Shown here: one piece after another, positions 1 to 64,000 of the stretch
How the letters are laid out: every line of letters begins with the position of its first letter
Position numbering within the stretch: the stretch's first letter is position 1
NCBI GenBank assembly: GCA_904063045.1
Contig: CAJFCJ010000005.1
Coordinates: 1,503,988 to 1,567,987 of the forward strand
Source: Dimorphilus gyrociliatus
Taxonomy: Eukaryota > Animalia > Annelida
Direction of reading: 5' to 3'
DNA: 64,000 bases
Translations under genes and position numbers: made by a program
The notes under the pieces: model-generated
The model's database searches: none
Told to the model about the DNA's origin: nothing
Seen by the model: the letters and a program-made list of their open reading frames with translations, nothing else

Positions 1-3000
1 AATAATGAAACATTTTAAACAGGTATATATCTCTGCCATCCATAAAACACTGAATGCTTTGATCTCTGCATGTAGCGTTTTTACTACAACTCTGCCAATG
101 GCCCCCGAAATATATGATACTACAATCTGACATTAGATGTTTGACAATTCTAACATCATTATCGTTTATCTGAGAGCAACTTTTCATCCTTAATCTGGCA
201 ATAAAAGAACCCAAACTTTGTGCAGGACATTCAGACGCAGAATATTTTAAAGGATAGTAAATATCCGTTGCCTCACACAGGGTTTTTAAGTTTTTTGTAG
301 TAAATATATCGGTATTATCTGTTGTTTTCCAAACCATTTTTGGCAGATTTTCGTCTGTTATATCTTTCAAAAAGCAGTCATAGTCAGTTTTATAAATGCT
401 CTTTCGAGGTCGATTTAAGGATGTATCACTATGCGGACTGGGGAAAATCAGTGTTGAATTTGGACTTTGTGTCAATTGTCCAGCAGCATTTCTTTGAGCA
501 AACAGCCTATGCTTTATATTTGTTCTCCTCGTCTCAAAACCCTGTTTAGGTAAAATAAAGGAAAATAATAGAAAAAAAATAGGTCAATATCATTAAAGAT
601 TAAGTGTATTCAACATTAAATTGAATAAAAGGTCAGAGACCCCATGATCACATGTTAGAATATAATAGGCAACAATGGATTTTTAAATCTATTCTGAGAA
701 AAATCAATTTAAGAATCTTTGATTTTCATCTGTGTTTAAATAAATCAATAACTCGAGAATATCTTTTCTAAAGAGTTCAATTAATATTAGAACGAGATTT
801 CTCGTTAAAGAACTAAGGTAATCGTTTTTTGAATAAATTTAATTACTATTATATATGCTAAAGGAAATATTTAACATAGTTACTGAATAAGAAAAAGCAT
901 TAGCAAATAAAAATTCATTAAAATATTAAATATCCATGCTTTAATGATGGAGTGTACCATTCCTCAATACTTAGTAATAATAAATATCTATAATCATTAG
1001 AAAAACAAATTCAGGTCAATTACGAATTTCTCAAACTCAATAAAGTATTTTTTCTATCACAAACGATATAAATCAATCTATACTATATATATACACAAAA
1101 AATTAGCAATTAAAATATAAATAGGCTTAGTTGTTTCATATTGACGTAAATATAAATGAGTTATAGTCATATGAGCGTACATGAAAAGTCGTTTTTTATA
1201 AAATATGAACACAATAGATGGCGTTTGGACTGCAAAAAAATCCCTTTAGATAGAGCATATAGGTCATGGCTTGGTCAATAAATGAAAATAGGGTATATTT
1301 AGAATTCGTATATACTTTAACAATAAAATTAGCTCTAGGAAATATCTTTAACGGATTAAATCAATTACAAAGAGCTAATTATTCAAAAGAAGTATTATCA
1401 AGAAAGTAAATTTTAAAAAATATAGTAAGAATACCACATGTTTTATATCGTAACTTCCACGTTAGCAGCAGGCCTTATTTGAAGGGACTCCCTATACATT
1501 CAGTGATCAAATTTTTATCGTTCAAAAAAAAACATTAAGCCTACGATCATACAATTTCAAAATTTTTCAATAGGTCCAAAAAAAATTATTAAAATGTAAT
1601 ATAGAATTTAAAATTGGTTGAATAAGTATTCTATAAGAGTAGTGCAAGGTAAATGTAGCTATTTTTATCGTTTAGATTCATTAACCTTGCTTGCCATCCA
1701 ATGTAAAAGTTATATACTGTTAGAGTAAACAAGTTATAAATAGTGTTCAGTCTTTTAACAAAAAAAAAAGCTTGATTGAGAAAAAAAAATCTGTAAATTT
1801 TATTTATTTGTAGAAAACTGTAAAAAAATTTACAGATTTTTCAAAAGTCAACAATAATTGACAAATCAATCATAACAAATAAAATGGACGTCGAATGAAC
1901 CATTTCTCTTATACAGTCGGTTTAGAACGAGGTCAATAAAGCTGAGTTTTTTTAGTGGATAGGCCTATCTTAAAGTAAACATGGTTAAAGTTTTAAGCTA
2001 CAACGTTTTTACACAAATAATCAATACTATTTTACAAACTGTAAAGAAGTTCAATTAAACTATTCTCTCTTAAAATAATAATTATTCCCCTAAAACTTTC
2101 TAATACATAATTCATTATATCTGAATAACAATAGTAAAGTATTAAAATATGAAAAGAAACTATTAAAAAACAAAAAATAGCTATTATTTAATTAAAATAA
2201 AGTTACGAAAGGGCAAATCATTAATTATACATCATTATTTAATTCGATTATTTAAGAATCGTTATGCTTTTGATAAAAACAAAAATTGTAATCTTTGGGC
2301 TACATTTGATGGTTAAATGAATCATTTTGAAAAGTTTAATCCATGTTAACTTTGTCCTACTTTTGATGGAAAGATACCTAAGCAAAACATGAAAACAATC
2401 CTGAGACGATTATGAGTGAAACAACTCGTCTACTTCTCTATAAGATATATAGCATTTTTAGATGTTTACGAGAGAACACTTTTTTTTTCATATTTGATAT
2501 TTGTGACGTAAATAATTCAAACAACTCTACCTATCAATAAATAATAGGTGCAAACCGATAGGCCTAAATACGATAGAGTGTATTGGTCCTATAAGGGACT
2601 TTGGTTAAATATTGTTTACCTGTTCTGGTATCTGTAACATCAACTTTGCTAACCGTTCGTTAAACTCTTACCTCTCTTTGAGATTTTTCTTAACCTAGTT
2701 TTAACTGTTATATCTTAATCATAAAAACCCTATTATTTTTAAAACACTATTTGCTAACTAAATTTCTAGGAGCTGTTTACTCCACATTATGCTAAACTTT
2801 GTTATGCAACTGACCTACATAGCCCGCTCGTGTTTGTCCTCATTACAACTCATCTAAATTTACCCACCAAAGGGTCGATTATGAAATGCTTAAATTATTG
2901 ACTAATACTAATGTTGACTTGATTAGTGTCCTTGATTATTTCGCAGCTGATTGGATGGTCCAAAACGCCACCTACCTAATCTAAACAAAAACAATAATAT

Positions 3001-4554
3001 ACTAGGCCTGTGTCGATTACTCAACAAAATAAAAAATTGAGGTGTTACGTAATATTTTCAACCAATAAATAAGCTTCAATTTCATTATTTCACAACTTAG
3101 ATCGAGTATTCTTTATCATAAATGATTTCCTAAGTTGGTCAAGAACAAAATTAGCACATTACATCTTTCCTAATTATGATTGACCGGAAAAAAAGATCAA
3201 GTTAAAGGAAGATAAAAACCATGTCATGTATTAACGGATGTAGCTTAATTACGTTGTTATAACAACAAAAATAAGTTAGTATCGAATGAGTGTATATGCC
3301 TAAGAAAAGTAGGTCACACGTGTCTGAACTTCTGTATTATAGGGAGTAAATATATCTATACAGAAAATAGAGATCGATTTATCAAAATCTAAGAGGATTT
3401 GACTCTTTTGCTCTTATTAAGAAAAACCTGATATAACAACTTGTAAGCTCTAATGAATAAAAATCTATTGTAATATATGAGCAATCACTTTATAAAAACA
3501 CAATTATACTCAATACTCATAATTGGTTGAACGGGGGTAATTAGACTTAATTAAGAAATATTTGAATCTTATACCCCTTTAATGGTTTTAAGTCTTCATT
3601 TCTGATTCTCAAAAAGCAATTTTCTTCTAACTACCAAGAAAGAGGCTGCTTATTTCTTTGAATATCAAGAACAAAGAGCATAGAAATAATTTCTGCTTCT
3701 GACTTAGTACCAATTACAAATCTTAATTTGAACGAATAGTCTGAAGTATATATGTCCTCAATGATTCTAGGTCAAATAGACCTTAATTGATATTATCTTA
3801 TAAAGTGGATCGCACCATATTTAGCCTTGAAAATTGTAACAGTTTCGATCATTTGTCATTCATAGCTATCGTGTAGGATCTCTTTGGACATTGCATTTGC
3901 ACGTGACCTCTGTTCTTATTTCTGTTTTCTTTTATTCAGAAGTCCATGAAGGTGCTTTGAGAATTCTGACTTTTTCGTTTTTTATGTTAAATTTTAAATA
4001 TTTGCCATTGAAATTTAGTGTGTCAATGCTTTTAATAGAAATACTGAACCCTAATCCTATATAACAAAGATAGAAATATTTGTTATAGTATTTTCCTTGC
4101 ATGTGCAAGTTAGACCTAATATTTTATTCATTCCTTTAGCAGCAAGATATTTAATATATTAGGGTAAAAATGCACAAGCTCATGTCTCAGCTCGTGTCAT
4201 AGCACAAAGGAGATAGCATATATATGTATGCTCTAAGTACAGAATCTAGTATTTTAACGAAAATTCAAGAATTCTTACCTTCCTTGGCTCTTTGAAATCA
4301 GGAAATGGAACAATATAAAAGGCAGGCAGAGATGTTAAAGTTATAAGAGCAATTATCACTATTACATTAACATATGGATATTTACAAATATAAGTCGCGT
4401 ATCTGCAAAAAAGAAAAAATACGTTTAAAACTGTATACGAAGAGATTATGAGATATCATATTTCAATGAAAATGTACTGGTATCTACTAAAAACTTATTT
4501 AATAAACCTTTCAGAAGGATTTAAATCTTTCAATTTTCTTCTGAGAGATTCCAT
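1..4554 (-). CDS. disp: Dispatched-like sterol-sensing/RND protein, 5' part (exons 4554-4508, 4402-4279, 541-<1; runs off the window)
   Basis: Not in the ORF track. The spliced translation is MESLRRKLKDLNPSER|YATYICKYPYVNVIVIIALITLTSLPAFYIVPFPDFKEPRK|GFETRRTNIKHRL...CPAQSLGSFIARLRMKSCSQINDNDV...C...C...C...LFKMFHY. It matches the DISP1 pattern (TM1-PDFSDP-GFEPRGT; C-x-S-x-SLG-x-Y/FIA-x-L-x-x-x-SC). The 541-2 frame is stop-free, and GT-AG sites are phase compatible. Confidence 0.8.
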
Positions 4555-7295
4555 TATAGTACCAATTTCAACAGCGATCAATAGAGAACTAAGGGTGAAG
4601 ACATTTCATTGAATGGCCTGGAGAAGAATTCAAGCTTAATCTGGCGCCACCTGTCGTTATAGAATAAATATTATGCACTACAATATTATTGCTACTAGTA
4701 AATCTAACGTATCGTCATAAAACATGAAAATTTTACAGTAATTGATTGCAGTTTCTAACAGTCTGACAGATACTGAAAAAGTTGATAATCAATATCACTA
4801 TGTAGCTAAGCAACTGTTATTTTCCTATGCAGAAATTATACAGGTAAAAGATCTTTCTCGCCATTTCAGCGTATAAACATGCGCATATTGATTTCGGATT
4901 GAAACAAGCAAAACAATTCGATCCTAGAAAAGAACTTCGCAAAGATCTTTTGTTCAATGCTCACCATGCGGTTTTAAAACTTTCTAGAAAGTAGCTCAAC
5001 TTAAAGTCTACTTCATTTCCATCATTAGCATTAAATATATACGCTTGAAGCGTCAATGAACCTATTTATTTAGTAATTGTTTTGCACTTCACCGAAAGAA
5101 CATCGCTGTATCCGCAAAATTGTTTAAAATTTTATCGATACTTCGATGATCGAACAAAATATCCCTTATCTCTGAGCAATATAAATCTTCACCTAGATGG
5201 ATGTATAGCCTATAACGTAAAAGCAAAGCTTCTAAACTTTAAAATGTTTGTTTATTTATATTACAGTTTAATTAGACCTTGTATATTACTTATCTCAGTC
5301 ATATTCTTTTAGAGACTAAAATTTATTTTCCTTTCTATTTCTACTATAAGCCTGTATTGCTTGTTCAATAATTAATGACTGAATGAATACTAAGCTGTAA
5401 AAGTTTCAATTTTACTTCTTCATTCGTTAATTGTCAATTGGTTCCATATTTTACGTATGGACTTTGTATTAGTTGACAAATCAGACAGATTTACAAACCT
5501 GAAACGGATTTCAAAATAAGTTAATGTTGTTAGGCTAACGCCCTCTATCAGCTGAATATATTAAAAGTAATAGGCATCCTAAACTGCCGAAATTCTCGTA
5601 TGCAAATGAATAGTTGAAAGATTACTTGTATTTTGAAAAAAAATACTTTCAACCAGTTTGATAGTTTGTCTAAAGGTCGATGTAGGACTACAACTCTAAC
5701 ATGTTGGACCCAACCATATGCAGGATTTTTGTCGCTTTTACTATTTCCAGCGTTATTATTTCACAATAGTAAACTATAATATTAATATTAATACAACAGT
5801 GAACCCAGCTTTTCGAGTTTATGCAAAATTGTTGGCCTAAATTTTAGCAGTCGAACTGTTTTTTTAACGACAAACGAAAAAATCAAATTAAGTTAATTCA
5901 TACTTTATTTCATTTAATAAACTGTTAGAAAGCCTAGGAAGGTGTATACTTTAATCCGGAAATGTAAATGTATCTATAATAGAATCCTGTTGATAAGAAC
6001 AAAGAAAAATTTGTTTTTAAGCACAGAACTCGAGAGGAAAATTTGCAAATGTAAATGTAGATTGAGTTGATAAATTCTAACACGTATACAGTCACATTCT
6101 AAAAGAAATTGTAAGTTACTATGTAGACTCCACAAAGAAAGCGTACATTTTACCTAGGCCTGATTTATTTGTTTAGTTTGATAAAAATTTTCTTTCTTCG
6201 GCACGTGCAATTGTTCCCAAGTATTCGTATCAATAAACAATTTATTGTTGTACATATTATTATTAAAACATAAACATAATGACCCAATCGTATAACTTTT
6301 TTCTAAATAAAAATCGAGAATAAACACCTATTATTGATCTATTAATTGAAGCGTTTTCGAATCAGCTGGCAATACTTATTAAATTCTATAAATAGGCTAA
6401 TTGAAATGGAAAAAACATATGTAATTTGTTGTAAACATCTATTTCGTTGAAATTCCGTTGAAGAATTTCTTTAATAATAGAATGAAAATAAATTTTATTC
6501 TGACGGGGTTCACGTGTTGCAATTAGGCTGCAAAATCTCTTTAAAAGTGATTTACACCAATTTGCTTAATGCTGCTAATATATATTCAACGTCAATTTTC
6601 ATTCTCAAAAGTACTATATACCTGGTTTTACCACAAGGAGGCTCTTGTGAACTTGTGCTGAAACTTCTTTGTTGCAAGAGAATTCGGCTAATGTTAAACT
6701 GCCTAATACTATACCTACCGGTCTCACATTTAACGGTTAAAACCAAACTATTTAGTCGGTTTAGCCAATCAACAAAGAGTTGAAGGCTTTCATAATTGGA
6801 AGATAAGCACCAAATAGAAAATGTTTGTTACGATATTTAATGAAAAATGTTAATTCTTTGAGGAATCACTGACAACAAAATAAGAATTGACTGCCTTAAT
6901 GTTGCATAATCCTTCTATCTCAAATAATCCTTATCCAAAAGGCTAGTGCCGCCTTTGTCCTCTCTTATGGAATAAACAATGATAAGGAATTGCACAAAAG
7001 TCAGACGAAATTAGACTTTGATATTCATTTTGCAGAATTCTAGATACCTAGAGAGGAAATCTAGTTCTACATCAAAAATATTAATTCCTCCTATAACTTA
7101 TACCTATTTATCTTACTCGTGAATATACTCAAATGCAATAGTATGAAACATCATGCTGGTTGGTCCATCTGTTAGACAATTGTAAGCTTTGTTGAAAAGC
7201 AAATAAGAGTACTCTAAATGCGATTTAATGTGAAATTAGTTTTACAGATATGATTATTGGTAATGAAAATTCTTTATTTCATTAATTAGTATAAT

Positions 7296-9480
7296 TTAAA
7301 TCGTATTAATTTCACCCAATATGTTAACTTTTCTATTTTTGTATCTTGACGAGACTTCCTTAGCTATTTGATCCTTCAACTCAAAAGTTCTCTTTCTAAT
7401 TGTATCCAACTTAGGCAAGAGTTTCTTTTCATCTTCAATTGCCTCAAGTCGATTTTGAACCATTAAATGACTCATAGCCGTCATTTTTTCAGCATCAGTG
7501 AGAAGCTGTTTCAATTTATCAGCTACCCTTTCTACATATCTTGGAGAGTCCCTTATCATCATTAGATCCTGTGTTTTAGCGTCCGTTAACAAGTTCAGGA
7601 TATGTTTTGCAAGCGATTCCATAAATTCAACATTATCCAAACTTTTCAAGAGGTCAGATGGAGCTCCATCGAACGTAATACTAGTTATTGTATCGTTAGT
7701 ATTAGAACCTAATTCCAATCGGCGCAACGAAAGAAACGAGATTAACTGTAAATTATAAAACAGTATTAAGTTTGAAATAAAAATAAAACTTTATAAACCA
7801 GGAATAATCAGAAGCTAACAAAGTTTGCTACAAAATTTGCTTGCCTGATCAACTTTAAGTCTTATTATAGTAATTAACATGTAGAACTGGGTCTTAAACC
7901 AATAGAAAGTAACTAGCACAAAAAGTGTGACTTAAGCGACAATTAACATACTGTATATTGTACATGGTAATTACCTGCTTAACTGCTTAGATAATATGAG
8001 TTTCTAGACCATTTACCAAGTTTATAGTATTCTTAGCTTTTAAAGTTACAAACCTCATAAATGTCGTTTAGAAACAAGTTTCTAGAATCGCCATAATCTA
8101 AAACTCCCCTCGCAAAACAGCCTCGAGCAACACCCTCTTCGGATTTTATTGTCTCAATCCCTTTGCTATCGTTATTATCTCCATAATCAATTTCCTGACC
8201 TCCACCTTCAATTGTAATCTACATAAAAAGGAAATTATAGCTAGAGCTGAAAAGGCAAAATAGGTGTTTACCGCAGAAAAGTCAATAGTTTCAGCTGAAG
8301 GATCTTCATTAATGTTTCCCCAATCAATCTAAAGCACGAATAAAATTAGTAAGAATAAGAATACATAAAATAATTTTAAAATTCAACCTCTTCTGTATCT
8401 TTCTCTTCTTCATCATCAAATGCAATAGTCTCATCTGAAATCTCAATCGAGTTCGGTATCTCATTGAATTTCCACTCATAAACGGTGCAATTTCCTTTTT
8501 CCAAAATTAAACGAAGCATAGACAGTTTGTCTTTACTTCTATATACAAAATGAAATATGTGACAATTGCTTTCGAAATGCTATTATAGAAAAAAAATATC
8601 TTACTTTTCGCCACTTAAAAATTCTGTAAAGTTTTTATAATATTCATAAGCAGGTTTCAATTCTTTAACTTCGCTGGCTATTTCGTTGAATTTTTGCGGT
8701 AGATCATTGGATAAAGCAGTTAGTTCAGTTTTTAACTTTCGACCTTCAATGCCAATCTTTTTAGTTTCAATTTTAAATTTATTCATTCGCTCAGATGATA
8801 TTCCTGCATAATCACTTTCTTTCTTGGCAAACTCCTATTTAACAGATAAGTAAGATTTCATTGAATTAATTTGCTAAAATTACCTTTTGGTTTTGTCTTA
8901 ATTTAGATAATTTTTTTTTCAACGAAGGAATATCGTAATTCACATTTCTAGCTAACAATTGAGCAGCTTCCGCAAGATATAAATTATCTTTTTCATATAA
9001 GCTGACAATTTCTTGCCAATCTTTCATTCTCTGTGAAGAATATCTTCCAAAAATATTTTTCGTCTCTTTTTCAGTTTCTTTTAATATTTCAATTATTTTT
9101 ATACAATGAAAATAATTAATATCTATTAAAGGAAAACAATTATTATCGCAATTTACATTTGTATATTTTAAGCTAACATGTTCCCTGAAGTAGTTTGGTC
9201 ACAGAATCAACTTCTGGCATGTCTTGAATTGCAGAGTTAATCTTTTCTCTCACAATTAGAGCATCTTTTTGCCATTGTTGTTTACAGTGTCGTCTATTTA
9301 TTAACCAATCTGTTGAAATGCAAAGATTTTGATTAATTTACTATAGATATGGACTGAGTTAACCTGCAATTAATATATCTATAATATAGTGATGATGTTC
9401 AAAGACAATTTGCAGCATAAAATCTTACCAAGTAGTTTATTGAAGTGTATATCTATAGGTAAGTATTCCTCTGACATCAT
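7296..9480 (-). CDS. CDK5RAP3: CDK5 regulatory subunit-associated protein 3 (C53/LZAP), multi-exon
   Basis: Spliced MMSEEYLPIDIHFNKLL|DWLINRRHC...KNIFGRYSSQRMKDWQEIVSLYEKDNLYL...NVNYDIPSLKK; last exon SPRYVERV...SSRYKNRKVNILG*. These motifs are diagnostic. Confidence 0.95.
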
Positions 9481-10397
9481 TTATTATCGCTCAGCACGCA
9501 TATGTCTATTAAATAATCCAAATTGAACGGTTGATTTACTAGATACTTAACAACTTGCAAATTGAAACAAGTTGAAATTCAAGATAGTCGTTTATTTACG
9601 AAGAAGAAATAGTTTTAAAAGTAAATGTTGTGCTTTTTCTATCTCCTATGTGTTACCGGAAAAGCAAAACATTCGGTTTGCACCACGTGATCAAATAACA
9701 ACACGTTCGGTTTAAATAAGCAGAACTTGATTATGCGATGATTATAACTTTAAAAAGTTTAATTTATCAAACGTTTGCGAGTGTGTGCAGTACTTATGAA
9801 AAAATTATACAAATTAAACGAGAAACTAAGTTTCTTAATTTGTATATTTCGTACAATTATCAACAGTCGAATATTTAATGAATATTAATTAAAGAATCGA
9901 CTTGGGTGTACGTGCACTTAAATACAATATAGAGATTTATACGTATGAATTGCGGGAAAAAATAGTCTCGTTGACATATTTATCCAGGTGGCTACCTCAA
10001 CAAAACCAGCTGGAGATTTTCAAAATTAACGTTACGATTACATTCACGTCAAACTTTGTCAGTTTATAAATGAGTAGATTGAGTTGTGAATCTATATTTT
10101 CTAAGGAGGCAATCGTTTAGTGGACAAAAATTAAAAAAAGTGTTTTTAAATATTTGAATAAACATCAATGTTAATTTTGTCAATGAATATGGAAAACAAA
10201 GGATGCAAATTTGGATATGTATTATTTTCAACTCTAAGTGTTATTTTATGTTTGTAAATATTAAAATGCATTCACCTAATTATAATAAATTCCCATTTAT
10301 ACACCGTCTATCGAAAACAGCGGCTATATCGAGCGGATTTTATATTCACGCTAGTAAGTCTACATCTAGTAATCTAATAGAAAAAATTGTCGATAGA

Positions 10398-11122
10398 ATG
10401 AACTATACAACTGCCGAAGTGGAAATGGCAAAAAACTTTGTCGGATTAGGACTTGGTTTTGGTTTTGTTTTAATATTACCTTTTGGAATTTCCACCATAT
10501 TTGGTTTAAGTTTAGTGATGTTCGCGAAAAACTCTTGTTGGGTGAGAAAATTTTGCGTTGTAAATCCCATTTGTTTGCTCCTTAGACTAATTGTAAATAA
10601 TTTTTTTTTCAGTTTGTATTTCATGTAGTCCTCGGGTTTGTAATTAATGTTTTAAGTTTGGCAGCTGCATTATGTCTTAGTTATGCAATTCGAGGGTTAA
10701 AAACTATAAATAAGGAACGGATTAGATTCGAAAGTAAGTTTAACAATCTGCTTTACGTCTATATTTAATAATATTATGCTTTTAAATATTTTTGTTGATT
10801 AATCTAATCTTGCATTTAAGATTTTACGAATGCAACATCACCAGATAAATTAAACGAAATCATTGCCTTCTTGATATCTTCTTGTGTTTTATATTTTATA
10901 GCTTACATATGCTATGTCATATCAACATTATTAGTATGCTTTGTTTGTCGAGAAGTGGAAAAATTATTGGGTTCATTGTCAATTAAATTTCCAATGAGGC
11001 CAACCATTATTGAAGTGACTGGAAAAGGACCAATAGCTCCTGAGGATTTAGTCAATGATTCTGAATCCGCAAAACCCATTCAACCGTCAGAGGCAGTCTC
11101 TACTACTAGAGGGAATAAATAA
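10398..11122 (+). CDS. Four-TM membrane protein, MS4A/CD20-like (exons 10398-10541, 10613-10733, 10821-11122; start uncertain)
   Basis: Phase-consistent GT-AG splicing gives a continuous ORF of about 188 aa with 4 hydrophobic segments and a polar tail. The family call is by topology and weak similarity only. Confidence 0.6.
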
Positions 11123-11520
11123 CTTCTAAATTTATTCATATATACTTATATATTCATCTCGTTGTTTTTGTATTTTGTGCCGAGTTTTGCTTTCTTGTTT
11201 ACCCTTTTTTTTAATTAATTTACTTTATCGTTTCATGCACAAGAAATATCTTTATTCGAATAAAAAAGAATTCTTCTATTGAGTGCAAAGTTTTTTTGGT
11301 ATGGAAATAAAGTCTTACACAACCAAATTTAGATGATTTAGAATATCACAAGCACCAAACCTGTTTTTGACAAACAAACGATGGGGCCTAGACCAATCGA
11401 TCGAGGCTGGATTCCCATTCCAAACTAATATATTTCTCTCTTCTAGGCAATCTATCGGGAGGGAGCTGGTTACCAAGCTGATGAAATTTCTGCCTCTTGC
11501 CCGCATTTGACGGCCAAGTC

Positions 11521-13289
11521 ATGTGTTCGCTTGATTTGGAAGAAACGGCAAACCGACTAGGAATTGAATATTTCCTGGTATCTTACGCACCTTTAAATAC
11601 AGATGTAAGATGTTCTCTTATACCCAAACGTGCAATTCGAGAAGTGCAAAAAAACGGATGCGGAATGCCCCCTGCAATGTTCTTCAAATCCACTCCTGTA
11701 GAACCAGAGATGATAATTAAACCTGACCCAAAAAGTTTAATACAATTGCCATGGAAATCTAAGTTTGCCTGGTTAAGCAGGTAATATTATTTTTTGTACA
11801 ACTAAAATAGTTATAGTATATGATGATTCCAATTCATTATACAGTGACTTATATATGTATGGAAAACCGTTTGACCAATGTCCCAGGGCTTGTTTAAAGA
11901 GGCAGGTGGAACTCGCCAAGAGTATGGGATTTTCCATGAAATCTGGAGTAGAGCGTAATATACTACTTTGTTTATTAATTATGAAAATATCTAAAGTTTA
12001 ATTTAAATTACCTTTGATCCTTAAAGACCAATATTTTGTTGATTGATATAATCAATGTTTTTTATGCAATTTATTACCTCAATCAATTATTAATTGATTT
12101 TTATTTTTCTCTTTCTTTTCGTTCAGCTGAATTTACACTTTTAACAAAGGATGGAAAAGAATTCGCTGATAAAATTGACATGCAACAGCCCATGAGCCTT
12201 CAAGATCCACTTGCGATTATGAGACATTCCAAGTTTTTAACTGATCTATCTGATTCTATGGAAAAGATTGGGTGGAATCCATATGAAATCGACCACGAGT
12301 CATCTTGCTGTCAATACGAAATTAACTTTGATTATGTTGATTGCTTAGAAACAGCTGATAGATTTATGTTTATGAAATTCATGATTAAAGAACTAGCAGA
12401 AATTCATGGTATAAAAGCTTCGTTTATGCCTGTGCCTATACCTAGAATACTCTGCGGTAATAACAGTTGATTCAAATTTTTATAATCCGACTTTTCGTAT
12501 AACGATATTAATAATGTGTTATCTTTTATATTAGCCAATGGCTTGCATGTTAATGTTTCCCTTTGGAATAATAGCACACATACGAATGCATTTGAGGATG
12601 ATTCGGATGAGTTGGGACTATCCCAAATTGCTTATAACTTTATAGGTGGTTTAATGAAACATGTTGAGGATACATGCGCCATTTGCTGTCCAACAGTAAA
12701 TAGTTACAAGAGGTAAATGTTGGCTTTTAGAATAATTACCCTTAAACATCTATTCTTTTTCCACAGATTAAATAGAGGTGTATGGTGTCCCAACGTAATA
12801 TCTTGGGGTGGTAATAACAGGACTGTTCTATTTAGAATTCCAGCCTCTAATAGGTTAAATTCCAAGAAATAGGATGTTTGTCTAACGGTTGTCCTAATTC
12901 TTTCAGGGTCGAACACAGATTGCCTGATGCGACTGCAAATCCCTATCTAATGCAAGCGGCAATCTTGGCTTCGGGCCTGGATGGAATCATAAATAAGATT
13001 CGTAATTATTTTGCAATGAATAATAAATTAGCAAAATAACATAATAAATCATCTCGTTACAGATCCAGGGCCGAAAGCTGATTTCGATGTTCAGATGCAA
13101 TCCGAGCAATTTAAGAAAGTACCGAAAAACCTTGAAAAGGCTTTAGATAAATTGGAATCAAGTACATTCTTGAAAGATTCTCTTGGAGAACCAATTATCG
13201 ATGGTTTTATTCACCTTAAAAGAAAAGAATGGAATCTGTTCCATTCGGAAATTACACCGTGGGAAATAGATTATTATTCTAATGCTTAA
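11521..13289 (+). CDS. Bacterial-type glutamine synthetase family ligase, GlnT (rhizobial 'GS III')/GmaS gamma-glutamylmethylamide synthetase-like; 7 exons
   Basis: Exons 11521-11780, 11845-11954, 12128-12456, 12535-12712, 12767-12853, 12907-13001, 13063-13289 join in frame. Motifs: SLIQLPWK..AW, KSGVEPEF, DHE..CQYEINF, FMP.P..ANGLHVNVSLW, PTVNSYKR, SWGGNNRT, RVEHRLPDATANPYL, EWNLFHSEITPWE. Confidence 0.9.
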
Positions 13290-14325
13290 TTCTTTGATTT
13301 ATAATTATATAGCATATTTTTACACAGTCTGCATGTTTAATTAAATATAAATTAGGAGAAGTAGTTACATTTAGTTACTAATAAATAATATTGTAACACT
13401 TATCTCGTTATAAAAGAATACATCCAGCTAGAGTTTACGTAGAATTTGGAATATTATAACAAACTTGAAAAGTGTGCAACTCTGTAATGTTCAGCTTCTC
13501 GATAATTAGTCTACATTCAACCCTCGAGATCTATTTACTTGAAAGTTCGCTAATTATATCATGATAGAACTAATATAATATACATTTAATACGTGCTTTA
13601 TTTCATATACATGTATACTAATATACAATATATATAAAGTATCTGTTGTTTGTTAGATTATCCTAAATAAAGATGTCAAAGTATACATTCTAATAAAAGA
13701 AGTAAATAGTTTTATTTTCACACTAATATTTCTATTGTAATCGGGCAAAACTGTCCTGAGTACCATTCACGTTTAAAGAAAACGTCAAAAGTTAACTCTT
13801 TCATACTTGACAGCCTGATAGCTTGATAGTTTACTTATAATCCTTCAATTTGGATATTAAATTTAAATTTGATCTATAATTATCGAACGTAAAAATTATT
13901 GAGACCGAGGCAACTAAAGAGTTCAGATAATTGATGCTTTATATAGTTTTCAAATAACTCTAGAGGTGTCGCATACAGGGACTCTAATGAAGAAGCAATT
14001 GGCCATCAACTATCGCCTCCTATAATCTATAGTTGAGCGCATGAGTCTCTTATCAATTTTACATTTGTAGAAGCGTCTCAATAAAACATCGTTCATACTT
14101 AACAAGGTAAGAAATATTTCACTAAATTTTACAAGAAATATTCAATATATCAATTCGTTTGACGTTCTGAAAGAAGAATTCTTAGCCTAGGCTGAGGTTA
14201 TAGGTTATAAGGCAGATTTTAATCATTTTGATTAGATCTACATTATGAGAGAGTAATTATTGGCAAACAATAAGCATGCTGAAAAATCAGCCGTTAAGTA
14301 CGGAAGTCGAATATGAAAAGTTTGT

Positions 14326-15960
14326 CTAATTTTTTTCATCGAGGTCCTTTGAAATTTCTATGGAAACTCGAATTGCACTCTCAATTGCGCCTTCTATCCA
14401 TCCGTGGAAATCCGATGTTTGTTCTCCGGCGAAGTGGATGCGACCATGAGTCTCTTGAAAACTTTTCCTGAAATGATTTGTACATTGTCCAGGTAGGCAC
14501 ATAGAAAATCCTCCTCTTGAGAACGGATCTTTTGACCATTTTTTCACCACAGCATTTTTATACAAAGACTTCACATCCATTTTAAACATATTTGATAATT
14601 GTGTAATATGGCCTTCTATGATTTGTGAATCAGACATATTTGCTAGTTCTCTGGCTTTATCGCCTTCACCTAAAGCTCCGTAGAAAACATTTCGTCCAGA
14701 ATATTTTCCAGGTACATTCATTGGTCCTGTATCCCAATCTGTAATGATATCTCCTTCTTTAACTCCAAAAGATTCCCAGAAAGGTTTTGAAAATATTTCA
14801 ACAACTCTAGTTCCCGTTTCGAAATGCATTTTGTCAATTGCTTCTCGTTTCAAAGAAGTCAATTTAGGTTGAAATTTCAATACTCGTAGCGCACCCAAAG
14901 ATGTCGCAACAACAACGTAGTCAGAACATTCCTTTTCTAATTTAGATTGACCATTGATTTTATAGTAAACACAAGCGTAATCTTTCTTCGTTGATACTTT
15001 TACTACTGTAGAATTGAACTGGATAGTATTATTCTTTAGGCTCGATGCGACAGATTTTGGGAGATTGTCAAGGCCTGAATTTACTAGTTTTGCGGGAGCA
15101 GCACCGTACGTAAACATCATAAGTACGAACTCGTACATGGAAATAGATCTCATTTCATAAAAATATGATAAATACAGAATATTTTTAGTTAGTTCATTTG
15201 AAAATTTACACTTTTTTCTACAGTAATCTTCCAACGAAAACTTATCAAAATATTCAAGAGCATCCATCCAAGTTCTTGATTCTATATCATCCATAATTTG
15301 TTCTTGAAATATTTGCATATTTTCGGCAATAGTAGAATTAGTTTCCGGTTTGTCAAAAACATAGCTAAAAGGGTTTTTTTCCCTCAAAGCAGCTTTGTAT
15401 CGCTTTATTCTTCCATTTAATGCAATTAAATTGTTATTGACGATCCTACGAAACGATGAAACTTTTATCGAAAAATTAGACATGATAGATAATGCAAATA
15501 TGTGTGTAACAGGTATTTGAAGAGCGCCAAGTTCCCCTTTCCATCCAGACGGATCCCTATACGTATGAATTCGTCCACCAACTCTATTGCTAGCCTCAAA
15601 TATTTTCACCCTTTGGCCCATTTGCTGTAACAGTTTTGCTGTAACAGTTCCTGATATTCCAGCTCCCAGTATTATAACTTTCTTTGACATATCCTTTCTT
15701 AACGGTCCTAAAAATTGAATTCAAATGTAGTTAGATCTTATTTAAGTATAGAATCTAAAAATCTCACCATCATTTAGGAAATTGTAGTATTGAAAAAAGT
15801 CATATCTTGTAGGGGGTAAAGACATTTGATTAGCCCTTTCATAATGCAACTTCGGAGGATTTTTCGGATATCTATAATTAGTGTTCGATACATGACAAAC
15901 TGTAACTAACGGTTCAAACAATAAAATCACAAATAAACAGAATTTTTTACAATTTTCCAT
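14326..15960 (-). CDS. Secreted L-amino acid oxidase-like flavin amine oxidase, copy 1 (exons 15960-15768, 15707-14326)
   Basis: Signal peptide MENCKKFCLFVILLFEPLVTVC; GAGISG FAD motif, EASNRVGGRI, KKWSKDPFSRGG, IHFAGEQT..HGWIEGAIESA; one 60-bp GT-AG intron. Confidence 0.9.
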
Positions 15961-16651
15961 AACTGGCTCTCTTTCAATAAAGTACAATAATGATTTAATA
16001 TGCTTTTAGAAAAGCTCAAACTTAATATATAGGCCTTTTTCTATTCTGTAATGCACAACGAGTTTAATCATATTGAAGAGGTTCACAATTTTTCAAAGCC
16101 TTAGATTTCGTTTTATTATTTAAAATTTCATCTTGGAAGGTGAGTTCTTTAAAAAAATCATCTATAGCACTATTTCATTTTTACACTCAATCATTATGTA
16201 ATATATTTAATTTATTCAACATCTATAATATTATCAAAAGTTATTTTTGTCTATAGTAAACAATATTTCAAAACATTATAGTAAGTTAGATTGCCGTGTA
16301 ATTCGAAAAGCTATTAAAAAATCTTTTCATTAATTAATAACGAATTTTCTCTCTTTTTACAAGGAGCTAATCGATGTAAATTTAACTGTATATGATCGTA
16401 TTGAAAAATCCAATTTGTAAATATCAACTCCAATATTTGTTCATTTCCCATCATAGACAATTACTTTACATTCTAATCTAGGAAGCACAATAAAGATTAA
16501 TATCACGATATATTTCCATAAAAAGAGTCTAATTTTTTCTGTGTATAATTTGAAAAGTTCTCTTTATCTACAGATTTTAATAATTATTTTTAATATTTCA
16601 GATATAAACTTAGAAAGTAATACAATCCAACTTTAATTAACACTTCTACTC

Positions 16652-17777
16652 ATGAAAATGACACTCTCCTCTACTATTTTACGATTTTTAACTATAGTCA
16701 TCCTGTTTGCTTCTACCTCTCAATGTAAATACGAATCTCGTTTATTTAAAGAAAGCTTTTATCATTTATATCTAACATTTTATTACTTTAAAGCTTTTCA
16801 AGATTGCGAAAAGGTCGAAGGAAAGGGGATAATCATTACGGGTGCTTCTAAGGGAATTGGTAGAGAAATAGCTAAACAGTTATCAAAATGTAACGTTAAT
16901 TTGATGGCGGTCGGTAGAAATGTTGAAAATTTAGAATCATTGCAAGAGTTTATGACATCTAACAATGAAAAAGGAACGTTTACAACCCTATCCATAGACG
17001 TTGCAAAGGAAGGAAACCCTAAGAAATTAGTTCAAGTTATTATATTTCTTAGCTAAAACAATCATTCACTCTCTGTGAAAATAACGACTTATTTGCAGAA
17101 GGCTCTAACACAATTCAACAAGATCGATCACGTTTTTTTCTCACATGCCCTTTTAGGAAATTATTCCCACTTTACTGGATTGGAAGAAGACTTCGATTTA
17201 ATTAGACAGATGATGGAAGTTAATTTCTATTCAGTTACTCGTTTGATCGCAGAAATTACAAAATATTCTAAAGGTTATATACCAAATTTTATAATATTTT
17301 CATCTCAACTGGGTAAGTTTACATTAAATAATCATTTGTAAAATTTCAAAAAGATGTTTACAGTTGCCGAGCCTCATCCTACGACATTCGCTTATTGTGT
17401 AAGTAAATCTGCTCTTATTGCCTTCGCCAAGACACTGCAATTTAAGCTTTATCAAAAGCAAATATCTGTAAAAATAGTTGATGTACCGGGAACTGGTATG
17501 TTTTTCTGTTTATATTATATCATATTTGCTTACAAATATAATTGTTATAATAGATACACATGGTCTCTATACAAGTCATAAAATCTTTTATCACAATTAT
17601 AATAATAAAGAACGCTCAAGTAAACTGGGGAAAGATTTCGATGAATTTTTCGAGTTGAAGGTAAAACCCCATTTGGCAGATGTGAAAGATGTTGCTGAAG
17701 ACATAATCTTATCAGCATTAGGCAATGAAGAACATGTTGACCTAGTGGAGAAGCATAAGCGTCATTCTGAATTATAG
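16652..17777 (+). CDS. Classical short-chain dehydrogenase/reductase with N-terminal signal/anchor (11beta-HSD1-like), about 5 exons
   Basis: TGASKGIG cofactor motif, SS, YCVSK catalytic motif; hydrophobic N-terminus; small GT-AG introns link the ORF-track pieces. Confidence 0.85.
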
Positions 17778-17903
17778 AAATGCTTTGAATGTGATCTTTT
17801 ATTAATTAGAACGCATAGTGATAACATTATTTGTAATACAGTATAAAAAATATAAACAAACTTTTTATTACATAGATAACAAATCTTTATCAATGACGAC
17901 TTT

Positions 17904-19597
17904 CTAGTCAGTTCTTTTCTGTATTTCTAGAGCCACCCGTATTCCACTTTCGACAGCACCTTCCACCCAAGCGTGACTATCTGAAGTATGTTCCCCGGCA
18001 AAGTGTATTCTACCAGAAGATTTTTTCAAATTCTTGTTAAAATCATTAGAACATTGTTTGGGAAGGCAAAGAGAGAATCCCCCTAAACTAAAAGGATCAT
18101 TCAGCCATTTATAAACTACTCCACTATCAAACACAGTTTTTACTTTCTTTCTGAACAGTGTTGATAACTTATTTAAATGATATTCTATCAAGTCTAATTC
18201 CGATAAACCATTCAGCAAATGTGTTGTCCGACCTTCACCAACCCCACCATAAATTAGAGATCTTTCCACTTGTCTTCCAGGAATATTTATAGACCCTGTA
18301 TGCCAATCAGTTGTGATATCACCTTGATAAATACCTTCAGATTCCCAAAAAGGCGTTTTGAATTTTTCAACAATTCTAGTTGCCGATTCAAAGTTCATAT
18401 TGTTTATTGCCCTTTGTTTCTTTACATCAAGTTTTGGCTTAAAGTTGATTATCTTTAAGGCAGCTGTTTAAAAGGAATTTTCAAATGAATTAGGTATGTA
18501 ATTTTTTTCTGTAACAGATATGAATTTGTCACCTATTGACGTTGCTACAATAACATACTCTGCACATTCTGTTTCTATTTCTGTACTTTTGTTTATTGAG
18601 TAATGCACGCATGAATATGTTTTACGATCGCTTATTCTTTGAACCTTTGCCTTAAATAGAATAGTATTATTGGCAAAATCTTCCGATATCTTTCTAGGAA
18701 GGTTATCCAAACCATCCTTAACAACTTGCGGATATTCAATATTAAATGAGAACATCATTCTAATGAGTTCGTACATGCTCACATAACTTAAGCCTTCAAA
18801 ATTCATGCAAAATAATATTTGTTGAATAGCTGCTTCTGAAAAGTTGCAACAATTTTCTAAATATTCTTTAACTGAAAAACTATCCATATAAGTCATAGCC
18901 TTCTTCCAATCCAACTTCTCTAAGTCATCTAAAATAGCTTCTTCATACATTTGAATCAATTCAGACACAGTATACCTGCTCTCTTCCTTTGTAAAATCCA
19001 ATTTAAATGGATTTTTTTTCAAGCTAAATATACTCTCTCGTAAACGGATCCCATTCATAAAAAGAAAATTTCGACTACCAGTCCGTTGGAATGGTACGAT
19101 ATTTAATGAATAATTTCTTATTAAAGATAGTACTAATTTATGACAATCTAGAATTTGAATAGCTCCTAACTCCCCCACCCAACCTGACGGATGTCTAAAA
19201 GTTTTAATACGGCCGCCAACTTTATCACTAGCTTCAATAATCTTAATGTTATGACCCATTTGTTTTAGCAGCCTACCCGCTGTTAATCCAGACATTCCCG
19301 CACCAACAATGATAACTTTTTTTGACGCTTTATTCCTCATTGGACCTAAAAAATAAGTCCTTAAATGCACATTTATATTAGAAAATACAATAGAACTATA
19401 CCATGATTTAGTATTTCTAAGTATTTTTCGTAATTGAACCTCTTAGGTGGGGGTGCTATCCGTTGCATTCTTTGATGATGCGCTTCAGTTTGTTCATTCT
19501 GTAACGATCTTAAACGTTTCTCCCAATGTTGACAAATAATTCTGGAAAAAGTTAAAAAAAAGAATGCAGAAAACTCTAAACCACTGCAAATGTTCAT
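17904..19597 (-). CDS. Secreted L-amino acid oxidase-like flavin amine oxidase, copy 2 (3 exons; introns near 19405-19351 and 18532-18464)
   Basis: GAGMSG, EASDKVGGRI, KWLNDPFSLGG, IHFAGEHT..HAWVEGAVESG; collinear paralog of copy 1; putative signal peptide MNICSGLEFSAFFFLTFS. Confidence 0.9.
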
Positions 19598-22301
19598 GAT
19601 GATATCTGAAAGAGTAATGAAATATAAAACTACTCTTGCAGCTTTTAAATCATTTATTTATTACAATTAAATCGACTTGACTATTTACCTCTAACTGGGA
19701 GAACTCTCAAAATATTAAATACTATTTAATAAGCCCGAGTAGTTTAATAAAGTTATCTATTTTAAAATATTCTCCACATTTTTAGTTTAAGAGTAGCTCA
19801 AGTTCAATATAAATGATTTTTTTCAGTAGATAATAGATATAATACCCATAATGCAATTTTGCTCTATTAATATTTGCATGAAGAAATGTATATGTCAATG
19901 TTTGAAAATTAAAAACTGTTCCAAAACACTGAATAGAAAACGCATTATCGTGAGAGTATAATCATTATAGTGTTTTTTAAAGTTAACAAAAAACTGGTAT
20001 CAGAAATCTCTCAAACAGGATTAAAACTAGTCTAATGTTACATTTATTAATTATTTATTGAAAAATATATCAGTTAAAAAAATAATGTATGTTGTTAAAC
20101 AAAGACATCCTCTCCTGAAGTACTGGTTTACCTTACATTTTTTTGTTTAACGCGACTACTCTTAAGTAATTGTCGCAAATGTTATAAAGATTTCTCAGAT
20201 ACGCAATCATAATGATCGATCATATTCAATTCATTCTTTCTTTAGAAAATTGTTTGAACAGCTACCTCAGTTACAGAGTTTGCTGATCTCAATCGAAGAA
20301 CGTCTATTCGATTTTTTATTTCCTGGCAATTTGTTATTCCATTTTCTAAAAAAATAGTTACTTGTAGCTCTCCTTGAGTCAGGTGTCTCTAATTCAAGAT
20401 ATTGTACACCTGTTTCAGAAACTACAATAACCGTTACAGCTGCATCTTTATTATTTTGCTTAAAGAGTCTCTAAGCTTTTGAGCGTAACCTTCCTACGCA
20501 AACTTGTAAGAACATGATCAGCCGACGCTCCATCTCCTGCTCTACTTAACTCGGACAAGATCAATGTTAAACTCCACTTTCATTCTGCTACATACATCAT
20601 GGCTAAAATGCAAGTCATGCAATTGAATGAAAATTAACTTCTATTGTTTCATTCATATTCTTAACATCCTTCTTTTCATCCACTCCTATTGGAATAGTCT
20701 TTCAAAAAGACCATTTTTCCTGACTTCAATTACTTATTTGGCAGTACTTTCTCTTAGTGAACCAGCCACTATATAACTATCAGTTGCGTTTTTTGGTCCC
20801 ACTTTAATCATAGATTTAACGCCCTTGCAAATCAATGAAATGTACGTAGAAATATAACAATCAATAATGAAAACTATAACTCTTGTAATCTATTAATATT
20901 TCTAGTAGTTACAATAGCCGTTGTACTTTGTGTAGTGAAAACATGTGCTTTTTCTATAACAATATCACTAGATTCACCAGTAAAAAATATGCTTATATAT
21001 AACAGATGAAAATTCAACATAAAACGTTTCTACTACAATTCAAATAACTATACGAAATAAACTTTTAATGTGTGTTACTACAAATATTTGAATTTCTGAA
21101 CTGCCTCTTTCTCTCTGTTTACTCTGTTCAAAAAAGGTTCCTCAAGCTTTTAATAAGCTAATTGTTCAATCACCTAATATTTATTTAGTAATATATCATC
21201 AAGACTATTATTAGATTAGAAACGTACAAATTATACAATGTTCTATTTATAAATTATTTATAAATCTGTTAAATTAATAAGTACCCATACTATATGTATT
21301 GAGCAACATTCTTTCATGTCCTAAACGCTTCGCAATTATGTGACAGCTTCAATGACTGTAATATTACCACCATTTTAATGCCTTATACACAATTCATCAT
21401 TGTAAAAAGTTAAACTCTCTCGCTCAGTTCAATCATTTTCAAAGTAAGCTAGTCATTCTAACAAAATATCAGCAGACACTTAATTAAAATTAAGTGAATT
21501 TCATTTGAACTTTACAGAAATACAATAAAATAACTTGAATTAATTTTCTATAGCTATGAAATATCTTTGATCATATTACCATTTCTAGTTATAATAAAAA
21601 TGTGTCACATTCAATCGGTATTGCTCGCTAGTTATACTTAAATGTAAAAAAGAATTATTTAAAATAGCCCTTTATTTGAGATTGATGATGTTTGTATTGT
21701 TTTGTATGTTTTTAAATAGGAAAATCCAGTGAGTATTACAATATTGAGCTATTTTAAAGAAAATCATTTTTCTCTGTTGTATATACATATATTGCATATA
21801 AGTTAAGAATAAAATTGCTTGTTTTGAATTCAAAATAGTAAACGGTAGGTGTATATAATATTAAAAATAACTTTTCAGTAGTTTTACATTAATTCCATAA
21901 GAACAAAACATCCTACTCTTAAATATCTTAAAAGTATACAATAACGCCTTAAAAAAATACTTTATCTGTCTACACATTGCACAGCTGTAAATAATTGGTC
22001 TTTTAGCTAAAAAAAAATTATCACCATCAATCAAGATTTGGCATGCAAGCGGAAATTTAAATTAACAGCTAATTGCACAGAATGCAATTAGTTCAAAACA
22101 CATATAACATGCGTTAGGGAAACATTACAGGTGCTGAAATACAATGTGAATAATAATTAACGTAAGCACATTGTGTTGGTATAACTTTAAAATTTACGAG
22201 CAAATTGTACAAAAATGTTTCTTTCAAGCATTTTGTGATATATTATGAATCAACATCTTATAAGAGAACAGAAATACCCGAGATCAGTAAAAATTTTGCT
22301 A

Positions 22302-23899
22302 CTATTCTGATGCAGAGACGCCATCTGAAGCTTCTGCATGAACTATTCGAAAGGTATCGGGTGTTAAAGGTACAGCTGAAATCTGGACATCATCATTATT
22401 TGCAACAGTTTGCTGAACAACTTGAATTTGACCAGTTCGTAAAGCCTCCAATTGTTCAGGTGTAGCATGGAAAACTTGAATTTCACTGTTAGGTGACGAA
22501 ACCATATCTACACCTTCAATTCCAAGATTTAAGTCACTAGATTCATTTGTAACATATGTAGTGTTATTCCCTGAAGAAGATGAGTTGGTGTTGGGGCGAT
22601 TTTTGAAAGCTTTTACAGTTAATGGCATTCCTTTACTTCTTCTTCTGAATGCAGTTCGACACTTAGAATCAATATTTTGTTTAATTCGATGCCAATCGCC
22701 TTCTGATATACTAAATTTGTGAATTAAATGACACCTTATACCAAATATCATTAAAGGATCCAGCTGTTTTTTTCCGTGCTTTCCCATACCCGATAAATTG
22801 CTGACCGCCTGCGTTTCCCTATCAAATAAATAGTCCAGCAGTGTAAGTGCCATTTTTTCAGCTGATCTACAGTTTGTATTTACATGCAATAAATTAGCTG
22901 GTGTAACAGGTGTTCTTACTCGTAGATTCGGATTATTTTCATCACCGAGCCATGATCCATTAGGATAGTCTGATTCGTTATTTAGAGTGATGAGAGTTAC
23001 ATTTTGCGATACATTTGCATCAGCCGGGTTAGTTACTTCCGGCGATGGAGATGTGGGTGAACTCGGCAAACTCCCGTAAGAGCGTTTTTGAGACGTTGTC
23101 GGTTTACTTATATTTTGATTCATGTAGACACCTTGACGGGGTTGAGACGTTTCAAATTTTTGTTCTAATAATTTTATGGCATTAGTCTGTTTATCAACTC
23201 TTCTTTCTAAATTATCTATCTTCTTTTCAACATTACTTAAAGTTTTTTGAATTGTGTACAATAAACTTTTAATAGATGCTTCAGCCGTGAGCTCTTCAGA
23301 TAGCCGCATTCTCTTGGAAGGTAATTCGATATGCTAAAAAGAAAACTTATTTACTTCTTGTCTCAGAATTTAAAATTTTCTAATAAAACGGAATATTTTT
23401 TTTAATATCATAATTTTTATATGGAAATTTTAATGCTATTATAAAATTAAGCATAATCTTTCTGACTTAGTGAATGACTACGAAGAAAGAATTTGCTTTA
23501 CAAATATAAAGCAAATTCAAGCTATTCCTCTTCCAAATCTCATAAATGGTTGTCAATGGGCCCTAATCAAAAACTATTTAGAAGTAAAACATACAGTTAA
23601 TCCCTGCTGCACCCATGATATTTTAATCATCTCTTTAAAAATTTACTAGTTAGGCTGGATTAACTTTAATAATTTAGTCCTTGAATTGTTTTGCCAGATT
23701 TTGAAACAAATTTCGAAATTAAATATCTACAAAAATTCAAATGAATTAATCTTTAGGTTGTGTTTACCTCTTCTTTAACGGATGTAAATGGATGTTCAGA
23801 ATATATAACTTGCATAGAATCCATTAAGGTCGCATCAACCGTTCCCTCCACAGATGTCATATCCTCCGCATCCGTATCTGCGGCGTTCGAACTTGACAT
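22302..23899 (-). CDS. BANP: BEN-domain protein BANP/SMAR1 (2 coding exons)
   Basis: NVTLITLN.ESDYPNGSWLGDENNP...CRSAEKMALTLLDYLF...SNLSGMGKHGKKQLDPL..GIRCHL...IDSKCRTA is near-identical to the BANP core. First exon MSSSNAAD...KEE (23899-23768) splices in phase 0. Confidence 0.92.
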
Positions 23900-24528
23900 C
23901 CTTTACTGCAAAAAAAAAGAACAGAATTGGTTTATTTATTCTTTTAAGTGTATAAATGCCGTTATTTTCAAATCAAATCATTGGACTATTATTTATTATT
24001 TGCTAACATATTTTGTCGAGAACTTGAGATTTTTTTGAAGTATCTAAAGCCATAATTTCTTAGTAAGTTAGATTAGTTGTTTCATACGTTCGAATAGCTT
24101 GAAATTTACCTAAAATCTCGCCGATTCCTCGAGAAAAAACGATAATGGCGATCTTCCACGTTCGTTATGCAAATGAGCTGTTCCGTTGTACTCCCTACTT
24201 ATTCTTTCCTTTCTTCATCCCCCCTCCCCATGTCGCACAGCTCTGAAGTTTAAACATGCTAAACTCATAATTATTTAAATTATATAATATATTAGGCTAC
24301 CTTTACTCCAGTAATTATTGTAAAACAGTCATTAATCTATTTTTATTAGTAAAGAACATATATATAATCATATGCAATACATATTGAAGTGATTAACAAA
24401 GGAAGTGTATTTTCACTTTTGGTCTCAAGATACTAGTTTTAAAATATTCTTATAATTTTATGATAAATGTGTTAAGGCAAAATATGCAAGAAAAAGAATA
24501 CTACTTTTGTATACAAACTAAAATAAAT

Positions 24529-25179
24529 TTAATGACTTTGCAACAATCTATTGAAAGCGGCATAAGCTGCTTCAAAGTCGCAGATCATTTGCCTCGCTTG
24601 ATTTTCATCTAAAGTTTCGTGAGCACTCATATCTCGTAGTATTCTGTACCATTCGTCCACTTTTACTTTTCCTTCGAAATCTGATGGGATCATGCTCAAT
24701 CTACTCATCGTTGAATGCAAGTCAGTCACATCATGTAATAATTCGTCGCAGGCTCTTATATCCAATCTTAATCTATCCATAACGGTGATAAATAATGACA
24801 CAATATCTGCAATACCACGACTGGTTGAACCTTTATCATCCTTAATCGTTATGGGTCGGTCCTCCTTTATTCGTTCTAAAGCTGCGGGACAATTTAATCT
24901 CATACTCTTCATAAATGACTCAACATTTGGAAATTCTTCACATTTAACTTGTTTAAATGCGGCTTTGTTTTGAACTAACAACTTGGAGCAGGCTGCAGTA
25001 TATTCTTTTGGCAGAACACTGTCTTTTATATAAGCTTTTTCCAGACATTGTAATGTTTTTATTACAGCATATAGCTCTGCTTGATTATCATATTTCTCCC
25101 TCTCCTGAGCTGTTTTATATAGTTTAATTTCCTCCAGTAGTTCAGGTCTTACAGAAACATCATGATGTTGGGAATTCAT
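24529..25179 (-). CDS. VPS28: ESCRT-I subunit VPS28, intronless
   Basis: [28 protein letters not shown]...[10 protein letters not shown]...FITVMDRL...[15 protein letters not shown]. Confidence 0.97.
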
Positions 25180-25772
25180 TATCGGTTTGGTAGTTTTTTT
25201 GGTGATTCACAATAAATACTCTGCGGTCCTACAATAAACCGATTCTTTGTACCAAAAGACTTTTACACAAAATCTCTGTAAACTTTTTCACAAAAAATTT
25301 TGTACATTTTTTAAACTGACCATAAATTTTAAAAATTAACTAATGTAAATATTATTTCAGAAAAAATTTCAATGCTTCATTTACTAAAAGTGAAACGGAA
25401 GCAGATAAAGGTCAAGGTATAATGTCACCAATAGCGATCCGGTTATTCTTTTTATGAAATATAAAATTGCTGGCAATATAGTCTTTTATCTTATATCGAC
25501 ATTATCATCAAAATAAAGTTCGAAGCCAGTAATCTGAAGGATAGTAGTTCATCTAAAGTAGTTCTGTTGATACTTTAGACCCGCTGGTCAAAGTCTTGTT
25601 TATAAGTAATTTTAAAACAGTCAGTTACTCTGATTAAACTATTTCAAAGGGCAATTACTGTATTAGGTGACAACCAAATGGATTACTTCGAACAATAAAT
25701 TTTACTTTTAACATAGCCAGCATTTGCTTTATTATGTCAAACACTATCTAATATTATTAAACAGCATCAACT

Positions 25773-27255
25773 TTACAATTTTGAAGGAAGCTGTTTCATA
25801 AGTTTTTCTAACTTCATTGCAAGAGCCATATCACCCTTTATTTTCAGCTTACCGGACATAAACGCCATTGTTGGCTTTAGTTTACCCTGTAAAAATTCAA
25901 ATAAATCTCAATTATAATTGAAATTCATATGCAGTTAAACATTACCCGAAACATCTTTACGAAGTCATCACTTTTAAGAGTAAGCGTAACTCCAGAATCA
26001 CCAGGACAGTCGCCCTGTCCAATACTTCCCGAACCATTTTTCAAGTCAAGCCACCACTTTCCTTCTTCTTTGCCTTTTATATCAAATTGGTACACTCCTT
26101 GGACTTTACTAACAAGATCGTCATTTAACAAACTCTTGACAACTTCGAAAGTCTTCCCAACTTCAGAGTTTGCGCCTCCTGAGGAAGATGAGGCTGGTTC
26201 AGATGATTGACTGACTGGAGCTTCACTCTCATTACTAAGGGCAGTACCGAAGTCATCGAGGAAAAAATCAACCAACAATTTGGCATCCTTCTTAAAAGCA
26301 TACTGACTAAGGTCAGTAACCCCGCTTTCTTTAAGGACGTCATCATCTATATAAAAGTTGCCTGTGTGATCCGTTGATTTGCTTAAAATAATATAAGCTG
26401 CGTCGGACATAATATCAACTTTTCTACAATCATCTTTAATACCAGCCCCGCCTCCTATCATCTCCATGGCTGCAGTATAAATTGCAGTTCTGGGCCAAAG
26501 CGCATTGACAGCGATCTTATGGGGCTTAAATTCTTCTGCCATACCCAAAGCACACATTGACATGCCGTACTTGGCCATGGTGTAAGCAACATGATTTTGA
26601 AACCATCTTGGTTTCATATTCAATGGTGGGGAAATGTTCAAAATATGGGCATTTGTTCCCTTCTTCAAGAATGGTAGACAGGCTCTTGAGCAAAGATAAG
26701 TACCTCTGGCATTTATTCCATTCATTAAATCATACTTCTTCATATCTGTTGCCTCAGTCCCAGTTAATGATATAGCACTAGCATTGTTCACTAGCACATC
26801 AATTCCTCCAAAAGTTGAAGCAGCCTGAAAATATATATCAAACTCAAGAATATGAATAATTACATAACGAAATTTTGTTAGGAGTCCCACTTTCATTTAA
26901 GACTATGTACTATAAAGAGACCTTCATTTACTCTACTCATACCTGCTCAACAGCCGTGTTAACAGCTTTTTCGTCTCTGATATCCACGACACAGGGCAAA
27001 GCTTTGCCTCCAGCCTCTTCTATCTCTTTAGCCGCCGAAAAGATGGTTCCTGGTAGCTTTGGATGAGGTTCTGCTGTTTTTGCAGCTATGACAATATTTG
27101 CTCCATCCCTAGCGCACTTGAGAGCTATAGCTTTACCTATGCCTCTACTTGCACCAGTTATAAAGATTGTTCTGCCAGCTAATGCACTGAAAAGTTTTGG
27201 AGTTAATATATCGAAGTTTATACATATATAATTGTTACCCTGTGTTTGCTGCCAT
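25773..27255 (-). CDS. HSDL2: Hydroxysteroid dehydrogenase-like protein 2 (SDR + SCP2 domain)
   Basis: ITGASRGIGKAIALKCARDGANIVIAAKTAEPHPKLPGTI; HVAYTMAKYGMS; C-terminal SCP2 ...GKLKPTMAFMSGKLKIKGDMALAMKLE; stop at 25773. Confidence 0.95.
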
Positions 27256-27361
27256 TGTCGTTCGAGTTTTTGACTCTTTGTGACTCTTAGCGGTGTTCAA
27301 AGTCTTGAAACGAAAAACTCTTCGATATCAACCAGTTTCTATTGCAATCCAAAATAAAAAC

Positions 27362-28388
27362 ATGGCGTTCTACACGGCTATTTTGGGACGAGCATTTCAC
27401 AAGAATAATAAACTTTTGTCTACTTTTTGTCGCAAAAGACTTTTTGAAGTGAACCGAACTATTTGTAATTACAATTTGCAACTTTCTAAAACCAGATGGA
27501 TGTGTCAATGTAACGACAAACGACTTAATTCCTTATTTTCGCCCAATCTGCAACAAATTCGTTATATCTCACTCTCACCCGTCTCCAGAGATAAAGAAAG
27601 TATTTCAGAAAAGATAGTTAAGGATAAAATTGTTACTGTGCCAAATATTTTGACATTATCTAGGGTAGTAATGACACCAATTCTTTCTTACTTAATTTTA
27701 AATGGTCAACTGAATACGGCATGTGGAGTATTCGTATTAGCAGGATTAACCGATCTCCTTGACGGCTATATTGCAAGAAATGTTCCTGGGCAGAAGTCAG
27801 CCTTTGGAAGTTTTATGGATCCTTTAGCAGACAAATTACTCGTGTCTACTATGTTTATTTCTTTGACCGTTGTTCAACTTATGCCTTTACCCTTAACTGT
27901 TATTGTTTTCTTAAGGGATATTACATTAATTATTGCAGCCTTCTATGTCCGATATATCTCGCTACCACCACCGAGAACATTTTACAGGTTATAGATATAA
28001 GCAAAACTTACAATTTTTTACCCTAAAAATATTAACTAAATATTTTTATATATAACCTAGAACAACGTGTAATTTGAAGGCTTTTCGAGTACATGTTAAA
28101 TATATAACCTATTTATGGTACAGATACTTCGATGCAACCCACGCCACTTCTGAACTCAGACCCACTTTGATAAGCAAATGGAATACGGCATTGCAGCTGA
28201 GCACCGTAGCCTTAACTTTAGTCTCCCCGGTTCTTGGTTTACAAGACAATTGGCTTTTGCCTGGACTCTGTTGGCTAACTGCCGGAACCACCGTAGTATC
28301 AGGAATTCAGTACATCTTTGCAAAAGACACGTTCAAGATTATAAGTGCAAGCAGACAAAAAATGAAATTGAAAAATTCAACAAAATAA
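27362..28388 (+). CDS. CRLS1: Cardiolipin synthase (CDP-alcohol phosphatidyltransferase), with mitochondrial presequence; 1 intron near 27989-28123
   Basis: TVPNILTLSR, AGLTDLLDGYIARN...SAFGSFMDPLADK, RYFDATHATSELRPTLISKWNT; Arg-rich, acid-poor N-terminus. Confidence 0.95.
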
Positions 28389-28867
28389 AAGCAAAGAAAA
28401 TTAGATTATTTTTTTGGACGAAGGCTGTGTAATAAATATTGCTAATTGATGTGAACATGAAAAACTGAATAATTTTAATTGCAAACCAGTTTATATTTGA
28501 GATTTTTAATAAATGAAATAAATATTTTTCATTTATGCTATTTTGCTAGTGCATTCTCCTACATTCTACGAAATGGACATTATAAAATGCTTCAGGAAAT
28601 CTGATTAGACAGTGGACTTTGTCCATGTAATCTCAATATCCGACGAAATTCCATTTAGGCTATTATGTTAATGCAATAAGTTGCTAACAGTTCGCGTCGT
28701 TAAGTAATTTTGTTATGCCTCGAAAATCTCTTAGTTTGATAAAACATGAACAATTTTGACAATAGTCATTCAGATAAAACTTTGTAAAACGAGATGTCGC
28801 TTTTGCATTCTATATCACATGATAGACCACATGATCAATACGAGCGATAAAGCATTTGTTGTTGGAG

Positions 28868-30080
28868 ATGTTTCTTTTTACTATATTGATTTTATGTCTA
28901 AATATATTTAATTGTGTTTCAGAAAATCAGGTTCTATATTGAAATATGTTCTTGTGAAACTAATCTATTCTAACTATTCCTTTTAATAGGTTGAAATTCC
29001 TGTTATATGTTCTCCAACAAGCCAGAGAACTTTCTTCAAGGGATATTGCAATGGTGCTGAAGAAATAATAAGAGATAGATGTTGTATAATAAAAAAAAAG
29101 AACTTAACGAAAATAATAGGGTATGATTTTTGATTAATCTTTTATATAAAGAAAATCGCATTAATTACAATTGATTTTTCCCCCACAAACAGTTTCGACT
29201 TTAGTAACAACCAATTAAACAGTTGGGATATTCTAAAGAATATATCGAACCATAGAAGAGATGTAGAAATTTTGTATGCCTTATAATATAAAAACTCTAT
29301 ATATTACTAACTTCCATTTTTTAGGTTAATGGATAATAACGGACTAGAACCTTTACAAGAAAAGGATCTTGTTTTTAAATTTGAAGGATTTATTCGTTTA
29401 GAAAATTTGTGAGTACAATTTGTAGCTTCCAAAAGAAAATATTAGTTTCGTAAAATTTTGGGAGGTAAATAGATAAGGGTAATTAAAAACATGTTCATTA
29501 ACGAGTAGTTAAGTCTGAAATAAGGGGCCAGGGCGAATGAAACTCGTTTTGGATTAAATCAAAAATTATTTGACATTTTCGGTCGCATTCGTAATAATAC
29601 AAAGGATAATAATTTTATTTTTCAGAACATTACCACTAAACTCTTTACCGAATAAAACTTGCCCTGGCGGTAAACAATTTTGGCTATATTCGAATATTAG
29701 TGATAATAAACTAACTTGTCAAGGGATAGTGGATGTCTGCACAGGTTGATTTTTATCAACAGACTTATTACATTCTTTTTTTTAAATTTGATTATCCTAT
29801 TTATAGATCCTTGTCCAGAAAATTCTGAATGTCATCGAGATGGACCAGGTCTCAGACTCTGTCTTTGCATGCCCGGATTTCATGGATATAAGTGTCTTAA
29901 AGAGGTAAGCAAATAATTATATAATTTTGACAATTATAAAATACTTAAATGTATTTTTGTCTGCGAATGAAGGGAAAATTCAAACTACCAGCATATTTAG
30001 GGTCTCTTTTAAGCGCAATCGTTGCTACATCAGGAATTTTATGGTTTACGCAAAGAAGAAAAATTATTAAGAGAGATTAA
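28868..30080 (+). CDS. ATRAID: All-trans retinoic acid-induced differentiation factor (APR-3): signal peptide, LRR-like region, EGF, TM; about 7 small exons
   Basis: Signal MFLFTILILCLNIFNC; ...FEGFIRLENL|TLP..CPGG..W; CPENSECHRDGPGLRLCLCMPGFHGYKCLKE|GKF...ILWFTQRRKIIKRD*. Confidence 0.88.
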
Positions 30081-30194
30081 CTAAACCAGTTTTTCATTTA
30101 TTTTTTATCGTGGATATAAGAACATTAGCTTATAACCAATTGTTCTAATATGTGACATATATATACTACATAATAAAGATTTGTATATTTATGA

Positions 30195-33100
30195 TTATAC
30201 TAATTCATAGTCACTTTCTTCGTCACTTAAATAATCGTAACAATTCGATATTTTTTCATTTTGTACCAACTGTTCTGGTGGATTTGACATGCAAATCAGA
30301 TTTGACGTAGCTTTTTCTAGCATTATTTTATCGTTTCCTATTTTCTCATCTTCAAGTTGACAAGCCAATTTTCCATTCGGGTTATGATAGTTTGAACTTA
30401 ATGTCTGAGGTTGTGAGGAATCGATAAAGCTATCATCAGAGTCAATACTAGGTTCAGAAGTATTTGTGGATTTTTTTGTGGACTGTTGAAGTGACACATT
30501 ATCGTCGTCGCTGAAGAGACTGCCTTCAAGTTTTTCATTTGACTTCTGAAAGAGCCAATCATGGCATGAATAAAAATCTTTTACTATTTGCATCAAATAG
30601 AAGTACTAACAGAACGTGATCTTCCAAAGTTTGGACCTATAGACCGTCGTCCATAATGTCTATTGGACATAGATAGCCATTTAGTAGCTATTTTCAAGTC
30701 CTTTTCACGGTCAGGATTGGCTTTTAATTTTTTTTGGGAGGAATTCTACAAACAAAAAGGATTATTTGAAAGTTAAGATTGACATGAACGTTACCGAACA
30801 ATGATACTCCTTATTGGGTGAAATGTCAGTTGAAGATAGGTTTTTCTCTGTGTCTTCTTTTTCTTTAATTTTTCTACTTCTTCTAAGCTCAGAACTTCTC
30901 GACTTTGTTTGTGAGCTTGTTTGAGATGGAGTTGCTGATGAATTAGAGCCATCTCTTGAATTAAGCTGAGTTGAACGTCGTTTTTTCCCCCATATTTTCT
31001 TTTCATCTAAAACTGAACCTTGGCTAGGATCCCATTCTACATCCATTTCGCGTTTCTTCTGCTTCGAAAATGGAGTGGAAACAGGTGATAAATCCTCTTC
31101 GTCTGTTGTACTTTCATAATATATTTTTCGTCTTTTCGTCGATGAGCTTAATTTTCTATGAGAGCTTGTTCTGAATGCTCCTCTTTTCGGGGAAGGCGTT
31201 TTTGTTAGGAACAATTTTGACTTTTCAGAATCTCCTGCAATTGTTTCGCTAAGCAGCGACATTCTTTTTAAAGAGTTGTTTGTATCTTTCTCTTCGTCAT
31301 CTGTAGATTCGGACTTTGAACTAATCGCCTTATTTGTTTCTGTTGGAAGTCAGCAGTAGTAAAAGGATTTTAGAAATACTATATGTAATTTACCTGAATC
31401 TTCAGTGGAACAATCCAACATAGGATAATTCAATGAAACACTTTCATCTTCCTGCTTTTTGTCTAATGAGCTTTTAAAATTCTTTGAAAAGCTTTGATTA
31501 CTTTTCGTATCTGATAAATAGTCATTGTCGGAATCATCTTTCAACTTGGGATTCGCAACAACTGTTATTTCATCATCTGAACTTGATGATTTAAGCCTAG
31601 TGACACTATCATATTCATCTTCTGAAGTTTTATTGTCACTAGGCGCTGACAAACCTTGGTTTCTAAAGATGAGATTATAAGAATCTATTATCCAATGCAA
31701 ATGCTCAAGTAACAAATTGTTTTGTTTTTGATCATTAGGATTGCGTTCGCAAGTATCTGCAATGCATAATTGCATATTTCATGCGTAAATATATTAAATA
31801 TAAAAGGAAATACCATCTGACAGTTCATGTAGGAGAGTAGAGGTAAATCTCTTCAGAGACAGAATACGTGTTTCGTCAATATTTTCGAGTATGTATTTTA
31901 GTACATTCTTTGTATTATCCGTACAGACTTCACTTTTTGCATTTGTTAAAATTAACAGCAACTCTTCTACATAATTAATTGATTGTAAAAAAATTCGTTT
32001 ATCCTTAAATAGATTAAATTGCCAAGTTACCTAAATCGTGATCCTCAAGATTAATTATAGACTCTTTTGCTAATTCGGAAAAGTTATTTGATATATCTAC
32101 GAGAGTAATAATAATCCAGATAGATTAAATATAAGATTGCATTACAATTAGTTTACTTTTCAATAAATCATTGATATTAGGTATAGCAATTTTTTCGCAC
32201 TCAATCAGCTCATCAATACTATCCTCTTCTGTATAATCTCTAAGTATTAAAATTAACTAATAATAATAATAATCATATGACAGATGTGAAGTAACTTACG
32301 TTTGCTCCACCGACTCATCATTACTTTCCTCTTCTGTATTCTCTCTAAGTATTAAAAATAAGTAATAATGATAATCATATGACAGATGTGAAGTAACTTA
32401 CGATTGCTCCACCGACTCATCCATACTTTCCTCTTCTTCTGTATTCTCTCTAAGCATTAGAAATTATTAATAATAACAATCATATTACAGATGTGAAGTA
32501 ACTTACGATTGCTCCACCGACTCATCCATACTTTCCTCTTCTTCTGTATTCTCTCTAAGAATTAAAAATTACTGATAATAACAATCATATTACAGATGTA
32601 CAGTAACTTACATTTGCTCCTCTTCTCGACTAATAACCTTCCATAAACTTTTCGCATCTTCCGATGCTGTAAACACTTCATCGTTTTGGATATTAACTGC
32701 TATCGCTTGAATCTTGATTAAAAATTAAATTTCAAGCTAAATAACGACTAGCAATAGAAGTCTAAATTAAATATAACCTTGTCTTCGTGATGTAATATTG
32801 ACTGCAAACATTCCCCATTAACTATATTCCAAAACTTTATTTGTCCATCTATTGACCCGCTTGAGAGTTGGTCGTAATTAAGAAAGTCAAAATCTAATAT
32901 AGGGCTATTATGTCCTTTAAAAGTCTAAATATAAGAGTTTCAATTAGAGAGAGGATACCAATATTAGTTAAATATAACCTGAAGGTATTGATAAGATTGT
33001 GAAGACCAAAGTTTTAGAGTTTTGTCAAAAGAGGATGTTACAAAAACCTTTAGGGGGAAATAAAGAGTATGTAAACTTCCCACTTAATGGCATTAAATAA

Positions 33101-35932
33101 CATCTAACCTTATCAAAAGGTGAGAATTTCCCACAAGAGACGATATCAGTATGTTTTGAGCAAATTGCAACAGAACCAAGATCCCCATAATCCCAAACCT
33201 TTTTTATTGTATAATCGTTAACAATTTACATTTGACGGCGAATTTGCTAAAATTCATTAATTTACCTTTGCTAGCTTATCATTGGAAACGGATAGAAGTA
33301 CCGAATCCTCCGGATCAACTTCAATATAGTTAATTTGTAATTTATGTGCTTGAATAGAATTCAAGAATTTTAATTTAGCCAATGAACGTGTTTTAGGCTT
33401 TATTGTCCATTTCTGAAGTTCTCCGCAAGAAGTTGCAACAATCACACATGATTTTGATTGTCTAATATTATTGTTTTTATATGAAAAATAAAGAATTTTA
33501 AATGTTTTTTTATTAAGAAATATTCTTACTTTGGGAAAGCAACAGCAGTTATTGATTTCTTATGATTTAGCCTCGCAATAGAACGAAATTCACTGCGATC
33601 GCAATTCCATAGGATAATTTTACTGTCCTTCAAACACGTAACAAAAATGTTGTCATATTGAAATTGTTCATTTTTTTAATTGAAATATTAATTTACATTT
33701 TAGACAAAGATGTTTTTATTTCATTGGAATTTGATAAATATACACTAAATAAATAAAAGAAAATCCTTTATTAAATAACACTTAAATTTTACTATTACTG
33801 GTACTGTCGTTTTTAAGGGTAAGGACAATAGTTTCCAGTTCTGCATTCCATATTAGAATAGCTACAGTCTAGTTGCAAGTTTAATTTAAAAAAGAAAATA
33901 AACTAGAGAATATTTCTATATGTTTTCTAAGCTTACAAGATTCCTACAAATTGATGTAAATGATAGAAATAATTTCAATTTTTAAGATAAATTTACAAAC
34001 CTTACTGACGCTGACGAGTAACGAGAGAGATTTATGAATGTCAATAGCACAAATATTATCTCTATGACCGGTAAGGGTTATTATTTCAGCTGTCCTTATA
34101 TTCAGAATATTTAATAAATTATTATTTGAGTTTGTGACAATTTGGTCATTGCCATAAAATTTTGCTGTGACGATATCATTATGTCCCCCGTAATACTGCA
34201 ATAAAATACAAATTAGCGATTTTTTGGGAGGAACATAGTCGATAATATAATACTTGTTTTATTCTGCTCAAATCATCAAAATCATAAAAAAGTAATGCCC
34301 CTTCATTTGTACCGAGACATATATTTTGTTTCTTCGACACGAAAAATGCAGATGAAATAAATCTCTTTGATTTGTCTTCAATTCTTCCAAAGAGCTGTAA
34401 CCAGAAGCATGAAGTGAGTTAAGTCACTAGAACATGTCACATAAAGCAAACCGGAATATCAATTGGTTCTGGCAATTCACTGATTCTTTTTCCTGATTTT
34501 GTCAAATAAAAATGAAATTTTCCTGTCAAACAAAATACAAAATTAGAATGGGAACAAATTTAAAATCATTCAAGACGGCTACCTTGTTCACTGATTGTTA
34601 AAAAACATTCTGTACCATCGATAGAAAGTAACTTCTTAATACGAAATTTAATTGGCATAATAATTAACGATATAACTGGCTAATAAGATAAAATATTAAA
34701 AATTATTATGTAATAAGAATGAAGCTATAATTTATCCATATTTTTTACTTCTGATATATCAATTTTAAATAAGATTTCGGCCAAGTTCAACTCCCATATT
34801 ATAATTAGATTATCTTTAGCTGTGCTAAAAAGTTTAAAAGAAAATTTTATTATTCTATTTTGATTATCGTTCAAAAAATATATAACCTTATCATTCTTTT
34901 ATCATCACTTGTTATAATAAAGGAAGTGACAGAAAGTTTATGACCAAGAAATTGCTTGCTACCACCTTCTTTTAGATTCCAACTTATTATCACTCCTAAT
35001 TCAGAACCAGTAAGCAAATATCGTTGACCTTCTTTCAGGTAGAAATTGATTGCGCTAGTTTTTAGGAAATTTTTTATTAGGCTTACTTTGACTTCTAATA
35101 CTTACGTAACACTATCGCATTCAATATTTATATCGTCGAGGAAAATTCGATCATCTATATTCCATATTCTACATTTATCATCAAAACTTCCAAAAGTTAG
35201 CCAAGATGACGTAGAGTCTATTGCCATGCATGTAATTATACACTGGTGATTACTCTGAGAGGAAAAAGTTACCGTTATATTGCGTATATATAGTACTAAT
35301 TTAAAAAATACATCAAAATCAAATAATGAACACTCCATGAAAACGTCATATTGGGTAATTCTCAAATTTTCTCGACAAATGAAGATATACTGAAAACTAA
35401 ACCCTTAAAATCAATCCTCACGTAATGTATTATCATATTCACCTTTTCATTTGGTGTCAACTGGAAACAAGTTAAAGGATATTCTTCGTTCTGTAATCAA
35501 CTACTTTACAAATGTATACAGTTTTGTCTATTAGACCTACTCTTCCATATCTTCGTTCAATTTGCCCATAATTATAGGAAATACAGAAAACTTGACTCGT
35601 GTAGGGTGTAAATATATATTGACCGTCCTTGGTTATCTGTGAAGCATTAAACTCTTGTATTTATCAAATTTCAACAGGGCCGCGAAATAATTAACTATTC
35701 TTCTTACGTATATTTTTCCGCCCGAGAAGTATGGCCCGTAGTCGATTTTTGGAGCAAAACTATAAATTAAGTAAGAAACAGTTGTACTCTTGTTAAATGA
35801 AAACTAGTTAACTATATGCAGAAATTTGAGTATTTGCAAAGCAAATGACGTCCACCACACGTTTTTAAGTGATTCTTTGCGCTAGTAATTTCGGAAAAAA
35901 GTTTACCTTTTAATGAGTTTTTGCCTGTTCAT
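30195..35932 (-). CDS. TBL3: Divergent TBL3/UTP13-like WD40 protein (SSU processome UTP-B) with repeat insert and long C-terminal extension; many small exons
   Basis: MNRQKLIKS|FAPKIDYGPYFSGGKIY; NEEYPLTCFQLTPNEK; CMAIDSTSSWLTFGSFDDKCRIWN; GGHNDIVTAKF; LTGHRDNICAIDIH; AHKLQINYIEVDPED; HHEDK; then a degenerate Utp13 helical region. All collinear with TBL3. Confidence 0.78.
32240..32611 (-). repeat. Tandem repeat of about 105 bp; each unit is one 45-48 nt exon plus one 57-60 nt intron
   Basis: CAGATGT(G/A)(A/C)AGTAACTTAC occurs 4 times. Exons 32554-32507, 32449-32402 and 32344-32300 encode ENTEEEESMDESVEQS-like peptides. Confidence 0.95.
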
Positions 35933-36734
35933 TATATAAGTCTATTATAATAAGTAAAATCAAGACTATAAACGGATTCTTTACAAAACGCTGCTGAAAA
36001 CGTGTACGATCAGTTGAAATTTTCCCACGATGTCTTAATAACCAATCAACAATTGATTTTGACAATTTCGTAATACGTCTTAAACTGGTAATATATATTT
36101 TGTTGACGCATTTCAGGTTTTTTTCAAGTGGTAATTAATTATTTTTTTTTATTTTTAAAATTTATTCAAAAAGTGAAAAAAAAGGAAGAAAAAAATTAAT
36201 AAGTGTACGAAAAAAATTTTAATAACGTAAACCGTTTTAAAATATGAGATAATTTGATGACTTTTATTATTTTTCCTAACAATCAAATAGAATATATCTT
36301 ATAGTATAAATACTTGTATTGTTCAACAATAACAGACAATTTTCGTGTTATAAATGCTATTTTAAAGTCTGCAGATTTTTTTTTCAGCGTATGAGAAAAA
36401 TGACCAAGATAAAGTTTATTGTAAAAATAAACAAAAATCTTCTGCTTCCCTTCTATAAATATATCAGCCGATCCTATTTCTGATATTACATATGATTTTG
36501 CGAGTTCAAATTCCGTGAAAATTTCAACAATAGAAAGCAGATAACATATAAACATTCTGTAAAAAAGTTGGAGTATTATGATCAATGTTGGCTTACGTTT
36601 ATATAGGCAATATAGTATATATTTCTTTTTTATAGATAGCTAGATTTAATTGATAGCATGTTTTTATATAATATTTTATTGGTACTATTTACGTAGGCGT
36701 TAACTTCTTATCGAGTAACATGTAAACATAAAGC

Positions 36735-38322
36735 ATGGAGTGGCCAAGAGAAACTGATCAAGCTTATCCTGAATTATTTACTAAACCCCCACCGCAACCA
36801 ATAGAGAAAAAGCAAGGGCAATTAACTTATAAACAACTTGAGCAGTTTTTCAGCGAAGTTTATTACATCTAAAAGTATAGGCAATTAGAATCTTTTGGAA
36901 CAATTGTTCTTTATTTCAGGGATACCTGATTGTTGATAACTTCTTCGATATAGAAAAAGATCTTGAGCCCTGTAAAAAGGCTATTGAAAAGGAAGTAGAC
37001 TACTGTGCAAATATTCTCTACGAAAATGGAAAAGTTAAAAGTATACTTTTAGTTTCTCTCAAGTTTAGCCGAATTATTAAAATAAAATATGCAAAATTTT
37101 AGAAAAAGAGCTCTTTGTATGTTGTCAAATTTTAGTTTTTCAGCCTTTAAGTAGGTTTTACCATAAAGCTGAGAGAAGCACTCTGTGCAATAGAAATAAA
37201 TAATAATCAGCGTTTGTGATCTATTTTATTTGTGTCTGATATTTTTAGTATTTATTCAAAACTGGCTTAAATTAACAATTGAAAACATATTTCCGCTTAG
37301 ATAAATACGAAGACAGGGGTCTTTTTGAAAGACTCACGTGTTTAGGAAAAGAATATCCTGGAGCTAACCTTGTAGCAAGAAAGCTGCGAAATTTACCGCA
37401 AGCCCTACGGCTTTTATGGACAAACGAAAAACTATTGAATGTTGTAGAGCAAATAGTTGGACCTGATATCCAGGGGCATCCTGTTTGGGCTCTACGCACT
37501 AAAACTCCCCAGAACGAAGCAACAACAGTACCATGGCACCAGGATAGCGCCTTTCTAGATAACGATTCTTACAAGGTCCTACAACTAACAGCGTGGATTC
37601 CTTTTCTTGATGCCACAGAAGAAAACGGATGCATGCAAGTTGTCCGTAGAGCTCATAGAAAGGGTAAAGTAGCCACACATCAGTGCTGTGCCGGCAATAC
37701 CTGGTATGTTATCTTAGAGGAAGAAGAAATAGAAAGAACACTGGGTATTTTCTCGCAAGACAAAATCTGTAGAGCTTCCTTTAATTATTCTCGTTTTAGG
37801 TGCTAATATGAAGAAGGATGTTGTAACTTGTCCAGTACCATATGGAGGAATGCTTTTATTCAGTAATCTACTTCCTCACCAAAGGTTTTTAATTTATACG
37901 AAATTTATTGTGTTGGCTATGAAATACGTATTTTCAGTTTGCTCAATCAATCGGATAAAATACGATGGTCTGTCGACTTCCGTTGGCAAACATCCAAGGA
38001 GAAAGTTGGATTTTGGGGACTAAAACCAGGTGTGCAAATGAGAATGTCTAATAAGCCAGATTTCACAATAGATTGGTCCGAGTTTGATGCTATAAATCGA
38101 TACAACGTTATGGCTCAACACGAAAATGTATTATTATACTTGACATTCATCTAAGAAAACCTAATTAATAATCATTCTTTTCATTTTAAGGAAAATTACT
38201 TAGAGACTGTAGTTACAGGACCGTGGATGAAAAAGTGGGAATTAATCCATCATAACCATCATGTTAATGCACTCTTAAAACAAAACGAACAAGACTCGTA
38301 CGATAATATTGTTAATCCTTAA
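36735..38322 (+). CDS. Phytanoyl-CoA dioxygenase (PhyH)-family Fe(II)/2-oxoglutarate dioxygenase, 6 exons
   Basis: GYLIVDNFF; VPWHQDS (HxD); TAWIPFLDATEENGCM; LLFSNLLPH; RWSVDFRWQ (2OG-binding Arg). Confidence 0.92.
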
Positions 38323-39664
38323 TTAACCATTGAAGTTGTTTCCCGTCACGTATAGAAACTCGGTTTTAAATACACACAATTCAATTATGATTTAGTCTAC
38401 CGATTTTTTTGGCTTTTTGTAGCGTATTTGTCGCGATTGATCGTTAAAATTTCAATTGTTTAGGAACCAAACAAAGTATACATTGTAAAATTATCAAACA
38501 ATAAATGTAGGCATTAGTCCACTTAAAAGAGAACTTCGTTTTACAAACCGGAATTGATACCTTTTTATTATGCTAACGGTGACAGTGAAAGGAATCAATA
38601 AAGTTGTTGGACATTGTAAATGCTTTCTAATGCATAGTTTTCTGTCATTTCTCAAATTAAACTAAATCACTATTTATATCGTAAATTGCAAACACATCTT
38701 GTCTTAAGTGTTTTCTTCTATTTAATCTGTTAAACAATTGTTTTAAAACCAAATTCAATACTGTACAGCCTCTACTTTCGAAAATTTAGCAAAAGGAAAA
38801 TAAAATGTAAGACTTTAACGATTTATTTATGATATTATATCATCGCTATTGATTTTTGTTTAAAGCTATTATTATCCTTTATTTATAAATATCTACTTGT
38901 ATACGGTATACAAATATATATATATATATTTTTTTCTGGATTTTTATATACTACATGCAATATAAGAAATGGAAACAAATATTTAAATTCTAGTAATACA
39001 CCTATCAAGTGAAAATTAAGAACATTATGTTTACGAAAACCCTCATCTTATTCTTTGATCTGTAGAACGAGTATCGGAATAAAGTAGATTTTTCCGTTGC
39101 CCTTCCTAGTATGATAGGCCTAACTAATAAGTTTGGGCAGGCTTTACCTTTTCTTTGAACTAGATAAAGTTACGTCTAAGTATATATCATAAGCATTGAT
39201 CATATTTGACTTGAACATGAGAGAAAGCATATACTGTATATGTTCACTGAACAGGAAAAGGGCCGTTATATTCTACTAATTATCAATAATTTAAGAAGTT
39301 TAAATCACTCGGTCAAGTTGTGTAAGTCTAAAAGTTCTAATACTTTTATATTGAATATTCCATACAACTAAAAAGAATTCTTTGACTGTGATTTTCTATC
39401 AGAATTTACAAGATCAACAGCAAATATCACTGTTGTCATTCGAAAGTATTCAAGAGGATAACCGAACACTTTTAGCACGTTTTATAGAAGTTTTATAAAA
39501 TACGGACAAGGAAAAAGAGTCGGATTATAGACGTAAAGGAAATTGAAGAGGAACACAAGGACTTAATTACAACGAAACGAATCGAAATTACTGATCTATT
39601 AAAGCCTATGATCGATTAAAATTCTAAAGAGGAACGTTCGAGGAACAAATCAATTATATACAAC

Positions 39665-40798
39665 ATGGCTAAAAATGTCCGTAAAATTGAAAGATTGAAA
39701 ATATACAAGGATTTATGTATGGTAAACAAAGATTTTATTAAAGAAAGACAACTTTTAATTTTGTGTTTTTTTTTCTAACCTAAATAGGACAGTCGACAGA
39801 TTGTAAAAGATACGGTTAAGGAGCATATATCTGCAGATCCAAAATGTCGGATTTTTTCTAAACTGGAATTTAGATGTTTAGTAAACGATTACACGACAAT
39901 TATCTTCAGAGAAGTAGGCTTAATCGTCTATAATATTAATGCATTGTACTTATGTCTAACTCTGTTTTTGACTGAATAATACTAAATTGTTAGATTCAGA
40001 AGCGTTTCCCGTCTGAAGTGTACTTGAACAAAAAGTCTTTGGTAATAAATGAGCAACGTGATTCTCAAAATAGATCGTCTAACAATACAATTCAAACCTT
40101 GACCGAGTACTTTATTAAAAATCTTCCTGATGAAAATTTAACGCCAGGAAGCGCTGTCAACGTAGAGCAAACTCGGAGAACAACTAAATACCAGAGTACT
40201 TTTATAGAGAAAAGGAAAGTCATGGAATTACAAACTCCCTTATGTATGGTACAGCAAATTAATATTTAATACTAATTCTCTATTTTAAACAATAGCAATG
40301 CAGACCGGTATACGAATTAAGTATCCAAATAGAGAAGAAATATACCAGAAGCAGCGTAAGCCGAACAAAAAAGCTATAATTGAGTCTAAGAAACGATTGG
40401 ACGAATCTAGTCGGACAAAAAATTCTTTCAAGTTATATAAAGGAGATGATATTAGGTACACCAAACTTCAAGTAAGGCTTACAGATTACGAATTAGACCG
40501 CAAATGCTGTTGTTACCGAACAAGTTACACCTGGCGAAGCAGATTATCTGAGGAGCCTCAGTACACTACTCAGTTTACCCCTGTCTTGCTTACTAAAGCA
40601 AACTGGATAGACGGCGACGATGTTTTATCAGTTGGAGAGATTTCGGACGAGGATTGTGAAAATCAGGCGACGAAAGCCGATTTACAGAAAAACTCAATTC
40701 AAGAAAAAACTAAACCCAGTTCAGGAAGGAGTGCCTCAAGAATCAAATCGGATAAGAAAACTAAAAAACGTGTCAGAATTGATTATGAAAATAGATGA
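39665..40798 (+). CDS. Uncharacterised basic protein, 4 predicted exons
   Basis: MAKNVRKIERLKIYKDLCM|DSRQIV...IIFRE|IQKRFPSE...QTPL|SMQTGIRIKYP...; GT-AG sites keep frame; no recognisable domain. Confidence 0.6.
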
Positions 40799-41190
40799 TA
40801 ACTAATTTTTGAGAAGTTTGGAAAATGAAACTTATACAAAAAAAACAATAGTGTATTTATATTTTAAGAAAAAATGCATCATACATGAAATATAATACAT
40901 TAGAAAAAAGCCAAAAATAAAAATTGTCATTTTATAATAAATATTTTTGCAAAAAAGAACCAAAAGAACAATGCAAACAAGAATTAAAAAAAAATAAAAA
41001 TAAAAAAAAATGATAAAAATTTATAATAGAGGTTCCTACCGCGAGAAATTTCTTTTTTGACTCACTCAAAAAAAGTTAAAATTAGTTGTTCAAACGCTAT
41101 CACAGTTTACTACATAAATATAAACTTAAAATCTACGGTAAAAATTCGCGTTTTTTTTGTAGTCAGATGGCCAAAATAAACGCCAGAAAC

Positions 41191-42467
41191 CTATGCGTAA
41201 TATTCTTTTGATGGGGCCTTTTGATAACCCATATGGGCTGGAGATCTTCCTCTCTTACTAGGTTCATCCAAAGCATAGGATCCTTCGTCTTTTTTCTTCA
41301 TACGGTACACGAGAAACATTACCAACAAGACAGCGCATAATAAACCAACTACTGCTCCACCAATTATAGCGGCTAATAAACCCGGATGACCTAAGAAAGA
41401 CGACCTTAAAGCAGAACTGGGTGGTTTAGGTTCTCCAGATGATGTTGCGGTAACAACTGAGATATCTACTCCTGAAGACATTAATAATTTGTTATAAAAA
41501 TTGCGATCGATAGCAAGAAATTTAATACAAACTTTCTGTATCGGTTTTCGTCTTTTGGGTTCCTAAAAATAGAAAAGCAGAAAATTTATATTTTTAGCTT
41601 CTAAATAGGTTTTTTTCTTGTTTAGATTATTGAAAAAGAAAGCATTAAGAACATGTGATCTCTTCTCCATACGGAGACAAATTGACAATAATAGTTTTAA
41701 TATTCCAACATTCTTTAATTTCTGCCTACCTGGACAATCTACTTTATCTCCCATCTTATTTGCACAATAAGATTCCCCAAATTCGTTTATTTGATGCGTT
41801 TCGAAAAAGCCTTTTTCATCGCATTTGTAAGCAAAAGTTGACTTTTTATTTCTGTTCTTATAATCTCTATTGGCGTCGAAGCATGGTTTTGCTGTGGTAG
41901 GCATTACAAAAAAAAACAATCTCATTAAAACGTGAACTCAAGCGTTCTTTTAAAAAAAATATTAAGTCAAATTGAAGAGTCTATAAGCATATTAGTTTAG
42001 AAAAGCGTGTTTAAAACTATTGTATTATTTACAAGAATTTTATTATTCTTGCATATTTTTTTATCACACGGCAGATTAGGCATTAAATTTAAAATGCATT
42101 AAAACAAGCAATAAATTATTTTGTGTTATGTGGTTGTCAATCGACTATTTTGACCTTACCATTGTCTCCTGAAGACAGATCTGTATTTTTTAATTTTTAT
42201 ATTAGGAAAGTGTAACTTAACAAAATGTTTATCCACTTAATGGAAACTCTTGAACTTTTAAAGTTTTTTGTTTTGTTATAAAATATTCTTTTACATATTT
42301 TAAAAATAAAACTTTTAATAACTGACTTTCGCCCTCAGAGGAACCCATATCATCATTAGCGGGTTCTTCATCATCATAATCATCGTCATCCTCGTCATCA
42401 TCGTTGTTAGGTAATCTATATCCTCCTGAGCCACCATTGTCATTTGCTGATGCAATATCTGGCACTT
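41191..42467 (-). CDS. sdc: Syndecan (5' signal-peptide exon not located); exons 42467-42327, 42180-42160, 41891-41730, a short exon near 41562-41533, and the TM/cytoplasmic exon ending at 41191
   Basis: Acidic SG heparan-sulfate sites (GGSGG..DDDEDDD..GSSEG), [29 protein letters not shown]1 [11 protein letters not shown]2 KEYYA*. Confidence 0.95.
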
Positions 42468-43585
42468 CTAATTTCTAAAAGTAATAATTTTGTCTTTTAA
42501 AACAAATTACAATTTAGTCAGGTGTTAACCTTATTAGGCCCTTCGACATATATCGTATTATCGTCATCTTTCTTGATATTCTGATAAAATTAAAATATCT
42601 CATTAGTATGATATCACTTACGGCATTTCCTGCAGAAAACTCTATCTTTGCAACAGAAACATAGATAGATTTACCCCTTTGCAAAAGAGTTATATTACAT
42701 TTTATGAATGTACAGGCTATATTGTTCATATATACTAATATATATACTAACATATGATATATTTAACTCAAGATTACAAGATTTTTTTTTCTTGAGAAGA
42801 ATTTGAGTGATATATTATAGCATTTTGATGTATTTTTAACATTTTACTGGAATACACTTAAAGAGACTATTTGCTCTTGATTAGGCACGATTTGTTATTT
42901 GCGATTCTGGCCGGCTCAACAGCGGACATGAATAATCTTTCAACATAAAATTAGGCTACAACACTTTTTACATATTGTTCGCCCTGTTTTATCAATATAT
43001 TCTATCAATATAATCGGGTCAACGATAATAACAAATTTTTATGCAGCTCCATGCTAGTAAACCATTAAAAACCAATTACATCAGAAGTGTGAATTATACA
43101 CGTGTGTTAGTCACTACTCAAATCTTGCGGCATATGGCAAGTTAAAGATTATAATAACTATATGAAAGGGAAAATAAACTTAATTTATTTAATATTGGTC
43201 ATATAGGCTGGAATATAATACACAATTAGATGAAAAGCTTACCTCTCTCTCTTTACTTCTTACGATTGTCACATGAACGATTAAGAGGAGCAAAAATAAT
43301 TTTTTAATCATAATGAATTGTTAGATGAGTTACATTCGTATAATTATCCCGATTTGCCTCGAAAACAAGTACGATTAACAAAAATAGTAAGCTGCACACA
43401 TTAACAAAACATTGCACTACTTTCCTACTTTTTGTGTTCATGCGCAGCAAAAGAACTATTTTTTCACTTTTATTTCGTATTTTGTCAATAGTTTGTCACC
43501 AAATTTTTATTAGCGGTTTATAGCAAAATATAATAGACTTTAAAATTTTTTTAAAAATGAATACGTAAAATTTCTGATTTATCAA

Positions 43586-43594
43586 CTTCCTTTT
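43586..43594 (+). promoter_or_regulatory. TCT/5'TOP polypyrimidine initiator of RPS3
   Basis: CTTCCTTTT lies 10 nt upstream of the RPS3 ATG, the typical position for ribosomal protein genes. Confidence 0.65.
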
Positions 43595-43604
43595 ACAACT
43601 CAAG

Positions 43605-44543
43605 ATGGCGACGACGGGAAATTTGTCGAAGAAAAAGAAGGTTTTTGCTTTTTCTACTATACTAATACTAACTATAGGTTTTAGAAATACTGCTCATATA
43701 ACAATCAATTGATATGTGCCGTAGCTTGTTCATTAAATTTAACGATCTTTGAGATAATTGGTGATTTTAAACGTCGTGCTTTGAACAGTTCGTCTTGGAC
43801 GGTGTATTTAAAGCCGAATTAAATGAATTCTTCACTCGTGAGTTGGCCGAAGACGGCTACAGCGGTGTTGATGTACGCGTAACTCCTACAAGAACTGAAA
43901 TCATCATTCTAGCCACTCGTACCCAAAGCGTTTTGGGTGAAAAAGGCAGACGAATCCGTGAACTAACAGCCGTTGTACAGAAAAGGTTCAAGTTTCCGGA
44001 AAACTCTGTTGAGGTATATTTATAATATTTCGGAATAGCTCTGTAAATAATTTGTGCATTCTACAGTTGTACGCCGAAAAAGTAGCCGCCCGTGGACTCT
44101 GCGCTATCGCTCAATGCGAATCTTTAAGATACAAATTGATCGGTGGTTTAGCTGTAAGAAGAGCATGCTACGGTGTAGTTAGATTTATTATGGAATCAGG
44201 AGCTAGAGGATGTGAAGTTGTCGTCTCTGGAAAATTGAGAGGACAGCGTGCAAAGAGTATGAAATTCGGAGATGGTCTTATGATCCACAGTGGTGAACCC
44301 TGCAAGCAGTATGTCGACACCGCTGTTCGCCACGTTCTCCTTCGTCAAGGTATGTTGGGAATCAAGGTTAAGATCATGTTGCCGTTCGATGCTACTGGAA
44401 AACTTGGACCCAAGAAACCATTGCCTGACAACGTAAATATTTCCCAAGTAAAAGAAGAGGTTCTTCCAACTGAGCCACGTAGCGAACCTCCAAAGGATAC
44501 TAGACAGGCACCCCCCGTGGCAGCGCAAGCGGCGCCTCAGTAA
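43605..44543 (+). CDS. RPS3: 40S ribosomal protein S3 (uS3), 3 exons
   Basis: [12 protein letters not shown]|[27 protein letters not shown]...|[24 protein letters not shown]...GPKKPLPD. Confidence 0.99.
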
Positions 44544-44637
44544 AAACTTATGTGCATTGGTGTATTATTCAAATACACGTAAGAAATATGAACATAACGA
44601 TTGTTATTATGACACTTTACTACTTCTGCATTCCGAA

Positions 44638-47651
<3,014 letters not shown>

Positions 47652-49087
47652 TGTAGTATAAAATTCGGAAAATCTGGTTAAAGGTTCTATTTCGCGGAAT
47701 GCTAATGGTGGGATATACAAGGCCATTGGTTTTCATCATTGCACGTGCAGGGTACGTGGTACTTTAAGGAAATAGAAAATCCATAGAAGAATTGCACATT
47801 TTATTTCAACGACTTTTTAAATAAAGGTAAGAACGTTTGTGAAAAATAACTGTAATATGTTGCATTCTTACATGATGTCAAAACTAAAAATAAAGCATGT
47901 ATCAATACATTTTAGACTGTTTGTTATGTTACTATTATTAAACTAAATAACAATCTATAAAACAATTTTATAAAGCTGTGTTTATGACATTAGAAACTAG
48001 TTGGTCTCGCAAGACTTATCATATAGAATTTATTTGAGGCTTGTTCACAATCATTTATAGTTAAACTACAACCTTTTTTATTACAAAATCTTCATATGTT
48101 ATGATAATATATAGGCTTAGTTATGGATATGTAAATAACCATTGGTGTGGAAAATGTGCAGAAATATAAATTAATTATTAACAAAAATTTGCAATTGGCT
48201 TTTAAACATTTATAAATGTTTCTATTGCCTAAGGAAATTAAATACAAATTGGTCTATGCAGTTAGTAACACTTTATTTTGCATTGTTTTTTTTTTGTAAT
48301 GGATCTAATGCCTAACATATATTGAAAAACTATGGTATAGTTAAATGATGAAAGTATCAGTTTTTTTTGATAAATGTAAAAAAAAACCACTGAAAAACAA
48401 TCGAAATACTTTGAATGAACTTCAATCATCATATCTAATAAAACATTATGTAACAATGTCTGAAAAATTAATATTACTTACAAATTTGGACTCTTTACTT
48501 CCTTAAATTATTTTTTAACGGTTTAACCTCTTTGAATTTACCAGTCCTGTATAAAAATTATATAAATTAACCTCCACCAAGCAAATGCTAATAAAGAAAA
48601 AAAGATGATTATCATAATATTAACTTTACTATTTTTATTTAGTAATGAGATAGTTATTAAACAATAAATTTTATAGTTGTAAGGGAAATGAGCGAAAAGT
48701 TGTATATCTAAATTAACTTCACATCTTCTACAAAAACTTTCCTTGTTGTAGTTGGTAACTTGAAATTATCTCATGGTGAACTTCATTTGGCAGCTTAGTG
48801 TTTTTAATATTTGAAATGTATCTTAATATTAGGACATAGTATTTGTATTCAACAAACATGTTTACGTAAGTAACTAAACAATGTTAGTTGATTATTGAAG
48901 AGGCATGTATGGGGATATCTAATCTTAACATATTAAGATTTATATTTAGCCGTAACAGGCTCGGATTATCACCGTGTCTATCTATATAAAGATTGAGCTT
49001 TTTTATATAAAGTTCATTTACGTTCAAACGTATCTCAAGAAAAGCTAAAATATAAACTTGAATAAAAGTTGAATTAAATTTTAGAAA

Positions 49088-49318
49088 ATGGCTTCTATAC
49101 CGTTTGCTGCATATAAAGCTGGTAGTATACATGAGAATATGAGAAAAGCTATGAGATCAAGAGCATCTAGTGGATCATCAGTACCACAAAAGACAACCCC
49201 TGCGATACCAATGAAACAAAAATCTGAATCCTTCTCAGAGAGAGGAACTGGCGGAGTCTTCGACAACTTACGCAAGCTTGTTTTGAGTAAAAGAGCCAGC
49301 TCTGACGAATCCGTATAG
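49088..49318 (+). CDS. Putative 76-aa single-exon microprotein
   Basis: GC-richer island in AT-rich flanks, AAAATGG start context directly after a TTTTAG acceptor; no recognisable domain. Confidence 0.5.
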   Translation: MASIPFAAYKAGSIHENMRKAMRSRASSGSSVPQKTTPAIPMKQKSESFSERGTGGVFDNLRKLVLSKRASSDESV

Positions 49319-50376
49319 CCTACCGAGTAAATGAAAATATTCCTTCTTTCATGGAATGGATTAATTTTCATCACGAAGATTTGAAAACTGTTTTAACGAT
49401 ACGTATAATGTAATTAGCGACATGCTTTAAGCCTGTGAAATATCATTTGATGAATCTTGGTAATATGTTATTGAAAAATGTTTTATTAACTGTATATTAA
49501 ATGTAAAACAGACAGTATCTAATTGTAACTTTTTTATTTATTCATTTATATACTCGTTCTGCTCTGAACACATAAGATCTTTTAACAGCTTTTTTTAATG
49601 ATTTTTTTTCGTTTGTATATGAAAAACAAAGCATCTTCTCTGAAACAAAAGTATTTTTTAATGTTAATATACTTAAATATACTTTAACTTATTATATATC
49701 ACATGGATCCTTTTAGGTCAAAAAGACTCAATGACTTATCTGCCAGAGTATTCAAAGATCAGCTGCAAAGATAAAATTGAGAATAGGCTGAATTTTGCAA
49801 AGTTATTTCTAGTCATTCCTTAAGCAATCAGCTCACGATTAGTTTCATATTTCTTCTTTGTTTTCTCTCACTATCCCTTCTGCACTGAACTATTGCAGTG
49901 CTAATGATCGTTTGAAGAAATAAAGAACTTTTTAAGAGTAGTCGGTGAGAATCAATAATATCGTTCATTAGACGTATGCAATTACTTTATTTATCAGTAT
50001 CGGTTAACTCTTTGTTATTTTGTCGAACGATAAAGTGACTTCTTGAAAGGCATCTTTAATTATGAATTAAACGTCCTTGTCCTTGTATTAGATTATTACA
50101 GATATTACAAGTTGTCCAGCTACCTAAATGTTAATAATTCTTCTTATTTACAAAATTAGCTTAATTTATTTGAAATTTTACTACATCATGGTAATAATTT
50201 TATTATTACGTGTTGATTGGGTGAAGTTTCTTCGGTAGGGGGCGTTTTATGATGTATATTTGATTGAAATTGATTTACGGCCAAGTCATTCCTCCAAGTT
50301 TCATCTAAAGTTTCAAGCGTTCCCTTAATCGTTTATAAAACGAACAGCTTATCGGCAACAATTGCAGAATTACAAA

Positions 50377-52011
50377 ATGGTAAATATTATTAATACTTCT
50401 CTCTCTTATACTCTCTTAACGAATTTTTGAATTATATTCAATGATGCTTTACTGATTTTATTTTATTATACAGTAGTAGCGTATTTTCTTATAGGGTATT
50501 GTTTTAAGTGTTGCTTTATAGGTTTCATTTTCGCGATAATTGAAAATTTTCATTTGAAAACAGTTGAATCTTATTACAATTAAAATTAAATATGAATAAG
50601 AGAGCCCGTTTTTACCAATTCGCTTCCATTACAGGCAGATATCAAGAAAGCGTTTCCTGACAATAGATTGAAAGGTGAGTGTTCGATTAGGTTGGCATTT
50701 GTTACATTTCTGCAAACTGAAATGTCAGTACATACGCTGTGAATGATATGCTAGTCGCATATTTGCAGAAAAAATCTGTACTGGAATTATTCAAACTGTA
50801 TAATTATGCAGCGATTAACGACGTCTGACACCTAAATGAGCTCCCATGTAAATTAAGCTTTTACATAATCTACGATAGAGCTTGACACCCTGAAATTATA
50901 TGTACAACTGACCATAAACTAATTTACTTTAAAAAATAGATCCTCTTCAATTCGTCACAAATCCTCCTTTAATTCCTATTTTGTGGGGAATGAATAAAAT
51001 TGGCTCTTTTAGCTCACTCTAGTGACATAAACTAAAACTTCCTCCTTAAAAAGACCATCTCGCTTACTAAACCGAATACAGTCAATTAAATAGGGGCTTT
51101 TTACACTGCAAACACCCCTTGCAGTAGTACCTATTGACAATTACGCCTGTTCCGGCAAACCATAGTAAAAGGGCTGTTTGTTAACTAGGCCTAACCACTT
51201 ATTACTCCATCGATCCCTCTGATTAAATATTTGATAAAAAATTTGCAGATTTGCAATCCGCCTTCTTAATTTTTGATCAAAATAAGGATGGAAAAATTAC
51301 CAAAGACGAGTTGCAATCGGTCTTGGAGGAGGCTGGTGCTGACTTTACAACAAATCAGATTGAAACCTTCATGAAGAGAGTAGACGCGGATGGTATGTAG
51401 CTTTCTATTAAATTTACTTTGAAACTATCTCTATTACTCTTCGGGAAAGATATTAAAAGTATGATTTCGGGAAGGCAAACATCATAGATTTATATATGAT
51501 ATAGCGTGAAGTCTTTATAAAATCATACGCTTATTTGATCTGTATTCGAAAGGCAATGGGTCGATTGATTATCACGAGTTTTGCTCTATAATGAAGGATA
51601 TTGTCAGTACTGCTGATCAAGTAGAAACGAAGTTTGATGCCGCTTTTCATGCAATGGATCTAGACGGCGATGGTAAAATTAGTCAATCGGTTAGTAATAT
51701 ATCTAATCAAATTCACTATTGGCGTATATATCAGAATCTTATGGCGCCATCTTACGCATTTCGCTCTTTTTTTTTTTTACAAAAAGGAACTCCAACAAGC
51801 AGTTCGCGAATTGGGGGATGAACTGAGCGATCAAGAGGCTTTGGAAATTATTAAAACAGTCGATAAGGACGGTGACGGTCACATTAATTACGAAGGTTAG
51901 TAAATACAAAAATCGTGTTTCACTGTTTTTTACCGACAATCGATCCATATAATTTCTTCGATTTTTCCAGAATTTGTCACCATGATGTACTGCCTACAGT
52001 TAAATGTTTAG
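50377..52011 (+). CDS. Calmodulin-like 4-EF-hand protein (ATG-only first coding exon)
   Basis: M|ADIKKAFPDNRLK|DLQSAF...; EF loops DQNKDGKITKDE, DADGNGSIDYHE, DLDGDGKISQSE, DKDGDGHINYEE. The intron right after ATG is a calmodulin-family hallmark. Confidence 0.88.
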
Positions 52012-53915
52012 ATTAAAAGCAGTTCAGTAAAGAGCATGAATCTAAATGTCCTCTCCCTAATTGTTTCTCTCATTTTTTTTAGCTTAATTAGCATAATGTT
52101 GTATACTGTATGGTACTTGGTTTACCATATTGCATTCTATTGTAGTAGCTAAACTATGTAGGGTTATATATTTATACGTATGTAGAAAAATGTATTCAAT
52201 ATATAATATACGCAGTTTTTCAGTATGTAGATTAGTTGCTCTCTATTTATAATAGCAAAGTTAACCTTTCAATCCATAATTTTCAAATGAATTCTTCCTC
52301 ATTCACTGTTAACATTTCATTAGTTTGTTTTTCTTTGGCTTTACTCTCTATTATTTAGTTTCATTTTGAATCTCTTAGAAGAATAATGACTCATATTATT
52401 TATTAAAAAAATTAGATGGTATTTCTATATATACCATATCAATTTGTAAAAAAATTATTAATATAACTAATAATATGTGCTATTCAGTTACATTCTGAGC
52501 AGTCATAAATTTAAACTGTTTATATTATTTTTGTCTCTGTGTTAGGTCAAAATTATTTTGCTTTAAAGTTAAATAATAAATTGAGAGAAAGAAAGAATTA
52601 TTTATTTGTCGGAGTCTAAAAAATAGGCCAAAAGTAGAAGAAAATGAAGTTACGGCCTGAGAAAACGTTTGTGAACTGAAGAGATCTCAACTTTTTCAAC
52701 GGTTTTATGCTTATGCAATACATTTTTATCGTCATACGAAATCGAATTCTTCGCATACCGAAACGATTGATTCCATTGATTTTTTTCTGGATACACTATG
52801 CATAGCCTCCCGCTAGCATTAATATTACTTTTTAACATCCCACTCCGCCCCTCTAAATAACTAAGAATAGAGAAATAATCGCTTCTTTTTTCTCTATTAC
52901 GTCTGCCACCGTCTAGTGATCGCGTCAAGAATATACAAGCAGCGCCACCTAAGCTCAATACGAAATCTTCAGTAGGTGAGGAACGCGACTGTGGTTTTGT
53001 TTGTGAATTACCAAAAAATTTAACCGTCCGTGATAATTTATAGTTCAGAAACGATTAAAATTTTTATATTGGAAGATACATTCTACAATATTCTTTCATT
53101 TTGATAGCTGTTAAGGATCTGTTTCGACTGAAAAACGTCATTTTTATTATTTTATCAGCCTATGTACATCTGGAACTTACTGAAAATTTCTTCCTTTGTT
53201 TAATCGAAGTAAGTAGATTAGATATATTTTCAGATATGTATTAGTATTGATCTGTTTGAGTTATTAAATTTTAATAAGATATGTTAGGAATGTGAATCAT
53301 AGGTAGATCGAACACGATTCATTTAAATAGCTTTCAAATTACTAATATATTGTTCAATTCGGTAGTTACTTTATAATTGATAACTTAAAGAGGCGATGAA
53401 AATGTCGGCTTTCGATAACAGGTGTCATAAAACTTGTTGTCTATAGTTTTAATCCAGTACTGGGCCTACAACTCGGCTTGTATAGGAGTGTAAAACCGCC
53501 TACGAAAAAAATAGTTTATGAATAGAATTTAGAGGCAAATAAACTTATTCAAAAACCGTATGAACGATGTTTGCTTAGTGGAACATTGCCGGCACAGTCT
53601 TTATATTCTCAGACTTATACAATATGTGACTCGGCACCTCTCGGCGCAGGATGTCGTCAGTATAGTATACAACAATTAAAATAGCTTGCTTTTGTTGTGG
53701 CGAAATATTTTTTCCAAGACCATAGTAGTCCTATAATCTTGAGCACATAAATATACAAGGCTAGTAAGGTTCAAATCTATTGACAGTTAATACGACCTTT
53801 TAAGCTGTTTATCAACTCACATTTGTAGCATTCCTTTTCAATCAGTGAATATAGCTTTTTGTCGACCAAATTACTTCCGCTTGAATATTTGAAAGTTTTT
53901 TTATATCTGTATAGG

Positions 53916-56900
53916 ATGAATGAAGAAACTAATATCCAAAAAACCGGGCGACAGTTTAGGATTACTGCTCCTGAAGATTTACAGGAAGAGGCAAGAAAAA
54001 CTATTGCGGTAACAATTTTTTCTTTGACCCTTTAACCTTAGAATATATGTGTTAGGCTTTTAAAAATAAACGTGAACTACTAGATATATAAATAGATATA
54101 CTAATATGTATCTAATTGAAAGATTTACTATAAACATTCTTTTTTTATTAGGTCATGGAAGAGCAGAAGCAAGTCAAAGCCCTTATGACCAACGACAATG
54201 ATTGGGCAGCTGTAAGTTGTTTATTGCCTTCTATTTTTATTTATATATTTTATGTAATTCGCCTTCCTTCATTCTTTAACTAGTGGAATGAGGTAAAATT
54301 GGGCGTAGTTGCATAATTCACATATTTTGATTCAGAGGGTTGAATTACAAACTGAATTGAAAAAAAAACATATGATCGAAAAACTACGTTTTATATAAAT
54401 AATAATCTAATGAGCACCATCTTTTTTTTTTAAATCACGTTTTATGGTAATGTTTGTTTTTTTATCGTGGTAAAGCGATTCATATGGACTTTTTTCCTTT
54501 CTTTTTATGCCTATAACATTCTTTTTTAAATCCGTATTGATCGTGCTGATTATAGAGTTTGGGCAACTGGAAAATGAAAATGAGACGAAAATCCACAACA
54601 AAAACTTTAGAGGAGGAAGAGCATGGCGAAGAATTACCAAATAAACAATCAAGCAAAACATTTGATCATATAATAAAAACAAATAGAATACGAAATATGT
54701 ATCCCTATGGTGATGAGATAGAAAGTGAGCAACCAAAAAAGAAAAGTGAACCTGAGGTGATAAATAAAGATGAAATACCTGATTGGGATGGAGGATTTGA
54801 AAAAAAAGAAGAGAAGAAAGTGTGGAAGCCAAAGGTGCCGTTTCAACCATCTAAACCTGAAGAAAAAAAGCCAAAAGCGTCTACGAAATACTCATCCCCA
54901 AAATCCTCAGTTCGGAGTGTGTTTTTAAAGGATGATTCGCCAAAAACCAATTATGGATTTACTACTGCGGAAGACACTTTTTCGGGATCCCCGAATAAAT
55001 TCTCAGATAGTTCAGTTGTCAAAAATGAAGTGCCAATCACTTCTCTAAAGAATAATGTTTTATCTAAGGAACCACCTAGCAGCCCAAGAAATGGACATAA
55101 ACACCCACCTGTGACACCCCGTGGTAAGGGGAATGTTTCAGCCAAAGGGAAATTCTTTGAAGAAAAATTTAAAGAGCAGCCCTCATCATCACCCCCTCCC
55201 GTTCAACCTAAACCAATTGAAACTTCGCCCTACCGCTTTTCTATTGATAAACAAACATCAGATGATGAACCTCGTCTAATTCGACGAGGATCTCCTGACT
55301 CTGGAATTGATGGAGGTGCTAATTTTGGTGGTTCATCCACACCTGGATCTGTTAAAACGACAGATGATTATGTTGATCTATCAGAAGCTAATATGGCCGA
55401 ATTAAAAAGATCAAAATTAAACTCTTCTCCAAAAAATGGAGCAGGCGAAAAGCTTTTTCACGAAAAGAATATTAGAATCAATTTAAACGGAATAACTACT
55501 AAAAAGTTTGGCTTCACTTTAAGAGGCGGCAGAGAGGATAATCAACCTTTACATATAGGAAAGGTGCAAATGGGGTCTGCAGCAGATATTAATGAATTAG
55601 AAGAAGGTGATGAACTCGTGACTGTTAATAATAAACCCGTAGCAGATCGTAATAGGAATTCCATCGAAGATCTGATCTCATCTATCGAAAAGGAGAATTC
55701 CCCATCAGTAACCCTAACTATAAGACGTTCTATGTCTAAAGGTTTATACAATCCGTTTTATTATATAAAAGTTCTAACATTACTGACAATTCGCAGACGA
55801 AATGTGCGCGTTTTCCGATTCGGAAGAAGGCAGCATGGTGGAACATAATATAAGTGAAACAGAGCACCAACAAGAGGTTGCTCACTTATCTTCAACCGAT
55901 CAAATCCCGCGTCAAGATGAATGTCGGGATTCAGTCAAGAATCCCGTCGCTGAAAGCGACGTCATTGTTGAAGAGGATGACATTGAGGAGGTGAGTGGTA
56001 TTTTGTTTTTCTTTTATAAAGCCAAAAAGCGAGAGATAAAGCACTCCTAATTCATTCAATCACTATTAACCTCTTCTTCTTCTCCTAAGTATCTAATCTT
56101 TTCTCGGTAAATTACCTCCTCAGTTTTCTTGTCAAGAAAGAGAAGCAAAGTGGCAATTGTCGCAAGAACAAAACTTGCACATTCTAAAGGATAGCCCCAA
56201 CCTAAACTCATTGATTCTTCGGTAAATATTACAACTGGGAAAAGGATAATGCAAACCATCAGCGAAAGAAGAGCGGTTACTTGCGTATAAAATGCCCAGC
56301 TATAGAGACGGTATCTTTGTCGGATGTTCCAAAAAGCTATCAAAATAAGAATGGTAGCTATACAAAGTAGACATATTGCAATTACTGAGAAAACGATGTA
56401 AATAGTTAGAGAAACGCTTCGTTCATCATTCGAAAAACAACTTCCATTCGTACAAATCGTCCATAATCCTTCACGAATTCCTGTTTTTAGTATCCAAGAA
56501 CTGGTAGCTTGAGATATCCCAAGCGATATAATCGCTATTAAGGTGAGCAGGACGGAAAGGACTTTTTGAGGCCGAGTTATAGTGACTCGTTCGAAGTGGC
56601 TGGTTGGTGCTCGCCTATTTTCCATGACGGTTTGCAAAAATCTGCTACTCGGCAAAAATAGAACGGCGCATAGCTAAACGCGTATCTAGGGCGCCTGTTG
56701 CGCAGTCGAAACTGACAGCACACTCTTGATTTACGTTAGGCCTTTATCTCTTCAAGTTATTATAAGCCCAGAGCATCACATAACATTTTCATTTCTTCTA
56801 TCATTCTAGCCTCCTCTACCTGATACCCTACCGCCAGAGCCTGATTGGTCAACTATGCCGCAAAGAAAATTGTCAAATGCCTCCTTAGAGGACCTTCTTC

Positions 56901-59137
56901 CCGATCCAGTTGTTGAAGAGTCTCAGCCGCCGTTATCGATTAAAGAAGAAATGCTTAAGAAAAAATCCTTTTTCTTGGGTAGACCTATTGATCAGTTACA
57001 AGAATACGCTCAATTAAAGACTATCAATAGCACGGCCGATCGCGACTGTGTTCCGTGTTTTGACAAGTCAATTATTCAATCTTCTTCAATTGTTGATGAC
57101 CTTTTAAAAAAGAGACCAGAAGAGAAAACTTGGTAAATACAATTCTCTTTCTTAATAATCCTATTATAACTTTAAATAATTTAGCTTAACCATACAAATA
57201 ATTCTTTTTAATACTTATTTATTTATGTCATTTTTAAAGAATATTTATACACATACAATGCTCAATAGGCCCTCGCCACCTCCCGCACCTGAAAAGACAC
57301 CGGCCGAAACACTTTATAACTATATTGACGAAGAGCCTCCTCCGTTCAAAGAGAAACCAAATATGATGTTTCAAGAACAGAAACGCTCAACTCTCCCAAG
57401 AGACTTCGGTAGTGATCGATATTCCACCTGGAACGATAAGAAAAGCCGTAAAGAGTCAGTAGGTGACGAAATTGAAGAAATGATAAGTCACGCTCAAGAC
57501 GCCTTAGGTTCAGAGAGGAATAGGACTTTCATGGAAGAGTTATCTGAACACAATAAACCTGCAAGTTACCCACCAAAAAGTTCAATGGTAATTATTAATA
57601 TATTATTATTAAAGCCAAGTGTCTGAAATAAATTGCCTATACTTATAGCCTGAAAATGAGCGCCATAACGAAAAACAAATGAAGGAACCGAAACATACCC
57701 CTTTCCGAAGACAATTTGTTGATGAAGATTTTACACGTAAACCTCAACCCAGTCAATCAAATCTCCCAGAGTATAAACTAGAATCTAGCGATTTCACATC
57801 ACCTAAACTATCAGGAATAGGACGAATAAATGAGACTGTAGATAGAAGCAAGCAACCAAAGCAGCTATTTCCATCAAAGAGATCTTTTGAAGTTCAAACT
57901 GACAGAAAAAAAATGCCAATGCCTTATAGGTTTGCTAATATCCGTAAACAATATAGTTCTTATAACATATTTTAACTTTCTCTCCAGACCTGAAGCTCGA
58001 CACTTACAAGCATCCTCATCTGATTCTCAACTGTCTTCTAGAGGTATTAGTTTCATTTAAGAATAAGAGAAGTGTTAAAATTAATTAATTTTTATTAGAT
58101 ACATACACTGTGAGAAGAGAGGAAGACCCCCGTGAGAAAGTTCATAAACTGAAACTGCAAGACGAAGCTAAAGAGTCAAAATTTAGAGTAAAACGTGACA
58201 ACGATAATATAGAAAAAAAGGATGGATTTCAATCTTTCTCAGATGTTCCTACTTCATACTCAAGTTCACGCGAGATACCAAAAAAGCGTTATGAAAACAT
58301 ACCTTTTGAACAACAACGTCCACCAATAGCATCTGCATTTTCTTACTCTACATCAGAGTTAAGCTCTCTACCAAAAAATATCAAAGCTGGCCATCAAGTT
58401 TCTCGTTCCGTTGATTTGTCTTTTCCTTCTCAAAGATCTTTAGATGATCACTATCGAAGACAATCAAATGCGTCAGACTACGGCCAGTCATTAAATAATA
58501 ATTTTAGACAAGAGGAGGAAAAGCAGCCACCAAAACTTTCGAATTGGTCTAAACCAAAACCTTTACCACCAAGCTTTCGATCATATAATCCTCCTTCTCC
58601 TACTCGTTCCGATGGACCGGCAAGAATTCCTTGCGTAAGCGCTCAGGAGAAATGCCAAGGTTGTGGGGAGGTCTTAGGCTCCGGAGCAGCAATGCTTATT
58701 GAGTCTTTAGGATTACATTATCATTTGAACTGCTTCATTTGCAGTGTTTGTAGAGAACAGTTGGCCTCAGGATACGATAAAGGTGCAGATGTTCGGGTTA
58801 GAGGGAAAAAATTACACTGTCAAGACTGCTATTCTAATGAACAAGGTATTTGAATGTATAGAAGTTATAGAAAAGTGGTGTTTGTTGATAGAAAAGGTTT
58901 GCAGTTTTTTCTCTAGTAAGAATATAGTAAACTGACTTGATTGTTTGTTTATATCTTTTAGAAAACGCATTACTATAATAGATTGATTAGAATTTTGCAC
59001 TGCCTGTAGAAAAAACATGGCTTTTAGTTTAACGATTAATTTATTTGCTGTTAGGCTAATATTGTTTCATATCAGGATTATTGAAGTTTATCTTATTTGT
59101 TTGTTCTACAGCTGGTATTAAATTCAGCCGAGTCTAA
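53916..59137 (+). CDS. LMO7: LIM domain only 7-like protein (DUF4757-like helix, PDZ, LIM)
   Basis: DWAA|SLGNWKMKMRRKS; PDZ KFGFTLRGG...LEEGDELVTVN; C-terminal LIM CQGC...LGLHYHLNCFICSVC...LHCQDCY; ends |AGIKFSRV*. Confidence 0.88.
56056..56625 (-). CDS. Claudin/PMP22-superfamily 4-TM protein, TMEM47/VAB-9-like, intronless, nested in an LMO7 intron
   Basis: 189-aa ORF from ATG 56625 (the track starts at an upstream TTG); W..GLW..C..C first loop, 4 TM helices, GWGY motif before TM4. Confidence 0.88.
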   Translation of the reverse strand: MENRRAPTSHFERVTITRPQKVLSVLLTLIAIISLGISQATSSWILKTGIREGLWTICTNGSCFSNDERSVSLTIYIVFSVIAICLLCIATILILIAFWNIRQRYRLYSWAFYTQVTALLSLMVCIILFPVVIFTEESMSLGWGYPLECASFVLATIATLLLFLDKKTEEVIYREKIRYLGEEEEVNSD

Positions 59138-59845
59138 AATCTACTGCCACCAGAAAGATTTTCCTACCAAACTGTGATAAGACTAAACATAATTTCGTTT
59201 CATGACTACACCTGAAATGTTTTTCATATTGCTGTATTGTTAATTTTTCTGTGAATTCTTTTAGAATGATGTCATTCTATACACTATTTCACGTTAAAAA
59301 AATACGAAGCACTAATCACTGTTTAATTTTTAAGAGTCTCCGAACATTTACCATAAAAGAAACGAAGCTATCAATAGGACCCAAAGATATTAAAATCTTG
59401 CTGTCCAGCATACCAAAAGAGCTTATAAGTTACGATAAAATCTCAGCTTAATAAACTGTAAATTTGACAAAATTTTCATTATCTATCACTAGCACGCTAA
59501 AGCCCAGTCACCCGTGAGTTTATTAGTTTTTCATCAGCAAAACTTCATTGCACTTTAGTCGAAGGGTGCTCAAATCTATCAAAAGTAAGATACGCACAAA
59601 CTTTACACTTGGGGCTTAGCAGAGAAATATGGATGCTACTGAACTATTTGGTTTATTATTATCAACAACTTTTTAATTATGCAATTAAGTACTATTTTCT
59701 CAGTTGTTATTCTAATGGGACCATATTTTATGTTGATAATTTTTGATATTTACTAAGGAACTTTACAATAAAAATGTAAATACAACAGTACTTGAAAAAA
59801 ATACTTTACATAATTCCAATTTTATTATAAATTTATATTAATTGT

Positions 59846-61285
59846 TTAATTACAAATTGCCATTTCAACGTCCCTTGGATCTGAATGAATTATTTCTTTC
59901 CTAACTTCTTCCGTTATTGTTGGGTGGTTGTGTACTCTTAAAAGGGCAATTAATAGCTCTTTTTGTTCGCTTGATATATCAGCCTTATAACGCTGAACGA
60001 AAGTAAGCAAAGATTGATGCCAAAGAACGGGCAATTGTCTTTTGTCCTTTTCAAAGCGAACGAAATGAAATATAACAGCATCAAGAACTCTATATGGCAA
60101 AGCGTATTTCTTATCCAACAAAGTTCGGAGGAATATAGATGTAGCCCCATTATAGTCCATTTCCGCTAATTTTAATAGAGCGGCGGCAGAGTGTAACATA
60201 GGTATAGAATTTTTAGCCAGAATGGATGAAACTATGATTGCCTCTCTTAAAGTACAGTTTCCGCACTCTGCCAAAGGTAAAAGAACTCCCTTGAAAAATG
60301 CAGCTGGTTTAAAGAGAGATTTTTTTAACGCCATATAGAGGTGGAAATTAAGCCTTTTGTATTCACTGATATCATCGCGAATACGAGGTAAGAGGACCAA
60401 ATTGAAAAATCTCTGAGCCATTTTCGCATTTAAATTAGATGCAAAAATTCGAGTAGCTTGGTAAACGGCCGCAGCAGTCCAGGAATCTGGCTCTGTTAAA
60501 TACAAAACTTGCTCCCAATTCCTTAATGAGGGGATAATTTTGAAAGCTTTTGGTAATTTTCCAGATCTATAGCATCTTAGAATATCCCGAATGCTTCTGT
60601 ACATTTTAACAACACGCTCATCCATATCCTCAATTCGAAGGGTATTTTTATCACTTAATTCTGTTTCAATTTCGGTTTTTTTCTCAGTTAATTTCTCTTG
60701 AATTATATCAGCTAAAGTTCTTCTGACAGGGCCAGTTGTAGACATAAATTTTTCCATAGCTTTTTCCTCGTCTTCATCTATTTCCTGGTCAGAGTAAAGT
60801 TGATAAATTATATAGTTATACAGAAAAAAATACTGACAATCTCTTCGTCTTGATCATATGCAAATTCTCCAATGTCATCATCACTTTCATCAGAGTCGTT
60901 GTTGGAGCTCTTTGGGAACTTGACGGTTTTAGGTAGTTTTTTAGACCTAAGAACATGAGAGTTGAAATCGTATTTAGTGAGGAATTTTTTAACTTACTGT
61001 TCAGAAACGCCATACTCTTCTTCAAGTTCTGCTTGTTGATTTCGGGCTTGATCAAGGATCTTCAAGCTCAGTTTGTCATCTACGAACTATAAAAAAGAGA
61101 AATAAAGTTGCATTGCTACCACGTGTTTAAGTCAAAAGGAGTACTTCTATTGTTTCTTCTTTTTTCTTTCGATCTTTTACGCGACCAGGTGGTCGTACAG
61201 TCTTATCTAATAGTATTTGTTCTGCTAGGGACCCAGCCGAAGCTGCGTTTGAAGTAAGAGCTTTACTTTTCTTAATTTTCCCCAT
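59846..61285 (-). CDS. BYSL: Bystin (Enp1), pre-40S biogenesis factor
   Basis: [87 protein letters not shown]; 5' exons MGKIKK... Confidence 0.98.
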
Positions 61286-61810
61286 TTAGTCGGTGAGTAT
61301 ATAAATATAGACGCAAAAAAAACTGGTAACGAACTGATATTAGGTATAACTTAATCCCGTAAAGCGTAAATGTTTATTTACATTTAAACAGAATTTTCAG
61401 CAAAATATCATTTAAGACTCGAAAAAGTATTGATATAGATCTGAAGATAAATAGCGTGATCACTAATTTATATTAGACTGTACTTGATCAAGTTTCGTTT
61501 CGATTGTAGAGATACTTTCATTATAACTTTACTTTTAAGCTTTTGAGAAATTTTAAAATATTTTGATAAAATATAGCAAAAATAATGAGACTATATATGT
61601 TATTCATAATAAAATTTATGTTATATTGAGATTAGTGTTAAAATCGTTTTTTTTTACGAGCGGAAATGACGACATATGAACCGGAAACTCAGGAAAATGT
61701 GCTATAAGTCTGTTTGGTGTTGTAATATCGCTCACCAAACTTCTCTTGATCCATTTAAGTAATTAGTTTATTTAGAAAAAAAGTACTGCTTTAGAAAAAA
61801 ACCCATAAGA

Positions 61811-64000
61811 ATGAAGAGAAAACTTCACGATCCGAAAATTACAAATGAAGTAAGTTCTACTTCTTTCATACTATCTTATTTTCTTTCGAACTTTTCTTGT
61901 AACCTGATATTTTTCACCAGGATAAAGAAGAATCACCAAAATCTAAGCGTACCTCACAAAAAAGTGGTTAGTTTTGGTGTTTAGTAAACCCACAAGTGAA
62001 ATGCAAAAAAAAACATTCTTTACTTGCAATTTTCTGTTTAGTTTAAATCATTACATATGTTTTCTCTCTAATTTCTACAAATTTTCATACTCAGATGAGC
62101 ATAAAAAGGAAGATGAAACAGCAACTCTCAAAATGCTGTCAGTTATTACCGCTACATCAACTGGAGCTGAAGAAACAAATGATCTATCAAGTATTCAATT
62201 GAGCGAAATATTCTCAGAATGTTTTATATCAACTAAAAAGCAGAAGAAAATTGATGAATGGCTAAAGAAATTAAAAATCTACTTAAAAAACTTAAATAGT
62301 GACCAATCCATTGACGTTGAATTACCCACTTTCTTACCGGAAGATGTTGAGAAATTTCATTTAAAATCTTCTCATGCTCCTGAAAATATTGAACAAGTTT
62401 CCCCCTACTGGCTGAATTCAGACGTTACAAGCAAAACTTTGAATATAGAAGTTTGTCTAGAAATACCGAAAAACTGTGTTTTCCCAAAAGATACTATAAA
62501 TTACAAATACTTTTGTAAACGCATGGAATATTTAGCAAAGGTTGCATCTTTCTTAAAAAATTCAGATTTGGTTGCTGATATATTTTGGTCTTTAGACAAC
62601 TCTGTAACTTATAGGCCAATTCTGATTATCGAACCGAATGAGCTGAAGAATGTTAAAGTTTTTGTTAAAACTGTAGTTCACAAAGATGTTCTTTGGAAAT
62701 CAAGCCGATTCCAGCCCGGAGCAATTAATGTTAAACCTGAATATTTCAAAAAGAGTGAAGTTGAACAATCGACAAGTTTCTATAATGACAATTTGGGCTT
62801 AGAAAAATTTTATTTTGAATCCAGACGTCAGCTACAAGAAAAACTAAAACCTTCTGACACAGCCACGAAGGGGTGTATCTTATTAAAAATTTGGTTGAGA
62901 AATAGATTTCTCAATACTGGCTTTGGAAATTTTAATGATCATATAGCTGAATGTTTCTCCGTGTTTGTTCTTGAGAAAGAAGAAACTTTCCTTTCTCCTT
63001 TACACTTTTTTAAGATTGCAATGAAACATATAAATGAAGACTTTTTTCTCAAGCCGAAAGCCTTGAACGTAAGCTAATTATAGTACTCATTTGAGGCATA
63101 CAAACTCTAAATTTTTAATGTTTTTAGGGTGAAGTTGATGAAGAATATAAGAAATATTATGACGTAATCTTCTTGGATGGCTTTTCAATAAATCTTTGTT
63201 CACATTGGCATAAAAATACAGTTGACAGGATTAAGTATGAAGCTAAAATAGCCTTAAGTCTTATCGATGCTTCTCAGGGTTATCAATCCAATCTTATTGA
63301 GAATTTATTTGCATATGAAATTCAGCCAGAATTTGTTTTTGATCAAGTTATCTACATTAAAAAATGCAAACCTATTGAAAGTGAAATAAGTACATGCTGT
63401 AATATATTTTCTGCTGTTCCAAAAATTATTCAAATACTGGAGAGAGCTATTGGCAGAAGAGTTAAAAATATAATACCATATTCATCTCCTACTCAACCCT
63501 GGAATATATTGTCTAAAAGAGAAGAAAATACTTTGGCGATAGGTTTAATTTTAAACTTACAGCATTCGTATGAAATATTGGAAAAAGGACCTTCGGCTGA
63601 TTCCAATGAAGCAAAATCATTTCGCAATTTCTGGGGAGAAAAGTCTGAAATGAGAAAATTTCAAGATACATCAATATGCGAAGCGGTCGTATTTCCAGCG
63701 GACAACGCTGCTAAAAAAAGAAAAATTATAACAAAAATGATTAAATACATATTGGAAAGACATCTCAATGTTGTCAACAATGACTTAAAAATATTATCAA
63801 ATTCCATCGACAGTCAATTAACAGAAGAGGAAAAAGGAACCGGGGAAGAAGAATTGGCCTCAGTTTGTTCCTCCTTCGACAATTTGTGTAAAATACTCCG
63901 TAAATTGTCTCAGGATCTGCCCTTACCAATTCAAGCTATTCATGGCCTTCATCCAATATTAAGAATGACATCAACCTCCTCTACTCCCGAAATTATTGAT
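61811..64000 (+). CDS. NOL6: Nucleolar protein 6 (Nrap/Utp22), 5' part, runs off the window; start approximate
   Basis: KDTINYKYFCKRMEYLA; STSFYN; ILLKIWLRNR; after the intron at 63071: YDVIFLD...INLC, EKGPSADSNEAKSFRNFWGEKSEMRKFQDTSICEAVVF. Confidence 0.92.

What the first reader, a model, noticed from the sequence alone, without database searches (positions are those of the whole stretch)
11521..13289. Domesticated horizontally acquired bacterial GlnT/GmaS-type gene with six spliceosomal introns
Seen: the protein is collinear end to end with proteobacterial GlnT/GmaS as recalled (LDL...GI.YFL.S, SLIQLPWK..AW, GVEPEF, DHE..Q.E.N, NSYKR, NNRT, RLPD..NPYL, EWN). It has six GT-AG introns of 53-173 bp, is AT-rich like its neighbours and is flanked by animal genes, which argues against contamination. 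Established: animal GS is type II and very different in sequence; GmaS serves bacterial methylamine use. Metal and ATP ligands (ExE, E, H, ExR) are retained. Inference: an old, functional HGT.
Basis: partly seen in the sequence, partly recalled or inferred. Interest (0 to 1): 0.88.

Follow-up and report, generated by a model that had tools for sequence, protein, structure and literature searches.

The report
Bacterial-type GmaS/GlnT ligase gene in annelids
This worm genome carries an intact, expressed, correctly spliced gene for a bacterial-type glutamate-amine ligase that annelids, alone among the animals seen here, share and most likely got from bacteria before they diversified; its amine pocket has since changed.

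Summary
Window 11521-13289 (+) encodes a 428-aa protein from 7 exons with six GT-AG introns (64, 172, 78, 54, 53, 61 bp). All six junctions appear exactly as modelled in spliced contigs of three public runs.

Every exon matches NCBIfam TIGR03105 (GlnT/GmaS) best and in order. The best solved structure for a 61%-identical ortholog is Rhodovulum GmaS (7cql).

The closest proteins are all annelid: Dimorphilus 71%, siboglinids and Helobdella 56%, Capitella 54%, plus Owenia. Next come thousands of bacterial GlnT/GmaS at 42-46%. In an ML tree the annelids form one clade (100/100; with Owenia 97/84) inside bacterial diversity.

Eight intron positions and phases are shared from Owenia to Ridgeia, and the window keeps six of them. 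A six-residue deletion in the gate loop is also shared. So the gene was acquired once and gained its introns before crown annelids diverged. dN/dS against a close relative is about 0.08.

Metal, glutamate and phosphate ligands and the GmaS catalytic residues are kept. Six positions nearly invariant in bacteria, three of them lining the methylamine pocket, are replaced.

A 2021 Riftia genome paper already noted annelid-only "prokaryote-like GS I" genes but read them as differential loss. The transfer reading is well supported but not proven. The substrate is unknown.

The parts
11521..11780 (+). Exon 1: start codon and the N-terminal domain. It includes the position of RhGmaS Lys30', which is Ser here.
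   Evidence: (TIGR03105 positions 2-82)
11781..11844 (+). Intron 1, 64 bp, GT..AG, phase 2. The position is shared with Helobdella, Owenia and Ridgeia.
11845..11954 (+). Exon 2, 110 nt. Helobdella, Owenia, Ridgeia and the L008 relative have an exon of the same length.
11955..12126 (+). Intron 2, 172 bp, phase 1. It splits the GVE|PEF metal-ligand motif and is shared by all five annelid loci compared.
12127..12456 (+). Exon 3, 330 nt: the catalytic core, with the YEIDHE and CCQYEIN motifs. It equals three exons (161+102+67 nt) in Capitella, Helobdella and Ridgeia, so two phase-0 introns were lost here.
12457..12534 (+). Intron 3, 78 bp, phase 1, shared by all annelid loci compared.
12535..12712 (+). 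Exon 4: the metal-ligand His (NGLHVNVS) through to NSYKR.
12713..12766 (+). Intron 4, 54 bp, phase 2, shared by all annelid loci compared.
12767..12853 (+). Exon 5, 87 nt: the shortened gate loop, with Trp where glutamine synthetase has the flap Glu (GVWCP), followed by GGNNRT and FRIP.
   Evidence: PMC7948447
12854..12906 (+). Intron 5, 53 bp, phase 2, shared by all annelid loci compared.
12907..13001 (+). Exon 6, 95 nt: RVEHRLPD, holding the equivalents of Glu325 and Arg327.
13002..13062 (+). Intron 6, 61 bp, phase 1, shared by all annelid loci compared.
13063..13289 (+). Exon 7: the C-terminal helices and the stop codon.
11446..11520 (+). Minimal 5' UTR as seen in the X5 transcript contig. 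The X2 contig is colinear with the genome back to at least 11300. A 9-codon upstream ORF lies at 11481-11510.
13290..13600 (+). 3' UTR. Transcript contigs run past 13500 by about 100-117 nt.

Best explanation
The gene descends from a bacterial GlnT/GmaS-type (TIGR03105) glutamate-amine ligase that entered the nuclear genome of an ancestor of living annelids. It gained at least eight spliceosomal introns before Owenia split from the other annelids and has been inherited vertically since. The window's lineage later lost two of those introns. Shown here: the gene is intact, host-like in composition, transcribed, spliced as modelled and under strong purifying selection. Inferred: the protein is probably a cytosolic, GS-I-like oligomeric, ATP- and Mg-dependent ligase. 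It would phosphorylate the gamma-carboxyl of glutamate and pass the acyl group to an amine, using the GmaS-type residues (equivalents of Arg312, Asp177 and Glu186) instead of the Glu-flap/Asp50' mechanism of ammonia-using glutamine synthetases. Three of the seven residues lining the methylamine pocket are replaced (Tyr147 to Gln, Gln175 to Glu, Lys30' to Ser), which makes the pocket more acidic. The gate loop is six residues shorter. So the preferred amine is probably not the bacterial one. A different or larger cationic amine is my guess; the substrate is unknown.
For: Gene model and splicing. Family: every exon matches TIGR03105 best and in order; orthologs score 379-462 bits on TIGR03105 against 227-271 on GlnA; the best PDB match is RhGmaS 7cql at 381 bits, against 230 or less for classical GS. 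Distribution: the only animal relatives found are annelids (Dimorphilus, siboglinids, Helobdella, Capitella, Owenia, plus unlabelled transcript contigs), followed by thousands of bacterial GlnT/GmaS at 42-46% identity. Tree: annelid clade 100/100, with Owenia 97/84; cyanobacterial, Sulfobacillus and metagenome sequences branch deeper at 98-100. Single old origin: eight intron positions with identical phases are shared by Owenia, Ridgeia, Helobdella and Capitella, and the window has six of them; the six-residue loop deletion and the WCP motif are shared. The orthologs lie on large animal scaffolds next to eukaryotic genes. Function: dN/dS is 0.08-0.11 against the ortholog in L008. All Mg, glutamate and phosphate ligands and the catalytic residues are kept, while K30', Y147, Q175, W189, G231 and H237 are replaced; these are invariant or nearly so in 61 bacterial sequences. 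Residue roles come from PMC7948447.
Against: The AU test does not reject a tree with all eukaryotic copies (annelids, Paulinella, a diplonemid, a liverwort) in one clade (p=0.19). The donor lineage is unresolved: the annelid clade is sister to a broad bacterial crown group on a long stem. The root rests on very long outgroup branches. Lists of the best 120 hits cannot exclude divergent copies in other animal phyla, and a paper reports sponge sequences near prokaryotic GS I. The window protein's summed score (about 354 bits) and its orthologs' scores fall below the TIGR03105 equivalog cut-off of 469.6. Two adenine/ribose contacts (H237N, W189F) and Gly231 are changed, so reduced or altered catalysis, or a non-enzymatic role like that of lengsin, is possible. 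No activity or substrate was tested.
Confidence: 0.72

Rival explanations
1. The gene is an ancient eukaryotic GS-I-like gene, inherited vertically and lost in nearly all other animals. This is how the Riftia genome paper read the annelid-only clade.
For: PMC8789280 interprets the annelid-only 'prokaryotic group I' genes as secondary loss in other lophotrochozoans and mentions sponge sequences. The AU test does not reject one clade of all eukaryotic copies (p=0.19).
Against: The annelid clade lies inside bacterial TIGR03105 diversity, with bacterial lineages branching deeper at 98-100 support. Identity to bacteria is 42-46% over the full length. No other animal phylum appears among the best hits of three large searches. 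The other eukaryotic copies are from a rhizarian, a diplonemid and a liverwort; they keep the bacterial pocket residues and group apart from annelids in the free tree, and Paulinella and the diplonemid also keep the long loop. This reading would need very many independent losses.
Confidence: 0.12
2. The gene is a domesticated pseudo-enzyme, or has a structural or regulatory role as lengsin does, with little or no ligase activity.
For: Six positions nearly invariant in bacteria are changed, including two adenine/ribose contacts and Gly231. The scores are below the equivalog cut-off. Two relatives have lost catalytic residues: Owenia has D177V, and P0004 has D177F, R312K and R317C.
Against: In the window and most annelids every Mg, glutamate and phosphate ligand and the Arg312, Asp177 and Glu186 equivalents are kept. 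dN/dS is about 0.08.
Confidence: 0.13
3. The enzyme is a true glutamine synthetase (ammonia as substrate), or an unchanged methylamine ligase.
For: The family model is named 'type III glutamate--ammonia ligase', and the closest solved structure is a methylamine ligase.
Against: Trp replaces the catalytic flap Glu of glutamine synthetases, as in GmaS (PMC7948447). Three of the seven methylamine-pocket residues are replaced at positions invariant or nearly so in bacteria, and the gate loop is shortened.
Confidence: 0.1
4. The sequence is bacterial contamination or an assembly chimera.
For: None was found beyond the bacterial affinity of the protein.
Against: The six spliceosomal introns are removed in transcript contigs of three runs. 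Composition is host-like. An independent 65.7-kb contig is colinear with the window. Orthologs with the same introns lie on chromosome-scale scaffolds of four other annelids.
Confidence: 0.01

Closest known systems
Bacterial gamma-glutamylmethylamide synthetase, GmaS (Rhodovulum sp. 12E13, PDB 7cql; PMC7948447)
   Same: Collinear over the full length at 42-46% identity. It shares Trp in place of the flap Glu, all Mg, glutamate and phosphate ligands, and the catalytic Arg312, Asp177 and Glu186 equivalents.
   Different: Pocket residues Tyr147, Gln175 and Lys30' are Gln, Glu and Ser here. His237, Trp189 and Gly231 are Asn, Phe and Ala. The gate loop is six residues shorter. The gene is nuclear with six introns, in an animal.
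NCBIfam TIGR03105, 'type III glutamate--ammonia ligase' (GlnT of rhizobia and relatives)
   Same: It is the best-scoring family for every exon and for all annelid orthologs, and the annelid clade lies inside this family in the tree.
   Different: Scores fall below the curated equivalog cut-off: about 354 bits summed for the window and 379-462 for orthologs, against 469.6. Bacterial members score 515-676 bits.
Annelid 'prokaryote-like GS group I' genes reported in the Riftia pachyptila genome paper (PMC8789280)
   Same: Most likely the same gene family. The paper reports annelid-only genes clustering with prokaryotic GS I, and my siboglinid hits (Lamellibrachia, Ridgeia) fit that description.
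   Different: The paper did not assign them to GlnT/GmaS, read them as differential loss rather than transfer, and gave no intron or active-site analysis. I could not see its tree, so the identity of the two sets is inferred.
Lengsin and other eukaryotic GS-I-like proteins
   Same: Both are GS-I-fold proteins found in animals alongside the canonical type II enzyme.
   Different: According to PMC8789280, annelids have lengsins as a clade separate from the prokaryote-like group. I did not test this because no lengsin sequence was available through the tools.
E. coli PuuA (gamma-glutamylputrescine synthetase) and GlnA
   Same: They share the fold and the chemistry of a gamma-glutamyl-phosphate intermediate.
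   Different: Both are far more distant: NF045547 and TIGR00653 score well below TIGR03105, and both sit on very long branches as outgroups.

Membership tests
TIGR03105 (GlnT/GmaS-type ligases) | Full-length, collinear match to the family model, better than to any other GS family | tested here: met
   The seven exons cover model positions 2-434 of 435 in order. TIGR03105 is the best family for six of the seven exons; exon 6 scores slightly higher on GlnA (38 against 35 bits).
TIGR03105 (GlnT/GmaS-type ligases) | Score at or above the curated equivalog cut-off (469.6 bits) | tested here: not met
   The exon scores sum to about 354 bits (a rough sum). Annelid orthologs score 379-462 bits and bacterial members 515-676 bits.
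TIGR03105 (GlnT/GmaS-type ligases) | Phylogenetic placement within the family | tested here: met
   The annelid clade branches inside the family; cyanobacterial, Sulfobacillus and metagenome members branch deeper at 98-100 support.
GmaS (glutamate--methylamine ligase) | Trp in place of the GS flap Glu, and the catalytic Arg312, Asp177 and Glu186 | tested here: met
   All four are present in the window protein. Residue roles are taken from PMC7948447.
GmaS (glutamate--methylamine ligase) | Conserved methylamine pocket (Tyr147, Gln175, Asp177, Glu179, Glu186, Asn188, Lys30') | tested here: not met
   Four of the seven are kept. Tyr147 is Gln, Gln175 is Glu and Lys30' is Ser. These positions are conserved in 59-61 of 61 bacterial sequences.
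GmaS (glutamate--methylamine ligase) | Methylamine-dependent ligase activity | not testable with these tools
   This needs a biochemical assay.
Type I glutamine synthetase GlnA (TIGR00653) | Best match to the GlnA model, with the flap Glu present | tested here: not met
   GlnA scores are about half the TIGR03105 scores, and the flap Glu is Trp.
Lengsin / vertically inherited animal GS-I-like clade | Groups with lengsins of other animals in a tree | not tested
   No lengsin sequence could be obtained through the tools. PMC8789280 reports lengsins and the prokaryote-like group as distinct clades in annelids.
Domesticated bacterium-to-animal gene transfer | Integrated in host DNA: spliceosomal introns, host composition, animal flanking genes, expression | tested here: met
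Domesticated bacterium-to-animal gene transfer | Nested among donor-domain sequences and absent from other animals | tested here: inconclusive
   Nesting is supported, and no other animal phylum appears among the best hits. However, only the best 120 hits are listed, the AU test for a single eukaryotic clade gives p=0.19, and a paper mentions sponge sequences.

The most novel reading that the evidence does not exclude
After the transfer, annelids reshaped the amine pocket and gate loop of a bacterial methylamine ligase. The result would be a phylum-specific enzyme that makes a gamma-glutamyl amide of some other amine, giving annelids a step of nitrogen or amine metabolism that no other animal has.
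Probability: 0.35. Interest if true: 0.65.

Novelty: new member of a known kind. Interest (0 to 1): 0.48.

Why it matters
Well-supported, ancient, phylum-wide transfers of metabolic genes from bacteria to animals are uncommon. This one comes with an unusually clear internal clock: eight intron positions shared from Owenia to siboglinids. It therefore shows how a bacterial gene becomes a normal animal gene, and marks a candidate shared derived character of annelids. It also offers a different reading of a published observation, in which annelid-only "prokaryotic" GS I genes were taken as differential loss, and it assigns them to the GmaS/GlnT family. The conserved catalytic machinery combined with a remodelled amine pocket gives a directly testable case of change of function after transfer. 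The practical gain is a defined target for substrate profiling in tractable annelids such as Platynereis, Capitella and Dimorphilus.

Tried and rejected
1. **Gene cluster.** The two downstream oxidases are animal-type L-amino-acid oxidases. None of the Capitella, Helobdella, Owenia or Ridgeia loci has an oxidase beside the ligase gene. The SDR next to the Capitella gene shares only a 35-residue Rossmann match with the window's SDR. I treat the neighbourhood as coincidence.

2. **Whole spliced protein in the database tools.** It has no reference and I did not type it. I used exons by reference, orthologs by id, and the spliced protein only inside scripts.

3. **Dimorphilus protein P0155.** The look-up of encoding contigs has no record of it, so its locus was not compared.

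4. **Source organisms of three contigs.** The organisms behind the transcript contigs P0152 and P0004 and the genomic contig L008 could not be named. Only run accessions are given.

5. **AU test of a single eukaryotic clade.** It did not reject (p=0.19), so it gives no support either way.

6. **Literature.** Searches linking GmaS or gamma-glutamylmethylamide to annelids found nothing.

7. **First call of the look-up of sequencing runs.** It failed because the machine was busy; the repeat worked.

8. **First splice search on L008.** It found no model because my search bounds were too narrow. The widened search worked.

Full report
**1. Observation**

Reading 11000-14000 and joining the open frames at GT..AG sites gives seven exons: 11521-11780, 11845-11954, 12127-12456, 12535-12712, 12767-12853, 12907-13001 and 13063-13289, on the + strand. 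They form a 1287-nt frame of 428 aa plus stop. The six introns are 64, 172, 78, 54, 53 and 61 bp, in phases 2,1,1,2,2,1.

The window is uniformly AT-rich, at 28-39% G+C. The CDS has 38% G+C (GC3 33%) and its introns 23%. That resembles the neighbouring oxidase ORF (35.5%, GC3 28%) and a CDK5RAP3 exon (35%, GC3 33%).

**2. Expression and contiguity**

Contigs from three public runs (X2, X3, X5, from two studies) lie on the locus with all six introns skipped at exactly the modelled junctions, GT..AG, with no mismatches. A 65.7-kb contig from X1 carries the unspliced locus. X1 may be the sample the assembly came from, so it is not independent. The run kinds are only guessed in the table, but spliced contigs of 1.7-2.4 kb can only come from RNA. 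So the gene is transcribed and spliced as predicted, and contamination or a chimera is excluded.

**3. Surroundings**

- Upstream, on the minus strand, are exons of CDK5RAP3 (PF05600, E=7e-29).
- Downstream is a 454-aa ORF on the minus strand (14326-15690) with PF01593. Its best solved relatives are vertebrate and snake-venom L-amino-acid oxidases.
- Then comes an SDR gene (16652-17777, +) and a second oxidase of the same kind (17904-19597, -).

The orthologous loci in Capitella, Helobdella, Owenia and Ridgeia have no oxidase beside the gene. The SDR beside the Capitella gene shares only a 35-residue generic match with the window's SDR. I see no conserved cluster.

**4. Family**

Each exon was scanned by reference. 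Six of the seven match NCBIfam TIGR03105 ('type III glutamate--ammonia ligase', the GlnT/GmaS family) best; exon 6 scores slightly higher on GlnA (38 against 35 bits). Together they cover model positions 2-434 of 435 in order. Pfam finds the GS catalytic domain. The exon scores sum to about 354 bits, below the curated equivalog cut-off of 469.6. Full-length annelid orthologs score 379-462 bits on TIGR03105, against 227-271 on GlnA and 197-229 on the gamma-glutamylputrescine synthetase model. Bacterial members score 515-676 bits.

For the 61%-identical ortholog P0152, the best solved structure is GmaS of Rhodovulum sp. 12E13 (7cql, 381 bits). A second glutamate-methylamine ligase follows (256 bits), then classical glutamine synthetases at 230 bits or less.

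**5. Relatives**

Exon 3 (109 aa) was searched against 1.84 billion cluster representatives and found 704 proteins. All those checked belong to the GlnT/GmaS family. The closest carry a CCQYE motif and a short SYKR-x5-WCP loop instead of the bacterial DANGQFE and SYKR-x11-W(A/S)P.

Named members are all annelids:

- Dimorphilus gyrociliatus DgyrCDS8096
- Capitella teleta (two near-identical models)
- Helobdella robusta
- Lamellibrachia satsuma
- Ridgeia piscesae
- Owenia fusiformis

Identity of the window protein to these is 71% (Dimorphilus), 61% (transcript contig P0152), 56% (siboglinid and Helobdella) and 54% (Capitella). After them come thousands of bacterial proteins at 42-46% over the full length. 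These are labelled type III glutamate-ammonia ligase or glutamate-methylamine ligase and come largely from marine Pseudomonadota.

A profile of nine annelid sequences again listed only annelid-type proteins above the bacteria. Searching with Owenia found bacteria (often cyanobacteria) at 43-47% and one liverwort protein, but no other animal. The window's own protein is not in the database, so the species has no deposited annotation there. It is a relative of Dimorphilus. A genomic contig from another run (L008) holds an ortholog with identical exon lengths and 86% amino-acid identity.

**6. Phylogeny**

I built an ML tree of 75 sequences (LG+C20+F+G4 by PMSF, ultrafast bootstrap / SH-aLRT) with E. 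coli GlnA and PuuA as outgroups.

- The window groups with Dimorphilus (100/100), inside an annelid clade of nine rows (100/100).
- Owenia is sister to that clade (97/84).
- Bacterial family members branch deeper, with 98-100 bootstrap support: a cyanobacterial cluster (Nodosilinea/Leptolyngbya), Sulfobacillus, and a metagenome cluster.
- The other eukaryotic copies fall elsewhere among the bacteria: Paulinella, the diplonemid Namystynia and the liverwort Calypogeia.

Four limits apply. The annelid stem is long. The donor is unresolved, because the clade is sister to a broad crown group. The outgroup branches are very long. An AU test does not reject forcing all eukaryotic copies into one clade (delta lnL 13.3, p=0.19).

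**7. One old origin**

I derived exact exon maps for Capitella, Helobdella, Owenia and Ridgeia from their loci and placed the introns on an alignment. Eight positions with identical phases (2,1,0,0,1,2,2,1) are shared by Owenia, Ridgeia and Helobdella, and by Capitella wherever its model reaches. All six window introns are among them. The window's exon 3 (330 nt) equals three exons of 161+102+67 nt elsewhere, so two phase-0 introns were lost, which fits a compact genome.

The loop deletion and WCP motif are also shared, Owenia included. Owenia belongs to the earliest-branching annelid lineage (established knowledge). The gene therefore already had these introns in the last common ancestor of living annelids. 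The orthologs sit on large scaffolds, up to 35.7 Mb, next to eukaryotic genes: NDUFC2, eIF-1A and ribosomal protein L32.

**8. Selection and active site**

Against the L008 ortholog, dN is 0.07 and dS 0.63-0.98, giving dN/dS of 0.08-0.11.

I mapped the residues defined for RhGmaS (PMC7948447) onto an alignment with 61 bacterial sequences.

| Role in RhGmaS | Residues | State in the window protein |
|---|---|---|
| Mg ligands | Glu122, Glu124, Glu179, Glu186, His235, Glu325 | all kept |
| Glutamate ligands | Glu124, Glu179, His235, Arg288, Arg327 | all kept |
| Glutamate ligand | Gly231 | Ala |
| Phosphate ligands | Tyr174, Arg312, Arg317, Asn188 | all kept |
| Catalytic | Arg312, Asp177, Glu186 | all kept |
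| Replaces the GS flap Glu | Trp300 | kept |
| Methylamine pocket | Lys30', Tyr147, Gln175 | Ser, Gln, Glu |
| Adenine and ribose contacts | His237, Trp189 | Asn, Phe |

The six replaced positions are conserved in 58-61 of the 61 bacterial sequences, and most annelids share the replacements. The pocket loses a positive charge and gains a negative one, and the gate loop is six residues shorter.

Paulinella and the liverwort keep the bacterial residues. Owenia (D177V) and the divergent contig P0004 (D177F, R312K, R317C) have lost catalytic residues, so not every annelid copy need be an enzyme.

**9. Mechanism**

Shown: an intact, expressed, selected gene of the GmaS/GlnT fold with a complete set of metal, glutamate and phosphate ligands.

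Inferred from the RhGmaS mechanism: ATP and Mg-dependent formation of gamma-glutamyl phosphate, deprotonation of an amine by the Asp177 equivalent, attack on the intermediate, and proton abstraction by the Glu186 equivalent, giving a gamma-glutamyl amide.

Inferred from the pocket changes: the amine is probably neither methylamine nor ammonia. A larger or more cationic amine is a guess.

**10. What is known**

[quoted passage not shown] It says only annelid (and some sponge) sequences cluster with prokaryotic GS I, and it reads this as secondary loss in other lophotrochozoans. That is very likely this gene family, so its existence in annelids is not new.

I found four things in no paper: assignment to GlnT/GmaS, the case for transfer, dating by shared introns, and the remodelled pocket. 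I could not test it myself for lack of a lengsin sequence.

**11. Verdict**

This is an ancient, domesticated GmaS/GlnT-type gene of bacterial ancestry, found among animals only in annelids in these searches. It is probably an active gamma-glutamyl-amine ligase with altered specificity. It is a further case of a known kind (domesticated bacterial metabolic genes in animals), partly anticipated in the literature. Interest is moderate.

Another note of this scan reports a second GlnT/GmaS-like locus on another piece of the same genome (s1-080635). I did not check it.

Noticed in passing
window 14326-15987 (-) and 17904-19597 (-): There are two genes for animal-type L-amino-acid oxidases (PF01593). 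Their best solved relatives are tetrapod and snake-venom LAAOs. Each has a short upstream ORF that looks like a signal-peptide exon. The first has its whole 454-aa catalytic part in one exon.
   Followed up: partly
window 16652-17777 (+): A short-chain dehydrogenase gene of about four exons lies between the two oxidases. It is not orthologous to the SDR that flanks the Capitella ligase gene; they share only a 35-residue generic match.
   Followed up: partly
window 11481-11510 (+): A nine-codon upstream ORF lies in the 5' UTR of the ligase transcript, out of frame with the main start codon.
   Followed up: no
window 13500 to about 14880: One transcript contig of run X3 (2426 nt) continues about 1.4 kb past 13500 into the 3' part of the convergent oxidase gene. 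The two convergent transcripts may overlap, or the assembler may have merged them.
   Followed up: no
L012 (Owenia fusiformis, gene 10001-18081) and protein P0004 (contigs L006, L007): The Owenia ortholog has Val at the Asp177 position. The divergent contig P0004 has Phe there, plus Lys and Cys at the Arg312 and Arg317 positions. Some annelid copies have probably lost ligase chemistry.
   Followed up: partly
proteins P0012, P0051, P0467: GlnT/GmaS-type proteins with bacterial-type active sites also occur in Paulinella chromatophora, the diplonemid Namystynia karyoxenos and the liverwort Calypogeia fissa. They sit apart from annelids in the free tree, so they may be further independent acquisitions, or in part contamination.
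   Followed up: partly
protein P0003 / P0269 (4424 aa, Candidatus Auribacterota MAG): This giant bacterial protein has six separate stretches matching the GS catalytic core. Two other multi-copy proteins were seen: P0039 (1356 aa) and P0086 (2757 aa).
   Followed up: no
L001 (Capitella) and protein P0155 (Dimorphilus): Both public gene models look incomplete. Each starts at the equivalent of the window's exon 2. The Capitella model also carries a 21-residue insert at the position of the last shared intron, which looks like retained intron sequence.
   Followed up: partly
It could be a paralog or a haplotig.
   Followed up: no

Follow-up and report, generated by a model that had tools for sequence, protein, structure and literature searches.

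A spliced annelid gene of the GlnT/GmaS lineage with predicted gamma-glutamyl-amine ligase activity

In canonical glutamine synthetase (GS), the flap Glu (E. coli Glu327, B. subtilis Glu304) and Asp50' are described as binding and deprotonating ammonium. In bacterial catabolism, organic amines are known to be glutamylated by GS-like enzymes. The closest of the described systems to the gene reported here are GmaS (Rhodovulum sp. 12E13, RhGmaS, PDB 7cql-7cqx; Methylovorus mays, PDB 9qur) and rhizobial GlnT, or 'GSIII', proteins of ~430 residues with a beta-grasp domain followed by Gln-synt_C. In RhGmaS, Trp300 replaces the flap Glu, Ala48' stands at the position of GS Asp50'/Asp53', and Glu186 and Asp177 take over catalysis (PMC7948447). 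The Km of RhGmaS is 27 μM for methylamine and 8.7 mM for NH4Cl, a 300-fold difference, and with millimolar NH4+ the enzyme reaches its full kcat. Mutagenesis shows that Tyr147, Gln175 and Lys30' are needed for activity; the amine itself has never been seen in the crystal structure. In NpaA1, another GS-like enzyme, replacement of a Tyr conserved in GS by Val gives a larger amine pocket, and we infer that RhGmaS Tyr147, E. coli GS Tyr179 and NpaA1 Val201 are equivalent. PuuA, AtdA1/NpaA1, IpuC and GlnA3/GlnA4 carry out ATP-dependent gamma-glutamylation of organic amines, the activity predicted for the annelid gene; they too have lost the flap Glu and Asp50' and have a pocket remodelled for the amine, but they form a clade separate from it. 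In annelids, the Riftia genome paper described GS genes found only in this phylum, near prokaryotic group I and expanded in tubeworms, labelled them 'lengsin' and proposed a role in mitigating ammonia toxicity (PMC8789280). In the literature searched, we found no paper on GmaS-type annelid genes and no cloned or characterised animal gamma-glutamyl-amine synthetase.

The gene lies on the plus strand of a 64-kb stretch of Dimorphilus gyrociliatus DNA, analysed as a whole and referred to here as the window. It has seven exons and ~428 codons. A preliminary description of this DNA had singled out positions 12767-12853, which coincide exactly with exon 5; the peptide that it quoted crosses the exon 4/5 junction. 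The features are as follows.

11446..11520, plus strand: 5' UTR, its extent limited by the start of the public contig, whose matching piece begins at 11446
11481 (ATG) to 11508-11510 (TGA), plus strand: upstream open reading frame of 9 codons inside the 5' UTR, read from the sequence
11521, plus strand: start codon ATG
11521..11780, plus strand: exon 1, start codon and N-terminal beta-grasp domain; splice junction in the public contig
11614..11616, plus strand: Ser codon at the position of RhGmaS Lys30', an amine-pocket residue from the neighbouring subunit (alignment, column table)
11668..11670, plus strand: Pro codon at the position of RhGmaS Ala48', the GS Asp50'/Asp53' site (alignment; equivalence from PMC7948447)
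11845..11954, plus strand: exon 2; its last complete codon encodes the counterpart of RhGmaS Glu122 (metal/ATP), also a Glu
12127..12456, plus strand: exon 3, catalytic-domain core, with the equivalents of Glu124, Tyr174, Asp177, Glu179, Glu186, Asn188 and Tyr191
12201..12203, plus strand: Gln codon at the position of Tyr147, an invariant pocket residue of bacterial GmaS/GlnT
12285..12287, plus strand: Glu codon at the position of Gln175, invariant in bacterial GmaS/GlnT
12291..12293, plus strand: Asp codon equivalent to RhGmaS Asp177, the proposed amine-deprotonating base
12318..12320, plus strand: Glu codon equivalent to RhGmaS Glu186, a metal ligand and the proposed base for the tetrahedral intermediate, the role of the flap Glu in GS
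12535..12712, plus strand: exon 4, from the NGLHVNVSLW motif through NSYK (public contig, alignment)
12767..12853, plus strand: exon 5, flap/gate loop with the Trp and the NNRT...FRIP motif (Arg312 and Arg317 equivalents)
12783..12785, plus strand: TGG, Trp at the flap-Glu position (RhGmaS Trp300)
12907..13001, plus strand: exon 6, VEHRLPD with the Glu325 and Arg327 equivalents (public contig)
13063..13289, plus strand: exon 7, C-terminal helices and stop (public contig)
13287-13289, plus strand: stop codon TAA

The gene is expressed as spliced RNA. A public contig of 1690 nt has all six GT..AG introns removed exactly as in the gene model, with zero mismatches. Exon 4 ends with ...AGT TAC AAG AG at 12712 and exon 5 starts at 12767, so that the split codon AG/A encodes Arg, the equivalent of Arg288; the contig contains this junction as well as the remaining five. 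Exon 5, read by hand, is LNRGVWCPNVISWGGNNRTVLFRIPASN, ending with AG at 12853. The 3' UTR extends beyond 13400, and no signal or transit extension was found at the N-terminus encoded by exon 1. An annotated D. gyrociliatus protein, DgyrCDS8096 (P0156), was considered as the product of this gene and rejected: over the exons the two share 71% identity, and P0156 lies just as far from the ortholog L001 of a second species, so that it is a paralog. An exact look-up for the locus of P0156 found nothing.

Bacterial contamination or misassembly could be raised on the grounds that the paralog shares 45-47% identity with proteins of marine alphaproteobacteria. This explanation is refuted by the introns together with the spliced contig. 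Furthermore, L001 has the same seven exons with the same intron positions in a genomic contig of its own, the GC content of the gene (31%) matches that of the remainder of the window, and homologues are located on large scaffolds in six or more annelid genomes.

By profile and by structure, the encoded protein belongs to the GlnT/GmaS family. Its seven exons are colinear with the GlnT/GmaS profile TIGR03105 (model positions 2-434 of 435), the best-scoring profile for the exons; the GlnA model (TIGR00653) scores below it on all of them but exon 6. Exons were scored separately and the bits then added, giving ~354 bits for TIGR03105, a sum of single-exon scores to be set beside a whole-protein equivalog cutoff of 469.6 bits. 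The corresponding sums are ~180 bits for TIGR00653, which matches 4 of the 7 exons, and ~144 bits (cutoff 650) for the gamma-glutamylputrescine synthetase model PuuA (NF045547), with no match to exons 1, 2 and 5 at E<=0.01. Pfam PF00120 matches exons 2-7. The closest solved structures in the exon searches are the two GmaS enzymes, 7cql and 9qur, with an identity to GmaS of 42-45% over the exons; this identity to bacterial GlnT/GmaS is far above what would presumably be expected for lengsin. Exon 1 matches residues 3-84 of 7cql (E 1.3e-14) and positions 2-82 of TIGR03105. Exon 3, which scores 101 bits with TIGR03105, gives E values of 2.2e-23 for 7cql, 7e-19 for 9qur and 2e-9 for the best GS. 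For comparison of the whole fold we used the AlphaFold model (pLDDT 90.8) of P0271, the closest full-length homologue (62% identical to the window's exons), in place of the window protein. This model lies nearer to RhGmaS (TM 0.90/0.95, rmsd 1.4-1.6 Å) than to any GS structure, and the NpaA1 structures fall well below GmaS (TM 0.82/0.77, 26% identity). By language-model features, every one of the nearest Atlas clusters consists of bacterial type III ligases.

Compared with type I GS (GlnA; B. subtilis 4lni, S. typhimurium 1f52), the gene shares the fold, the dodecamer-type subunit, the NSYKR and RIP motifs, the glutamates that bind metal and, by prediction, a two-step mechanism through an acyl phosphate. 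It differs in having Trp for the flap Glu, Pro for Asp50' and an Asp-His-Glu in place of the His-His-Glu motif, and in the far weaker exon 3 score noted above. The preliminary description had proposed a gamma-glutamyl-amine ligase rather than an ammonia GS; the TIGR03105 profile, the leading GmaS structures and the Pro at the Asp50' position all agree with a GmaS/GlnT-type protein distinct from canonical GSI. It had also likened the exon 5 motifs to both GmaS and PuuA; the first likeness stands, and the second is not borne out by the PuuA model.

The Trp encoded by exon 5 aligns gap-free to the Trp of 'ATWSPNTITYGGNNRT' in 7cql, which is Trp300, and to that of 'GATWAPAYIAYGNNNRS' in 9qur. Superposed structures place Trp300 of RhGmaS on the flap Glu304 of B. 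subtilis GS (PMC7948447), and the equivalence of the annelid Trp to the flap Glu thus rests on this published superposition together with sequence alignment. The preliminary assignment of Trp to the flap position is therefore confirmed. The match is not due to chance, as the Trp (W326 of the first row) occupies this column in all 36 family members aligned, annelid and bacterial. The same Trp, with the same absence of Asp50', is found in bacterial proteins annotated as 'type III glutamate--ammonia ligase'. Being invariant throughout the family, the Trp names the family and not the substrate, contrary to its earlier use as a substrate indicator, and does not set this gene apart.

All 16 catalytic and ligand positions checked are retained in the alignment (RhGmaS numbering): Glu122, Glu124, Tyr174, Asp177, Glu179, Glu186, Asn188, Tyr191, His235, Ser239, Arg288, Trp300, Arg312, Arg317, Glu325 and Arg327. 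They include all residues that bind the three Mg2+ ions, ATP and glutamate in RhGmaS, plus both GmaS catalytic acids. In the NGLHVNVSLW motif of exon 4, the His235 equivalent and Ser239 are kept and His237 is replaced by Asn; further substitutions are Trp189 to Phe and Gly231 to Ala. The gene is under purifying selection, with a summed dN/dS against L001 of 0.074, and the exons carrying the active-site loops are the best conserved (exon 5, 93%; exon 6, 97%). These data bear on an alternative, a non-catalytic or re-purposed protein. Vertebrate lengsin, another GS class-I-like protein in animals, is thought to be of this kind. Catalytic residues are missing from some proteins of the annelid clade: in P0004, Asp177, Arg312 and Arg317 are replaced by Phe, Lys and Cys, and in the Owenia protein Asp177 is replaced by Val. 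For the window gene, complete retention of the metal, ATP, glutamate and catalytic residues under strong constraint makes a pseudoenzyme very improbable. The comparison with lengsin (LGSN) itself draws on PMC8789280.

We consider that the gene is a functional, transcribed annelid member of the GlnT/GmaS lineage, with an enzyme activity predicted by homology with RhGmaS, and place the probability of this reading at roughly 65%. By analogy with RhGmaS, ATP would phosphorylate the gamma-carboxylate of glutamate. A primary amine would enter the pocket between subunits, which carries negative charge, and be deprotonated by the Asp177 equivalent; it would then attack the gamma-glutamyl phosphate, with the Glu186 equivalent accepting the proton of the tetrahedral intermediate. 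The Trp loop of exon 5 would act only as a gate closing over the site and would supply no catalytic base, unlike the flap Glu in true GS. The product would be a gamma-glutamyl amide, formed for inactivation, detoxification or nitrogen salvage.

The absence of both the ammonium-site Asp50' and the flap Glu makes ammonia unlikely as the preferred substrate; the sequence thus supports a gamma-glutamyl-amine ligase rather than an ammonia GS, and preference for a non-ammonia amine is probable. It might still be argued that the protein is a low-affinity, ammonia-using 'GSIII/GlnT' isoenzyme that aids ammonia detoxification. This would fit the annotation of the family as type III glutamate--ammonia ligase, the full kcat of RhGmaS with NH4Cl, the negative charge that the Gln175 to Glu change puts in the pocket and the ammonia-toxicity role proposed for the annelid group I genes (PMC8789280). 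However, the two GS residues that handle ammonium are both missing, the RhGmaS Km is 300-fold worse for NH4+ than for methylamine, and GS-like enzymes without the flap Glu and Asp50' have been reported not to use ammonium. We regard a dedicated glutamine synthetase as unlikely; since RhGmaS attains full kcat at millimolar NH4+, some use of ammonia may occur when tissue ammonia is high.

Which amine would be preferred can be approached through the pocket, by sequence alignment to a single crystal structure in which no amine is visible. Three of the seven methylamine-pocket residues of RhGmaS are changed in the window gene, which has Gln for Tyr147, Glu for Gln175 and Ser for Lys30'. Throughout the annelid clade these positions carry identical or similar replacements, whereas they are invariant in every typical bacterial member examined. 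Together the replacements deprive the pocket of a positive charge and a bulky ring and give it a negative charge, suggesting that an amine larger or more cationic than methylamine, such as a biogenic monoamine, a diamine or an amino alcohol, is the more likely substrate. The preliminary description had suggested that methylamine or other amines are conjugated to glutamate, for detoxification, nitrogen scavenging or theanine-like products. With these replacements in the annelid clade, methylamine or theanine-like chemistry is not specifically indicated, and methylamine in particular is not supported.

A straightforward functional GmaS ortholog would use methylamine or ethylamine physiologically and trap methylamine from TMAO/TMA breakdown. 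The family placement and catalytic residues fit this proposal, the animal is marine, and the gene's nearest relatives among bacteria come from marine alphaproteobacteria, where GmaS acts on methylamine. Against it, the three residues essential in RhGmaS are all replaced in the gene and its closest annelid relatives. The N-methylglutamate pathway genes that would act downstream were not seen within the 64-kb window, and none was seen beside the annelid gene, another difference from GmaS/GlnT along with its six introns and eukaryotic setting. We think this proposal doubtful. Of the probability given to a non-ammonia amine, methylamine or ethylamine takes the smaller share, and another amine, itself somewhat short of an even chance overall, the larger. 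We also considered an amine-metabolism cluster with neighbouring oxidases and rejected it. The intronless open reading frame at 14326-15690 (minus strand) is of the animal L-amino-acid-oxidase type (best PDB match, a tetrapod LAAO ancestor, 5.6e-64) and not a bacterial amine or gamma-glutamyl-amine oxidase, and thus gives no support for a Puu-like pathway.

The preliminary description had further held that such an activity is not described for animals. This is incorrect: PMC7954447, citing Sloley 1994, names gamma-glutamyl-serotonin as a known annelid metabolite, and the annelid-only GS genes near prokaryotic group I had been noted earlier (PMC8789280). The gene is a candidate for the worm enzyme that makes gamma-glutamyl amine conjugates. 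It is conceivable, though improbable, that the annelid clade is the never-cloned ATP-dependent gamma-glutamyl-amine synthetase of worms, the source of gamma-glutamyl-serotonin and conjugates related to it. In that case, the inactivation of biogenic amines in annelids would depend on an enzyme acquired from the methylamine pathway of a marine bacterium and retuned by the three pocket substitutions.

The clade was seen here solely in annelids (Owenia, Capitella, Helobdella, siboglinids and Dimorphilus). Its members, including exon 3 of the window gene and the paralog P0156, form one group (96/81*) within the bacterial family, on a long stem branch. With midpoint rooting, this group is sister to 31 bacterial GlnT/GmaS sequences, and deeper family members lie outside. 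Horizontal acquisition is probable, and the gene offers a case for studying how one animal lineage retuned a bacterial enzyme. Gamma-glutamyl amines are also made by molluscs and arthropods. Both are reported to lack the annelid gene group (PMC8789280), which is thus not a general invertebrate enzyme. An intact, expressed and strongly constrained animal member of GmaS/GlnT, shared from Owenia to leeches and tubeworms, provides a candidate function and a short list of residues for the 'prokaryote-like' GS genes that recur in annelid genome papers. Within the siboglinids, the Lamellibrachia protein KAI0222005.1 shares a 90% cluster with P0272, a member of the clade.

The Trp lies in the fifth exon of a gene that, read from the sequence, comprises seven exons on the + strand and encodes a product of approximately 428 codons:

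11521-11780, + strand, exon 1
11845-11954, + strand, exon 2
12127-12456, + strand, exon 3
12535-12712, + strand, exon 4, ending with SYK
12767-12853, + strand, exon 5, reading LNRGVWCPNVISWGGNNRTVLFRIPASN
12907-13001, + strand, exon 6
13063-13289, + strand, exon 7

The six introns are all GT..AG and measure 64, 172, 78, 54, 53, and 61 nt. Exon 5 coincides exactly with the interval singled out in the preliminary description; the peptide quoted there crosses the exon 4/5 junction, with the Arg encoded by a split codon (AG/A), and the Trp codon is TGG at 12783-12785. The stretch containing the gene is found in a single public run, X1 (2017), whose library type is not on record. A 1690-nt contig in this run spans 11446 to beyond 13400 with no mismatches and lacks all six introns at the modelled junctions. 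Because the intron-free contig matches exactly, we conclude that the gene is transcribed and spliced as modelled. The 5' UTR contains a nine-codon upstream open reading frame (ATG...TGA, 11481-11510, + strand), 11 nt ahead of the main ATG.

The Pfam Gln-synt_C model matches every exon except exon 1 (six of seven). TIGR03105 ('type III glutamate--ammonia ligase', GlnT/GmaS) is the top or near-top NCBIfam model for all seven exons, which are colinear with model positions 2-434. The best solved-structure matches of exons 1, 3, 4, 5, and 6 are the two GmaS enzymes, from Rhodovulum (RhGmaS, 7cql) and Methylovorus mays (9qur); for exon 3 the E-values are 2e-23 and 7e-19, respectively, versus 2e-9 for the best true glutamine synthetase (GS). 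The window exons were handled separately, and P0271, the closest full-length homologue (62% identical across these exons), was folded as a stand-in. The model (pLDDT 90.8) matches RhGmaS with TM 0.90/0.95 and rmsd 1.4-1.6 Å, closer than archaeal or Gram-positive GS (TM ~0.84/0.87) or the naphthylamine ligase NpaA1. The nearest ESM-Atlas clusters, 10 of 10, are bacterial type III ligases. The family scores, structural matches, and fold uphold the proposed placement with GmaS. The likeness to PuuA suggested alongside it is unsupported: summed exon bits are ~354 for TIGR03105 and ~180 for GlnA, but only ~144 for gamma-glutamylputrescine synthetase.

Does the Trp occupy the position of the GS flap Glu, as first claimed? 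Exon 5 aligns without gaps to RhGmaS (...ATWSPNTITYGGNNRTHMVRIP...) and to the M. mays enzyme (...GATWAPAYIAYGNNNRS...), with Trp on Trp in both. Subtracting 20 from the 7cql chain index gives the published RhGmaS numbering, as checked on Arg312 and Arg317, and by this offset the window-gene residue pairs with Trp300. In the published superposition of RhGmaS on B. subtilis GS, the loop Lys287-Ile305 is the counterpart of the Glu flap, and Trp300 that of Glu304 (PMC7948447). Across 36 aligned annelid and bacterial members of the family, this column holds Trp without exception. We conclude that the Trp does sit at the flap-Glu position and that the match did not arise by chance.

Residue roles were taken from PMC7948447, and the window residues from exon-wise alignments to GmaS structures and a column table.

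Active-site residues of RhGmaS and their state in the window gene (RhGmaS numbering; primes denote the neighbouring subunit)
Mg2+ ligands Glu122, Glu124, Glu179, Glu186, His235, Glu325: kept
Glutamate binders Arg288, Arg327: kept
ATP binders Tyr174, Asn188, Tyr191, Ser239, Arg312, Arg317: kept
Proposed catalytic acids Asp177, Glu186: kept
Trp300: kept
Ala48' (GS Asp50' position): Pro; ammonium-binding Asp absent
Tyr147, amine pocket: Gln
Gln175, amine pocket: Glu
Lys30', amine pocket: Ser
Trp189: Phe
His237: Asn
Gly231: Ala; aligned by hand

Judging from these residues, the machinery for forming gamma-glutamyl phosphate is intact. The ammonium-handling residues present in GS are absent from the window gene, as they are from GmaS, supporting the earlier view that it probably does not encode an ammonia GS. 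The amine-ligase assignment holds at the level of the family, but methylamine or theanine-like products are too specific a prediction, as three of the seven methylamine-pocket residues differ. Lys30', Tyr147, Gln175, Asp177, Trp189, His237, and Trp300 are invariant in all 25 typical bacterial rows compared. Ser, Gln, and Glu at 30', 147, and 175 are shared by the window gene, its paralog, Capitella, a siboglinid-cluster protein, and two further relatives (position 30' is absent from three N-terminally truncated sequences of this set); Helobdella has Cys, His, and Gln. Since the Trp is invariant in bacterial and annelid members, it marks the whole family; the pocket changes mark the annelid clade.

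An ortholog was located in a different sample, on a genomic contig of 4.2 kb (L001:1827-3590; Logan SRR23372231), presumably from a related dinophilid species. It has seven exons, with six intron positions identical to those of the window gene, and 77% DNA identity over exons and introns. Exon by exon, the proteins are 78-97% identical; the highest values are those of exons 5 and 6, where active-site loops are encoded, and every audited position has the same residue. Summing Nei-Gojobori counts across the exons yields dN 0.075, dS ~1.0, and dN/dS 0.074, indicating strong purifying selection on the gene.

Exon 3, used as query in an exhaustive search, had few close relatives, and every named one is annelid: Capitella teleta ELU01167.1, Owenia fusiformis CAH1776848.1 (P0042), Helobdella robusta HELRODRAFT_190105, Dimorphilus gyrociliatus DgyrCDS8096 (P0156), and, via a 90% cluster, Lamellibrachia satsuma and Ridgeia piscesae. 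P0156, a paralog 71% identical over exons, is the closest named protein. Its public model has only 338 aa, begins at the exon 2 position, and probably omits the N-terminal beta-grasp exon. The next relatives are marine alphaproteobacterial proteins, such as one from a Puniceispirillales MAG, with 45-47% identity to the paralog and 42-45% to the window-gene exons. In a maximum-likelihood tree (LG+C20, 44 rows, rooted by midpoint only), the annelid rows form a single group (96/81*) whose sister group is 31 bacterial GlnT/GmaS rows; more divergent members fall outside, and Owenia and P0004, a Logan transcript, have long branches. This topology fits an old gene that the annelid stem lineage either acquired once or retained. 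The annelid-only clade agrees with the Riftia genome paper, in which only annelid genes were close to prokaryotic group I GS; there these genes were called lengsins and ammonia detoxification was suggested (PMC8789280).

Within the annelid clade, P0004 has Asp177 replaced by Phe, Arg312 by Lys, and Arg317 by Cys, and Owenia P0042 has Asp177 replaced by Val; by these substitutions, both may be pseudoenzymes or have altered chemistry. Among the other sequences, P0003/P0151 (MDX9701877.1, Candidatus Auribacterota MAG, 4424 aa) matches the GS catalytic exon in six separate stretches and is apparently a giant bacterial protein in which GS-like domains recur; P0086 (2757 aa) seems to be of this kind too. 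P0012, a 531-aa EukProt transcript from the rhizarian amoeba Paulinella chromatophora, is of GmaS/GlnT type with the full bacterial pocket signature, and could stem from a transfer of its own or from bacteria contaminating the transcriptome.

By homology, the enzyme would form gamma-glutamyl phosphate and then hand the glutamyl group to an amine, with the equivalents of Asp177 and Glu186 serving as bases and the Trp loop as a gate. The Km values of RhGmaS rise from 27 µM (methylamine) through 58 µM (ethylamine) and 1.8 mM (propylamine) to 8.7 mM (NH4Cl), while kcat stays equal; by analogy, the GmaS architecture of the window gene would disfavour ammonia, which may still be used. With the annelid replacements, a Tyr ring and a Lys are lost and a carboxylate is gained, suggesting a roomier and more acidic pocket; in the RhGmaS crystal, the amine itself was never seen. 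A parallel is the GS-like enzyme NpaA1, in which a GS-conserved Tyr is replaced by Val and space for a bulky amine is thereby gained (PMC11335346); the position may be equivalent. Gamma-glutamyl-serotonin is mentioned as a known annelid metabolite in a passage of PMC7954447 citing Sloley 1994. Gamma-glutamyl-amine chemistry is therefore, on that citation, not new to animals, and the preliminary description erred in calling it undescribed there. Our literature search found no paper identifying the gene behind gamma-glutamyl-serotonin formation. Lophotrochozoans other than annelids are reported to lack the group containing the window gene (PMC8789280), an absence that counts against a general role in monoamine conjugation. 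In the window gene, an enzyme type known from bacteria has a new animal variant.

Among the neighbouring genes in the window, no mechanistic tie of the following oxidases and dehydrogenase to the ligase was found:

14326-15690, - strand, intronless open reading frame, 454 aa, flavin L-amino-acid-oxidase (LAAO) type
16652-17777, + strand, short-chain dehydrogenase gene with a signal-like N-terminus, between the two oxidases
about 17904-19597, - strand, second LAAO-type gene, intron-containing

The first is of animal LAAO type (Pfam PF01593, 5.9e-55; top PDB match, a tetrapod LAAO ancestor, 5.6e-64). Its alignment begins at LAAO residue 35, so the protein seems to have no signal peptide. An intronless gene is unusual in this genome, where short introns abound. 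The two oxidases flanking the dehydrogenase look like diverged tandem paralogs.
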